NCBI GenBank assembly: GCA_002788395.1
Contig: PFRF01000056.1
Span: 1 to 45,925, forward strand
Direction: 5' to 3'
Source of the DNA: Candidatus Levybacteria bacterium CG_4_9_14_0_2_um_filter_35_21
GTDB taxonomy: Bacteria > Patescibacteriota > Microgenomatia > Levybacterales > UBA12049
Length of the DNA stretch: 45,925 bases
The position numbers and the translations under genes were made by a program. Within the stretch, counting starts at the first letter, position 1, and every line of letters starts with the position of its first letter. The notes beneath the pieces were generated by a model. The model did no database searches. It worked only from the letters and a program-made list of their open reading frames with translations, and was not told where the DNA came from. Positions 1 to 45,925 of this stretch are shown here, in pieces.

Positions 1-1165
1 TATAATTTCTAAGCAATATCTTTTCCGTTGCAGCTAATTTTAAAACTTCCGGTTTTATTTTTATATTAAAACCTAACACTACCGCTCCAACAGATTTTGC
101 AAACAATACGTCCGAAGATTCAATGTCTCCCGGTTTTGACGAAGCAACTCTAAGCTCTTTTGGCAATGCTTCCAAAATTGCCTCAAGCGATCCATAAGTA
201 TCAGTTCTAATAATAAAAATGGGCATACCCTCCTGACTTTCTTCTTCCTGATTAGGACCAATTGGCACCTCTGTCTCCTCTGTTTCTTTTGTCTCCTCTG
301 TCTCCGGTTGAATCTGAACTTGCTCTTTTTGTACTTCATCTGCTTTAGACTTAACTACTCCGCCAACTTTTGGTACGTTTTCAAAGCCTAAAACCTCTAC
401 GGCCTGACCAACGGTTGCTTCTTTTAGCTGTTGTCCTTTGTCATTGATTAAACTTTTAATCTTTGCCTTAATATTATCCGCAAATATTTCCTCACGCACT
501 CTTAATACGCCGTTTTTAATTATGACTGTGGCTTTTGGACCTGATTTTTGATCTAATCTGGATTCTATTACCATTGCTTCAAGCGGATTTTTTGCAGAAA
601 AAGGGAATTTATCGTAATTTATGTCATAAACCAAAAGAATTAAATCCAAAAGCTCTTTAATGTTGTGATTTACTTTTGCAGAAACCTCAATAACTGGCAC
701 ATCTCCGCCGTAGGCTTCCAGAGTAATTTCTTCTTTTAGAAGCTGTTGTTTTACTTTTTCTGCATTTCCATCCGCTAAATCGGATTTTGTTAAAACAACA
801 ATGAAAGGAATTTTCGAGGCTTTTAAAAGACCAATACTTTCTTTTGTTTGCGGCATTACTCCGTCTGTTGAAGAAATAATTAAAAGAGCAATGTCTGCTG
901 CCATTACCCCTCTGCCGCGCATGTTTGCAAAAGCCTCATGTCCGGGAGTATCTATAAAGGTTATTTTTCTTTTTTTACCTTCATGAGCGATTTCTATTTC
1001 CGAAGCTCCAATTTTTTGGGTAATTCCACCCTGCTCTCTTAACGCAATATTTGTTTTCCTGATTGTATCTAGAAGTGAAGTTTTACCGTGATCAACATGC
1101 CCTAATACGGCAACTACCGGGGGATATTCTGATAAACTGCTCTTTTTCTTGCTCTTACTGTCCAT
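1..1165 (-). CDS. infB: Translation initiation factor IF-2, short form; 3' end runs off the window
   Basis: Hand translation from ATG at 1165: MDSKSKKKSSLSEYPPVVAVLGHVDHGKTSLLDTIRKTNIALREQGGITQKIGA...IDTPGHEAF. Lies directly downstream of nusA. Not in the ORF track because no stop falls inside the window. Confidence 0.95.
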   Translation of the reverse strand, partial: MDSKSKKKSSLSEYPPVVAVLGHVDHGKTSLLDTIRKTNIALREQGGITQKIGASEIEIAHEGKKRKITFIDTPGHEAFANMRGRGVMAADIALLIISSTDGVMPQTKESIGLLKASKIPFIVVLTKSDLADGNAEKVKQQLLKEEITLEAYGGDVPVIEVSAKVNHNIKELLDLILLVYDINYDKFPFSAKNPLEAMVIESRLDQKSGPKATVIIKNGVLRVREEIFADNIKAKIKSLINDKGQQLKEATVGQAVEVLGFENVPKVGGVVKSKADEVQKEQVQIQPETEETKETEETEVPIGPNQEEESQEGMPIFIIRTDTYGSLEAILEALPKELRVASSKPGDIESSDVLFAKSVGAVVLGFNIKIKPEVLKLAATEKILLRNY

Positions 1166-1220
1166 AATCGTTTTTCTAAATTAAGCTCAAACTCAAAATT
1201 TAAAGTTAAAAATCCCATAT

Positions 1221-2372
1221 TCAGGCTTCTTTTACTTTGGCTTTAGACTTAGCTTTAGTTTTGGTTTTAACTTTTGCAGTTTTTTTAGTTTTTTTTGTTT
1301 GCTTTTCTGGCTTGTCCTTTAAAACTTTTTTAGCCTCTACTGCAAATTCCGCCGCTTCGGGGAAGCTAGTCCCCTTGGGGGATGTTTCTTGTGGCTTATC
1401 TTTAGACACTTCGGCAGCTAGAACTTCGTTTCCTTCTATTTCGATTCTATATCCTGTTAATCTGGAAGCAAGTCTCACGTTTTGTCCTTCTTTTCCGATT
1501 GCCAAAGATAATTCTTCCGAATTAACTGTAACATGAGCTATTTTTTCTTTTTCATTAATTTCTACTTTAACGTCTTTTGCAGGAGATAATGCTTGTGCAA
1601 TGTAATTTTTTGGGTTTTCTTGCCATTGAATTATGTCTATTTTTTCAATTCCATTAAATTCCTGCAAAACTGCCTGCACTCTTACTCCTTTTTGACCAAC
1701 ACAGCTTCCAACAGGATCAATTCCCGATTGGTTTGAAAAAACTGCAATTTTGCTTCTTACACCCGCTTCTCTGGCAACTTCTTTTATTTCTACCGATCCT
1801 TGTGCAATTTCCGGCACTTCTCTTTTGAATAATCCTTCCAAAAGCCCGGGAGCAGATCTGGAAACAATTATTTCGTCTCCCCTTAGTCCTTCTTTAATTT
1901 CCAACAAATAAACAGATAGTCTTTGGTTTAAATGATATTTTTCGTTTTGAATTTGTTCTTGGGAAGGCATAATCGCTTCTGTTTTACCAACGTCAATAAT
2001 TATATTTGAGCCCGCAAACCTTAATATCATTCCGTTTATAATTGTTCCAGTTTTAAGCTTATATTCGGTCATTATTGCTTCTTTTTCTTTTTCACGGATT
2101 TTTTGTAAAATTACTTGTTTGGCGGTTTGTGCGGCAATTCTTCCAAAGCCCGGCGGTGTTACGTCTTTTTTGTTGTGGAAGACTTTAGCTTCTCCTGTGT
2201 TATTATCTAAAGTAGCTGTAAATTCTGTAATTTCTGCTCCAGGATGGTCTTTTCTGTAAGCCGCTAAAATAGCATTTTTGACGGTATCTAAAACCAATTC
2301 GGGATCTATCCCCCTTTCGGTGGCGACTTGATTTAGTGCTAATGCGAATTCACTTCTTTGTATTGCCGGCAT
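1221..2372 (-). CDS. nusA: Transcription termination/antitermination factor NusA
   Basis: FGRIAAQTAKQVILQKIRE, S1 and KH domains (DPVGSCVGQKGVRV, LAIGKEGQNVRLASRLTG), Lys-rich tail. Confidence 0.97.
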   Translation of the reverse strand: MPAIQRSEFALALNQVATERGIDPELVLDTVKNAILAAYRKDHPGAEITEFTATLDNNTGEAKVFHNKKDVTPPGFGRIAAQTAKQVILQKIREKEKEAIMTEYKLKTGTIINGMILRFAGSNIIIDVGKTEAIMPSQEQIQNEKYHLNQRLSVYLLEIKEGLRGDEIIVSRSAPGLLEGLFKREVPEIAQGSVEIKEVAREAGVRSKIAVFSNQSGIDPVGSCVGQKGVRVQAVLQEFNGIEKIDIIQWQENPKNYIAQALSPAKDVKVEINEKEKIAHVTVNSEELSLAIGKEGQNVRLASRLTGYRIEIEGNEVLAAEVSKDKPQETSPKGTSFPEAAEFAVEAKKVLKDKPEKQTKKTKKTAKVKTKTKAKSKAKVKEA

Positions 2373-2383
2373 ATATTAATTTT

Positions 2384-2411
2384 AAAAATGGTGGGCTTAA
2401 CTTCCCACCAT
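2384..2411 (-). terminator. Leader hairpin/attenuator upstream of nusA (rimP-leader-like)
   Basis: ATGGTGGG-AAGTTAAG-CCCACCAT-TTTT between the promoter and the nusA ATG. Confidence 0.65.
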
Positions 2412-2435
2412 CTCAAATACCTCTTAATTGAATTC

Positions 2436-2464
2436 ATTTTAGCAGATTTAAGCCTTTCAGTCAA
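2436..2464 (-). promoter_or_regulatory. Sigma70-type promoter of nusA-infB
   Basis: TTGACT (2464-2459), 17 nt spacer, TAAAAT (2441-2436) with extended TG. Confidence 0.7.
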
Positions 2465-3481
2465 CCAAGTGTGCGGGACCTATACATAGAGAACGGTTCG
2501 TTCTCCTCTCTTTTGTAATAGCATTACTAACATATTCCCATGGTGTTTTGTAGCCAAGGCTTTTATGGAATCTCTTAGTGTTGTATTTCGTATTAAATTC
2601 CATACATCTTTGATTAATCATTTCCAAATCGTCCAGAAGATCATCTTGGTAATTAAAATATTCATATTCAGCTGTTTGGTGGAATCTTTCCACTCTGCCG
2701 TTCTGCTTGGGGCAATGTGGGTCAGTAAAAAAATGAGGAATACCCCAGGAGATTATCTCTTTGTGAAACTCAAAGAGATATTCAGAACCATTGTCGGTAT
2801 TAATAGCGGAAATTGAAAAAGGGAAATATTCCCTGACTCTTTTGATAAAGTCTTTACCTGATGCAGAGGAAATTGTTTTGTAGCAGTAAATAAACCCATA
2901 TCTTGATTTGCAATCAATGGCTGAAAATATATAGAATTTCCCTTTTAAAACATAGAAATATTTAGTATCAACCTGAACCAGTGAACCCAAATCCTTCTCT
3001 CTGAGCTCAATTGCAGCTTTAACTCTGGTAATCGAGCGATTTCTGTTTTTTCCGACATTCTTTTTGTGTTGGGTATTTAAAAGCTCAGGGATGTTTGTTA
3101 ATTGTCTTTTGAATTACGTTATGGGCAACTAAAACTCCTTCTCTTTTTAATTCTTCATGAATCTCGTATTTGCTTTTTTTCAGGATCAAGAAGGCGGAAG
3201 TAGTAGATTTTCTGAAGAATCCATAAAGGAGTTGTCATCTCACGAACATTATGGGGTCTTTTGGTTTTAGCATCAAACTCTAAGCTCTTAAGATTTCTCC
3301 TGTCGAACCTATTAAACCACCTATAGAATACGCTTTTTGATATCCCAAAATGTCTGCAGGTTAACTCAGCATTTTTCCCATTAGAGGAATACCAATCAAT
3401 CCAGGTTAATCTTCTTAATGCATCTTTTGATAAAGATGCTGCTTAAATAACAGGAACCGGTAATATTTTGAATGCTTGCAT
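2457..3481 (-). pseudogene. IS481-family DDE transposase pseudogene
   Basis: C-terminal integrase core (VQVDTK, TDNGSEY, QNGRVERFH). The upstream HTH part (ELTCRHFGISKSVFYRWFNRF) has a TAA at codon 13 and several frameshifts between about 3020 and 3185. Confidence 0.85.
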
Positions 3482-3546
3482 GTACGAGCCATTATATGAT
3501 CCTTTCAAAACTTATCAACCGTTCTTTATGTATCGGGTCCTAGACA
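2470..3546 (-). mobile_element. IS481-like insertion sequence, decayed
   Basis: Imperfect terminal inverted repeats TGTGCGGGACC-TATACATAGAGAACGGTT and TGTCTAGGACCCGATACATAAAGAACGGTT; flanks CCAAG and CTAAG (5-bp target duplication with one mismatch). Confidence 0.8.
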
Positions 3547-3720
3547 CTAAGGGGCAGTTCTGTTGGCAGTTATTTTTTAACCAAATTTCAAATGAAAACT
3601 TAATTTTTCTATCTTAAGATTGCAGATTCAAAATTATCAATAAACTAACAAATGCTTGTAAATTATACCTCAATGCTTTTGAATATTAAAGTAAACTTAA
3701 TAACAATTGTCTATGTAAAT

Positions 3721-3746
3721 AGTTCAATGATTTGAACCATTGAACT
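3721..3746. repeat. 26-bp palindrome, family A (orphan copy)
   Basis: AGTTCAATGATTTGAACCATTGAACT; 25/26 identical to 31574-31599. Confidence 0.9.
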
Positions 3747-3858
3747 GAAATAATTTTGATAATTTTAACTATTAAAACTAAAGACGAGGGTTTTATTCCG
3801 GAGATAAAAAATGAATTATAAACACTTAATTCTTCTGTCTTAAAACTGCGGGAATGTT

Positions 3859-3928
3859 TTATCCTGAGCTTGCCTTATTTACCCTGAATTTTACTGAAGG
3901 GAATTTTCCGAAAGGATCCTGCCGAAGA
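3859..3928. repeat. Cluster of degenerate REP-like short repeats
   Basis: TTATCCTGAGCTTGCC, TTACCCTGAATTTTACTGAAGGGA and TCCTGCCGAAGA resemble copies at 27227, 29389 and 43803. Confidence 0.5.
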
Positions 3929-3999
3929 ACCAAGACATCTCTTGTTTCTAGCTTCTTTTTCTAGAAAAACATGTAGATAAAATCTAATCCCTTTAGAGG

Positions 4000-4734
4000 T
4001 TAGGGTTTCCAACCTTCGTAGGCAAAGTAATTTCCGTTTTGCATAACACAAATAAAAGGGGTATCTGCCCGCATGTTTTCGGCATGAGGACCAGAATTAA
4101 TCCATATATCTACAACATCCATATAGTTAGAGTTCATGGCAATATTTTCCGTTACATGACTATAGCTTGAGTACGGAAGGGATTTTGAATTGATTCTTTG
4201 CGTAAATCCATCGTGATTAAAATTAGAAGCTATTTCTTCTGCTCTTGTTTTTGCAAAAGAACAGGTTTCCGAATTAGAAGAGACAGCGAAAAGACCTTTA
4301 GAAGCTCTGTAAGCATTAATTTTATCTAAAATAAAACTATTGCTATCCCCTGCTGAATTATTACTAGTAACTTTTTCCACTACTGAATTTTGAACTTGGG
4401 TAAGTTGTGGTATATTTTCTTGTTTTGTTAATTGTGTTGGAGTTGGAACAGAAATAGAAACAGGAGTTGGTGTTAATGCAAGCAACGGTGTTGAAGTTGA
4501 TGTTGGAACTAGAGTTGGAATCGGAGATGCTTCAGCTGCGTTTGCTTCAGCCGCGTTTGACGCGGACGCGGGAGATGGAATTTTATATTCCTCAATGTTT
4601 GCCCCAAGGACGCCCTTTGAGGTTTTTTTAGAAATCTGCGCTTCTGACTTATATACGGAAAGCATCCATGAGGCAGAATAGATGACCGAAAGCGCAACGA
4701 TAAAAAAATAAACGCCCTTGCCAAATCGTTGCAT
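4000..4734 (-). CDS. Membrane-anchored CAP/SCP domain protein
   Basis: N-terminal TM, P/T-rich linker, INAYRASKGL...ENIA...WINSGPHAENM CAP motifs. Confidence 0.85.
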   Translation of the reverse strand: MQRFGKGVYFFIVALSVIYSASWMLSVYKSEAQISKKTSKGVLGANIEEYKIPSPASASNAAEANAAEASPIPTLVPTSTSTPLLALTPTPVSISVPTPTQLTKQENIPQLTQVQNSVVEKVTSNNSAGDSNSFILDKINAYRASKGLFAVSSNSETCSFAKTRAEEIASNFNHDGFTQRINSKSLPYSSYSHVTENIAMNSNYMDVVDIWINSGPHAENMRADTPFICVMQNGNYFAYEGWKP

Positions 4735-4814
4735 TTATTTAAATATACAAAATAAAATAGGCTGTTGTCAATTTTTTTATAGGCTTTGTATATTTAGGAT
4801 ATATTTTGTATATA

Positions 4815-4844
4815 TTGACAGAAATATATTAAGTGAACTATGAT
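4815..4844 (+). promoter_or_regulatory. Sigma70-type promoter of the 198-aa repeat protein gene
   Basis: TTGACA, 18 nt spacer, TATGAT. Confidence 0.65.
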
Positions 4845-4905
4845 TTTTACTAATCAAAGGCAGGATAAATATCAAATAGTGCCAATCTGTCCTCTGATTA
4901 TTATT

Positions 4906-4922
4906 TCGACCGTAAACGGAGA
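4906..4922 (+). promoter_or_regulatory. Shared leader motif, copy 1
   Basis: TCGACCGTAAACGGAGA; 16/17 identical to the minus-strand copy at 11308-11324. Confidence 0.7.
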
Positions 4923-4960
4923 AATATGATAGCTGCTCAAATTAATTTTAGGAAAAATAT

Positions 4961-4992
4961 AAGCCTGATATAGAAATATATGGGCTTTTTTT
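4961..4992 (+). terminator. Leader intrinsic terminator
   Basis: AAGCCT-G-ATATA-GAAA-TATAT-GGGCTT-TTTTT upstream of the 5063 start. Confidence 0.6.
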
Positions 4993-5062
4993 GTGTGAAG
5001 ACCTGCCTATCACACAAGCCGAGTCTGCGGGGCATTGCGGACAAGAAGGGGGGTGAAAAATA

Positions 5063-5659
5063 ATGAAAACAAAAATAACAACAGCTTTAGTAACCGGCGC
5101 TCTGCTCGCAGCAACTGTTCTGCCTGCAGCTGCATTTGCAGACAGCGTTACAATTCAAGGAAATGGAGCAGAATCGACTAATGTTGCGGGAATTTTAAAT
5201 ATTAACGCAACTTCTGTTTCGCAAACCAATGAAACCGTTGCGATAACTTTGGTAAGTTCGAAAGCAAACACCGGTGGAAATACTGCCAATGGAAACACAG
5301 GAGGAAATGTTTCCGTAGATGCCGGCAATGCAACTTCAACAGTAAATACCACTGTTAGAGGCTCGACAAACTACGCTGCTATTCCTTGCGGCTGTTCCGA
5401 GGGAACAACCGATATTAAGGTAAAAGGTAACGGCGCAGACTCAACAAATATAGCAGGAGCGGCAAATATAAATCTGTCTAAAACTAGACAGAAAAATAGA
5501 ACTTTTGCAGTCACAGCTGTAAGATCAAGAGCAAGAACCGGAGGCAATACTGCCAATGGAAATACAGGTCCAGGAAGCGTAACTGTTGGAACAACAGGTA
5601 ACGCAAGTTCTACTGTATATACTACAGTAGGAGGAAGTTCAAACACACTTAATCCATAA
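5063..5659 (+). CDS. Secreted Asn/Gly/Thr-rich repeat protein (2 repeats), putative fibre subunit
   Basis: Signal peptide ending AFA; two ~85-aa repeats GNGAxSTN...Q.N...TGGNTANGNTG...GNA joined by CGC; strong SD AAGGGGGGTGA. Confidence 0.85.
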   Translation: MKTKITTALVTGALLAATVLPAAAFADSVTIQGNGAESTNVAGILNINATSVSQTNETVAITLVSSKANTGGNTANGNTGGNVSVDAGNATSTVNTTVRGSTNYAAIPCGCSEGTTDIKVKGNGADSTNIAGAANINLSKTRQKNRTFAVTAVRSRARTGGNTANGNTGPGSVTVGTTGNASSTVYTTVGGSSNTLNP

Positions 5660-5693
5660 TTGGGATTGAGTAAGTTTAACCGATCCGTTTAAC

Positions 5694-5733
5694 AAAAGAA
5701 AAACCTTTCCCAGACGGGAAAGGTTTTTCTTTT
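5694..5733. terminator. Bidirectional intrinsic terminator
   Basis: AAAAGAAAAACCTTTCCC-AGAC-GGGAAAGGTTTTTCTTTT between convergent genes. Confidence 0.9.
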
Positions 5734-5779
5734 ACTTTTTAAAGAATTTTTATTTAAGTCATTTCTGCTCTTTGATTAT

Positions 5780-5809
5780 ATAGTTCAATGATTCAAATCA
5801 TTGAACTAT
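5780..5809. repeat. Palindrome, family A (orphan copy between convergent genes)
   Basis: ATAGTTCAATGATT-CA-AATCATTGAACTAT. Confidence 0.9.
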
Positions 5810-5879
5810 TAAGTGTCTATTTTCAAAGGCTGTAAAAAAGACAAACTAATCCTATTTTGAGGCTCTGTCTCTATTTTTA

Positions 5880-6452
5880 CTATTTTATCGGGACGGCAAA
5901 AACCAGAAGCCGCATTAAAGAAGTCCCGATAGGAGTACAAGTTTGTAAGATTAGCTTATTTTCCTGATTTTTTTCCAAATATTTAATTTCGTTTGGCCAA
6001 ACGGTTTTTTTATCCATAACTTTATAGTTATACTGTTTTCCTTTATCAAAAATTTTAACAATATCTCCTTTTGTTAATTCCCCCAAACGCAAAAAGATGG
6101 TGTTATATCGAGCTATACGCCATGGTAAATCCGATGAATGTGCAAATATGTAGATTGTTCCGTTTTGAGGCGGAAATGCTGTTCCCTTTGCCTGTGCGAC
6201 TCCTTTTTCCAAAACCGGTCTGTAATCCGCTTCTTTCCAGGGATTAATATCTTTAAAAATAGGTGCTTGAGCATTAATTTTAGGAATTTGAATATAGGTA
6301 CCGTTTTTAATAATATTGTTATCGACTTTAGGAGTAAAAACAAAAAGCATTATATATGGATAATAAATATACAAAAGGAGAAGTGCGGAAAAAAGCATTA
6401 ATAAATTTCCGATATAAAAAGCGAATGGTTTTTTAGGTTTCTTTTGTTTCAT
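5880..6452 (-). CDS. Sortase
   Basis: N-terminal TM, IQIPKIN, IFAHS (His), LILQTCTP (Cys) and downstream Arg; own promoter TTGACT-16-TATAAT at 6488-6461. Confidence 0.92.
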   Translation of the reverse strand: MKQKKPKKPFAFYIGNLLMLFSALLLLYIYYPYIMLFVFTPKVDNNIIKNGTYIQIPKINAQAPIFKDINPWKEADYRPVLEKGVAQAKGTAFPPQNGTIYIFAHSSDLPWRIARYNTIFLRLGELTKGDIVKIFDKGKQYNYKVMDKKTVWPNEIKYLEKNQENKLILQTCTPIGTSLMRLLVFAVPIK

Positions 6453-6494
6453 TGGGTCTTATTATAACGAGGAACTTTGAGGAGTCAAGAAGTA

Positions 6495-7652
6495 TTAAGC
6501 TACAGTCACTCCTGGAGAATTCCCCGAGTGTAGTCGCAGAAATAATCCAGTAAAAAACATTATTAGTGCTCCAAGAATCATTAGGAATAACCAATAACCT
6601 CCACCTGTTGCCGGAAGCATTGCGCCAAGCACTGCTTGAGCAATATTGCTTCCACTGCTTCCGCCATCGCTTCTACCATCACTTCGTCCGTCGCCGCCGC
6701 CGCCACCATTCCCGCCGCCACCCGGTGGTGGTGGAGGTGGAGGAGAGGTTACAGGTGGTGGTGGAGGATTAACCGGCTTCTTACAGGAAAAGCAGGAAAA
6801 GTCAGAATTGTTAATATCTTCGTTACTAATATTAATTGTGCTATCTATGTTTCCTGTTGTAATTAGTACACTGCCGTTATTGTTATCGGCAGAATTGTTA
6901 CCTGTATTTGTATCATCAACTACATTGTTTAAAATGTTGGCAATATTTATAACGGAGTAATCTAATTCGTTTGTACAAGATGCAAAAATATTATTAAATG
7001 ACCCTTCCCCGTTTCCGGAAATTTTATATAAAAACAAACCGTTATTTGTTCCCTGCGGATCACTGTTTTGGTTAATGTTTTTATTATTAATGTTTATCTT
7101 GTCCGTAATATTCCCCGTTATGATTGTTACGTCTCCGTTATTGTTATCGGCTGTATTATTTCCAGTATTAGCATGAACCTCAACATTATTAACGATATTA
7201 ACATTATTGGATTGGGAAATGTTTACAGATGTTCTATTACCAATGTCAATGTTGTTGTTTGAATCGGAGCCATTACCGGTTATTATTACCTCTCCACTCT
7301 CGCAAGGACCTGAACATTCGCATCCGCCGCAATCTTTATTGCTAAAATTATTAGTGTTGATATTTTGGTTTTGAATATCTGTCGTAGTTGTAATATTTCC
7401 TGTTGAAATATTGGTATCTCCAGAGTTTGAGTTTGCAGTGTTATCTCCGGTATTAGCATCTGAATTTACCTGATTATTAATATCCGCATTATTGGATTGA
7501 TTTACAGTTGTAGCATTTTGTACCGAAACATTAACCGCATTCTGCGAGGAATCTCCATTACCTTCTATAGAAAGCACGGTTTCTGCTCCCGCAACTTTTG
7601 GCGAAACAATAAATAATACTAATGACAGAAATAAAATACTTATCTTTTTCAT
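6495..7652 (-). CDS. Asn-rich repeat protein with LPXTG sorting signal
   Basis: Signal peptide, 3 repeats with Cys-containing linkers, poly-Pro/Gly spacer, LPATG followed by a hydrophobic helix. Confidence 0.88.
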   Translation of the reverse strand: MKKISILFLSLVLFIVSPKVAGAETVLSIEGNGDSSQNAVNVSVQNATTVNQSNNADINNQVNSDANTGDNTANSNSGDTNISTGNITTTTDIQNQNINTNNFSNKDCGGCECSGPCESGEVIITGNGSDSNNNIDIGNRTSVNISQSNNVNIVNNVEVHANTGNNTADNNNGDVTIITGNITDKININNKNINQNSDPQGTNNGLFLYKISGNGEGSFNNIFASCTNELDYSVINIANILNNVVDDTNTGNNSADNNNGSVLITTGNIDSTINISNEDINNSDFSCFSCKKPVNPPPPPVTSPPPPPPPGGGGNGGGGGDGRSDGRSDGGSSGSNIAQAVLGAMLPATGGGYWLFLMILGALIMFFTGLFLRLHSGNSPGVTVA

Positions 7653-7675
7653 ATTAGAAGACTTTTAAAATTTAT

Positions 7676-9817
7676 TTATTTTAAAAATCGGGGCAGATTT
7701 TTTATTTTCTTACCCAGGACAAGGAGCAGGACAATTCCCGGGATCAGAACAATTAACCACGCTGCGTTGATCTTAATTGCTTTTGTATCGGTTTTACCAA
7801 GCACATTTTTGGCAAGAATATTTTTTGCCTGATCAGAAACTCCGGCTACCAATACGCTGGTAAAAGAACCACCGTTGTTTACTAAAGCGTTCGAAGTAAC
7901 CGAAGCAGCAACAGCTCCGCTTTGCCCGTTGTCGCTATTTGAGTTATTATTTGATCCGCCGGAATTTCCATTGTTTAAATTATTGTCTTGATTCTGAACA
8001 GCTGCAGTCTGTGTTTGCTGATTATTGTTTTCTGTTTTTTGCTGTTTTGTTTGGCCGGGAGCTATAAAATCTCCAAGCCAGCTGCCAAAAACATTAATAA
8101 CCGTTACAACTAACTTCCCATTGCTGGCTATATTGTTGTTAACAAAATTAACAATATTTGCAATTATTTTTGCATCACCAGTAACAATACCTGAATTCCC
8201 ACCGGTATTAAAGTTTGATGTATTATTACCCGTATTCGCAGATAAATTAAGGGCGTTATTTACATTTGCAGTATTGCTTTGAACAACGGTATTATTCGTT
8301 GTTTGATTTGCGTTACTTGAATTGGATGAATTTGCGCCATTTGCATTATTTATTGCTGTAACTTCCCCTGTAACAGGATCTACTGCAAATTCTGTTCCCG
8401 CAGATCCGGCAAAAGTGGATCCGTCCGGAGAGCCAATGATTTGACCAAACCATTGCCCTGCTCTATTAACTATTACCAACCACCAATTACCGCCGTCAAT
8501 ATTGGAATTTGCAATATTCAAGACGTTTGCGTCTACCTCCGCATTGCCTGTTTTAATAGTTGAATTGCTATCCGTGTTAAAGTTTGTATCGTTATTTCCT
8601 GTTTGAGCATCTAGCACAAGCGCATTATTAATGGATGCGTCGTTTGATTGAAAAGTGTTGTCATTGGTTATGCTCGTTGCGCCTGCAGTGTTATTAGAAC
8701 CTGCGCCATTATCTGTATTTACGGCTACTGCCGAACCGCCACAGCTTCCCCCGCAAATTTTATTTATTGCATCTTCTGTGAGTATAATATTTCCAATTAA
8801 ATCCCCGAAAATATTAACAACTCCATAGATGATGTTTCCTGCAATATTATTGTTAACAAATGTTAAAGCATTAGCAGAAACATTAGCATCGCCTGTAACA
8901 ATATCTGAGTCGCCTCCGGTGTTAAAGCTTGCATCATTATTACCTGAATCTGCGCTAAGAGTGAGATTGCTGGATACACCTGCATTATTTGTTTGAGTGG
9001 TGTTATTATTCGTGGTGCTATTGCTATCTGATTGATTAGTGGAGCCTGCTCCGTTTCCTGTGTTTGAGGCAGTCGTTGAACCTGAACCGCATCCGTTTAC
9101 ACAGTTTGCGCCAAAATCTAAAACTATATCTCCAACGTGATCATCTGCAATGTTAAACTCCGCTACCGCTACGCCGTCTACATTAGTATTAACTGCTGTA
9201 ATAACTGTTCCGGAGGTATTAGCATCGCCTGTTTTAATAGATGAATCCCCGACATTAAAAGAAGTATTATTTTGTCCGGTAACAGTCGCCTGATTTAAAT
9301 TATTATTAACAGTTGCGCTGTTTCCCTGAGTTATATTGTTGTTATCAATAACTGATGCAGAAGCGTTATTGGAAGAATCTGCTCCGTTTCCGGTATTTGA
9401 AACCGAAACACTTTCACCATCTCCATTACCTGCTGCCGCGAGGTTTGAATTACCGGTTGTTAATAATGAAGTATCATTGGTTGCATCTCCGGTAACGATT
9501 GCTGGATCTCCCGTACCCCCACTGATAGACGTTTCCTGCTCTGGATTTGTACTATTAATCGTCGCTGTTGGAGCAGTCGGAGCTTCGGGTGCTGTTGGAG
9601 CTTCCGGTGCTGTTGGTGCAGTTGGAACCGATGGAGCCGTTGGAACGCTTGGAGCTGTCGGAGCTTCGGGTGCAGTCGGAGCCTCCGGAGCCGTAGGCGC
9701 TGTTGGAGCCGTAGGCGGCGTCGGGATATCTTCCGCATAAACCGGCACAATGCGTGTAAACAGCATTGCTGTTATTAATAGTATAGTTATATATTTTTTA
9801 ATATTTATAATTTTCAT
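7676..9817 (-). CDS. Large Asn-rich repeat protein with C-terminal TM anchor
   Basis: Signal peptide, (PTA)n tract, about 4-5 repeats (GNGAxSxN...TGxNxxxFNTGG...TGDA), CxxxC linkers, C-terminal TM and basic tail. Confidence 0.88.
9561..9724 (-). repeat. 9-bp-period coding tandem repeat (PTA/PEA/PSV)n
   Basis: [30 protein letters not shown]... Confidence 0.9.
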
Positions 9818-9859
9818 TTTAAATTTTTAACTTTGAACTTTTAATTTTTAACTTGTCTC

Positions 9860-9913
9860 AGGGTACAGAGTGCTTCTGTCGAAGTGTTTTAACAAAAAGC
9901 ACTCTGTAACCCT
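9860..9913 (-). terminator. Intercistronic stem-loop (no U-tract; partial terminator or mRNA stabiliser)
   Basis: AGGGT-ACAGAGTGCTT...AAGCACTCTGT-A-ACCCT directly after the stop of the 414-aa gene. Confidence 0.7.
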
Positions 9914-9919
9914 AAAAGA

Positions 9920-11164
9920 TTAACCCATGTGCAAGAATGCCCAAAGAGCTGCAAAATTGAATGAAAATTCAACATTTGGCATCTCTGGCCAATCAATACC
10001 CATTAGGTCACCTACTACGTTTACGTTTCCGGAATTATTTACACCTGTATCAACAAGCGCGTCTCCGGTAACGATTGCTGGATCTCCTCCTTCGACACTA
10101 CCGGTGTTTGACTCAACGTCATTTTTACCGGTCTTAGCATCTAGATCTTTAAGATCGTTTCTAAGGTTAGACAAATTTCCCTGACCAACAGCTTGTAAGC
10201 TATTAAGAGTCAAGGTAATAATATTGTCTGCCCTGTCGAAATCGGGCTCTGCTCCGTTTCCGGCAATTTTTGCCAGAACATCCCATGTGCATCCGCAATC
10301 AACATCTGCGTAGTTGAAGTTAACCGCATTATCAATATCGGCTTCGACTGTTGCATTTCCGGTGCCAATGATTACATCGCCTCCTGTATTAAAGTTTGCG
10401 TCATTTTCACCTGTTTCTGCGTCTGCATCAACATTGTTGGTAACGTTTGCTACATTGTTTTGCGAAACGCTGGTAACTTTAGCAAGAGCTGCGGTAATAT
10501 AATTACCGCTTCCCGCGCCGTTTCCAGTTATTACAAATGAAGCAGATGGGTTCGATGCTCCAAGAGCGGATCCTACTTTAGTAGAATTAACATTTGCAGT
10601 AGTTGAAATGTTAGTATCTACCTTAGCGTCTCCGGTTACGATCATTACATCGCCTCCGGTGTTCATATTTGCATCGTTTTCACCTGTTTCTGCGTCTGCA
10701 TCAACATTGTTGGTAACGTTTGCTACATTGTTTTGTCTAACAGCCGTAGTTGTTGTTTGATCAAGTTTTACTCCGTTGTCGGAATATGCTCCGTTTCCGG
10801 AGATTTTGACATCGGTTGAACCTGCTGCGCAACAATCTACTTGTGCTGCGTTGCTGTTAAGCGTATTTACAATGTCCGCTTTAACTGTTGCTTTCCCCGT
10901 GTCAACAACTACAGTTCCTCCGGTATTGAAGTTTGCGTCATTGTCACCTGTTTTTGCGTCTGCATCAACATTGTTGGTAACGTTTGCAGTATTGTTTTGC
11001 GTAACTGTTGTTGTGTTACTTTGAGTAACATTTGCCCAGTTATCAGAACCTGCTCCGTTTCCGGAAATAACCACGTTTGTTTCTGCGAACACTATTGGGG
11101 TTAAAACATTAAGTAAAATTGCTGATGTAGCAATTCCTGTAACTATTCTTCTTTTTAAATTCAT
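9920..11164 (-). CDS. Secreted repeat protein (4 repeats), putative major fibre subunit
   Basis: Signal peptide ending VFA; four repeats ISGNGAxS.N...QNN.ANVTNNVDADA.TG.NDA.FNTGG...TG.A; CC and CGC linkers; strong SD GAGGGAGGTGA. Confidence 0.88.
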   Translation of the reverse strand: MNLKRRIVTGIATSAILLNVLTPIVFAETNVVISGNGAGSDNWANVTQSNTTTVTQNNTANVTNNVDADAKTGDNDANFNTGGTVVVDTGKATVKADIVNTLNSNAAQVDCCAAGSTDVKISGNGAYSDNGVKLDQTTTTAVRQNNVANVTNNVDADAETGENDANMNTGGDVMIVTGDAKVDTNISTTANVNSTKVGSALGASNPSASFVITGNGAGSGNYITAALAKVTSVSQNNVANVTNNVDADAETGENDANFNTGGDVIIGTGNATVEADIDNAVNFNYADVDCGCTWDVLAKIAGNGAEPDFDRADNIITLTLNSLQAVGQGNLSNLRNDLKDLDAKTGKNDVESNTGSVEGGDPAIVTGDALVDTGVNNSGNVNVVGDLMGIDWPEMPNVEFSFNFAALWAFLHMG

Positions 11165-11256
11165 TTATATTCACCTCCCCTCTTTTATATATTTCCTTCG
11201 ATCTTTCGAAAGATTACACTTCTTTCTCCGTATCTTTTTTTTCGTGCCTAAGCCCG

Positions 11257-11316
11257 AAAAACAAAAAACGGAAACTTCTTCACACAACCTTAATTTGTGT
11301 AAAAAAGTCTCCGTTT
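11257..11316 (-). terminator. Long leader terminator overlapping the shared motif
   Basis: 22-bp stem AAACGGAGACUUUUUUACACAA / UUGUGUGAAGAAGUUUCCGUUU with 3 G-U pairs, 7-nt loop, then UUUGUUUUU. Confidence 0.8.
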
Positions 11317-11324
11317 GCGGTCGA
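11308..11324 (-). promoter_or_regulatory. Shared leader motif, copy 2
   Basis: TCGACCGCAAACGGAGA on the minus strand. Confidence 0.7.
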
Positions 11325-11336
11325 CCTATTTCGTTA

Positions 11337-11365
11337 TTTATAACTCGAAACTACCTTTTTGTCAA
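11337..11365 (-). promoter_or_regulatory. Sigma70-type promoter of the repeat-protein operon
   Basis: TTGACA (11365-11360), 17 nt spacer, TATAAA. Confidence 0.6.
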
Positions 11366-11373
11366 TATCCAAT

Positions 11374-11634
11374 TTACTCAGGGCTTATGACATTTTTCGT
11401 ACTTTTTAGAGCTTCTATTCTGCTATTGCTGCTAATTGTAATGTTTTGAATATTTTGCACCCGCTTTTTCTCCGCTTGACCAACTTCCATGCTAGTTTTT
11501 CTAATATTTCTGACTGTTATTTGAGTTACTTTACGGTCGCTTACATAAAGCTCCACACTGCCGAAGACTATATCTGACAAGGCTCTTTCTATTTCTCCTA
11601 ATAAACTAACTTTATCCTTTTGCGAATAAACCAT
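11374..11634 (-). CDS. DUF2292/YezD-like small protein
   Basis: IERALSDIVFGSVELYVSDRKVTQI fits the YezD/DUF2292 pattern (AL..I.FGSVE..V.D..V.QI) by recognition. Confidence 0.75.
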   Translation of the reverse strand: MVYSQKDKVSLLGEIERALSDIVFGSVELYVSDRKVTQITVRNIRKTSMEVGQAEKKRVQNIQNITISSNSRIEALKSTKNVISPE

Positions 11635-11635
11635 A

Positions 11636-12442
11636 TTATTTAAGTTTTAATTCAATGATTTCTTTTTTGCCGTCAATTTCTCCGATTTGCAACCTCAAAC
11701 TACTACTTATTTCATTTATTGGAAAACCCAACCTTGTTAACTTAGTAGAAATTGCCTGGACTTCTACCGGGTCATTATGAATATCTGCTGCAATCCACTC
11801 ATTTTGATTATTTACGGAAAGTCTTACGTAATCTTTGCTATTTATTTGCACCCCCTGAGAGTTATCGTTTATTATTTTAATATTTAGAATAAGAAATATT
11901 CTTCCCTTTACAGCCCTTGCCCTTTGTCCCTTAACTATTATTGAATCCTGAAGCTCTGCGGTTTCAATTTTATAGGTTAGCTCTCCGACCTTTTTTCCTT
12001 TTTCATTTTTTAGAGGAAAATTAAATTTTTTATTTAGTTCCTGTTTGGCCAGTGTTGTTGCAGGAAGAGGCCTACTATTCTCAGCGCTATTATTACTATT
12101 ATTGACTTGCCCTTGACCAAAAGATTTACCAATATAAAAAGTAGTTATGATGACGATGACAATTCCTAAAGCAGGATAAAAATATTTTTTGTATTTTCTA
12201 AAGTTACCATTTCTAAATTTATTTGTTGAGCTGGCAACCCGTTGTTTAAACTCGGCGCTTTTTATTTGTCTTTTTGTTTTGTGGAAAAAATTCCAAAAAG
12301 CTTTTTTTTGTTTTTCTCCAAAGTTATTTTTCTCTTCTTTTTGCTCCGCGGCTGAAGATTCGTTATCCGGATTACTTAATATAGGCGTAGATAAATTCAG
12401 TTCTTCCATAAAAATTGCCCCAATATGGGGCAGGTTTTTCAA
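11636..12442 (-). CDS. Single-TM protein with extracellular beta-rich (DUF4352-like) domain
   Basis: Basic N-region, TM, FLILNIKIIND...YVRLSV...LGFPI; true start may be MEELNL. Confidence 0.7.
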   Translation of the reverse strand: MKNLPHIGAIFMEELNLSTPILSNPDNESSAAEQKEEKNNFGEKQKKAFWNFFHKTKRQIKSAEFKQRVASSTNKFRNGNFRKYKKYFYPALGIVIVIITTFYIGKSFGQGQVNNSNNSAENSRPLPATTLAKQELNKKFNFPLKNEKGKKVGELTYKIETAELQDSIIVKGQRARAVKGRIFLILNIKIINDNSQGVQINSKDYVRLSVNNQNEWIAADIHNDPVEVQAISTKLTRLGFPINEISSSLRLQIGEIDGKKEIIELKLK

Positions 12443-12496
12443 TATTTAAGCTAGAGAGCAGATATTAGCACCAACTTTTTGACTTGTCAATAGTGA

Positions 12497-13000
12497 TTAA
12501 TTGAGATTAACAACTAAAACCTTAATCCTAACTACTTGTTCTCCTGCTTTTTTATTAATCTCAATATCTATTTTTTCTTTCCCGTTTGCTGCAACTAATT
12601 TATTTAAAACGTTATCGTTAGTTTTGGTTTGTACAAACGACTTTGCACTCATTCCCATACTTTCTATTTTTTGTTTATACCAATCGGTTATTTTTCCAGG
12701 GTCGTCGTTACTCTCTAATAAAAGGGTGTTGTCTAAACTTCCTATTTGCTTTGAATTAGGATACACCCAAGCATTATCTGTTGTCGGTTGAGTTTGTTTA
12801 ACTTCTTCTGTTGGAGTAGTATTATTTTGAATTCCAGTAACTGTCAAGATCGGGGTTGGAGTTTTTGTTTCTACCTTTATTATAGTAGGCTTACCCTGCG
12901 ACGTTTTCTTGATAAGTTGTTTTGTAATAGAATTTCTGGAAAAAATTAAAAATATTAAAACTAAAATCAAAAGAATTTTAAAGGTCTTCATAAAGGTCAC
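12497..13000 (-). CDS. Hypothetical exported/membrane-anchored protein
   Basis: N-terminal hydrophobic segment, T/P linker, WVYPNS...DDPGKITDWYK domain. Confidence 0.7.
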   Translation of the reverse strand: MTFMKTFKILLILVLIFLIFSRNSITKQLIKKTSQGKPTIIKVETKTPTPILTVTGIQNNTTPTEEVKQTQPTTDNAWVYPNSKQIGSLDNTLLLESNDDPGKITDWYKQKIESMGMSAKSFVQTKTNDNVLNKLVAANGKEKIDIEINKKAGEQVVRIKVLVVNLN

Positions 13001-13024
13001 ACTATTATAGAGGATACTGTCAAG

Positions 13025-15406
13025 TTAGTTAATTTTTATGAGAAGCTGACTATCTTCGTCTACAGTTAAGGCAACTTTATCTCCTCTTTTAATTTCTCCC
13101 GAAAGAATTTTTTTTGCAATTAGGTTTTCTACATTATCTTGTATATAATGTTTTAGCGGACGGGCACCAAATTGCTGGTCGAATCCTTCGCTTGCAATTT
13201 TTAAAACTATTTTTTCATCAAAGGTTATTGTAATATCTTTTTCCTTCATCATTTTGGAAAAACTTTCTAACAAAAGCTTTGTAACCTGTGTTACTTCTTC
13301 TGGAGTTAACGGCTTAAAAACAATTGTATCGTCAAACCTATTAATAAGTTCAGGTTTAAAAATTCCTTTTGTTTGCAGAAAATCAAATAATTTCTCTTTA
13401 AAGCTTTTATCCAAATTAGGAGATTTTTTTACCTCCTCCCGGATCATTTCCGAAGCAGCATTTGATGTTGCAATAATAATTGCGTTTGCAAAAGAAACTG
13501 TCTTTCCCTTATTATCCGTTAATCTTCCGTCGTCAAAAACCTGTAAAAATAAATCGTGAATTTTATAATTAGCTTTTTCGAATTCATCCAAAAGAATTAA
13601 GCAATATGGATTGTCATAAACCTTGTCTGTTAATTCCCCTTTTTCCGAACCCTCGCCCGGCATTGCGCCAAGCAATCTTTTTACCCCATCTTCCGAAGAA
13701 TATTCGCTCATATCAAGCCTTATCATTGTTTCTTCCGATCCGTAATAAATTTCGGCCAGAGCCTTTGCCGTTTCCGTTTTTCCAACTCCTGTTGGTCCTA
13801 AGAATAGAAATGATATCGGTTTTTTCTGATCGGAAAGACCCGACCTTAACCTTCTCATTGCTTCCGAAACTGCTAAAACAGCTTCATCCTGACCAATAAC
13901 TCTTTTATGCATTTGTTCTTCCATATGCAGTAATAATTCTTTTTCTTTTTCTTTTGGCACACCAACGGAAACGCTCATTTTTCTTTCTACTTGGGCAATA
14001 ATATCCTCTTCTTCCAATTCTTTTTTTCCGGAAATAGATATTGCGGTCGAGGCATCGTCCAATAATCTTATCGCAGATCCCGGTAAAACCAAATCTTTAT
14101 TGTATTTATCTGCAAATTTTATCGCCTTAAGAAGCGCCCTGTAGCTAATAAAAATATTTTTGATCTTTTCAATATGCCAAGCATTGTTAAAAAGCATTAA
14201 TTTTGTTTTGTCTTCGTCCGGTTCTTCTAATTTAATCGTTTGCAAAGACGACAATAATTCGTGCATCGGCTCTACGTATTGTTTAAAAGCCCCCGGAGTA
14301 ATAGTTGCAACTATCCTAACTATTCCTTTTTCTATATACGGAACAAGTGCTCCGGAAATATCCAAGTGGAAAGCCGAACTTCCCAAAATATTTTCAAAAT
14401 TTTTAATAAAAATTATTACGTCTCCTGCATGAGCAACTTCTGCAATTATTCCGTCAAGTCTTGTCTCAAGCTGTCCTTGATTTTCTGCACCTGCCAAAAA
14501 TGCGTCAACCATAAGCTGAAAAAATCTTTGGTGATAAAGATTTCCTTTTAGTTTTCCGGAAAAACTATCTAAAGCAAATGCCTGCATTAAGGATTCTCTG
14601 CCCGAACCGGGATCTCCAATAATAAGTGTGCTTTTATTTACTACTAAAGATTCTATAAGCATTTTGTACTCATCGTTTCTGGCAACCACCGAAGGATTTC
14701 TTTTTGTAATCTCCGAAGTTAAATCGACCATGTATTTTTCGGTTTCGATCGTCCACCCGTTAACCCAGTTTTCGGCCATTCCCTGTCCCCAAAAAACTAT
14801 TTCCGTTTGCTTAGGTTTTTCAAGGTTGGGAAAACTAATCTTTGTCCAAGCTAAGATACTTAACAAGTCTTCATTTTTTAATTGTTTTTTAAAAAGGAGT
14901 TTTGTTTTATCTTCTGTAACTAAAAAGTAGGCTGCAAAAAGATCAGCTTCGGTAACAAAATTACTCCCCAGTTTTTTTGCTAAATCAAAAGCAAGATCTT
15001 TAAGTTGATCTTTATCAAAATCGAGGTTGCTAATTTCTTTTTCTTCCGCATCAATTTTTTTTAAGAGAAATCTGCCGGAGTTATGCTTTTTAAGCTTAGC
15101 CAAAAAATTAACTTTAGGACTTATATATAAAGTTAATGCTTCCATTGTAAAAGACTCCAATAAATTTTCTTTATTCTCTAATGTCTTAATTTTTGGAAAT
15201 TTATTTTGCACTTTTTTCTTAAAGAAAAATTCTATCATTATAAAAATACAAAGAAAAAATAATGGGTATTTTAAATTTGTTAATTTTTGCGGAACAATTA
15301 AAAATTGATTTACGGTTCCTGAAAAAAGCAAAATAAATATTAAAAAGCGAACTAATTTTGCAAAGCCCAAATTATAATAATAAAAAATTTTGGCGTAATT
15401 TATCAT
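13025..15406 (-). CDS. Membrane-anchored ClpA/B-family AAA+ protein with degenerate first ATPase domain
   Basis: Two N-terminal TM segments; D1 GDPGSGRES and IIFIKNFE; D2 intact GPTGVGKT, RLDMSEY, LLDEFEKA, FGARPL. Confidence 0.9.
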   Translation of the reverse strand: MINYAKIFYYYNLGFAKLVRFLIFILLFSGTVNQFLIVPQKLTNLKYPLFFLCIFIMIEFFFKKKVQNKFPKIKTLENKENLLESFTMEALTLYISPKVNFLAKLKKHNSGRFLLKKIDAEEKEISNLDFDKDQLKDLAFDLAKKLGSNFVTEADLFAAYFLVTEDKTKLLFKKQLKNEDLLSILAWTKISFPNLEKPKQTEIVFWGQGMAENWVNGWTIETEKYMVDLTSEITKRNPSVVARNDEYKMLIESLVVNKSTLIIGDPGSGRESLMQAFALDSFSGKLKGNLYHQRFFQLMVDAFLAGAENQGQLETRLDGIIAEVAHAGDVIIFIKNFENILGSSAFHLDISGALVPYIEKGIVRIVATITPGAFKQYVEPMHELLSSLQTIKLEEPDEDKTKLMLFNNAWHIEKIKNIFISYRALLKAIKFADKYNKDLVLPGSAIRLLDDASTAISISGKKELEEEDIIAQVERKMSVSVGVPKEKEKELLLHMEEQMHKRVIGQDEAVLAVSEAMRRLRSGLSDQKKPISFLFLGPTGVGKTETAKALAEIYYGSEETMIRLDMSEYSSEDGVKRLLGAMPGEGSEKGELTDKVYDNPYCLILLDEFEKANYKIHDLFLQVFDDGRLTDNKGKTVSFANAIIIATSNAASEMIREEVKKSPNLDKSFKEKLFDFLQTKGIFKPELINRFDDTIVFKPLTPEEVTQVTKLLLESFSKMMKEKDITITFDEKIVLKIASEGFDQQFGARPLKHYIQDNVENLIAKKILSGEIKRGDKVALTVDEDSQLLIKIN

Positions 15407-15735
15407 TTAATAAAAAGCAGTAAAATTACTGCAAACGGAAAACAGAAAAACAAAATCGTTGTGATTATTTCCAGAGAAAGTAAAACTAATAACATAAAAA
15501 TATCTGTTAATATTACAAATAGTTTAATAAAAATTCCCATGACAATCGAAAACCCCACCAAACCTTCTCTGTATTCGTTTTTCCAAGGTCTAAAAAAAGT
15601 TTTTATTAAAAGAGGTAATGATACGAGTTGAATAAAAGATTTATTTAAAAAGATAAAAAACTTAAAAACCGAAGTGGGCACTTCTAAAAACCAGAAGCGT
15701 AGAAAAATAAACAGCAGTTCTACGTAAAATAGCAT
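15403..15735 (-). CDS. Small membrane protein coupled to the Clp-like ATPase
   Basis: Hydrophobic, LLIKTFFRPWK motif; 4-bp overlap with the next gene. Confidence 0.75.
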   Translation of the reverse strand: MLFYVELLFIFLRFWFLEVPTSVFKFFIFLNKSFIQLVSLPLLIKTFFRPWKNEYREGLVGFSIVMGIFIKLFVILTDIFMLLVLLSLEIITTILFFCFPFAVILLLFIK

Positions 15736-15781
15736 AATTTAAGTTTAGGAAGTTTTATATTTAATTGCAAATCCGGCAATT

Positions 15782-17623
15782 TTATTTTTTAGTGCATTTA
15801 AGCGGGCAAAACTGAATTTGACCTTGATTTAATGCACAGCTTGGATCAAAAACGCAATTATAAAAGATCGGTATTGTTGTTGTAGTAGTATCTTCTTCAT
15901 CCGGATCCGGCGGAATAGTTGTAGTTGTAGTTGTAGTTGTAGTTGAGTCTCCACCGGAACCAGATATTATTTTAAAATCAGCTGTTCTAATCATGTTTGT
16001 TGCCATAGAAAACAAGGAACTTGGATTAAAATTAACAGATCCTGCCACAGCAGATATTGTGTAATCTCCAACCGGAAGATTCGGAAAAAAGAATTTACCC
16101 AAACTATCCGTTGCGATACTCCCATTAAAAGGTCCTGCTATAGCAACTGATGCTCCTTGATACCCCTCTCCGGGGTCAGGAGTATTGTTTGTATTTAAAT
16201 CCGTATAGACTGTGCCTTGCAGTAATGGCGTTTGAGAATTTCCTCCGCCACTCACTATCGTAGTTGATGTCGTTTCTCTGGGAATAGTAGTTGTAGTGGT
16301 AATTGGAGGAAGACCGGAACATGCGTTTAAAGTTTTAAAAGCATTTAGTCTTGGGCCAATCGGTTTATCGGTAGAAATCGGATCTGCATTGTCTACTAGA
16401 CAACTTTTTACTTGACTCGGAGAAAGGCCGGGATTAACCGACAAAAGTAAGGCCGCAACTCCCACGACATGAGGAGTGGCCATGCTTGTTCCCTGTAGTA
16501 CTTGATAAGAGCCCCCGGGAGCGGTCGATAAAATTGTATTAGCGGCGGTTTTTGCTGCGCCATTACTATTACCTCCGGGAGCAGCAATATCAACTATCGA
16601 TCCAAAATTTGAGTAAACTGCCCTTTCATCATTTGGACCGGTTGCGCCAACTACCAAAACCCCTTGACATGATGCCGGACTGAAGTTTGATGCATTCATA
16701 TTACTATTTCCTGCTGCAACAATAACCGTTGTTCCATTATTTATTGCAAAATTTATTGCATCCTGCTCCATAGATGAACATGCATGAGCTCCTCCCAAAC
16801 TTAGATTAATTACCCTTGCTCCATTTTCGGAAGCAAAAATTATTCCCGAAACTAATGCCGTTCCACTTCCCGTTCCTTGAGAATTTAGCATCTTGGCTAC
16901 AATAAAATTAATATTCCAATTAATACCGGCTACTCCAACTCCATTATTAGTAGCGGCACCAATCGTGCCGGCAACATGAGTGCCGTGATACGAATTATCC
17001 GTTGCCGTCGAATCTACACAGGTTCCGGAAGCACAATCTGCCGCCAAAGAAATTCTGCCATTAAATTCCGGATGACTTCCGTCAACCCCCGTATCTACTA
17101 CTGCAACTTTAGTTTCCGACGTTCCTGTTCCGATAATCCATGCGTTTGGCATGTCAATTTTTTGAAGCGCCCATTCCTTGGGATAGCTTGGATCATTTGG
17201 CTCTGCTTGTGCAGAAAAAATATAATTTGGCTCTGCTTTTTCAAGCTCATTAAATTTCGATAATTCCTTAACTACACTTTTAACATCTATCCCCTGTTTT
17301 AATTTTAAAATGTAATATTTTGATAAGCTTGGATTGGTTGATGTTTTATACACTTTTTCCTGAGAAATTACTCCAAGACTTGTCAATTTTTGCTTAAATT
17401 CAACACTTTGACTTAAATCAACTTTATATTTAATAATCACCTGATCTTTAACAAACGGCCCTGAAATTTCTTTTGTTTTTGTATCTTTAGAAAAAGAAGC
17501 AAAGATTCCTAACGTAATTAAGAAAAGCAAGCTAGTTATGCCAATTATTGACAATGTTTTTTTCTTTTTATATAAATTTTTGAATTTATTAATTAGCTCT
17601 ATTGATGTAATTTTTTTCAACAT
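15782..17623 (-). CDS. Membrane-anchored S8 subtilisin-like serine protease
   Basis: TM, propeptide, VAVVDTG / HGTHVAG / GTSMATPHV triad, Thr-rich linkers, SdrD-B/Cna-like domain, C-terminal 4-Cys module. Confidence 0.93.
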   Translation of the reverse strand: MLKKITSIELINKFKNLYKKKKTLSIIGITSLLFLITLGIFASFSKDTKTKEISGPFVKDQVIIKYKVDLSQSVEFKQKLTSLGVISQEKVYKTSTNPSLSKYYILKLKQGIDVKSVVKELSKFNELEKAEPNYIFSAQAEPNDPSYPKEWALQKIDMPNAWIIGTGTSETKVAVVDTGVDGSHPEFNGRISLAADCASGTCVDSTATDNSYHGTHVAGTIGAATNNGVGVAGINWNINFIVAKMLNSQGTGSGTALVSGIIFASENGARVINLSLGGAHACSSMEQDAINFAINNGTTVIVAAGNSNMNASNFSPASCQGVLVVGATGPNDERAVYSNFGSIVDIAAPGGNSNGAAKTAANTILSTAPGGSYQVLQGTSMATPHVVGVAALLLSVNPGLSPSQVKSCLVDNADPISTDKPIGPRLNAFKTLNACSGLPPITTTTTIPRETTSTTIVSGGGNSQTPLLQGTVYTDLNTNNTPDPGEGYQGASVAIAGPFNGSIATDSLGKFFFPNLPVGDYTISAVAGSVNFNPSSLFSMATNMIRTADFKIISGSGGDSTTTTTTTTTIPPDPDEEDTTTTTIPIFYNCVFDPSCALNQGQIQFCPLKCTKK

Positions 17624-18116
17624 TTTCTATCTCCGGCAATGCTTTTAACTCTAACATTACTTCTTCTAGTTTTAATTTTGTCTTTAAATTAAGCAAGTAA
17701 TAATTTTTAAACGCCGAATTCGATGCTTCAAAAGCCCTTTTTTCCGAAATTACTCCTAACTCTTTATATACTTTTCCTATTTCCGTTTTTCTTTCCTTAG
17801 ATATTTCATCCGGCCCCATTCCCATTTTGTATTTAACTATCAACTCATTCTGGACAAATTCAGGAGTCGGTATTGGCATATCGGTTGGAGTTACTAATCT
17901 TGAAGCGGTTGGTGTCGGAGTTATTATTGGACTGGATTGGCTGAGTTTTCCGTTAATTATCGACGAAATAGAAAACCAAAGCATTAAAGCTCCAATTATA
18001 ATAAATATAATTATTATTCCGGTTTTGTTGATTTGAGACAAAGCATTAAAGTAATTTTCTAATTTACTTATAAATCCTTGCGGTTTTTCTTCTTGCACTG
18101 GTATTTCTGGATCCAT
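17589..18116 (-). CDS. Membrane-anchored stand-alone subtilisin propeptide-like (I9/fervidolysin-type) protein
   Basis: FVQNELIVKYK...LGVISEK...YYLLNLK...ENVEKNYI parallels the neighbour's FVKDQVIIKYK...LGVISQEK...YYILKLK...EKAEPNYI. Confidence 0.75.
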   Translation of the reverse strand: MDPEIPVQEEKPQGFISKLENYFNALSQINKTGIIIIFIIIGALMLWFSISSIINGKLSQSSPIITPTPTASRLVTPTDMPIPTPEFVQNELIVKYKMGMGPDEISKERKTEIGKVYKELGVISEKRAFEASNSAFKNYYLLNLKTKLKLEEVMLELKALPEIENVEKNYINRAN

Positions 18117-18119
18117 ACG

Positions 18120-20888
18120 TTAACCAACAGCTCCATTCAGAGTGCCATTTGCAGTCGGGCTACTGTCTGTAGTAGCTTGCGCTTGTCCAAATCCGGCAGG
18201 CGGAAGAGAAGAATCAAATTTAACTGTTTGTGTCTGATTATTTGCCTGAGCAATTAAATCCTGCTCGGGAGTATTAACAGAAGGAACAGGCGGAACCGGA
18301 GGAAGTTGCTCTTGAATAACCGGATTTACGGGAGGTTCTACCTGACTAGCTTGTCCACTTGTTGGCAATGGGCTCTGATCCGAAGTTTTTTGTGATTGAG
18401 CCTGAGAAGCCGGAGCGACAACGGCTTTGGTAAATTTAAACTCTTCCGTTTGTCCGTCGTAATCGATTAAAATTTTATCCCCTTGAATAAAGGTTTTTTT
18501 AATCATTAAAAGCGCAATTGGATTCTCGATTGCAGTCTGAACAAGCCTTCTTAAAGGTCTTGCTCCATAGATTGGATCATACCCTTCTTTTGCAAGTCTT
18601 GCTAAAGCTGCTTCGCTTGCTTCTAAATCAATTCCCTGCAAGAGTAATAATTTTTTGGTGGAATTTATTCCAAGTCTTGCAACTTCCATCATATTTTTCT
18701 CACTTAATGGCTCAAAAACCACAAGTCCATCAAACCTGTTAAGAAGTTCCGGTCTAAAGAATTTTCTAAGTTCTCCCATTAAAATCTTTGTTAATTCTTC
18801 AAATTTCTCCTTTGTATTATCCGGTTCTTTTTGCTGACCCTGCTGCCCATTGGCTTGTCCCTTAATTTTTATTTCTGCTTTCTTTGCAGCATCAACATTA
18901 TCTTGTAATTGCTGTTGAATTAATGCGCTTCCAATATTAGATGTTGCGATAATAATCGTGTTTTTAAAAGAGATTGTATTACCTTTATTGTCCGTTAATC
19001 TTCCGTCTTCCAAAAGTTGAAGAAGAATGTTAAACACATCCGGATGAGCTTTTTCTACTTCATCCAAAAGAACTATTGAATATGGCTTTGCTCTAACTGC
19101 TTCTGTTAATTGTCCTCCTTCTTCATACCCCACATATCCCGGAGGTGCCCCTATTAACTTTGCTACCTCATGTTTTTCCATATATTCACTCATATCAAGC
19201 CTGATCATGGCGTCTTCTTTGCCAAAAAGAACCTCTGCTAAAGTTTTAGCCAACTCCGTTTTACCAACTCCTGTAGGACCGAGAAAAATAAACGAGGAAA
19301 TTGGCCGGTTTACACTTGAAAGTCCAATTCTTCCTCTTCTTACAGCTTCTGCGACTAAGGTTACGGCATTTTCCTGATTTATTAATCTCTTATGAATTGT
19401 GTCTTCCAAATGAAGTAATTTTTCGCTCTCGTTTTCGGTTAATTTCGTAATCGGAATTCCTGTCCAACTACTGACAATTTTTTCTATATCTTCCTCTTTT
19501 ATTTGGTTACTTTCTTTTTTACCTTCATTTAACTCTAATCTAACTTGTGCCGAAGCTTCATCTAGAAGATCTACTGCCTTGTCCGGAAGGTAACGTTCCC
19601 CGATGTATCTCTTAGAGAGCTTAACTGATGCTTCAATTGCCTCAGGTGTTACAACAACTTTATGGAAACTTTCGTATTTTGGCGCTAAAACTTTTAGCAT
19701 TTCTATCGCTGCTTCTTCGCTTGGCTCATCTGCGATAACGGGCTGAAATCTTCTCTCAAATGCTTTGTCTTTTTCAAAATATTTACGGAATTCAGCTGTT
19801 GTAGTTGTGCCAATAATTTGTAACTGCCCACGCGCCAAGAAGGGTTTTATAATATTTGAGGCATCAAGTGCCCCCTCGGTGTCTCCGGCACCGATTATTG
19901 AATGTATTTCATCAATAAATAAAATTATATTTCCGGCTGCTTGGGTTTCTTTTATAACAGATCTTAATCTTTCTTCGAATTCCCCTCTATGAGAAGCCCC
20001 TGCAATTAACGACGAAAGATCAAGTTGGATTATTTTTTTATCCGCTAAATCCTTTGGAGCTTTTCCGGTAATAATATTTTGAGCAAGTCCCTCGACAATT
20101 GCCGTTTTACCAACACCTGCTTCGCCGATAATAATTGGGTTATTTTTAGTTCTTCTTAAAAGAATATGGGTAAGCCGCTCAACCTCCCGGTCTCTTCCCG
20201 TTATGGGATCTAATTCACCATTTTTTGCCTGCTCCGTAAGGTCAATGCCAAATTGTTCAAGGGTTGATTTTTTTCCGTAAACAAAAGTTGAGGATTTAGA
20301 TAATTGTTTTTCTACCTTTTCCTTATCTAGTCCCTTAGCTTTTAAAAAGTCCGAAGCAGCGATATTTTGGGAAAAAATTGTAACTAATAAATCTTCGGGG
20401 GAAATAAACTCAACTCCTCTTGATTTAACTGTGGAGTAGGCTTCTTCGAAAAGACGTTTTGAATTCTCCGAAAGCGTTGGTTGCCCCTCAAAAGTTCCTG
20501 TTTGTTCTTTGCTTTGAAGTTCTTGGGATAATTTTGCGACATCAACTGAAAATTTTGCTAAAAGCTGAAAGATGTCCGAATCAAATGCAAGACCTATTAA
20601 GAGTTGTTCCGGCTCTATTAGCGCCTGCTTTATTTTTTTTGCCTCTTGCTGAGCCTGATTTAGTGCTTGTGAAGTCCTACTGTCAAGATGTGACATAACC
20701 GACAAATCCTGTCTTTGGTTTGGCTGCATAGAAGAACCAACTAAATTATCTGACGCTGCTACCTGTGGCGGCGGAAATGGCGGCGGCGGTTCTTGAGCAG
20801 GCTGGGCAGGATTTGCCTGCTGAACATCTTTATGTTCATCATCACTGTCTGTGGTTAAATGTTTTAAATTAAATAAATTTCCCAACAT
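18120..20888 (-). CDS. ClpA/B/C-family AAA+ ATPase with P/Q-rich termini
   Basis: Clp N repeats; D1 GEAGVGKT and LFIDEIH; D2 GPTGVGKT, IGAPPGYVGYEEGG and LLDEVEKAHP. Confidence 0.95.
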   Translation of the reverse strand: MLGNLFNLKHLTTDSDDEHKDVQQANPAQPAQEPPPPFPPPQVAASDNLVGSSMQPNQRQDLSVMSHLDSRTSQALNQAQQEAKKIKQALIEPEQLLIGLAFDSDIFQLLAKFSVDVAKLSQELQSKEQTGTFEGQPTLSENSKRLFEEAYSTVKSRGVEFISPEDLLVTIFSQNIAASDFLKAKGLDKEKVEKQLSKSSTFVYGKKSTLEQFGIDLTEQAKNGELDPITGRDREVERLTHILLRRTKNNPIIIGEAGVGKTAIVEGLAQNIITGKAPKDLADKKIIQLDLSSLIAGASHRGEFEERLRSVIKETQAAGNIILFIDEIHSIIGAGDTEGALDASNIIKPFLARGQLQIIGTTTTAEFRKYFEKDKAFERRFQPVIADEPSEEAAIEMLKVLAPKYESFHKVVVTPEAIEASVKLSKRYIGERYLPDKAVDLLDEASAQVRLELNEGKKESNQIKEEDIEKIVSSWTGIPITKLTENESEKLLHLEDTIHKRLINQENAVTLVAEAVRRGRIGLSSVNRPISSFIFLGPTGVGKTELAKTLAEVLFGKEDAMIRLDMSEYMEKHEVAKLIGAPPGYVGYEEGGQLTEAVRAKPYSIVLLDEVEKAHPDVFNILLQLLEDGRLTDNKGNTISFKNTIIIATSNIGSALIQQQLQDNVDAAKKAEIKIKGQANGQQGQQKEPDNTKEKFEELTKILMGELRKFFRPELLNRFDGLVVFEPLSEKNMMEVARLGINSTKKLLLLQGIDLEASEAALARLAKEGYDPIYGARPLRRLVQTAIENPIALLMIKKTFIQGDKILIDYDGQTEEFKFTKAVVAPASQAQSQKTSDQSPLPTSGQASQVEPPVNPVIQEQLPPVPPVPSVNTPEQDLIAQANNQTQTVKFDSSLPPAGFGQAQATTDSSPTANGTLNGAVG

Positions 20889-20892
20889 ATTA

Positions 20893-22275
20893 TTATTGTG
20901 AGCACGTAAACGGATGTCGCAGGTCCATTTTTACCATTCCTCCCCATTCCACAGCCGTAAAGCCTACTCTCTTCGGAGTAACGATTAGAGGATTCGATAT
21001 TGATATTTTTTTATTTAAAGCTTCAAAATAAATTCTAACTCTAATGAAGGTATCCGGAACAGGATTAAATAAAACCGGTTCTATAGAATCGATACTTTCT
21101 TTATCCATAACTCCTACAAAATAGTACGGAGAAGATGGTAAAACCTTTTCCCAATAATCTTTAAATTCCACACTTTCCTTTTGGTTTAATCCTAACCTTG
21201 GAAGCAAATCATCGAATAATAAAGAGAGTTCTGATTGTTTAACAACAAATCCTTTTTCCGGCTTTTTTACTAATTGATCCGGAATTTCAGACTCATAATA
21301 CAGGTATGGATAAAAATTATTGTTTGAATTAATTAAACCGCCTTTATTTGCGATTACCGTCCATCCGTCTTGCGGATAATCCGGAATTGTTAAAGTTAAT
21401 CTTCCCACTGTATTTACTTTTACGTTAACCGGTTGAGTTTCTTCCGGATATAAATAAATCGCAGGTTTACAAGAAGGAGTCCACCATGAGACATTACTTG
21501 TCGTAACAAACTGTACTTTTTTAAGCTGCAATGATTTATCACCGACCGGAATAGGAGGAATCGGTACATTTGTAGCCATATATTCATAAGCATCTTGTCC
21601 ATCTATTAAATAGATCGTGCCAAGATGCAGTAATAATTGATATGATCTATTTCTTGATTTAACAAATAAGGTTCCTATCTGGGAAACTTCCAGTGACTGA
21701 ATGGAACTTGCCGGAGGATTATTTCCGTCATGAATATATGCAATTCCTACCGACGGATCATTTGCTCCGACTCCGGATATTTCTGTTTTATTAAAACCGT
21801 ACGGTGGAAATGTAGCTGTGTCCTGAATTACAGTTACTGTTCCTCCGGAAGCTTTGCAGTTTTTAATATAATCAGGAAGTGCTGTTCCGCTCTTAAAATA
21901 TACATCAAACCAGCTATCTGTGTTACCGGCCGGAGCAGAATCCGGTGTTATAATTGCCTTATAAACAACATCTGTAATTTGCTGGCCGTACCAGTTTCCC
22001 GAAGTCATAATCCAGAGGTTTTGAGCAGTATCAACCTGTTTCATTTCATTTATTTTAGATTTGGAAATTGAAATCTGTTTTTTAATTAAACCGTAGGTAA
22101 ATCCTCCATAAGAAACTGTAATTGTAGTATCCGGAGGATCAAAATCAACACAAGAAGCGCTAGCAGAAATAGGAACAAAATCTTGATTCTTATTTGGACT
22201 AAGCGAAAATAAACCTGCCAGTCCAATTCCCGCAATTATTACAAAACCCAAGACAAGAACTATAAATTTGTTCAT
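20893..22275 (-). CDS. Exported protein with C-terminal KPAIYLYP-type domain, function unknown
   Basis: N-terminal TM; KPAIYLYP...YPYLYYE...LGLNQKE..EF..YW...VEWGG motifs. Confidence 0.8.
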   Translation of the reverse strand: MNKFIVLVLGFVIIAGIGLAGLFSLSPNKNQDFVPISASASCVDFDPPDTTITVSYGGFTYGLIKKQISISKSKINEMKQVDTAQNLWIMTSGNWYGQQITDVVYKAIITPDSAPAGNTDSWFDVYFKSGTALPDYIKNCKASGGTVTVIQDTATFPPYGFNKTEISGVGANDPSVGIAYIHDGNNPPASSIQSLEVSQIGTLFVKSRNRSYQLLLHLGTIYLIDGQDAYEYMATNVPIPPIPVGDKSLQLKKVQFVTTSNVSWWTPSCKPAIYLYPEETQPVNVKVNTVGRLTLTIPDYPQDGWTVIANKGGLINSNNNFYPYLYYESEIPDQLVKKPEKGFVVKQSELSLLFDDLLPRLGLNQKESVEFKDYWEKVLPSSPYYFVGVMDKESIDSIEPVLFNPVPDTFIRVRIYFEALNKKISISNPLIVTPKRVGFTAVEWGGMVKMDLRHPFTCSQ

Positions 22276-22302
22276 AAATTTATTGTAACACTATTATTTA
22301 AT

Positions 22303-24555
22303 CTACGAAAGATCCTTTTCCGGTCCTTCGGAAATCTCTGCCTTTTCCGTCATTTCTTTTGCTTTTTCTTCTTTTTCTCGTACACCAAGCATTGTGTCTT
22401 CTTCTTCCTGATTTTGCTTTAGTTTCCCGACAATTGATTTTGCCGCTTCAAGTTTTGCTTTAAGATAAGCAATAACTTCGGTTTGAGAAAAACCGCCAAT
22501 TAAGAGGAAGGGCAAAATATTTCCAACTGATTCCATACCCTTCTTAACATTTTGAGGATCGGTAGAAACGAGCAAATTAATAGCTTCTGTAATTTTATTA
22601 ACATCATTATTAATCCATTCATTTCTATCTTGTTGTTTCGGAGGTTCAAGATGTTGATAATTTTCCTCCCACATTTTTCTAACAGATTCGTAATCATCAA
22701 GGCTAACCTGCTGAACTCTGTTTACAACAGGGAATGGTCCGGCGGAAAGATTGGAAATGTCTGTTAGCCCTGCCTCTTCAAGAACCATCGATGCAACAGA
22801 ATTACCTTTATCTTTTGCCTCTTTTAATTTTTCCTTAAGTGACTCATCTACATTTTCCCTTTGCATTGCGTTAAGCACCGATATCGCTAAAGGATCTCCT
22901 GCCTCCTGAGCCTTTTTCAGTTGGTCTTTTACCGTAAGCAGTTTTTGTCTTTCCTGAATATTTGCGCTGTTTGGATTTGCCAATTTTTGTAAGGCAGTAT
23001 TGAGCCTAAAGGTCTCTTTCTGGGCTTGAACAACCTCCTCCGGTTTATTTATCGCATTTGCAGCCGTAAGCACCGAGTTGGCAAAATTATTGCCTTTTTG
23101 ACCCTCTTGAACTAACTTATCTTTTATGGAAGTAAACTTTTGTCTTTCTATAGATGAACTAATTTTCTTTGGATCCGCAATTCTTTCCAGTGTTTCATGG
23201 TATTTTGCAAGCTCTGCCCTTTTATCCATGTTTGTGCTTATTGAGGCTGTTTCAAACTTAGCAATATCTCTCATTGTTGGTAGACTAATATTGGTAAGTC
23301 TCATAACATCCGATTGCATTGACCTTAAATTTGCCACATTGGCATTAATACTTTGTGTTTTAATTTCGGGGATAGATATTTTAGAACTAAACGGAATTGC
23401 TCTTGCCATGCCCGAAGGCTGATGTGACGAAGGAGGTGTTCCCGGAGGAGAAGACGGCGGAGGCTTAGAGATAAATGATGATCCTCTTTCCAAAAGTTGT
23501 CTAACTGTGGAATTTTCATTAAGAGAAAATGTTTTTAAGTAATCAAGAAAAATCTGAAGCAGTAAAAACGGCAAAATTATTACAACCCAAAGCATTAAAA
23601 GCGCTACTATGTAAAGCGCAAAAGTATCTTTATTATTTACACTGTTTGTTAAAGATAAAGTCTGTTGCGGACCCCCTAATAAAATATTAATTGCAGTTGG
23701 ATAAATAACATCACTGTTTTTTGCAAAATTAAGCGGTATGTTTGCGCTGGATCTCCAAATTCCTACCAATCCTGCTAAAAATATTGCAAAAAGCGGACCA
23801 TATAAGAGCCAACGGAAAAATTCTCCAACCCAAATCTTACCGGTATTTCTAATAGGTGCATATAAAAGAAGCAATGGAAAGATTGGAGAAATAATTATAA
23901 AAAACCACAAAATTATTTTCCTAATTAAAAGAACGCCCGACATTACATAATAGGTTGCTGCAGTAAGCTTAACCAAAAGAATAGAAATAAAAGCCGATTC
24001 GTCAAAAGCAACACCATATTTGCGGTAACCCAAAAAATCTTGATATTTAAAACTAATACTTAAAAGGTTTTTTTGGGAGATAAATCCGGCTCCATCGGGA
24101 TTTTTTAAGAAAAATCCTTGAATTACGTCTATTATTTGGTAGATGAATTGAATAAGTGCAAAAGAAAATGTAACCAAAAGAATTATTAAAACAAATCTGG
24201 GAACAAAACGCATTACGGTAATGTTTCTACCCCGGGATATGATCATAATAAAGGCTGTTATAAGGATAAATATGGCAAAAAAAGCATAAACTATATTCCT
24301 AATTTGTGACCAGAAATCAGCCAACGGATTTTGAGCACCGGGGGATACATAAGACCAACTATAGTTACTAATTGTCCAGTCTAAAAATTGACCGGATCTG
24401 GCTCCTACTTTTCCCACAAAAGTAACATCGGAATCACTTACCCAGGTGTCTTCCGCAGGAGGTAAAGTCGTAGTAGTTGCAGCAAAAACAGGAGAAACAA
24501 AAAATAGCTTAAGAGCTGTTAAAAAAAGAAGCAAAACGAGCAGAATTTTCTTCAT
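22303..24555 (-). CDS. VirB6/TrbL-like polytopic membrane protein with long soluble C-terminal tail
   Basis: Signal peptide, FWSQIRNIV, several TM helices, LIRKIILWFFIIISPIF...W..EFFRW; follows a pilin gene. Confidence 0.65.
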   Translation of the reverse strand: MKKILLVLLLFLTALKLFFVSPVFAATTTTLPPAEDTWVSDSDVTFVGKVGARSGQFLDWTISNYSWSYVSPGAQNPLADFWSQIRNIVYAFFAIFILITAFIMIISRGRNITVMRFVPRFVLIILLVTFSFALIQFIYQIIDVIQGFFLKNPDGAGFISQKNLLSISFKYQDFLGYRKYGVAFDESAFISILLVKLTAATYYVMSGVLLIRKIILWFFIIISPIFPLLLLYAPIRNTGKIWVGEFFRWLLYGPLFAIFLAGLVGIWRSSANIPLNFAKNSDVIYPTAINILLGGPQQTLSLTNSVNNKDTFALYIVALLMLWVVIILPFLLLQIFLDYLKTFSLNENSTVRQLLERGSSFISKPPPSSPPGTPPSSHQPSGMARAIPFSSKISIPEIKTQSINANVANLRSMQSDVMRLTNISLPTMRDIAKFETASISTNMDKRAELAKYHETLERIADPKKISSSIERQKFTSIKDKLVQEGQKGNNFANSVLTAANAINKPEEVVQAQKETFRLNTALQKLANPNSANIQERQKLLTVKDQLKKAQEAGDPLAISVLNAMQRENVDESLKEKLKEAKDKGNSVASMVLEEAGLTDISNLSAGPFPVVNRVQQVSLDDYESVRKMWEENYQHLEPPKQQDRNEWINNDVNKITEAINLLVSTDPQNVKKGMESVGNILPFLLIGGFSQTEVIAYLKAKLEAAKSIVGKLKQNQEEEDTMLGVREKEEKAKEMTEKAEISEGPEKDLS

Positions 24556-24567
24556 AACTTTCTCTAC

Positions 24568-24867
24568 TTATTTAAACCCGGGAATATGTAATATGTCAAT
24601 AGCAATTACTTGTATAAAAACATAGCCAAAAATCGCTAGTAACAATCCTATTATAGCGTATAAAATATAACTCTTGCCATCGTTAATTTTTTGCGGATTA
24701 CCTTGAGAAACAAGTATAAGATATCCCCCATAAATAATATAGAGAAGAGATACTCCTCCAATTAATCCTAAACCAATAGCATAAAATTTTGCTACAAAAC
24801 CAACAGGATCATTAGGGATACATCCCAGATCTGTAGAAGTTTCCGAAGGTAAACATGTTAATGCCAT
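24568..24867 (-). CDS. TrbC/VirB2-like pilin
   Basis: TDLGCIP; two hydrophobic helices around IIYGGY.ILVSQGNPQKINDGKSYILYAIIGL. Confidence 0.8.
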   Translation of the reverse strand: MALTCLPSETSTDLGCIPNDPVGFVAKFYAIGLGLIGGVSLLYIIYGGYLILVSQGNPQKINDGKSYILYAIIGLLLAIFGYVFIQVIAIDILHIPGFK

Positions 24868-24941
24868 AAATTGATCGTAGCATATCGGAGATTTTAAAAC
24901 CAGCTTTTTTGTATCATTCTCAGAACTGATATAATTTATTC

Positions 24942-25403
24942 ATGCTTATTCATTTTGTTTGCAAAGGAAATACTTATAGAAGCAGACTTGCCGGAACATA
25001 CTTAAACTTGAGACAAATCCCAAACCTTAAAGCAACTTCTTCCGGAATTGAAGCCAAACAAAACATAAGCGGCATAATAACCTGGGAAGCGCAAAGAATT
25101 ATCCAAAACAACAAATTGACTGACTTTGAAAGCCATGTTTGGCATGAAACAACTAAAGAATTATTAGACAAAGCTGATCTAGTTGTTTTTATGCAACAAA
25201 TGCACCATAAATATTGCAAGGAAAAACTCGGGTTCAGAAAGAAAAATTTTAAGATATTTAACGTAAAGGATTTCGGAGATTATGGTTTTGGTGACGAATA
25301 TGTTTCTTTAGAAGATGACATTGAAAGAATTAAATTAAGCGAAAAAACTTTTGAGGAAATAAAGGAAAAAGTAGATAATTTGGTTAGAGAATTGGGATTT
25401 TAG
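24942..25403 (+). CDS. Low-molecular-weight phosphatase / ArsC-family protein
   Basis: FVCKGNTYRSRLA P-loop, SSGIEA, ADLVVFM. Confidence 0.85.
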   Translation: MLIHFVCKGNTYRSRLAGTYLNLRQIPNLKATSSGIEAKQNISGIITWEAQRIIQNNKLTDFESHVWHETTKELLDKADLVVFMQQMHHKYCKEKLGFRKKNFKIFNVKDFGDYGFGDEYVSLEDDIERIKLSEKTFEEIKEKVDNLVRELGF

Positions 25404-25515
25404 AACCAACCATGTTTTACTTTCTTTCCTTCGAGCTCTTTAAGCAGATTACCTTCTAAGGTTGTTTTTCAAACGCTCTTAATTTATCAACCTGTCTAAT
25501 AAATTGTCTCTCGGG

Positions 25516-26196
25516 TCACCTTTGCACTCCGGGGTAGATTTTTGTTTGGTTTGCCAAAAATTCATGGCGGTAAAGGGGTCCTAGTTCGTCGTCGCCAAAT
25601 GGTTCTGGGACAAAATTAAAACCAGCCGTTTTAAAAACCTCTAGAAAACGATGGGGTGTGTCCTCATTACCTACGAGGTAGTATTCGAAAAAACTTCGAT
25701 CCATTTGTGTTGCTACCTCATAAGTTTTTAATGAATTTGGAATATCATCCCTTGTGTTCGAAGATTCAAAAGTAAGGAAAGTAAAGTCGGCCAGATGAAA
25801 AGTAAGATTTGAAGGAAGACCTTCCTCATTTGGTGGGGAAAATAAAACATAAGTCCCTGGGTTTTCTTCGTCAAAGCAATTCAATAAAATTTTGTAATCG
25901 CTTTCTGAACCTCCCCCGCGATCATTAAAACCAAGTAATAAGCTGGGTCGTTTGTAAAATGTTTTCTCACCCTCTCGAATAGGTTCACCTGGATCGTCTT
26001 TATTTACAAATTCAACAACTACAGCCGCTTGACCAAGCATTAATTCGGCTGCTAAAAATACACCGTCACAATCTTTAGATTCACCGCGTTTCTTCTCAAT
26101 TGTGCAGTTCCAAACTTCTATTGGGTAACCAAAGGCATTAGGAACTTCCTTAATTTCTCCTTTGGGAATTAAAATAGATCTCTCAGTTTCTGGCAT
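25516..26196 (-). CDS. Hypothetical acidic protein
   Basis: 226-aa ORF preceded by TGATATAAT; no recognised motif. Confidence 0.6.
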   Translation of the reverse strand: MPETERSILIPKGEIKEVPNAFGYPIEVWNCTIEKKRGESKDCDGVFLAAELMLGQAAVVVEFVNKDDPGEPIREGEKTFYKRPSLLLGFNDRGGGSESDYKILLNCFDEENPGTYVLFSPPNEEGLPSNLTFHLADFTFLTFESSNTRDDIPNSLKTYEVATQMDRSFFEYYLVGNEDTPHRFLEVFKTAGFNFVPEPFGDDELGPLYRHEFLANQTKIYPGVQR

Positions 26197-26271
26197 AATT
26201 TGTGGATTATATCAAACTATAACAACGGTTTTCAAATTGAGGCAAAAATCGGACTTCGGAAAATAGGGGTG

Positions 26272-27174
26272 TTAAAACCAGCTTTTTTTGGAGCTGCCTT
26301 CTTTATCGAATTCTTTAAGAAGTTCTTTTTGTTGATGAGTAAGGTTTTTAGGAATGCTAATCTTGATTCGCACGTAATGACTTCCTTTTCCTGATCCTCT
26401 TGGATTAGGCACACCCTTTTGCGCCAATCTAAAAACTGTTTCAGGCTGAGTTCCTGTAGGAATCCTTAACTTTACCAAACCGTCTATTGTTTCTACTTCT
26501 ATAACGTCACCTAGGACTGCTTGGGAAAAAGAAATTTCTTTTTCCGAAACAATATCTTGTCCCTGCCTTTGGAATTTAGCACTCGGTCTTACGTCAACAA
26601 CAACATCATAATTCCCAAATCTAATTCTGGATCCATCATCAACTCCGGCAGGAATTTTTATTTTTTGAGTTTTCCCTTCAATTCTAACCTGTTTTTCTAC
26701 TCCCTTAACTGCCTCTATAAAATCTATCGTTATGGAATAAGTTGGTCTTTTCTGTCTTTGTGCACCAAAAGGAGAGCCTCCGCCGAAAAATTGAGCAAAT
26801 ATTTCAAACGGGTCGGAAAATCCTCCAAAATCCGCTCCTTCACCATTTCCGCCTCCCGATGTATAAGTGTAGGTAAATGGTCCATATTGACCACCCTGTG
26901 CCCCACCAAAAGGATTACCTCCACCAAAAGGTCCCTGACCACCTCCGGCACCTTGTTCAAAAGCTGCAGCACCAAACTGATCGTAAGCCTGCCTTTTCTG
27001 CGGATCTGATAACGCTTCGTAGGCTTTACTTACTTCTTTGAACCTTTGCTCACCATCTTTGGTTTTATTTTTATCCGGATGGAATTGCACAGCAAGCTTT
27101 CGATAAGCCCGTTTTATTTCATCTTGAGTAGCTGTTTTTCCAACACCTAAAATTTTATAGTAATCCTTATCCAT
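26272..27174 (-). CDS. dnaJ: DnaJ-family co-chaperone lacking the zinc finger (class B)
   Basis: J domain with HPD, G/F region, C-terminal domain; no CxxCxGxG; follows dnaK. Confidence 0.9.
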   Translation of the reverse strand: MDKDYYKILGVGKTATQDEIKRAYRKLAVQFHPDKNKTKDGEQRFKEVSKAYEALSDPQKRQAYDQFGAAAFEQGAGGGQGPFGGGNPFGGAQGGQYGPFTYTYTSGGGNGEGADFGGFSDPFEIFAQFFGGGSPFGAQRQKRPTYSITIDFIEAVKGVEKQVRIEGKTQKIKIPAGVDDGSRIRFGNYDVVVDVRPSAKFQRQGQDIVSEKEISFSQAVLGDVIEVETIDGLVKLRIPTGTQPETVFRLAQKGVPNPRGSGKGSHYVRIKISIPKNLTHQQKELLKEFDKEGSSKKSWF

Positions 27175-27193
27175 AATCTGCTTATTATATTAT

Positions 27194-27214
27194 AAAAGCG
27201 CGTTTACCGCGCTT
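27194..27214 (-). terminator. Terminator after dnaK
   Basis: AAGCGCG-GTAAA-CGCGCTT-TT. Confidence 0.6.
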
Positions 27215-27226
27215 GATTTTTGATCT

Positions 27227-27250
27227 TTATCTTGAGCTTGCCGAACGGAT
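27227..27250. repeat. REP-like short repeat, intergenic
   Basis: TTATCTTGAGCTTGCCGAACGGAT. Confidence 0.55.
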
Positions 27251-27261
27251 GATCTTTGATT

Positions 27262-29199
27262 TTAGTTTACTACTTCTCCTTCTACAGGTTCGTCGGCAGA
27301 AGTTTTGCCATCTTCTTCTTTTTCTTCTATTTTTTCTTCTTTTTGACCATTTGTTGTTGATTCCTGATCCTGTGTTGCTCCAGGCTGCTTACCTTGTGCT
27401 GAATCTTTCGAAGCATACATTGCTTGTCCAACTTTTTGCAATGATTCGGAAAGCTCTTTAGTTTTCGTCTCTAAATCTTCCTTCGAACCTGAGTCTAAAA
27501 CTCCCTTAAGGGCAGTTATTTTTTCTTCGATTTCCTTTTTTACATTATCATTAACCTTATCTCCTGCATCTTTAAGTGTTTTTTCTGCGGTAAAAATTAA
27601 TGAATCTGCTGCATTTTTTGATTCAACTTTTTCCTTTTTTTTGGCATCCTCGGAAGCATGCATTTCGGCTTCTTTGGTCATTTTTTCGACCTCTTCTTTA
27701 GTTAGCCCTGTTGATCCGGTAATTTTGATACTTTGTTCTTTTCCGGTCGCTTTGTCTGCTGCCTTAACATTTAATATTCCGCTTGCATCTATATCAAATG
27801 AAACTTCTACCTGTGGTACTCCTCTTGGAGCCGAAGGAATTCCGTCTAAGATAAATCTTCCGAGTGATTTATTGTCTGCAGCCATTGGTCTTTCTCCTTG
27901 CAAGACATTAATTTCTACCTGGGTTTGATTATCTGCCGCTGTTGAAAAAACTTGAGACTTAGAAGTTGGAATCGTCGTATTTTTGGTAATAAGCGGGGTC
28001 GAAACGCTTCCGAGTGTTTCTATTCCTAAAGTAAGTGGAGTTACATCTAATAATAAAACATCTTTAACTTCTCCCCCTAAAACGCCGCCTTGAATTGCTG
28101 CTCCCACTGCAACTACTTCGTCCGGATTAACCGATTTATTAGGCTCTTTGCCAAAGAATTTTGTAACTGATCCAATTACCTTTGGCATCCTGGTCATTCC
28201 ACCAACCAAGATAACTTCATCTATATTGGATTTACTAACCTTTGCATCTTTTAAAGCAACCTCTACCGGCTTTAAGGTTTTTTCTACTAAAGGCTCCACT
28301 ATTTGCTCTAACTTGGCTCTGCTTAAGCTCATTGTTAAATGGAGAGGACCATCTTTACCTTGAGTTATAAATGGTTGGTTAATTTGCGCTTCCTGCGAAC
28401 TTGAAAGTTCGATTTTTGCCTTCTCCGCAGATTCTCTTAATCTTTGTAAAGCCTGCGAATCTTTTCTTAAATCTACACCATTTTCTTTTTGGAATTGATC
28501 CGCGATGTAATCAATAATTACCTTGTCAAAATCATCTCCTCCCAAATGAGTATCTCCGTTTGTTGATTTTACCTCGTAAACTCCGTCTCCTAACTCAAGT
28601 ATGGAGATATCAAACGTTCCACCACCAAGATCATAAACCGCAATCGTGTGGGCATTTTTTTTGTCTAATCCATAGGCCAAAGCCGCTGCTGTTGGTTCGT
28701 TAATTATACGAAGAACCTCAAGTCCTGCAATCTCCCCAGCCTGTTTTGTTGCCTGACGCTGAGAATCGTCAAAATATGCAGGAACCGTAATTACAGCCTG
28801 GGTTACTTTTCCCCCCAAATAAGCCTCTGTATCTGCTTTAATTTTTTGCAAAATTATTGCCGATACTTCTTGAGGAGTAAACATTCTTCCTTCTACTTCG
28901 ACATCGGCCATCCCGTCCCGTCCTGATTTAATTGTGTAGGGAAGCCATTTTGCATCGAATTGAACAGATTCATCTTTAAACTTTTTGCCCATCAATCTCT
29001 TTATTGAGAAAATTGTGGTTTTTGGTTTTAAGACCATTTGTCTTTTTGCCACGTCACCCACGACGTGCGAAATCGGATCCACAACCGAAGGGATTGTATT
29101 TCTGCCTTCCGCCGAATGGATTACTTTTGGACTTCCGCCTTCCATCACTGCTACACAGGAATTTGTTGTTCCTAAATCTATTCCAATTATTTTTCCCAT
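27262..29199 (-). CDS. dnaK: Chaperone DnaK
   Basis: [38 protein letters not shown]. Confidence 0.99.
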
Positions 29200-29286
29200 A
29201 TTTCTCCTAAAATTTTAATATTTTTTTAATTAATTTTCAATATCCTTTTTTGTAATTTTGAATTTTAAATTCTGAATTTTAAATTG

Positions 29287-29766
29287 TTATTGTTGCTTTC
29301 CAACAATAACTTGTGCCGGTCTTAATATTCTATCATATAAAGTGTATCCTGCTTTTATCTCTTCTACCACTTTTCCTTCTCCTTGTCCTTGTCCTGAACC
29401 TGCCGAAGGATCTACCTCTGCCACATGCACACATTCCATTGTATTCGGATCAAAATCTTTTCCCACAGTTTCTATTTTTTTAATTCCTTCCTGCCCAAAT
29501 GCGTCTAAAAATGTTTTTATGCTTAGTATTACCCCTTCGTCTTTAGTGTGCTTCTCTGCCAAAATTAGAGAATCAAGAGCCGGAAGAATGCGTAAGAGTA
29601 ATTGCCTATTTGCTAATTTTACCCACTCTATTTTATCTTCCGCAACTCTTTTTTCTAAATTTTGATAATCTGCCAATGTGCGTTTAACCTGGTGTTCAAG
29701 CTCTTCGTTTTTTTTAATTAGCCCCTGGTCTTTATTCTCCTTTTTTTCTTCATTCTTTTTTTTCAT
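29287..29766 (-). CDS. grpE: Nucleotide exchange factor GrpE
   Basis: ADYQNLEKR, FDPNTMECV, GYTLYDRILRPAQVIV; lies between hrcA and dnaK. Confidence 0.95.
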   Translation of the reverse strand: MKKKNEEKKENKDQGLIKKNEELEHQVKRTLADYQNLEKRVAEDKIEWVKLANRQLLLRILPALDSLILAEKHTKDEGVILSIKTFLDAFGQEGIKKIETVGKDFDPNTMECVHVAEVDPSAGSGQGQGEGKVVEEIKAGYTLYDRILRPAQVIVGKQQ

Positions 29767-29799
29767 TTTAAACTTTTAACTTTAAATTTTTATTTCTTG

Positions 29800-30531
29800 T
29801 TACCACCCTTTTGCTATTTCCTCTATTAAACCTCCAAAATATCTAACGGTAGGTACTACATTCGTATAATCAAGCCTGGTTGGACCAACAACTCCGATTT
29901 CTCCCGAGAGTCTCATTGGGGTCTGATATCTTGTAAAGACAAATCCATATGGACCTTGAAGTCTCGGACCCAATTCTTCACCGATCAAGACATGAATTTC
30001 TTCATCGTCTAAAACGTGAGAAAAAATATCTTTTATATATTCAAACTCATCGATTACGGAAAAAAGACTTTTAGTAACATCTATATCAAAAAATTCCGGA
30101 ACATCAAATATATTAGCATATCCTGCACAAAAAACATTACCGTCATCTGTTGTGGTAATTGCTAAAGATTTTGTTTTATCAGCCAAATTTTTTGTAAGCT
30201 GCTTCAAAAATATCTGTTCCTTATCTCTTACGTCCCAAACATTCTCCTTCAGCCCAACTTCTTCTGCTACGGACAATTCTTTTTCTTTCATAAGCTGTTT
30301 TACATAAAATTTCATTGCCTGTGAAGTTGGAACCCGTCCTGCAGAAGTATGCTGTTGTTTAAGATAACCAAGTTCTGCTAGCTTAACCATCTCGTTTCGG
30401 ATTGTTGCAGGAGATGCGGAAAGATTGTGCTTTTTTTCCAAGGTTTCCGAGCCAACAGCTTCCGCAGTATTAATGTATTCCTCAATAAGATTTCTTAAAA
30501 TTTCTACTTGTCTTTGTGTTAAATCGTGCAT
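29800..30531 (-). CDS. hrcA: Heat-inducible repressor HrcA (short form)
   Basis: IEEYINTAEAVGS, SPATIRNEM, HTSAGRVPT, IGVVGPTRLDY. Confidence 0.95.
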   Translation of the reverse strand: MHDLTQRQVEILRNLIEEYINTAEAVGSETLEKKHNLSASPATIRNEMVKLAELGYLKQQHTSAGRVPTSQAMKFYVKQLMKEKELSVAEEVGLKENVWDVRDKEQIFLKQLTKNLADKTKSLAITTTDDGNVFCAGYANIFDVPEFFDIDVTKSLFSVIDEFEYIKDIFSHVLDDEEIHVLIGEELGPRLQGPYGFVFTRYQTPMRLSGEIGVVGPTRLDYTNVVPTVRYFGGLIEEIAKGW

Positions 30532-30570
30532 ATTCTTGTAAAGATGAATAATACACCCCGCGGTGCGTCA

Positions 30571-30597
30571 TTAGCAGTATAATAACACGACTGCCAA
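30571..30597 (-). promoter_or_regulatory. CIRCE-like operator overlapping the hrcA promoter
   Basis: TTAGCAGTA-N9-GACTGCCAA; TTGACA (30607-30602), 17 nt spacer, TATTAT. Confidence 0.8.
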
Positions 30598-30721
30598 TTC
30601 TTGTCAAGAAGTAAATTTTGATCTACGATGAGAATTTTACATACACGCCTCTGGCGAAAGAGAATTCAATAAAAATAATTATCAGGAAGTAAACTTTCAA
30701 TAATCATGTTAGACTAATTTT

Positions 30722-31054
30722 ATGCGGAAAAAAAGAAAAATTATACCTTTTCTAATTAGTCTTATCTTTTTGGGGATAACTACTTATATTATTGTTAATT
30801 ACCCTCCTACGTTATCATTTTCCATTTTAAATTACAAATTTTCAATTTTTTACATTCTTTTTGTTTCTCTTTTTTTATTTGTAACTTGTTTTGTTGCCTA
30901 TTTTCTTAAAAATTTAAGGCGGGGTTTTTTTACAGCTCTTTTCGTGGCTGGATTTTTATTATTGAATTTTTACAAACTTGGACAACCGATTTTCATAATT
31001 CTTCTTATCACAATCTTCGTAGTTTTAGAGCTTCTCTTTACCAAAAGTAAATAA
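30722..31054 (+). CDS. Small multi-TM membrane protein
   Basis: Hydrophobic 110 aa; TGTTAGACT-N6-ATG. Confidence 0.75.
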   Translation: MRKKRKIIPFLISLIFLGITTYIIVNYPPTLSFSILNYKFSIFYILFVSLFLFVTCFVAYFLKNLRRGFFTALFVAGFLLLNFYKLGQPIFIILLITIFVVLELLFTKSK

Positions 31055-31087
31055 TTAATTAATAAAAATAAATTATTGACAAATATC

Positions 31088-31113
31088 GATTCAATGATTC
31101 AAACTATTAAACT
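31088..31113. promoter_or_regulatory. Degenerate family A palindrome in the promoter of TrpR-like gene 1
   Basis: GATTCAATGATTCAAACTATTAAACT, 21/26 to 5782-5807; TTGACA at 31076-31081; ends 3 nt before ATG. Confidence 0.75.
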
Positions 31114-31116
31114 ATA

Positions 31117-31575
31117 ATGGCAAAAATTTCAAAGCGGATTATCAACAAACACTTAGAGGGTCACATCTTTGAAGTTTTTATAAAAACACTGGCACAAACC
31201 AGTAACCCTGACGAGGTAAAAAATCTTATAGAGGATCTTCTTTCTCCTACTGAAAAAGTGATGCTTGTTAAAAGACTTGCAATCGCGGTTCTATTATCAA
31301 AGGGCTATACTTATAGCCAAATTGATAGCTCCCTAAAAGTTTCTCGTCCCACAATTATGACTGTTTCTTACTGGCTCAAAAATGGAAGAAGTGGTTATAG
31401 AAAAGCTGTAGAAAAAATTTTAAATAACCAGAAAAAGCAGACATTAATTGACGACATTGAGGAAATTGTATTACAGATAACTCCGCCAAAAATACACGAC
31501 AGCATTGCGTTTAAAAAGAAACAAAAACAAGGGAAAGAACTTTTTAAAAAAAAATTTAAAAAGAATTCTCTTTAG
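31117..31575 (+). CDS. TrpR-like (YerC/YecD family) HTH protein 1
   Basis: DLLSPTEKVMLVKRLAIAVLLSKGYTYSQI...VSRPTIMTV. Confidence 0.88.
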   Translation: MAKISKRIINKHLEGHIFEVFIKTLAQTSNPDEVKNLIEDLLSPTEKVMLVKRLAIAVLLSKGYTYSQIDSSLKVSRPTIMTVSYWLKNGRSGYRKAVEKILNNQKKQTLIDDIEEIVLQITPPKIHDSIAFKKKQKQGKELFKKKFKKNSL

Positions 31576-31601
31576 TTCAATGATTTGAATCATTGAACTA
31601 A
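31572..31601. repeat. Palindrome, family A, overlapping the stop codon
   Basis: TTAGTTCAATGATT-TG-AATCATTGAACTAA. Confidence 0.9.
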
Positions 31602-31694
31602 TAGTGAAGTTATTATAAATAATAGTAGAAAAAAGTTGTTGTTAAGATATCCGGCTTCGTTGTTTCATCCCTCCCTTTCTGTTAAAATTAGGCT

Positions 31695-33107
31695 ATGAAA
31701 AAATTTTATATAACAACTGCTATTGATTACGTTAACGACACTATTCACATAGGGCATGCTTTCCAAAAAATTGCAGCTGACAGCTTAGCTCGTTATTATC
31801 GGTTAAAAATTGGAGATGAAAACGTTTTTTTTCTAACCGGAACCGATGAATATGGGCAAAAAACCGAAAAGGCAGCCAAAAGCGCAGGCATTACTCCAAC
31901 TGAATTGGTAAAAAAGATTTCGGATTCAGATCAGAGGCAACAAGATAGTTTAAATATTTCTTACAACCGTTTTATTAGAACAACCGATCCTGATCATATG
32001 AAAGTTGCCCAAAAAATTTGGAAAAAAGTAGATACGTCAGGGGATATTTATCTGGGAGAATATAGCGGGCTTTATTGCGGGGGGTGCGAAGCATATTATA
32101 CCGAAGATGATTTAATAAACGGTCAGTGCCCATTTCATCCGAATCTAAAAATACAAAAAGTTACCGAAGAAAATTACTTTTTCCGCTGGAGTAAATATAA
32201 AGATTTTTTAATTAACTATATTAAAGATAATCCTAATTTTATTTTTCCCAAACACCGTGCCAACGAAATGCTGGAGTTTGCCAAAAACATTAAAGACATT
32301 CCAATCTCCCGCAAGCATTTTAAATGGGGTATTCCTGTTCCGGAGCACCCTGAGCAAGTTATTTATGTTTGGTTTGACGCTTTAATAAACTATATTTCGG
32401 GTATTGGATACTTGGAAAATAAAAAATTATTTGAAAAATTCTGGCCGGCAGATATCCACATTTTAGGCAAGGATAACTTGCGTTGGCACTCTCTTTTATG
32501 GACAGCAATGTTAAAATCCTCCGGAATTGATCTTCCAAAAACAATTATTATTAACGGATTTTTAAATATTAACGGGCAAAAAATTAGCAAATCTTTAGGT
32601 AATGTTATTAAACCAACCGATTGGATAGAAAAATACGGCGCCGATGCAGTCCGTTATTATCTTTTAAGATACACTGTTTTAACCGAAGATGGTGATATTT
32701 CCGAAAAAAAATTAATCCAAGCTTACAACTCCGACTTGGCAAATGGCTTGGGAAATTTATGCTCAAGAGTTGCAAAGCTTGCGGAAAAAGTAGGATTGGA
32801 GATGGAAAATGGGGAGAAAAAATTAGATCCTAAAGTAGAAAAAGCAATCGAAGATTTTCAACTTCATGAAGCTTTAAAAATCATTTGGAGAAAAATAAGT
32901 GAAATAGATAAAAAATTAAATCAGGAAGAACCTTGGAAAATTTTAGACGAAAAAATACTTAAAGAAAAATTAATTAACTACTCAAAGGGAATTGTAGAAG
33001 CAGTTGTTAATCTAAAACCATTTCTCCCTGAAACTGCTAAAAAAATACTAAATCAATATGATGGAAAAATTACTTCCCAACCTCCTTTATTTCCAAGAAT
33101 TAAATAA
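31695..33107 (+). CDS. metG: Methionine--tRNA ligase (short monomeric form)
   Basis: YITTAIDY..HIGH, GTDEYGQK, YVWFDAL, KISKSLGN. Confidence 0.97.
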   Translation: MKKFYITTAIDYVNDTIHIGHAFQKIAADSLARYYRLKIGDENVFFLTGTDEYGQKTEKAAKSAGITPTELVKKISDSDQRQQDSLNISYNRFIRTTDPDHMKVAQKIWKKVDTSGDIYLGEYSGLYCGGCEAYYTEDDLINGQCPFHPNLKIQKVTEENYFFRWSKYKDFLINYIKDNPNFIFPKHRANEMLEFAKNIKDIPISRKHFKWGIPVPEHPEQVIYVWFDALINYISGIGYLENKKLFEKFWPADIHILGKDNLRWHSLLWTAMLKSSGIDLPKTIIINGFLNINGQKISKSLGNVIKPTDWIEKYGADAVRYYLLRYTVLTEDGDISEKKLIQAYNSDLANGLGNLCSRVAKLAEKVGLEMENGEKKLDPKVEKAIEDFQLHEALKIIWRKISEIDKKLNQEEPWKILDEKILKEKLINYSKGIVEAVVNLKPFLPETAKKILNQYDGKITSQPPLFPRIK

Positions 33108-33111
33108 GTTT

Positions 33112-33906
33112 ATGATAGATGCACATTGTCATTTAAATTTTCAGACCTTTGTAAGTGATGTTGAGGAAGTTATAGGAAGAGCAAAAGATAAAGATATAAA
33201 TATTATTAATGTTGGTACCGCTCTCGACTCTAGTAAAACCGCAATTGAGCTTGCCGAAAAATATCCTGGGCTTTATGCAACAGTCGGAATTCATCCTCAT
33301 CATGCAGATAAATTAGAACTCAACTGGGAAGTTGAATTTGAAAAATTGGCAAAACATCCAAAAGTTGTTGCAATCGGAGAAACAGGAATTGACTATTTCC
33401 GTTACGAGTCAAATGGCATTACCAACAAAAATTTACAAAGAAAACTTTTTGCAAAACAAATAAAAATTGCACATAGATTAGATCTTCCTTTAATGATTCA
33501 TAACCGTCAGGCTGGAGAAGATATTTTGAAAGTTTTAAATGAAAATAAACCTCTCTTAAAAAATCTTCCCGGACTTTTTCACTGTTTTTCCGGAGACGTT
33601 GAGTTTTTAAAAAAAGTCTTAAACCTTGGTTTTTATGTTGGTTTTGATGGAAATATAACCTATCCCGGAATTGCCAAAGGAGAAACAACTGCTCTTTTTG
33701 ATCTAATAAAATATGCTCCGATAGATAAAATAATTTCCGAAACAGATTCGCCATATCTAACTCCAATTCCCCACCGTGGAGAAAGAAACGAGCCTTCTTT
33801 TGTAAAGTTTGTTGTGGAATTTATTGCCGAAGTTAAAAATCTTACGAAAAAAGAAGTAGCAGAAAAAACAAGCAAAAATGCTACAAATCTGTTTAGGCTT
33901 TCTTAA
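33112..33906 (+). CDS. tatD: TatD-family nuclease
   Basis: MIDAHCHL, GIHPH, AIGETGID, HCFSG, ETDSPYL; start moved to ATG 33112. Confidence 0.93.
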   Translation: MIDAHCHLNFQTFVSDVEEVIGRAKDKDINIINVGTALDSSKTAIELAEKYPGLYATVGIHPHHADKLELNWEVEFEKLAKHPKVVAIGETGIDYFRYESNGITNKNLQRKLFAKQIKIAHRLDLPLMIHNRQAGEDILKVLNENKPLLKNLPGLFHCFSGDVEFLKKVLNLGFYVGFDGNITYPGIAKGETTALFDLIKYAPIDKIISETDSPYLTPIPHRGERNEPSFVKFVVEFIAEVKNLTKKEVAEKTSKNATNLFRLS

Positions 33907-35121
33907 AAACACTAAGATACCATTTAATATAATTAGGAAGCCATTTAAGTAATTTAAAATTTGACTTACCCTCTTCACGATCTCTCCAGACTGTTGGAAT
34001 TTCAGTAATTTTATATCCTAATTTATGTGCCTTCAACAATATCTCGAGTGAATACTCAAAACCGCTGGTACTTTCAATTTTTATATTTTTAAAAATTTCT
34101 TTTTTATACATCTTATAAGCGTTCGTTGGATCAAGAGTAGAAATTTTAAATATATAATGAAGTGTAAATCCTGCCGTTTTTGACAAAAAAGTTTTTAAAC
34201 GAGGTCCTCCAATTTTTCTTCCCTTTGGCATGTAACGAGAAGCACATATTACATCAAATCCTTCTTGTGATAATTTATACATTTGGTCAATTTGCGTAAT
34301 ATCATCCGATAAGTCTGCCATTAAAACCACAATTACTTCTCCTTTTGATTTTTTAAAACCTGTTCTAATGGCATTCATTACTCCTCTACCATTTCTTGAA
34401 TTATTTTTAATTAGGAAAATGTTTTTTAATTTATTGTTTTTAATGTAATTTGTAGCAATTATTACGGTTGGATCATTATCTAAATCGTATATTATGAGGA
34501 TTTCGCAAGACGTTTTTACTTCCTTCCCAACCTTTGCGCGCTCTTCTCCTATTCCAACACAATTGAATTGACGAACAATCGTATAGGGTAACTTATATTG
34601 TTCCCAAGCACCCTTAGCAAAATATTCACAGGCAAATTTTTGGAATCCATATGTCGACAAGGGTGGAGGTATTTTGGAGACCTCATCTTCTTTTGTCGGG
34701 AATTTATCCGTCAATTCATAAACCATACTCGAAGAAATTACGGTTATTTTTTTCAATTTTTTATTTAAAAATGCATCAATTGCGACGTCAAAAGTAGAAG
34801 CAATAATACGCTCGTTTTCTGCAATAAGATCATAAGCAAATTCATGAAAATAACTAATTCCACCGATTTTTGCCGCACCCGCAATTAGATGATCGCAATC
34901 TTTTAAGAGCTCTTTTAATAATTTTGTATTTTTTATGTCTCCCTTTACAAGGGAATAACGAGGATTTTTATCATAGCTCTTTTCGATTAACCCATATTTG
35001 GAAAAATTATCTATACCAATAACCGTATTTCCCCTCTTAAGTAATTCTTCTACAACATATCCGCCTATAAAGCCTGCAGATCCCGTAACGAGTATTTTTT
35101 GCCTGATTTTCCTTTATTCAT
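33893..35121 (-). pseudogene. Frameshifted NAD-dependent epimerase fused by deletion to a DPM1-like GT2 C-terminal part
   Basis: The frame from 35095 reads ILVTGSAGFIGG...SSSMVYE...YGFQK, but ATG 35121 is out of frame across an A6 run. After GKEVK it switches to GT2 motifs (ADLSDD, ASRY..GG, EIPTVWRDR..GKS). Confidence 0.75.
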
Positions 35122-35258
35122 AGCCCCTTACTAAATATTGATTTTAAGATTGGTATAGTCTAAGATCTTTATGTCAATAAATCAAGCTATAAAGGTAGTC
35201 TTTTAGACATAAGCTTATTGAAAAATCATCAGAAAACGCTCATACTTTATTTTATACA

Positions 35259-36752
35259 ATGACCAGTTTTTTTCAAAAAATTTTTTCTCGTTATCCCGTA
35301 AAAACAACCAGAGTTTTAGAAATAATTCCGGGATTTTTGTCGTGGACACTTATCCTTTTCCCTGTCTGGGGATCACTTCTTATTCCCTACACTGTTGCCT
35401 ATTTTATTCTTTTTTATGACGTTTATTGGTTTTACAAGTCCTTTTCCCTAGTAATTAACTCTTATATTGCTACTAATAAAATAAAAGAGGCAGAACAAAT
35501 AAATTGGCTTAAAAAAGCAGTTGAATTTGAAAACTTTAATAAAATTTCACACGTAGTTGTAATTCCGAATTATAGAGAAACCTTAAATAAACTTAGAGAA
35601 ACTCTAGCTGCAATTTCCGAGCAGACTTTCCCAACAGAAAAAATTTTTATAGTATTGGGAATGGAAGAACGAGAGAAAAATATTAAGGAAAAAGCAAATA
35701 TTTTAATAAATGAGTTTAAAGATAAATTCGGCGATGTTATCGCAACTTATCATCCGGATATCGAGGGCGAAGTTAAAGGCAAATCTTCCAATGAGGCATA
35801 CGCGGGAAAATACGCTTACAAAAAATTAGTTGAGGAAAAGGTTATAGAAATTGATTATGCAACGATTTCTTCCGTTGATGCAGATTCAATTTTTGATAAA
35901 CAATATTTTGCCTACTTAGCTTATTTATTCTTAAAAGACGACAAACCTTACAATAAATTTTGGCAATCTGCCGGAGTTTTTTATAATAACTTTTGGAAAG
36001 TTCCCGCTCCTGTAAGAGTAATTTCTTTTTTTGGTAGTCTTTGGAGAATAGCTGTTTTGGTTCAGAAGGACCGTTTAGTTGCGCATTCCACATATTCACT
36101 CTCTTTTAGAATGCTTCATGAAATCGGCTATTGGGACGTGGACGTAATACCTGAAGATTATAGAGTATTCTATAAAGCATTTTATATGCGTAAAGGGGAA
36201 CTTTGGGTGGAGCCAATTTTTTTAAAGACTTCTATGGATTCTCCGCTTGCCTCGACTTACCTGAAAACTTTAAAGACAAAATATGAACAAGAAGAACGCT
36301 GGTCTTGGGGAGTATCGGATAATCCCGTTTTTATAAAATGGTGGCTGACCGTACCTGATGTCCCTTTTGTCAGAAAAACAATGATGCTTTACCATGTCCT
36401 ACTGGATCACTTACTTTGGCCCGTTAACTGGTTTATTATTACTATTGCTGCAAACGTAATGCCCTTTATAAATCCTATTTTTTCCAGAACTGCTCTTGGA
36501 TACAATCTTCCCAAACTTGCCGGATTTATTCTAACTTTCTGTTTATTTGCTCTTCTTGCTATGATTGTAATAGATTTTAAAAATAGACCAAAAAAATATT
36601 CTGCTTCTATGACAAGACAATTTTTATTTCCGCTTGAATTTATGCTTTTACCCATTGCCGGATTTTTTCTCTCCACACTACCTGCAATAATTTCCCATAC
36701 TAAACTTATGCTTGGAAAAAGGTTAGAATATAAGGTAACAGAAAAAATATGA
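35259..36752 (+). CDS. Membrane GT2-family (processive-type) glycosyltransferase
   Basis: VVIPNYRE, GKSSN, DADS, IPED, QEERWSWG (QxxRW), flanking TMs. Confidence 0.88.
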   Translation: MTSFFQKIFSRYPVKTTRVLEIIPGFLSWTLILFPVWGSLLIPYTVAYFILFYDVYWFYKSFSLVINSYIATNKIKEAEQINWLKKAVEFENFNKISHVVVIPNYRETLNKLRETLAAISEQTFPTEKIFIVLGMEEREKNIKEKANILINEFKDKFGDVIATYHPDIEGEVKGKSSNEAYAGKYAYKKLVEEKVIEIDYATISSVDADSIFDKQYFAYLAYLFLKDDKPYNKFWQSAGVFYNNFWKVPAPVRVISFFGSLWRIAVLVQKDRLVAHSTYSLSFRMLHEIGYWDVDVIPEDYRVFYKAFYMRKGELWVEPIFLKTSMDSPLASTYLKTLKTKYEQEERWSWGVSDNPVFIKWWLTVPDVPFVRKTMMLYHVLLDHLLWPVNWFIITIAANVMPFINPIFSRTALGYNLPKLAGFILTFCLFALLAMIVIDFKNRPKKYSASMTRQFLFPLEFMLLPIAGFFLSTLPAIISHTKLMLGKRLEYKVTEKI

Positions 36753-38221
36753 GAGTATTAAAAAAACTTGAAAAAAAATTTGGGACATGGTTTTTAATTT
36801 TTGTTTCGTTTATCTTTTTTGTATTTCGTCTCCCATCTCTTTTTGAACCATATTGGTATGGAGACGAAGGCATTTATCAAACACTTGGCATTGGCATAAA
36901 TCACGGCAGACTTTTATATAGAGATATTTTCGACAATAAACCTCCTCTTCTTTATCTTCTTTACAGCTTTTTTAGTTCCGATCAGTTCATGGTTAGATTG
37001 GCAAACCTTTTTTTTGGAATTCTGGCGGTAATTATTTTCTTTATTTTAGTAAATAAACTCTTTAAAAGTAAACTATCCGTATATTCATCTACCGGATTCT
37101 TTGCTTTTTTACTTGCCATTCCTTTACTTGAGGGGAATATCGCAAATGCCGAAAATTTTATGCTTTTCCCTTTAATTCTGGCCGGGTATTTAATTTTTTC
37201 TGCCTGTCAAAAATTAAATTATAAAGTTTTTTTTGTTTCAGGACTTTTAGTTGGAATTGCATTTCTTTTTAAAATCGTTGCTATTTTTGATTTTGCAGCA
37301 TTTTTTGTTTTTTTACTTTTTTCGGATATTAATTTTAGATTTTCCAAATTAATAAACAAAAAATATCTTATTTGTCTTTTAGACAAAGCTTTCCTTTTTA
37401 TTCTTGCCTTTTTAGTTCCCATTTCTCTGACTATTTTATTTTTTTATATTTCAGGTGGATTTTCCTACTTTTTAAAAGCAACTCTTTTTTCTAATGTTGG
37501 ATATGTTGGATATGGCAATCGTTTTATAATTCCACAGGGACTTTTGATCCTAAAGCTTTTAATACTCGCTTTTTTTTCTTTTTTTGTTTTTGCAAAAAGA
37601 AAAAGTTTAGAACTGGAGGGGGTATTTATTTTTCTTTGGCTTGGATTTTCTTTATTTAATGCTTTCTTCTCTCAACGACCTTATACACATTATCTTTTAG
37701 TTTTACTACCAAGTTTTTCTCTTTTGATCGGATTTATTTTTACTAATAAAAAATGGCGGAATTCTTCTACTGTTCTTCTTTTGCTAATTGCCTACCTTGT
37801 ATTTAATAATTTTTATCTTTTTAATAAAGTCGTACCTTACTATGAAAACTTTCTAAATTTTGCTGATGGAAAAAAGAGCTTAAGCGCATATCAGGGATTC
37901 TTTGATAGAAGAACCCCAATAGATTATCAGATTGCAGATTATCTTAGACCAAGATTAAAAGAAAATGACAATGTTTTTATTTGGGGTAATAACGCTCAAG
38001 TTTATAAATTATTAGAAAAATTACCACCCGGAAGATATGCTGCTGCATATCATATCTCTAACTATAAAGATGGCATGGATGATACAGCCGGAGGGCTTGC
38101 GAAAAATAAGCCTAAATTTATTATTTTAATGCCAAATGTAAAAGCATATCCTTTTTTACTTTCGGACTTTAAGCAGAGTATTATACTTTACGACGTCTCT
38201 ATCTATGAAAAGATTTTTTAA
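36749..38221 (+). CDS. GT-C (ArnT/PMT-like) glycosyltransferase
   Basis: WYGDEGIY...LYRDIFDNKPPLLY, many TMs. Confidence 0.85.
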   Translation: MRVLKKLEKKFGTWFLIFVSFIFFVFRLPSLFEPYWYGDEGIYQTLGIGINHGRLLYRDIFDNKPPLLYLLYSFFSSDQFMVRLANLFFGILAVIIFFILVNKLFKSKLSVYSSTGFFAFLLAIPLLEGNIANAENFMLFPLILAGYLIFSACQKLNYKVFFVSGLLVGIAFLFKIVAIFDFAAFFVFLLFSDINFRFSKLINKKYLICLLDKAFLFILAFLVPISLTILFFYISGGFSYFLKATLFSNVGYVGYGNRFIIPQGLLILKLLILAFFSFFVFAKRKSLELEGVFIFLWLGFSLFNAFFSQRPYTHYLLVLLPSFSLLIGFIFTNKKWRNSSTVLLLLIAYLVFNNFYLFNKVVPYYENFLNFADGKKSLSAYQGFFDRRTPIDYQIADYLRPRLKENDNVFIWGNNAQVYKLLEKLPPGRYAAAYHISNYKDGMDDTAGGLAKNKPKFIILMPNVKAYPFLLSDFKQSIILYDVSIYEKIF

Positions 38222-38558
38222 AGACATAGTGTCTGATAATATAACACAAAAGGGTTTTTCTGCTTGCTTTATAATTATTTTATTATCGTTTATATATGCT
38301 GTTTTTTATTTTTACAGCTTGCCACCACTTCTTCCCCTTTTTAATCAACTGCCTTGGGGAGAGCAAAGACTTGTGAATACAACAGGAATTTTTATTCCTC
38401 CAATTATAGCTTTTTTAATTTTAACAATAAATTTAATTTTTTCCTCTTTGGTTTATAAAAAAGCCCCCTTGCTTTCCAGAATACTGGCGGTTACAAGTCT
38501 TTTAATATCCGTGCTTACTTTTCTTTTTGTAATTAGAACTGTTCAGGCTGTTTTATAA
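38205..38558 (+). CDS. Small membrane protein (DUF1648-like)
   Basis: LPPLLPLFNQLPWGE loop between TMs. Confidence 0.7.
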   Translation: MKRFFKDIVSDNITQKGFSACFIIILLSFIYAVFYFYSLPPLLPLFNQLPWGEQRLVNTTGIFIPPIIAFLILTINLIFSSLVYKKAPLLSRILAVTSLLISVLTFLFVIRTVQAVL

Positions 38559-38559
38559 A

Positions 38560-39627
38560 ATGTTTAATTTCTCCACAACTATAATTTTGCCATTTTTTAT
38601 TGCCTTTATATTGACCGTAATTGCTACTCCAATTTCTTTAATTTTTATTAAAAAAGCAGGTCTTATCGATGATCCAAAAAAACGTCATCATCCCGCTACA
38701 CTTCATACTAGACCAATTCCAAGAAGTGGTGGAATTCCTTTTTTTCTAGGTATTGCAATAACGGGGATTATTTTTTTACCTGTAGAAAAAATAACCGTTG
38801 CTTTATTTATCGCCGGACTTATTTCTCTAACTATCGGTGTTTTAGATGATAAGTATGATATTTCACCGTACTTTAGATTTTTAATAAATATTATTTCTGC
38901 TTCTATTGTTGTTTACGCCGGCGCAAATATTCCTTTTATTACAAATCCTTTCGGAGGAATTCTTTATTTAAATGCATTAAAATTGTCTTTTCTTCCGGTC
39001 GGAGTTCCTTTCTTCTTTTCTTATGCGATTGCCATACTTTGGATCGTCTGGATTATGAATATGCTAAATTGGAGCAAAGGCGTAGACGGACAAATGCCCG
39101 GAATCATTGCAATTTCTGCCATTGTAATCGGCATTTTAAGTTTACGTTTCCCCGTAATTGATCATTATAGCTTAATAAGTGCAAAGCTGTCTTTTATGAT
39201 CGCAGGTGCAGCAATTGGTTTCTTACTTTTTAATTTTTATCCCGCTAAGATTTTTCCCGGATATGGAGCAACCTCTATATATCTTTTATTAAGCGTTGTT
39301 TCTATTTTAGCAAGTACAAAACTTGCAACGGCAATTTTGGTAATGGGTGTTCCAATCGTAGATGGAATTTTTACCATAACCAGAAGAGTTCTTTCCGGAA
39401 AATCTCCCTTCTGGCACGATAAAAAACACTTGCATCATCTCTTATTGAAAAGGGGTTATGGACACAGAAAAATAGCATTGTTTTATTGGTTAATTTCTGC
39501 TATATTAGGGTCGCTTGCCCTAGTTCTATCTAGTAAGGGCAAATTGTTTGCTATTGTTATGGTTGCAATAGTTGTAAGTGGAATAATATTGTTCCTACAA
39601 TTAACAATAGAGGATCCAGATGATTAG
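38560..39627 (+). CDS. WecA/TagO/MraY-family polyprenyl-phosphate sugar-1-phosphate transferase
   Basis: HTRPIPRSGG, GVLDDKY, NWSKGVDG, FNFYPAKIF, DKKHLHH. Confidence 0.92.
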   Translation: MFNFSTTIILPFFIAFILTVIATPISLIFIKKAGLIDDPKKRHHPATLHTRPIPRSGGIPFFLGIAITGIIFLPVEKITVALFIAGLISLTIGVLDDKYDISPYFRFLINIISASIVVYAGANIPFITNPFGGILYLNALKLSFLPVGVPFFFSYAIAILWIVWIMNMLNWSKGVDGQMPGIIAISAIVIGILSLRFPVIDHYSLISAKLSFMIAGAAIGFLLFNFYPAKIFPGYGATSIYLLLSVVSILASTKLATAILVMGVPIVDGIFTITRRVLSGKSPFWHDKKHLHHLLLKRGYGHRKIALFYWLISAILGSLALVLSSKGKLFAIVMVAIVVSGIILFLQLTIEDPDD

Positions 39628-40564
39628 ATTTGCTTTCGAGGTCTTTAGACTACTTCGTCCCAGGCAATGGATAAAGAATTTCGCACTCTTTGCTGCAATT
39701 CTTTTTGCGGGAGAATTGTTTGATCAGCTAATTTTTGAAAAAGTTTTTGTAGCATTTTTTGTTTTTTGCGGCTTATCTTCGGCAACCTACATAGTTAATG
39801 ATCTATTTGATATTAAAAAAGACAGGATGCATCCGTTTAAACGATTTAGACCGTTGGCGGGCAATAAAATTTCCGTTAGTGCTGCCATTCTAACTGCTGC
39901 TATTTTAATTTTTATTTCACTCTTTGTCAGCACAACTATAACTCCGGCATTTTTTATAATTTGTCTGGTCTATTTGTCCATCCAATTTCTTTATTCGCTT
40001 TTCCTTAAGTCACTTGCTGTTGTTGATATTCTAGCAATTGCAACAGGATATATACTTAGAGTATACGCAGGAGAATTTGCCAGCGGATTTCATATCTCGG
40101 TTTGGCTTTTATTAACAACAATCTCTATTTCTTTATTTCTTGCAATTGGAAAAAGGCGCTCGGAGCTTACCCTTTTGTCTGCAAACAAAAAGAACCTTAT
40201 TCAAGAAACCAGAGAGTCACTGTCTCGTTATTCCGAACGATTACTGGATGTTTATGCATCAATCTTTGCAACTTCAACTTTTATTACCTATTCTCTTTTT
40301 ACGTTTTTGGAAAACCCAAGAGGGATTAAGATTAGCCTTGGAGTTTTGATGCCAGAATTTCTACCAACTTTTTTTCAAAGAAAATGGCTCATGATAACTA
40401 TATTACCCGTTGTTTACGGGCTTATGAGATACCTTCAGGACATTTATGAAAAAAACGAAGGAGAAAGCCCTGAAAGAGTACTTCTATCTGATAGACCACT
40501 CCTTATAACAGTTGTTTTATGGGTAATAATGGTTATTCTTATAATTTATTTTATCGGTCCTTAA
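39620..40564 (+). CDS. UbiA-family prenyltransferase, decaprenyl-phosphate phosphoribosyltransferase-like
   Basis: LRPRQWIKN, YIVNDLFDIKKDRMHP.K..RPLA, GKRRSEL. Confidence 0.88.
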   Translation: MIRFAFEVFRLLRPRQWIKNFALFAAILFAGELFDQLIFEKVFVAFFVFCGLSSATYIVNDLFDIKKDRMHPFKRFRPLAGNKISVSAAILTAAILIFISLFVSTTITPAFFIICLVYLSIQFLYSLFLKSLAVVDILAIATGYILRVYAGEFASGFHISVWLLLTTISISLFLAIGKRRSELTLLSANKKNLIQETRESLSRYSERLLDVYASIFATSTFITYSLFTFLENPRGIKISLGVLMPEFLPTFFQRKWLMITILPVVYGLMRYLQDIYEKNEGESPERVLLSDRPLLITVVLWVIMVILIIYFIGP

Positions 40565-40568
40565 TCAA

Positions 40569-40955
40569 CTAATCTTCGAGAAAAATAATTATTAATTTTA
40601 TATCTCTATTGTTGGTTTTACTCCAATAGCGTTGGATACCATATTTAGGAATATTTTCTTTATAATGAGTAAATGAATGATAGCTTTTTATCCCATCCTC
40701 TATTGTTTCTCCGCCTGAACGCACATTCTCAACCCCTTCTGTTTCTAACATAGTTAGAACATCCGGATAGTGATGAATATAGAGCACATTTGTGATTGTT
40801 TTTTCTCCAGTATCTTCATTTACAAAATGAATAGTATCTCCTGCTTTCATTTTGTGATATAGAGTAGTATGTCGAAAAACCCGACCTTCTACTTTTTTCT
40901 TGCCATTTTTAATGGCCTTCCACGACCTCTCGGGAAGATGTAATAGATAATGCAT
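40569..40955 (-). CDS. ASCH/PUA-domain protein, probably frameshifted near the C-terminus
   Basis: AIKNGKKKVEGR...KAGDTIHF; after KYGI another frame gives NAIGVKPTIEI*. Confidence 0.8.
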   Translation of the reverse strand: MHYLLHLPERSWKAIKNGKKKVEGRVFRHTTLYHKMKAGDTIHFVNEDTGEKTITNVLYIHHYPDVLTMLETEGVENVRSGGETIEDGIKSYHSFTHYKENIPKYGIQRYWSKTNNRDIKLIIIFLED

Positions 40956-40994
40956 GTAGATATTGTATCAAGAGGTCCGAATCCTCTACTGGGT

Positions 40995-42033
40995 TGTATG
41001 CGTCACGCACTTTTCGGACTTTTGGATTGTATAAAGTTCATAGGCGACATGTATTTAAGTGATGCATGTGGCCTCTGGTAGTTGTACCAGTATAGATACT
41101 TTGTAAGCTCTTTTGCAAATGCTTTGTGATCATAGTAAATTTCATCATTTCTTAAGATAAATTCTTCCTGTATGGTTCTATTAAATCTCTCTATGAAAGC
41201 ATTGATCTTTGGCATTCTGGGATAGATAAATTGGTGCTTAATTCCTTGTTCTTCCAGATACATGTGGAATGACTTGAGAAACTCCGACCCATTGTCTGTC
41301 TGTACTGTATGAATGGAGGTTGATGTTAATTGCTGAAATTGCTTGAATACTTCTCTTGCTGTTGCTGATGAGAGGTTTTGTACATAAACAAATACTTCTC
41401 GTAATTAATATATACGACAATTGAATCCATTTGGATAAACCCGGGAGTTGTTACTCTTGGTGATTTACGTGTTCTTAGCTTTTTGAACTTGTTTGCCTGT
41501 TTTTTTGCATATACTTTCTTCTCAAATGTCAGATGTCTTCTCTTAATAACCTTCCCGATCGTACTTGTCGCAAGGGTTTTAATATCAAGTTCTTTTGCAT
41601 ATGCATCAACGAATGGTTTGAGCATGCTTTTACCAATGTTTCCATGCTCTTTTCTCATCTCCTTAATGAAGGCGATAATTCTCCAGTCTGTTTCCATCCT
41701 TCTTACATGAAGAGGTCTGGTTTGGTGAGGTACTAAACTAATGATTCGTCTCCCGGATCTCTCATAAAGGATCTTCCAATCATAGAAGGTGCTTCTTTTT
41801 ACCTTGAATGCATCAAGAGTTCCCCGCAAACCATATTTGTAGTAGTGGTTGATTACATGAATACGAAATCCTGCTACGTCTGATATCTCTAGAGCTAATC
41901 CATCCTGCATCATTTTCATCAGGATATGATAACCCTTTTTAGAGTATTTCGGTCGAAAGTATCTTACCCGCTTAAAATCACTCGGCATACATTTCTTTTC
42001 CTTAATCGTCCGAAATGTATCGTGACTTATTCA
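40995..42033 (-). mobile_element. IS481-like insertion sequence, decayed
   Basis: Inverted repeats TGTATGCGTCACG-CACTTTTCGGAC and TGAATAAGTCACGATACATTTCGGAC; exact 5-bp target duplication TGGGT (40990-40994, 42034-42038). Confidence 0.88.
41003..41988 (-). pseudogene. IS481-family transposase pseudogene
   Basis: HTH (VKRSTFYDW), FIQMDSI, frame break near 41385, then VQTDNGSEF...NAFIERFNRT...YNYQRPHASL. Confidence 0.88.
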
Positions 42034-42187
42034 TGGGTCGCGAGGACTATCCTTTTTTCACGTATTGGGAGCTGATCTAATTACTCGCTAATCGACTTTA
42101 TTTTACAGATTATTAAGTTTACCGTCTGGTAAAAATATTCCGGAAAAAACATTTAGATAGAACAACATTCAGTAATCCATTAACCAC

Positions 42188-42221
42188 TAACACTCTAATG
42201 ATACGTATCATTAGAGTGTTA
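42188..42221. repeat. Perfect 34-bp palindrome, family B
   Basis: TAACACTCTAATGATAC-GTATCATTAGAGTGTTA. Confidence 0.92.
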
Positions 42222-42266
42222 AAAATAATTTTTAATTGAACTAATAACTATAAACAAACTTAAAAA

Positions 42267-42710
42267 TTAGAAAGGTTTTTTGTTTTTTCTTTTTTTATAC
42301 TCGTGCTCTTTCCGCCAATACGACCAATCGTGTCCTTTTAAAGGAGGAACATCTGTTAATTTCGTTTCTATCTTTTGCCAGAATTCATTCATTTTTTCAT
42401 CACGCAGAATCTTTTCAACGATTTTTCTGTAGCCTTTGTCCGAGTATTTTAAATTTAAACTAACATTGGAAATTGTACTTGGGGTAACTCTGAGCATTTG
42501 TCTTATTGATGGATATGAATAACCCTTTGCTAAAAGTACAGCAATGGAAATTCTTTTTGCCAACATTATTTTTTCTACCGGAGAAAGAAACTCTTCAAGA
42601 AAATTCTCAATATCCTCGGAATCTCTTAAAGCAGAAATAGTATTTTTAAACACTTCAAATATTCTTTTTTCTACATCTTTATGGACCGGATAACGAGAGA
42701 CTTGAGCCAT
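42267..42710 (-). CDS. TrpR-like (YerC/YecD family) HTH protein 2
   Basis: EFLSPVEKIMLAKRISIAVLLAKGYSYPSI...VTPSTISNV; paralogue of 31117-31575. Confidence 0.88.
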   Translation of the reverse strand: MAQVSRYPVHKDVEKRIFEVFKNTISALRDSEDIENFLEEFLSPVEKIMLAKRISIAVLLAKGYSYPSIRQMLRVTPSTISNVSLNLKYSDKGYRKIVEKILRDEKMNEFWQKIETKLTDVPPLKGHDWSYWRKEHEYKKRKNKKPF

Positions 42711-42712
42711 AT

Positions 42713-42745
42713 CACTATGATGATAAGTATCATTAGAGTTGTCAA
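42713..42745 (-). promoter_or_regulatory. Degenerate family B palindrome in the promoter of TrpR-like gene 2
   Basis: CACTATGATGATAAGTATCATTAGAGTT, 24/28 to 42191-42218; abuts TTGACA (42745-42740). Confidence 0.8.
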
Positions 42746-42831
42746 GATAAATAAATTAATTTTGCATTTATGATTTCTAAAACCTTTGAGGCATTGTTTA
42801 TAACTCCAGTTTTTAGGGGTCTGTCCGAGGA

Positions 42832-43677
42832 CTATTCTTTTTTTGCGTATTGAGAACTAATCCAACCTATTTTGCCATCTAACAGCTTAATCTGAAACCA
42901 ATTTTCTTCTTCCGAAACAAGTTCATAACTTTCCCCAGGATTTACGAGCGCTACTTGAGCCGATGATATTGAATTGCTCTCTCTAACTCTTAAAAATCCT
43001 GTTGGAGTAGTCAAAATGGTAATTTTTTTTACAGATGGTGTTGGAGTTAGTGTAATACTTGGGGAAGTTGGTATAGCAGCAGCACTGGCACCAACATCCT
43101 GATTTATGCTTAGAAAAATTATACCTTCAAGTTTGTATCCAACAATTGTTCTAATTCTAATTGCTTTTTCTTTATATCCGTCTTTAGAAAGCTTAACTTC
43201 GTGATCGGATTCCGTAATATTTTTTAATAAAAGTGGACTTGTTCCGGAAAGATTGTTGTCTAAGGAAACTTTAGCTTTATCCGGAAAAGAAACAATTAAT
43301 ACTTGAGCATCTTTCTTATCGTCAATCGGAATAAGATTAATTATACTTCCATGCGAAAGACCTCCTTGTCCAAAAGATCTATCGACAACGGTTAATGTTC
43401 CGGAAGAAATAGTAATCTTACTTTCAAAATAAGAAAAATCTCCCTGAAACGGAACCAACTTAATTGTGTATTCTCCGGTTGTAATCATGTTATTTTGATC
43501 ACACTTACAAAGCGGCGTTTCTCCAATTAATTTTCCATTCAGATAGACTTTGCTTTTTGGCACAGAGGTAACTTGTAGACCGCCTTTATTTGAAGTTTTG
43601 TTTAAAATAATTGTAACCGTTATAAAAATTAATATCGCTATAAGAGGGGGAACAACAATAAAAAGAATTTTTTTCAT
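42832..43677 (-). CDS. Membrane-anchored PEGA-domain protein with C-terminal SH3b domain
   Basis: LQVTSVPKSKVYLNG...G.TP twice; FLRVRE...WFQIKL.DGKIGWISSQY. Confidence 0.85.
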   Translation of the reverse strand: MKKILFIVVPPLIAILIFITVTIILNKTSNKGGLQVTSVPKSKVYLNGKLIGETPLCKCDQNNMITTGEYTIKLVPFQGDFSYFESKITISSGTLTVVDRSFGQGGLSHGSIINLIPIDDKKDAQVLIVSFPDKAKVSLDNNLSGTSPLLLKNITESDHEVKLSKDGYKEKAIRIRTIVGYKLEGIIFLSINQDVGASAAAIPTSPSITLTPTPSVKKITILTTPTGFLRVRESNSISSAQVALVNPGESYELVSEEENWFQIKLLDGKIGWISSQYAKKE

Positions 43678-43715
43678 GTTTAGTAATTATATTACACTAA
43701 AAACTCTGTGACAAT

Positions 43716-43737
43716 AAAAAACCGCGTCTTACGCGGT
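43716..43737 (-). terminator. Terminator after groEL
   Basis: ACCGCGT-AAG-ACGCGGT-TTTTT. Confidence 0.8.
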
Positions 43738-43769
43738 AAACTTTCAACTTTGAACTTTCAACTTTGAAC

Positions 43770-45437
<1,668 letters not shown>

Positions 45438-45463
45438 TTAATTGAAAATTAAAAATCCGATTA

Positions 45464-45760
45464 TTAATTAATAATCGCAAGTATATCTTTTTGCTCTATT
45501 ATTGTCCATTCTTCGTTACCAACTTTAACTTCATTTCCACCCCATTTTTTATACATAACTTTTTGTCCTACTTTTATAATCATTGGAATTTTTTCTCCTT
45601 TTGGGGTAACATCACCGGGACCAATTGCCATTACTTCTCCCGCCTGTGATTCTTTCTTAGCAGTATCCGGAAGGATAATACCACTTACAGTTTTTGCTTC
45701 TGCTTCAAGCGGTTTGACTAAAACATTTCCGAAAAGTGGTTGAATTTTTATATTTTTCAT
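45464..45760 (-). CDS. groS: Co-chaperonin GroES
   Basis: IQPLFGNVLV...SGIILPDTAK...DILAII; start moved to ATG 45760. Confidence 0.96.
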   Translation of the reverse strand: MKNIKIQPLFGNVLVKPLEAEAKTVSGIILPDTAKKESQAGEVMAIGPGDVTPKGEKIPMIIKVGQKVMYKKWGGNEVKVGNEEWTIIEQKDILAIIN

Positions 45761-45774
45761 AAATTGGGCAAAAA

Positions 45775-45801
45775 ATATCACTTGTAAGAAGTGAGTGCTA
45801 A
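45775..45801 (-). promoter_or_regulatory. CIRCE element upstream of groES
   Basis: ATATCACTT-N9-GAGTGCTAA (one perfect arm); promoter TTGACA (45831-45826), 17 nt spacer, TATAAA. Confidence 0.8.
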
Positions 45802-45925
45802 GTTTATACAACAAAAATCTTTAAGTGTCAAGAACCTATAGTTGAGTCCTTTAACACTTGACACGTGAGTCTCAGTTACTATACGATAATTTCAGTGCAC
45901 TAATATGTCCTTATTTTCGGGCAAA

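Follow-up and report, generated by a model that had tools for sequence, protein, structure and literature searches.

A hairpin overlapping an intrinsic terminator beside a DUF2292-like gene: a candidate antitermination switch for surface-fibre genes in Levybacteria

Background

The closest described systems are the antiterminators BglG, SacY, LicT and GlcT of Bacillus subtilis and E. coli, which act on the RNA hairpin called RAT. In licT-bglPH and glcT-ptsG a regulator gene is followed by a promoter, a hairpin overlapping a terminator, and the target operon; termination is the default, and binding of the protein makes the weaker hairpin more stable. The locus described here has the same layout, with a possible regulator gene directly upstream of a promoter, a hairpin whose 3' part is also the 5' arm of a terminator (here and in most copies elsewhere), and then a target operon, and we propose that here too termination would be the default. 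Both kinds of hairpin have internal loops and sequence-specific stem bases. The locus differs in that CAT and PRD domains are absent, the protein is small (60-90 aa) and built of a single helix and a beta hairpin, the RNA hairpin has 19 nt, against about 29 nt in RAT, and is unrelated to RAT in sequence, the targets are surface fibres rather than sugar uptake, and some copies do not overlap a terminator.

Two other groups of systems invite comparison. Lambda N with its nut boxB also pairs a small basic protein with a small stem-loop on the nascent RNA near the promoter, and its reading through of distant terminators would fit those copies of our hairpin that stand apart from their terminators or are followed by second ones. 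Unlike N/nut, which needs no overlap with a terminator, most copies here have it; we identified no boxA-like element, the two systems share no homology, and ours belongs to a cell, not a phage. HutP, PyrR and TRAP of Bacillus are likewise small proteins encoded in or next to the operon that choose the leader fold at an intrinsic terminator. Their binding targets are repeated short single-stranded triplets or a specific antiterminator, they sense a small ligand, and PyrR and TRAP promote termination, whereas our locus has one structured hairpin, no known ligand, and energetics that point to activation. ANTAR-type antitermination is marked by two tandem small hexaloop hairpins, the second overlapping the terminator, and by an ANTAR-domain protein; we rejected it for this locus, which has a single hairpin with a variable tetraloop and no ANTAR domain.

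The host group consists of ultra-small groundwater bacteria. To our knowledge Microgenomates, which belong to the candidate phyla radiation, cannot be cultured, and almost nothing is known of their gene regulation.

Methods

The window is the whole stretch of DNA that was analysed, 45,925 nucleotides of a Candidatus Levybacteria contig, and all coordinates refer to it. Comparisons were made in an order set of 245 genomes of one order (Levybacteria, Microgenomates), in which the motif was searched as the pattern CTGACCGNNNNCGGAGGC with at most one mismatch; in a class-wide set of 80 DUF2292 loci from five Microgenomates lineages, with at most three mismatches; and in a phylum sample of 151 Patescibacteria genomes, searched with a covariance model of the hairpin. 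Pairing, covariation and terminator overlap were assessed on a set of 76 hairpin copies, 69 of them distinct.

Results and Discussion

The small gene and its neighbours

11636 to 12442, minus strand: gene of a single-pass membrane protein, 268 aa (comparison)
11374 to 11634, minus strand: DUF2292-like (YezD-family) small protein gene, 86 aa, the candidate trans-acting factor (Pfam match, comparison)
11337 to 11365, minus strand: promoter-like site, TTGACA at 11360-11365, 17-nt spacer, TATAAA at 11337-11342 (sequence, comparison)
9920 to 11178, minus strand: Shine-Dalgarno GGAGGUGA (11171-11178) and gene of a 414-aa secreted Asn/Thr/Gly-rich repeat protein (sequence)
7676 to 9817: fibre cluster protein, 713 aa
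6495 to 7652: fibre cluster protein with LPATG, 385 aa
5880 to 6452: sortase of the fibre cluster

An earlier note, made from the letters of this DNA alone, had placed a DUF2292-like gene here with a promoter right after it, and our searches agree on both counts. The 86-aa protein passed the gathering cut-off of 22 for Pfam DUF2292 (PF10055) with 23.9 bits over the whole protein, and was again above the cut-off, with 24.2 bits, in the genome search with the family model. PF10055 was matched by 30/30 aligned relatives at E<=0.01 (best 7.8e-11) and was the sole domain found in the protein and these 30 relatives. In databases, relatives go by the names 'DUF2292 domain-containing' or 'YezD family'. 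The OscA equivalog (NCBIfam NF033785) was excluded as a distant relative only, at 26.9 bits against a curated cut-off of 85. The promoter-like site was omitted by a strict scan because that scan requires T at the last -10 position, and was accepted by a looser one; a comparable site lay within 130 nt upstream of the motif at 78 of 107 loci and in 8 of 107 control windows.

The predicted structure of the protein has an N-terminal helix (residues 5-20), a beta hairpin (25-43) and a disordered tail, in a model of moderate quality (mean pLDDT 72.7); the conserved core comprises residues 1-50. A profile search found no sequence relative in the PDB (best E 0.34) and Foldseek of the model against PDB gave nothing at E<=0.001, so that neither route matched the helix and beta hairpin to a solved RNA-binding fold; AbrB and MazE rows from Foldseek were discarded (E about 3, probability <=0.06). 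The literature searched held no published mechanism for the DUF2292/YezD/OscA family.

The 268-aa gene ends 1 nt before the start of the small gene, and a homologue lies upstream in 26/28 and 77/80 loci. Its protein has a conserved outer domain and a basic, variable N-terminal tail; the cytoplasmic tail is unconserved. On the other side, the gene of the 414-aa repeat protein is the first of the fibre cluster, a multi-gene stretch of roughly 5.4 kb, and for the fibre protein family the atlas shows only unnamed Microgenomates clusters.

The hairpin and the terminator

11307 to 11325, minus strand: RNA hairpin of 19 nt, GUC-GA-CCG-CAAA-CGG-A-GAC (fold, conservation, covariance model)
11266 to 11316, minus strand: intrinsic-terminator hairpin of 22 bp including 3 G-U pairs, 7-nt loop, its 5' arm starting at motif position 10 (fold)
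11257 to 11268, minus strand: U tract UUUUUUGUUUUU (sequence)

Downstream of the small gene, on the minus strand, stands TCGACCGCAAACGGAGA, with the exact motif core GACCGCAAACGGAG at 11309-11322. The mini-hairpin CCG-CAAA-CGG that the earlier note had drawn from it is present as the inner stem (pairs 6-15, 7-14 and 8-13), but the hairpin is longer, with an outer helix (1-19, 2-18 and 3-17) set off by a GA/A internal loop, giving helices of 3+3 bp under a variable tetraloop. The consensus is GYY-GA-CCG, variable tetraloop, CGG-A-RRC. The isolated 19-mer folds in this way at -4.6 kcal/mol and scores 35 bits (E 7.9e-8) with the covariance model, in whose training set it is included.

The same note had suggested that the motif be checked for conservation and covariation near DUF2292 genes, and within Patescibacteria both were found. 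The pattern gave 168 matches in 128 of the 245 genomes of the order, against 16 for the reversed control pattern. Across the 76 copies the six pairs were kept at 99.8%, compensatory changes on both sides occurred in 3/6 of them, and the covariation score was reached by 0/500 shuffles; slid controls paired at 22-54%. Other lineages carry compensatory variants, namely A-U at 1-19, a G-C flip at 6-15, and U-A or A-U at 7-14. The loop varies and the stem bases with G4, A5 and A16 are kept, which is what one would expect of a protein site. As judged by these comparisons, the hairpin is a real RNA structure.

We rejected a DNA operator on three grounds: the element is not a symmetric palindrome (halves of 8 nt and 7 nt), pair 3-17 is U-G in 53/69 copies, and it is always sense-oriented downstream of a promoter. 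A K-turn was rejected by its register on inspection by eye. The whole window had no Rfam match at gathering score, the sub-threshold matches in 11100-11700 were dismissed as chance matches to microRNA and sRNA models only, and Rfam and the literature searched held no entry on the hairpin-terminator element.

The terminator has the structure of an intrinsic (Rho-independent) terminator, with a stable stem and a U tract within 0-2 nt, and the leader folds more stably than any of 200 shuffles (z = -5.4). The earlier note's reading of this region was borne out by folding: the 3' half of the hairpin is the 5' arm of a 22-bp stem followed by a U tract, and its three G-U pairs favour the transcribed strand (-28.2 kcal/mol on the minus strand against -16.8 on the plus strand). 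In relatives 7/22 pairs of the stem covary. In the best leader fold, at -30.6 kcal/mol, motif positions 10-19 lie inside the terminator; with the mini hairpin forced, the energy is -17.6 kcal/mol and an 11-bp stem remains, separated from the U tract by 10 nt. The hairpin and the terminator at 11266-11325 are thus mutually exclusive, as had been claimed. A terminator overlaps the hairpin in 54/76 copies, in 33 of which it starts at motif position 13 and in 21 at positions 17-18. In a further 15 copies the terminator lies 25-80 nt downstream, clear of the hairpin, so that both structures can form, and for the other 7, some of them at contig ends, no terminator was found.

A proposed switch

On balance we think it rather probable, from sequence comparison, that the DUF2292-like protein is an antiterminator that acts on this hairpin and serves as a switch for the surface-fibre genes. 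Transcription would begin some 5 nt ahead of the hairpin, from the promoter that directly follows the small gene, and may also arrive from the upstream membrane-protein/DUF2292 operon. By default the RNA would take the far more stable 22-bp terminator and transcription would stop at the U tract; a factor is demanded because the hairpin is worth only -4.6 kcal/mol against -30.6 for the terminator fold. A protein holding the nascent hairpin would make motif positions 13-19 unavailable to the terminator, and with the shortened stem ending 10 nt before the U tract, polymerase would enter the genes of the 414-aa, 713-aa and LPATG proteins and the sortase. We infer all three of the predicted binding of the hairpin by the protein, the sign of the regulation, and the signal. 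Taken as a whole, the earlier note's interpretation, in which the small protein binds the mini-hairpin and allows read-through into the fibre operon, is partly supported by the comparisons.

Linkage of the hairpin to the small gene

The DUF2292 gene occurs once per genome in 117 of the 245 genomes of the order, and the motif lay 0-200 nt downstream of it in 100/117 by pattern listing and in a further 10 by inspection, at least 110/117 in total. In the class-wide set 76/80 loci had the motif, and the remaining 4 have variants that keep the pairing. In the phylum sample strong covariance-model matches were found only in the 2 DUF2292-positive genomes; a match in G390 (24.7 bits) was judged to be chance, being weak, in apparent coding sequence and with no DUF2292 nearby. 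By these counts the hairpin and the DUF2292-like gene go together with very few exceptions. Two genomes lack an adjacent copy: in G473 the copy is 1 kb away, and in G018 the only copy lies 21 kb from the protein gene.

Genomes carry 1-3 hairpins against one protein gene. All the hairpins stand behind promoters, in leaders of genes for secreted repeat proteins, for a TasA-like protein with a signal peptidase, or for a nucleotide-sugar dehydrogenase, and the presence of extra copies elsewhere in the same genomes implies a trans-acting factor. The attenuator may be real and yet answer to another protein or a small RNA, with the DUF2292-like gene merely the last of the upstream operon and co-inherited. 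We regard this as unlikely. The lack of any PDB or Foldseek relative supporting RNA binding by DUF2292 speaks for it, as does the adjacency of gene and hairpin, which permits a passive linkage. So too do four genomes without a detected protein gene: G053 (100% complete), which has an intact terminator, a degenerate hairpin and no recognisable DUF2292 gene, and G056 (97% complete), G140 (74%) and G211 (82%), which have a hairpin copy. The low completeness of G140 and G211, and the position of one of their copies at a contig end, weaken this point, and G018 keeps both the protein gene and its sole hairpin although 21 kb apart.

More telling against another factor is that no other gene tracks the motif. 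In three genomes from 3 genera and 2 families (G133, G032 and G061) the membrane-protein gene is still next to the fibre gene, and the DUF2292 gene, the hairpin and the leader terminator are all absent. Conversely, the membrane protein is absent from a dozen genomes that keep DUF2292 and the motif. Genomes with the membrane protein only thus lack the motif and those with DUF2292 only have it, and in these comparisons the motif goes with the DUF2292 gene rather than with the membrane-protein neighbour. Joint presence and loss are weaker evidence than they appear, because an adjacent gene and hairpin can be removed by one deletion. G001 and G002, of the same genus, are uninformative because the protein, motif and fibre genes are absent alike.

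It speaks against the proposed switch that a divergent PF10055 protein in G303 had no hairpin nearby or anywhere in its genome. A viral scan found 1 locus with a DUF2292-like gene, which lacked the motif, tblastn of a relative against plasmids gave no match, and the best 120 of 1688 matches in a protein search were only of Patescibacteria type.

Copies apart from the terminator

Simple competition between hairpin and terminator is not the whole mechanism, because 15/76 copies have separate terminators and 17/22 short-terminator loci have, ahead of the gene, a second long terminator that lacks the hairpin's 5' half. Both findings, and the roughly 5.4-kb multi-gene target, would suit processive antitermination of the lambda N/nut kind, in which the protein would load at the nascent hairpin and ride the polymerase past distant terminators, the overlap being incidental. 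We consider this quite unlikely. Overlap is kept in the 54 copies in two registers, which is hard to explain if it is irrelevant, and no boxA-like second element was identified. Extraordinarily long-stem terminators are reported to resist processive antitermination (PMC10325885), and the stems here measure 17-22 bp. Within the proposed switch, the bound complex may nevertheless also make polymerase terminator-resistant; such a processive component is possible because some copies elsewhere do not overlap the terminator.

The need for any factor can itself be questioned. The terminator could be constitutive and leaky, closing the upstream operon and damping the fibre promoter as an insulator, and the hairpin could serve 5' stability or processing. 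At 58 nt past the small gene's stop codon the terminator is where an operon normally ends, and the window hairpin would sit about 5 nt from the RNA 5' end, 11 nt past the end of the -10. Across loci the distance from -10 to hairpin runs from 8 to 99 nt, so the hairpin is not in general a 5'-terminal structure. A stabiliser would not need class-wide, sequence-specific conservation of stem and internal loop, a promoter set right against a -28 kcal/mol terminator would be pointless if transcription had no means of passing it, and some copies are far from any upstream operon end; we find this account very unlikely.

A second leader in the window

4905 to 4923, plus strand: second hairpin copy, UUC-GA-CCG-UAAA-CGG-A-GAA (covariance model 30.4 bits, E 2.5e-6, copy in training set)
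4926 to 4992, plus strand: leader with a 15-codon ORF (ATG 4926, stop TAG 4971-4973) and a terminator (sequence, fold)
5063 to 5659, plus strand: gene served by this leader, a secreted paralogue of the fibre proteins, 198 aa

In the window's own genome the covariance model found exactly 2 matches, both from its training set. The motif gave 9 matches there at up to 2 mismatches, of which 7 were dismissed as chance matches in coding regions and the two leaders kept as real. The second copy lies 60 nt past a promoter-like site (TTGACA 4815-4820, TATGAT 4839-4844). Its terminator hairpin at 4961-4987, with UAUAGAAAUAUA at the top and a U tract running to 4992, does not overlap the RNA hairpin, and the 15-codon ORF stops inside it. 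Under the switch proposed above, the same protein would act in trans on this copy.

Leaders of this second type have an ATG 2-5 nt after the hairpin in 10/10 cases, including the window copy (4926-4973), and an ORF of 11-16 codons that ends in or just before the terminator stem in 7/10 and crosses it in 3/10. This arrangement, with a GGAGG on the 3' strand of the hairpin as the ribosome-binding site of the ORF, would accord with a protein that binds the hairpin and acts on translation, the leader ORF being blocked, termination favoured and second-type sites repressed, an explanation to which we give least credence: genomes differ in the frame in which they would read the conserved CAAAUUAAUUU block, the peptides share little similarity, no ATG for a leader peptide follows the hairpin at the primary site, and second-type sites are all that this explanation covers, where it can coexist with the antitermination switch.

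Wider meaning

We put forward tentatively, as a possibility suggested by these comparisons, that DUF2292/YezD/OscA proteins form a widespread, unrecognised class of very small RNA-binding antiterminators, each recognising a hairpin of roughly 19 nt with a GA/A internal loop at or before intrinsic terminators, and that the Microgenomates pair is the master switch of a surface-fibre regulon. That regulon would then comprise sortase-dependent repeat proteins, the TasA-like protein with its signal peptidase, and sugar-nucleotide genes, with the main operon perhaps activated and alternative fibre genes repressed by way of a leader ORF that has its ribosome-binding site within the hairpin. If the switch proposed for this locus operates, the system would be among the smallest antiterminator systems known and the first regulatory RNA-protein switch described for Microgenomates. 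The candidate RNA partner gives the family a directly testable hypothesis of one 60-aa protein and one 19-nt RNA. The genes so marked, for secreted repeat proteins, a sortase substrate and TasA-like proteins, are those of surface fibres, which may attach ultra-small cells to hosts or particles, and the hairpin can serve to flag them in genomes.

The rest of the leader

11237 to 11260, minus strand: putative post-terminator hairpin of U-tract bases and a downstream A tract, with its loop around GCUUAGGCA (fold, by eye)
11193 to 11220, minus strand: invariant AGUG followed by a hairpin, palindrome AUCUUUCGAAAGAU at 11201-11214 (fold, comparison)

Between the terminator and the fibre genes, a CGG was seen by eye after the A tract of the post-terminator hairpin in most relatives. 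The AGTG further downstream is invariant (27/27); the hairpin behind it varies in sequence between genomes and keeps its fold potential, and the two are still present in genomes without the hairpin-terminator element.

Organization of the locus

In this genome of 0.9 Mb and 35% G+C, all genes but one in the 5.9-17.6 kb section of the window lie on the minus strand, among them the following features.

Features of the leader and the fibre cluster
11636-12442, minus: gene for a 268-aa single-pass membrane protein
11374-11634, minus: 86-aa DUF2292-like ORF, beginning 1 nt after the membrane-protein gene
11360-11365 and 11337-11342, minus: promoter-like site, TTGACA and TATAAA with a 17-nt spacer
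11307-11325, minus: hairpin GUCGACCGCAAACGGAGAC, 11 nt after TATAAA
11316-11266, minus: terminator hairpin of 22 base pairs, its 5' arm beginning within GUCGACCGCAAACGGAGAC
11257-11268, minus: U tract
between the U tract and the ribosome-binding site, minus: two more hairpins
start at 11164, minus: 414-aa secreted Asn/Thr/Gly-rich repeat protein, behind a strong ribosome-binding site
within 5880-9817, minus: 713-aa paralogue of the 414-aa protein, with Pro/Thr/Ala-rich repeats
6495-7652, minus: 385-aa paralogue ending in LPATGG (an LPATG sorting signal) and a membrane anchor
5880-6452, minus: sortase gene, adjoining the 385-aa gene

The genes at 5880-9817 (minus strand) are a sortase-dependent surface-fibre cluster, with a protein family known only from Microgenomates. 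Judged by eye from its translation, a 177-aa ORF (2457-2990, minus strand) between nusA and this cluster looks like a transposase or integrase-core fragment, and a 793-aa ClpB-like AAA+ protein (13025-15406, minus strand) carries a hydrophobic segment at its N-terminus.

The 86-aa ORF narrowly passed the Pfam cut-off for DUF2292 (23.9 versus 22 bits), and all 30 of its aligned relatives matched the family. Its AlphaFold model (pLDDT 72.7) comprises a helix (5-20), a beta hairpin (25-43) and a disordered tail; a structural-match search with the model returned nothing significant, and no relative of the protein was found among solved structures.

Structure and covariation of the hairpin

Sister genomes yielded 30 relatives of the small protein. 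Downstream DNA could be checked for 29 of their genes, the thirtieth locus stopping at a contig edge, and in 28 of the 29 it contained GCUGACCG-NNNN-CGGAGGC. Two 3-bp helices flank a GA/A internal loop to form the conserved unit, on top of which sits a freely variable tetraloop (CAAA, UAAA, CACA, CUCU, CAAU, UUAA, CCCA and others); the mini-hairpin CCG-CAAA-CGG of the earlier note is a real structure, but a larger one than described. Covariation was assessed on 76 copies (69 distinct) gathered with a mismatch-tolerant pattern, which biases the alignment toward conservation and not toward compensation. Standard pairs occupied 99.8% of cells, and three of the six pairs had changed on both sides (1-19 from G-C to U-A, 2-18 from C-G to U-A and 7-14 from C-G to A-U), with pair 3-17 being U-G, C-G or U-A depending on the copy. 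None of 500 shuffles matched the observed pairing values, and sliding the partner columns reduced pairing to 22-54%. Further variants came from other lineages: pair 1-19 is A-U in Gottesmanbacteria, pair 6-15 is flipped to G-C in Daviesbacteria, and U-A also occurs at 7-14. Both window copies have U-A at 2-18 and C-G at 3-17, the consensus being C-G and U-G, respectively. No Rfam family corresponds to the hairpin, which is an RNA motif new to that database, and we regard the hairpin-terminator as very probably a genuine conserved cis-regulatory RNA.

Overlap of the hairpin with the terminator

The motif, the 22-bp terminator and its three G-U pairs, all placed after the DUF2292-like gene by the earlier note, were upheld: the G-U pairs of the terminator number exactly three, its folding energy is -28.2 kcal/mol for the transcribed strand versus -16.8 for the opposite strand, and the structure of the leader far exceeds that of its shuffles (z = -5.4 to -6.1). 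In isolation the window 19-mer folds as the hairpin (-4.6 kcal/mol; consensus, -5.5), and the full leader prefers the terminator fold (-30.6). Enforcing the hairpin left an 11-bp stem separated from the U tract by 10 nt (-17.6), a geometry from which termination would not be expected, and the proposed mutual exclusivity of the two folds was likewise sustained.

Among the 76 copies, 33 had a long terminator starting at motif position 13, as in the window, 21 a short GC-rich terminator starting at position 17 or 18, and 15 a terminator 25-80 nt further downstream that is compatible with the hairpin; no terminator was found for the other seven, some of which are at contig ends. Across 27 leaders of the long type, the terminator base was invariant and the upper part covaried in 7 of 22 pairs. 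A promoter-like site lay no more than 130 nt ahead of the hairpin at 78 of 107 loci versus 8 of 107 control windows, counted over two locus sets that share some genomes, and the distance from the -10 element to the hairpin was 8-99 nt (median 32). At 17 of 22 short-terminator loci, a total that includes some less typical ones, there was a second long terminator (CGGRR...YYUCCGUUUUU) without the 5' half of the hairpin. It lies 60-180 nt beyond the short one at loci L020, L022-L026, L085, L090, L091, L094 and L095, and its base CGGRR/YYUCCG resembles that of the window terminator.

Past the terminator of the primary leader (11193-11262, minus strand; loci L002-L066), bases of the U tract pair with an A tract farther downstream that is followed by CGG, and just before the ribosome-binding site an invariant AGUG precedes a hairpin of variable sequence. 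This AGUG-hairpin is kept in genomes from which the DUF2292 module has been lost.

Linkage of the hairpin to the DUF2292 gene

The small protein was encoded in 117 of the 245 genomes of the order, in single copy every time, and the motif (at most one mismatch) occurred in 128 of the 245, with 168 matches versus 16 for the reversed control. For 100 of the 117 protein genes, a listed motif lay on the same strand no more than 200 nt downstream, and inspection confirmed it at 10 more, the window included, several of them pairing-preserving variants; the rest comprise one gene at a contig end, five lacking individual examination, and that of genome G018, which has no adjoining copy and a strong one 21 kb off. 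The earlier note had proposed a search for a conserved, covarying motif downstream of DUF2292 genes, and within the Patescibacteria, where the association was tested, the motif proved conserved: of the 80 loci returned by a class-wide scan (Levy-, Gottesman-, Woese-, Davies- and Chisholmbacteria), 76 carried it with three mismatches or fewer and the remaining four in recognisable variant form. DUF2292 is rare across the phylum (6 of 301 sampled genomes). Strong covariance-model hits were confined to DUF2292-positive genomes among the 151 searched, with one weak hit elsewhere, apparently in coding sequence.

Conservation extends to the upstream membrane protein (present at 26 of 28 and at 77 of 80 loci, and in 111 of 245 genomes), but its distribution can be told apart from that of DUF2292. 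A dozen or so genomes lack a membrane-protein homologue and carry DUF2292 with the motif next to it. Three genomes from three genera and two families (G133, G032 and G061; 99, 96 and 91% complete) have the membrane-protein gene immediately upstream of the fibre gene, and in these we found no DUF2292-like gene, no hairpin genome-wide and no leader terminator; the downstream AGUG-hairpin and ribosome-binding site are still present. Because they keep the membrane protein and lose both other elements, the protein gene and the hairpin-terminator behave as one insertable and removable module, although, being adjacent, both could be taken by a single deletion. Locus L191 of a 100% complete genome (G053) fits this picture poorly: an unrelated or decayed 75-aa ORF occupies the DUF2292 position, the hairpin is degenerate (ACCUACCGAGAACGGAGGC), and the long terminator and promoter are intact; this may be the module caught in decay.

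Proposed mechanism

Antitermination through a protein-held hairpin, with binding predicted from the sequence comparisons, is the best-supported reading. The small protein would hold the nascent hairpin, the held hairpin would block the terminator base from forming, and transcription would carry on into the fibre cluster. This proposal of the earlier note is partly supported: comparative genomics (hairpin covariation, terminator overlap and linkage) favours it strongly, but competition alone misses the 15 non-overlapping copies; because of these, and of the second long terminators in 17 of 22 short-type loci, we argue that competition between folds is probably not the whole story. A processive component, comparable to the processive antitermination of lambda N at nut, would account for both. 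We lean slightly towards the DUF2292-like protein itself being the antiterminator.

The layout of the window locus matches that of licT-bglPH and glcT-ptsG, but the small protein is unrelated to those regulators, and the system would be a variant form of protein-dependent antitermination with a candidate new RNA-binding protein family. Among the matches listed, titles and abstract openings yielded nothing relevant on Microgenomates with an RNA motif or terminator and nothing related on Patescibacteria with antitermination. At that level, DUF2292, OscA (sulfur starvation in Pseudomonas) and yezD (Bacillus subtilis) have few mentions, to which supplementary gene lists may add.

Additional copies and second-type leaders

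In several genomes additional hairpins occur at a distance from the protein gene; every one lies behind a promoter, in the leader of genes for secreted repeat proteins like those of the window, a TasA/camelysin-like protein with a signal peptidase, or a nucleotide-sugar dehydrogenase. The window's extra copy (4905-4923, plus strand) precedes a 198-aa fibre-protein paralogue, and the covariance model found exactly two copies in this genome, 4905-4923 and 11307-11325, both of which are in its training set. One protein gene serving several sites implies a factor that would act in trans.

Ten aligned second-type leaders have an ATG 2-5 nt past the hairpin, and therefore the hairpin's GGAGG would be its ribosome-binding site; in seven of them the short ORF stops within or beside the terminator stem, and in three it runs through it. 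Since the stop codon of the window ORF (4926-4973) falls within the terminator stem, this leader may be a leader-peptide attenuator with its ribosome-binding site inside the hairpin and, more speculatively, the small protein might repress at second-type sites instead. In the window's second leader (4815-5062, plus strand), the hairpin is followed by the conserved blocks AAUAUGA and CAAAUUAAUUU, and the 15-codon ORF overlaps a terminator (4961-4992); conservation across genera includes the top of this terminator, UAUAGAAAUAUA. By eye, many second-type leaders (L074-L086) also have a CUGYCC block 10-40 nt past the terminator (CCUGCC at 5000-5010 in the window).

Follow-up and report, generated by a model that had tools for sequence, protein, structure and literature searches.

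Why would two TrpR-like genes of an ultra-small groundwater bacterium with a 0.9-Mb genome each be bracketed by their own variant of a long palindrome? To our knowledge, CPR/Patescibacteria encode very few regulators, and a binding site is known for almost none of them. The present study examines this question in a window of 45,925 nucleotides (the whole stretch of DNA that was analysed) and in related genomes. Our analysis suggests that each long-form TrpR-fold protein probably recognizes its own palindrome as a dimer, represses its own promoter, and has a second operator at the 3′ end of its gene. All coordinates and sequences that an earlier note had given for the two genes and their bracketing palindromes were confirmed to the base (Table 1).

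Table 1. Features of the window relevant to the two TrpR-like genes
Feature	Position	Strand	Remarks
Solo family A site, 1 mismatch	3721-3746	.	long spacer beside IS481 transposase fragment
Solo family A site, 0 mismatches	5782-5807	.	between convergent genes, 3′ of canonical terminator
TTGACA, probable -35 of gene 1	31076-31081	+	sequence reading
Degenerate family A palindrome, gene 1 promoter	31088-31113	.	3 mismatches in 22-bp core
Gene 1, long-form TrpR-fold protein A	31117-31575	+	152 aa ORF
Family A palindrome on gene 1 stop codon	31572-31601	.	26-bp core 31574-31599
metG leaderless promoter	31660-31694	+	TTGTTT, 17 nt, TAAAAT, 6 nt, ATG
2.27-kb segment with gene 2 and broken IS481 transposase (41326-41988, 41003-41263)	40565-42831	.	
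Perfect 34-bp family B palindrome	42188-42221	.	45 nt past gene 2 stop
Gene 2, long-form TrpR-fold protein B	42267-42710	-	147 aa ORF
Degenerate family B palindrome, gene 2 promoter	42714-42739	-	2 mismatches; ends 3 nt before ATG
Gene 2 promoter	42714-42745	-	TTGACA (42745-42740), 17 nt, CATCAT (42722-42717)

The 3′ palindrome of gene 1, AGTTCAATGATT-TG-AATCATTGAACT, has 0 mismatches to the family A pattern. The second base of the TAG stop codon is the first base of its core, and the TAG stop lies within the palindrome in the A-orthologues also. The upstream copy, GATTCAATGATT-CA-AACTATTAAACT, has its last base 3 nt 5′ of the ATG, and the A-orthologues carry TTGACA at a similar distance 5′ of the ATG. 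A simple promoter scan found no full promoter match and no acceptable -10 for gene 1; the sole -10 candidate at 18-nt spacing is CAAACT (31100-31105). The gene 2 promoter gives a 10/12 match, and the upstream family B palindrome occupies its spacer plus the -10. Gene 2 has a dyad site over its own promoter, the palindrome filling TTGACA-17-CATCAT in front of a leaderless ATG. Such a promoter fits the genome as a whole, where only 87 of 690 ORFs have a Shine-Dalgarno-like motif and 29 of the 50 TTGACA occurrences stand at positions -38 to -35 from an ATG. By chance, neither pattern is expected to occur (0 matches in 100 shuffles each). The only family B sites in the genome are the two bracketing gene 2; family A, with 6 sites across the genome, also occurs away from gene 1. 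Solo copies lack conservation from genus to genus and often fall within coding sequence (8 of the 22 examined).

Both proteins belong to PF01371 (Trp_repressor), with 51.8 bits (E 9e-14) for protein A and 49.0 bits (E 6.6e-13) for protein B, above the gathering threshold of 27 bits. They share 41% identity over 147 residues, and their recognition helices differ (SRPTIMTV in A, TPSTISNV in B). The AF2 model of protein A (pLDDT 84.5) has the six TrpR helices (residues 11-27, 31-41, 44-61, 66-73, 77-89, and 93-103) plus two extra C-terminal helices, and its top Foldseek matches are 3kor, 3frw, 3g1c, and 1tro (E. coli TrpR), at a target TM of 0.73-0.81. The assignment to YerC/YecD made in the earlier note did not hold, as the NCBIfam model TIGR02531 scores 31.1 and 33.9 bits, below its cut-off of 42.2. 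The TrpR model TIGR01321 scores 23.5 and 19.6 bits, likewise below its cut-off of 67.25. An identity with HisR was rejected on size (152 and 147 aa versus <100 aa) and context, the neighbours being metG and IS debris with no his genes near. In domain searches, the two proteins gave PF01371 and weak HTH matches only, with no transposase, recombinase, or HUH domain.

A four-copy ESMFold2 job scored 0.68 against 0.02 for the best control, though it differs from the two-copy calibration, where 20 of 30 proteins with structures solved as pairs of one chain, and 1 of 23 with single-chain structures, reached the mark. Contact agreement between runs was at least 79% and partner pLDDT at least 66. Residues 13-55 and 86-104 form the confidently predicted interface, that of a TrpR-type dimer; since such TrpR dimers are solved structures, this score may reflect structures memorized by the model. 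The remaining four-copy contacts run via the DNA-reading helices. Because no confident contact passes through the C-terminal helices, the models give as yet neither support for a looping tetramer nor evidence against one.

The bracketed layout extends well beyond the window. The genome has four PF01371 paralogues, each with its own site family, the two others being bracketed by two further palindromes. In all four, the gene's own palindrome ends 1-3 nt short of the ATG, with a similar copy at or after the stop. An exact word of at least 12 nt is common to the promoter (-70 to +3) and the post-stop stretch (stop-12 to +123) in 48 of 65 unique long-form genes (≥120 aa), a set taken from 40 related genomes plus 32 additional loci. 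The same comparison gave a word in 36 of 3764 unrelated pairs (<45% identity), and the bracket was found in none of 17 short-form HisR/TrpR-like genes. By the 12-nt criterion, 17 of the 65 lack a matching 3′ word; in one A-orthologue (L097), the 3′ site is of A type and the upstream palindrome is different. The long-form subfamily is about 135-170 aa in length, with operators of 24-34 bp. It has 286 clusters at 50% identity with E ≤1e-10 (1515 with E ≤1e-3), and related genomes have from 0 to 7 PF01371 matches each, the maximum being 7 in a genome of 1 Mb. This layout in most long-form relatives is apparently without a published description.

Palindrome and protein vary together. Operator similarity correlates with similarity of the rest of the protein (r 0.64) and of the recognition helix (r 0.51). 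Thus, the proposal that these are co-diverging protein/palindrome pairs within a self-contained site-gene-site unit is borne out by all four paralogues, the relatives, and these correlations. Given the rest of the protein, the helix retains a partial r of 0.21, reached by 1 of 2000 permutations, and the partial r for the rest of the protein is 0.48. As the latter is larger, the helix-specific signal is modest and much of it is explained by shared ancestry. The sites, their positions, their generality, and their co-divergence with the protein are established.

The placement of the two copies is also regular. Second occurrences of the word were mapped for 63 genes with 500-nt flanks. They fall within the 135 nt past the stop in 45 genes and inside the ORF in none; there is one in the next 435 nt downstream and none in the 435 nt upstream. 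Across the family, the operator centre lies 11-37 nt before the ATG (median 17), and paired sites are 439-573 bp apart. Of 32 downstream spacers of 100 nt or more, 28 have the 3′ copy in their first third and none has it in the last third. The downstream neighbour is convergent for 25 of 67 genes, and the copy is kept in 22 of 24 convergent versus 24 of 41 co-directional cases. This first-third placement, together with the presence at convergent neighbours, indicates that the 3′ copy should be assigned to the repressor gene instead of a promoter downstream of it. No partner gene is conserved: the 67 downstream neighbours represent 63 Pfam families and the 64 upstream ones 70. A weak upstream and a strong downstream site, as seen at first in the two genes of the window, turned out not to be general: of 36 automatically paired genes, 12 have the better palindrome downstream, 5 have it upstream, and 19 have two equally good ones.

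From this anatomy, we infer binding, repression, and an action of the 3′ site. Each gene would encode a dimeric TrpR-fold DNA-binding protein recognizing its own 24-34-bp palindrome. The upstream copy fills the gap between the TTGACA -35 and the leaderless ATG, a position that is best explained by autorepression through promoter occlusion; the bound protein would cover the -10 and the start site and so turn its own gene off. The asymmetric bases of the upstream copies improve the -10 (CATCAT in B, TAGTGT in the paralogue C). The 3′ copy most likely serves the same protein as a second operator and marks the 3′ boundary of the unit, as a roadblock or loop anchor. It might plausibly, though we say so tentatively, act as a protein roadblock or insulator, ending the transcript and keeping convergent transcription out of the gene. 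It could instead anchor a loop to the promoter site and raise occupancy there, which we consider possible but rather doubtful, and some other role is possible to a similarly low degree. Promoter, operator, ORF, and 3′ operator are inherited and relocated together as one unit.

Other explanations of the bracket have to be weighed. The 3′ palindrome might be an RNA hairpin that terminates or stabilizes the mRNA and resembles the promoter site only secondarily. It stands directly after the stop codon, and the predicted 3′ hairpins are stable (-17.2, -21.8, and -25.2 kcal/mol; z-scores -3.5 to -8.1). However, the 3′ palindromes have no T-run and none was called by the terminator scan, whereas the same genomes use canonical terminators with a GC-rich hairpin and T-run (window 5694-5733; his/trp leaders). 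An RNA role would furthermore leave unexplained the identity to an untranscribed promoter site and the co-variation with the protein, and we regard it as improbable. Nor is the strong 3′ site at all likely to be the operator of the next gene, such as metG, forming a pair of regulator and target. Amino-acid sensing is typical of TrpR-family proteins, gene 1 lies upstream of metG in two genera, and translation genes are found among the 67 downstream neighbours (RRF 4, YqeY 4, MetRS 2, AlaRS 2). Yet the A site ends 60 nt upstream of the metG -35, and since the metG promoter begins only there, the site is outside the metG core promoter. The frequent convergent neighbours that still have the site, its position in the first third of long spacers, and the 63 different downstream families speak against this reading too. 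Tus/TerB and RTP offer another parallel, as their genes adjoin one of their own sites, and the proteins could in principle be chromosome-structuring or fork-barrier factors with few high-affinity sites. The palindromes are long, near-perfect, and few per genome, and some lie inside the essential genes argS, cysS, fmt, and folD of relatives. But up to 7 PF01371 matches per genome (in the genome of the window, four paralogues, each with its own site family) are hard to fit to one chromosome-wide role, and the conserved sites are limited to the two flanking the gene; we hold this very improbable.

The unit could also be a small, perhaps once-mobile cassette with the palindromes as IS-like ends, in which the HTH protein would bind the ends, mobilization would occur in trans, and solo palindromes would be footprints or minimal derivatives. 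The unit is accessory. Two genomes of the same genus lack cassette A between the same neighbours, the 110-aa gene and metG lying 22 nt apart there, and in both the 2.27-kb segment with gene 2 and IS481 debris is missing between its flanking genes; these genomes are distant, with MetRS 47% identical. A-orthologues occur in at least four different neighbourhoods with both sites retained, and copy number varies (0 to 7 matches per genome). Dispersed palindromes with 0-1 mismatches number 5 in one genome (G014) and 8, of B type, in another (G008); one intragenic copy coincides with a 14-aa insertion, and there is a weak N-terminal likeness to an IS630 transposase (E 0.004). Against this, no transposase, recombinase, or HUH domain is present in the proteins or recurs among their neighbours, and relatives numbered 0 in viral contigs (two scans), 1 (weak) in phages, and 0 in plasmids. 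Cassette A stays in the same place in two genera, and no population variant without a cassette was seen, though this says little either way. Moreover, 3 of the 4 intragenic copies aligned to orthologues in the genome of the window (G000) replace sequence with length unchanged, and the insert next to metG is not bounded by palindromes (33 nt plus 95 nt extra versus 22 nt at the empty site). Of the mobile unit suggested in the earlier note, the accessory nature and the change of neighbourhood as whole units remain, and empty sites exist in the distant same-genus genomes; no mobility enzymes were found. We consider such a cassette an improbable explanation.

Autorepression by promoter occlusion with a second 3′ operator remains our preferred reading. 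A simple autorepressor model leaves unexplained the unconserved, often intragenic solo copies; the sole conserved sites are the two flanking the gene itself. Rather than being ordinary metabolic regulators, the long-form proteins might provide leaderless CPR genomes with private, protein-dependent boundary elements, a view that we put forward as unlikely. They would close their own promoter and stop transcription in both directions right after their own stop and at a few fast-changing other places, some in essential genes. With no conserved targets beyond the two ends of its own gene, such a unit could in part survive as a semi-selfish cassette that silences itself and relocates. The long-form family provides dozens of ready-made protein/operator pairs with distinct specificities, usable for a TrpR-fold recognition code and as orthogonal parts, and a gene with a second operator tied to its stop codon has an unusual architecture.

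With E. coli TrpR, the long-form proteins share the fold, a palindromic operator over the own promoter, and, as predicted by the models, the intertwined-dimer interface. TrpR operators have a central CTAG or ACTAGT, as do those of many long-form relatives, though not A or B. In contrast to TrpR, the long form is about 50 residues longer, with two extra helices and 24-34-bp operators, and has a second copy at the stop codon and no attached trp genes. In IS elements and REP/RAYT systems, too, a gene is flanked by copies of its own repeat, the left one containing the promoter and the right one meeting the stop codon, and solo copies in paralogue-specific families are dispersed elsewhere. However, our proteins have a TrpR-fold HTH instead of a DDE or HUH catalytic domain, and each repeat is palindromic and overlaps a working promoter layout. 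Repressors that loop to auxiliary operators (lac O1-O2, gal OE-OI, lambda OL-OR) also use two sites of one specificity, hundreds of bp apart, one of them on the promoter, whereas the second site here is just past the stop codon, never in the ORF, and no tetramer interface is predicted.

The earlier note knew of no described YerC/YecD binding site; in fact, B. subtilis YerC is HisR, a TrpR-family histidine repressor of <100 aa that controls his genes, and its published operators are lineage-specific 20-bp palindromes (PMC9413887). The long-form proteins differ from HisR in falling below the YerC/YecD cut-off and having no conserved partner gene; unlike the long form, none of the 17 short-form genes is bracketed, and short HisR-like genes adjoin hisG in relatives. 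In cluster A mycobacteriophages, extra copies of the repressor site beyond the promoter operator, called stoperators, are reported to halt elongation (PMC9283540). The roadblock reading and the solo copies inside transcription units both find a precedent in them. Stoperators are asymmetric and number tens in a phage genome, whereas a cellular genome of the present kind carries 2 to 8 of our sites, which are palindromic and are conserved only where they flank the repressor's own gene. If the roadblock reading is true, these sites would be a cellular counterpart of phage stoperators, insulating neighbours in compact leaderless genomes.

Both TrpR-like genes of the window are real open reading frames, each carrying one palindrome copy at its promoter and one at or after its stop codon (see table). 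The description given in the earlier note proved exact. Both products exceed the Pfam Trp_repressor (PF01371) threshold of 27 bits, with 51.8 for the gene 1 product (protein A) and 49.0 for the gene 2 product (protein B). The two proteins are 41% identical across 147 residues and differ in the second helix of the helix-turn-helix (SRPTIMTV in A vs TPSTISNV in B). Neither the family A nor the family B pattern was matched in 100 shuffles. The idea that each palindrome is private to its gene holds for family B, for which the source genome (G000) has only the two sites around gene 2, but not for family A, which has six sites genome-wide, two more of them in the window at 3721-3746 and 5782-5807. 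Contigs of a public sequencing run (records 31 and 32 of X9) end or begin exactly at the B palindrome (window 42192-42217). Such palindromes thus break assemblies, which may explain some copies near contig ends.

Genes, palindromes and loci discussed in the text (positions without a contig or locus name are those of the window)
Feature	Location	Strand	Description
Gene 1	31117-31575	+	real ORF, 152 aa
Gene 2	42267-42710	-	real ORF, 147 aa
Family A palindrome	31574-31599		AGTTCAATGATT-NN-AATCATTGAACT; first base is the second base of the gene 1 TAG stop
Family A copy, degenerate	31088-31113		ends 3 nt 5′ of the gene 1 ATG
Family B palindrome	42188-42221		perfect 34-mer, 45 nt beyond the gene 2 stop
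Family B upstream copy	42714-42739		2 mismatches; ends 3 nt 5′ of the gene 2 ATG
Paralogue C, upstream copy	contig C59		TGTATAATGCAC-TA-GTGTATTATACA after a TTGACA; ends 1 nt 5′ of the ATG
Paralogue C, 3′ copy	contig C59		perfect 38-mer, same core, 88 nt from the first base of the stop codon
Paralogue D, upstream copy	contig C32		TATGCTACTA-TG-TAGTAACATA; ends 3 nt 5′ of the ATG
Paralogue D, 3′ copy	contig C32		CTACTACGTAGTAG immediately after the stop codon
Intragenic solo copies in relatives	L070, L071, L072, L074, L075 (G008); L078, L079 (G014); L122 (G011)
Short-form loci with dyads	L002, L003, L004, L006, L031, L033; L008-L012, L032, L035
Palindromes of G000 not linked to TrpR-like genes	C26:778, C26:1717, C37:1918, C37:10021, C47:12057; C34:185, C50:14773

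The source genome (0.9 Mb, 35% G+C, 60 contigs, of which the window is C41) has four PF01371 matches, and the two outside the window, paralogues C and D, repeat the layout, each with another palindrome. Another D-family site, a perfect 28-mer, lies 4.5 kb off. The C-type palindrome sits inside a repeat of about 150 bp common to three small contigs (C1:3439-3466, C57:3814-3843 and C59:1305-1342), and on C1 and C57 it adjoins HicA/HicB-like gene pairs; these contigs may be plasmid- or phage-like DNA. Palindromes scoring 11 or more number 36 in the genome vs 0 in one shuffle. Strong palindromes not tied to TrpR-like genes include TAGCTTCGCAAGG..CCTTGCGAAGCTA hairpins and, at 32-36 bp, a AGAGGTTGAACCTCTGCAGAGGTTCAACCTCT pair with one member inside an ORF.

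The bracket pattern is general among relatives. A PF01371 profile search of 40 related genomes gave matches in 30 of 41 genomes (G000 included), from which 67 ORFs were taken, and a scan of species-representative genomes with an alignment of closer relatives (A2) added 32 loci from Levy-, Curtiss- and Gottesmanbacteria and other Patescibacteria. The second set overlapped the first in part; identical proteins, loci with too short a flank and those with runs of N in the flank were excluded before counting. A gene was scored as bracketed when an exact word of 12 nt or more was common to its own -70..+3 region and its own region from stop-12 to +123. The earlier note had named the absence of flanking palindromes from other family members as refuting its reading; the word is present in 48 of 65 unique long-form genes (120 aa or more). 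In control cross-pairs between genes under 45% identical it occurred in 36 of 3764, and among the short-form genes (HisR-like next to hisG, and TrpR-like) in 0 of 17. The palindromes themselves diverge strongly across subfamilies (e.g., TGTTATCATGTTCTAGAACATGATAACA, CCGTGGACTAGTCCACGG and ACTTCGATAAATCGATTTATCGAAGT). The best explanation of the pattern is a set of autorepressor units that bracket themselves and belong to a distinct long-form TrpR branch.

The NCBIfam scores of the two proteins for YerC/YecD (31.1 and 33.9 against a cut-off of 42.2) and for TrpR all fall under the cut-offs, so membership of either family was rejected in favor of a separate long-form branch. This branch comprises 286 clusters at 50% identity (E up to 1e-10), the best 150 of which are mostly of 140-153 aa, and homologues carry names from Curtissbacteria, Levybacteria and 'Patescibacteria group'. 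The AF2 model of protein A (pLDDT 84.5) has the six TrpR helices and two extra ones (105-121 and 130-151), the last strongly basic. Foldseek matched TrpR-family structures only, across about 95 residues, and a sequence search of the PDB returned 3kor, 3g1c and 3frw. A four-copy ESMFold2 job, unlike the two-copy calibration, passed the mark with a score of 0.68 against 0.02 for the best control, with contact agreement of at least 79% and partner pLDDT of at least 66 across runs. Of proteins solved as pairs of one chain, 20 of 30 reach this mark, against 1 of 23 among those solved as single chains. The confident interface is predicted to be the TrpR-type dimer; since TrpR dimers have already been solved, the job may have reproduced structures known to the model.

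The upstream copies lie in promoters that seem leaderless. For gene 2, the promoter scan found TTGACA-17-CATCAT ending 6 nt 5′ of the ATG, with the palindrome occupying the spacer and the -10 element. Two asymmetric bases in this copy change CATTAG to CATCAT, and a single one in the upstream copy of paralogue C changes TAGTGC to TAGTGT; on our reading, both departures supply T at the last position of the -10 hexamer. Gene 1 has a TTGACA there, but the scan found no acceptable -10. Family-wide, the operator center lies 11-37 nt (median 17) 5′ of the ATG, and TTGACA is common about 30 nt 5′ of it. Leaderless starts seem usual in the source genome, in which an SD-like motif precedes only 87 of 690 ORFs and 29 of the 50 TTGACA motifs within 50 nt of starts lie at -38..-35. 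The short-form HisR- and TrpR-like genes of relatives likewise lack a leader and begin right behind repeated dyads (ACTTTA-N6-TAAAGT twice; TACTAGT repeats), and downstream of them lie leader-like regions with canonical terminators. In the best-supported model, the long-form protein would be a dimeric repressor of its own gene that occludes a leaderless promoter, and the same protein would have a second predicted operator fixed at the gene's 3′ end.

The second copy is strictly placed. Flanks of 500 nt were available for 63 genes; the promoter word is found again within 135 nt after the stop in 45 of them, whereas it occurs in none within the ORF, in one within the next 435 nt and in none within the 435 nt further upstream. 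Where the downstream spacer is 100 nt or more (n = 32), 28 of the 3′ copies fall within its first third, 4 within the middle third and none within the last. In A-orthologues the TAG stop forms part of the palindrome. Therefore, the 3′ copy is tied to the repressor gene's own end rather than to the next promoter; in the case of gene 1, metG has its own promoter (TTGTTT-17-TAAAAT-6-ATG, window 31660-31697), starting 60 nt past the A site. The downstream neighbor is convergent for 25 of 67 genes, and the 3′ copy accompanies 22 of 24 convergent vs 24 of 41 co-directional neighbors, a contrast that is only a hint, as kin are non-independent and the ORF calls crude.

Because of its strict post-stop position, its absence inside the ORF and its frequency next to convergent genes, we lean towards a boundary or roadblock role for the 3′ copy. 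Mechanically, it is equally possible that the 3′ site loops to the promoter site across 439-573 bp, but in the four-copy model the extra helices make no confident contact that would point to a tetramer. The 3′ hairpins would be stable as RNA, yet they lack a T-run, whereas the same genomes use canonical terminators, which argues against a role as RNA hairpins. Rho is present in the source genome (529.5 bits), and no match to Mfd exceeds the cut-off (the best is a RecG-like gene); neither result decides for or against the roadblock.

The earlier note had suggested correlating recognition helices with their sites. Operator similarity follows protein similarity, with r of 0.51 for the helix and 0.64 for the remainder of the protein. 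As partial r, the helix gives 0.21 (matched by 1 of 2000 permutations) and the remainder 0.48, so the signal is mostly shared ancestry. Inside the A group, no consistent rule related T, N or R at position 82 to the inner bases, and a residue-to-base code was rejected. One A-orthologue (L097:1456-2000; 56% identity, tblastn) combines an A-type palindrome over the stop codon with a different one (TAGTCTAGACTA core) at the promoter, which hints at possible cross-control between paralogues.

The units are accessory and relocate. In two same-genus genomes, metG comes 22 nt after the 110-aa gene and the cassette is absent; in a genome of another genus an A-orthologue occupies that same place. A 2.27-kb segment (40565-42831) contains both gene 2 and a broken IS481 transposase; in the same-genus genomes it is missing from between the same neighbors. 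A-orthologues occur in at least four neighborhoods, with both sites kept each time. Downstream and upstream neighbors span 63 and 70 Pfam families, respectively, a diversity that argues against a partner gene; translation genes (about 12 of 67) are no more frequent than a small CPR genome would give. Mobility genes, however, were not found. The proteins contain no transposase-type domain; viral contigs gave no relatives of the A2 alignment or of paralogue C in scans resting on few peptide patterns, plasmids gave none, and phages one weak match (30% identity). No cassette-free form appeared among contigs from four DNA runs across 30500-43500, but this comparison is uninformative: the contigs break at palindromes, and the joints listed are short-sided and probably belong to other organisms. 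Among 24 public runs listed, no RNA run contains this DNA. Two broken IS481-family transposase genes lie in the window, at 41003-41988 (204 nt from the B 3′ site) and 2457-2990 (about 730 nt from a solo A site). A link between IS and palindrome was rejected, as these fragments are unrelated in DNA.

Palindrome copies away from their genes, together with the B-type sites of the related genome G008, are unexplained by the simple model. Among 22 solo sites examined outside self-flanking pairs in four genomes, 14 are intergenic (3 convergent, 9 tandem, 1 divergent and 1 at a contig start) and 8 are intragenic in relatives (argS, fmt, folD, cysS in two cases, two membrane proteins and a glycosyltransferase). 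For five of these 8, the G000 orthologue was compared: three align through the site at unchanged length, one has a 14-aa insertion, and the glycosyltransferase has a single-residue gap. The near-perfect intragenic palindromes are translated in the one open frame (e.g., LMIRIIR), and the cysS palindrome uses the same codons in two genera. A conserved regulon was rejected, with the solo A-type sites of three genomes (G000, G011 and G021) at non-orthologous places. G008 has eight B-type palindromes with 0-3 mismatches and, in its 85% complete assembly, no close B-orthologue (best match 35% identical). In the spacer between a short HisR-like gene and hisG, 5-11 nt past the hisR stop, G008 (L004:1775-1806) has a B-type palindrome and G014 (L002:1772-1795) that of a different long-form paralogue.

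In full-text searches, we found no paper on long-form TrpR-like proteins, their palindromes or such a bracket in CPR. The earlier statement that no binding site had been described for YerC/YecD proteins is outdated, since PMC9413887 identifies Bacillus subtilis YerC as HisR and gives it 20-bp palindromic operators. For the roadblock role towards which we lean, phage stoperators (PMC9283540) provide a precedent.
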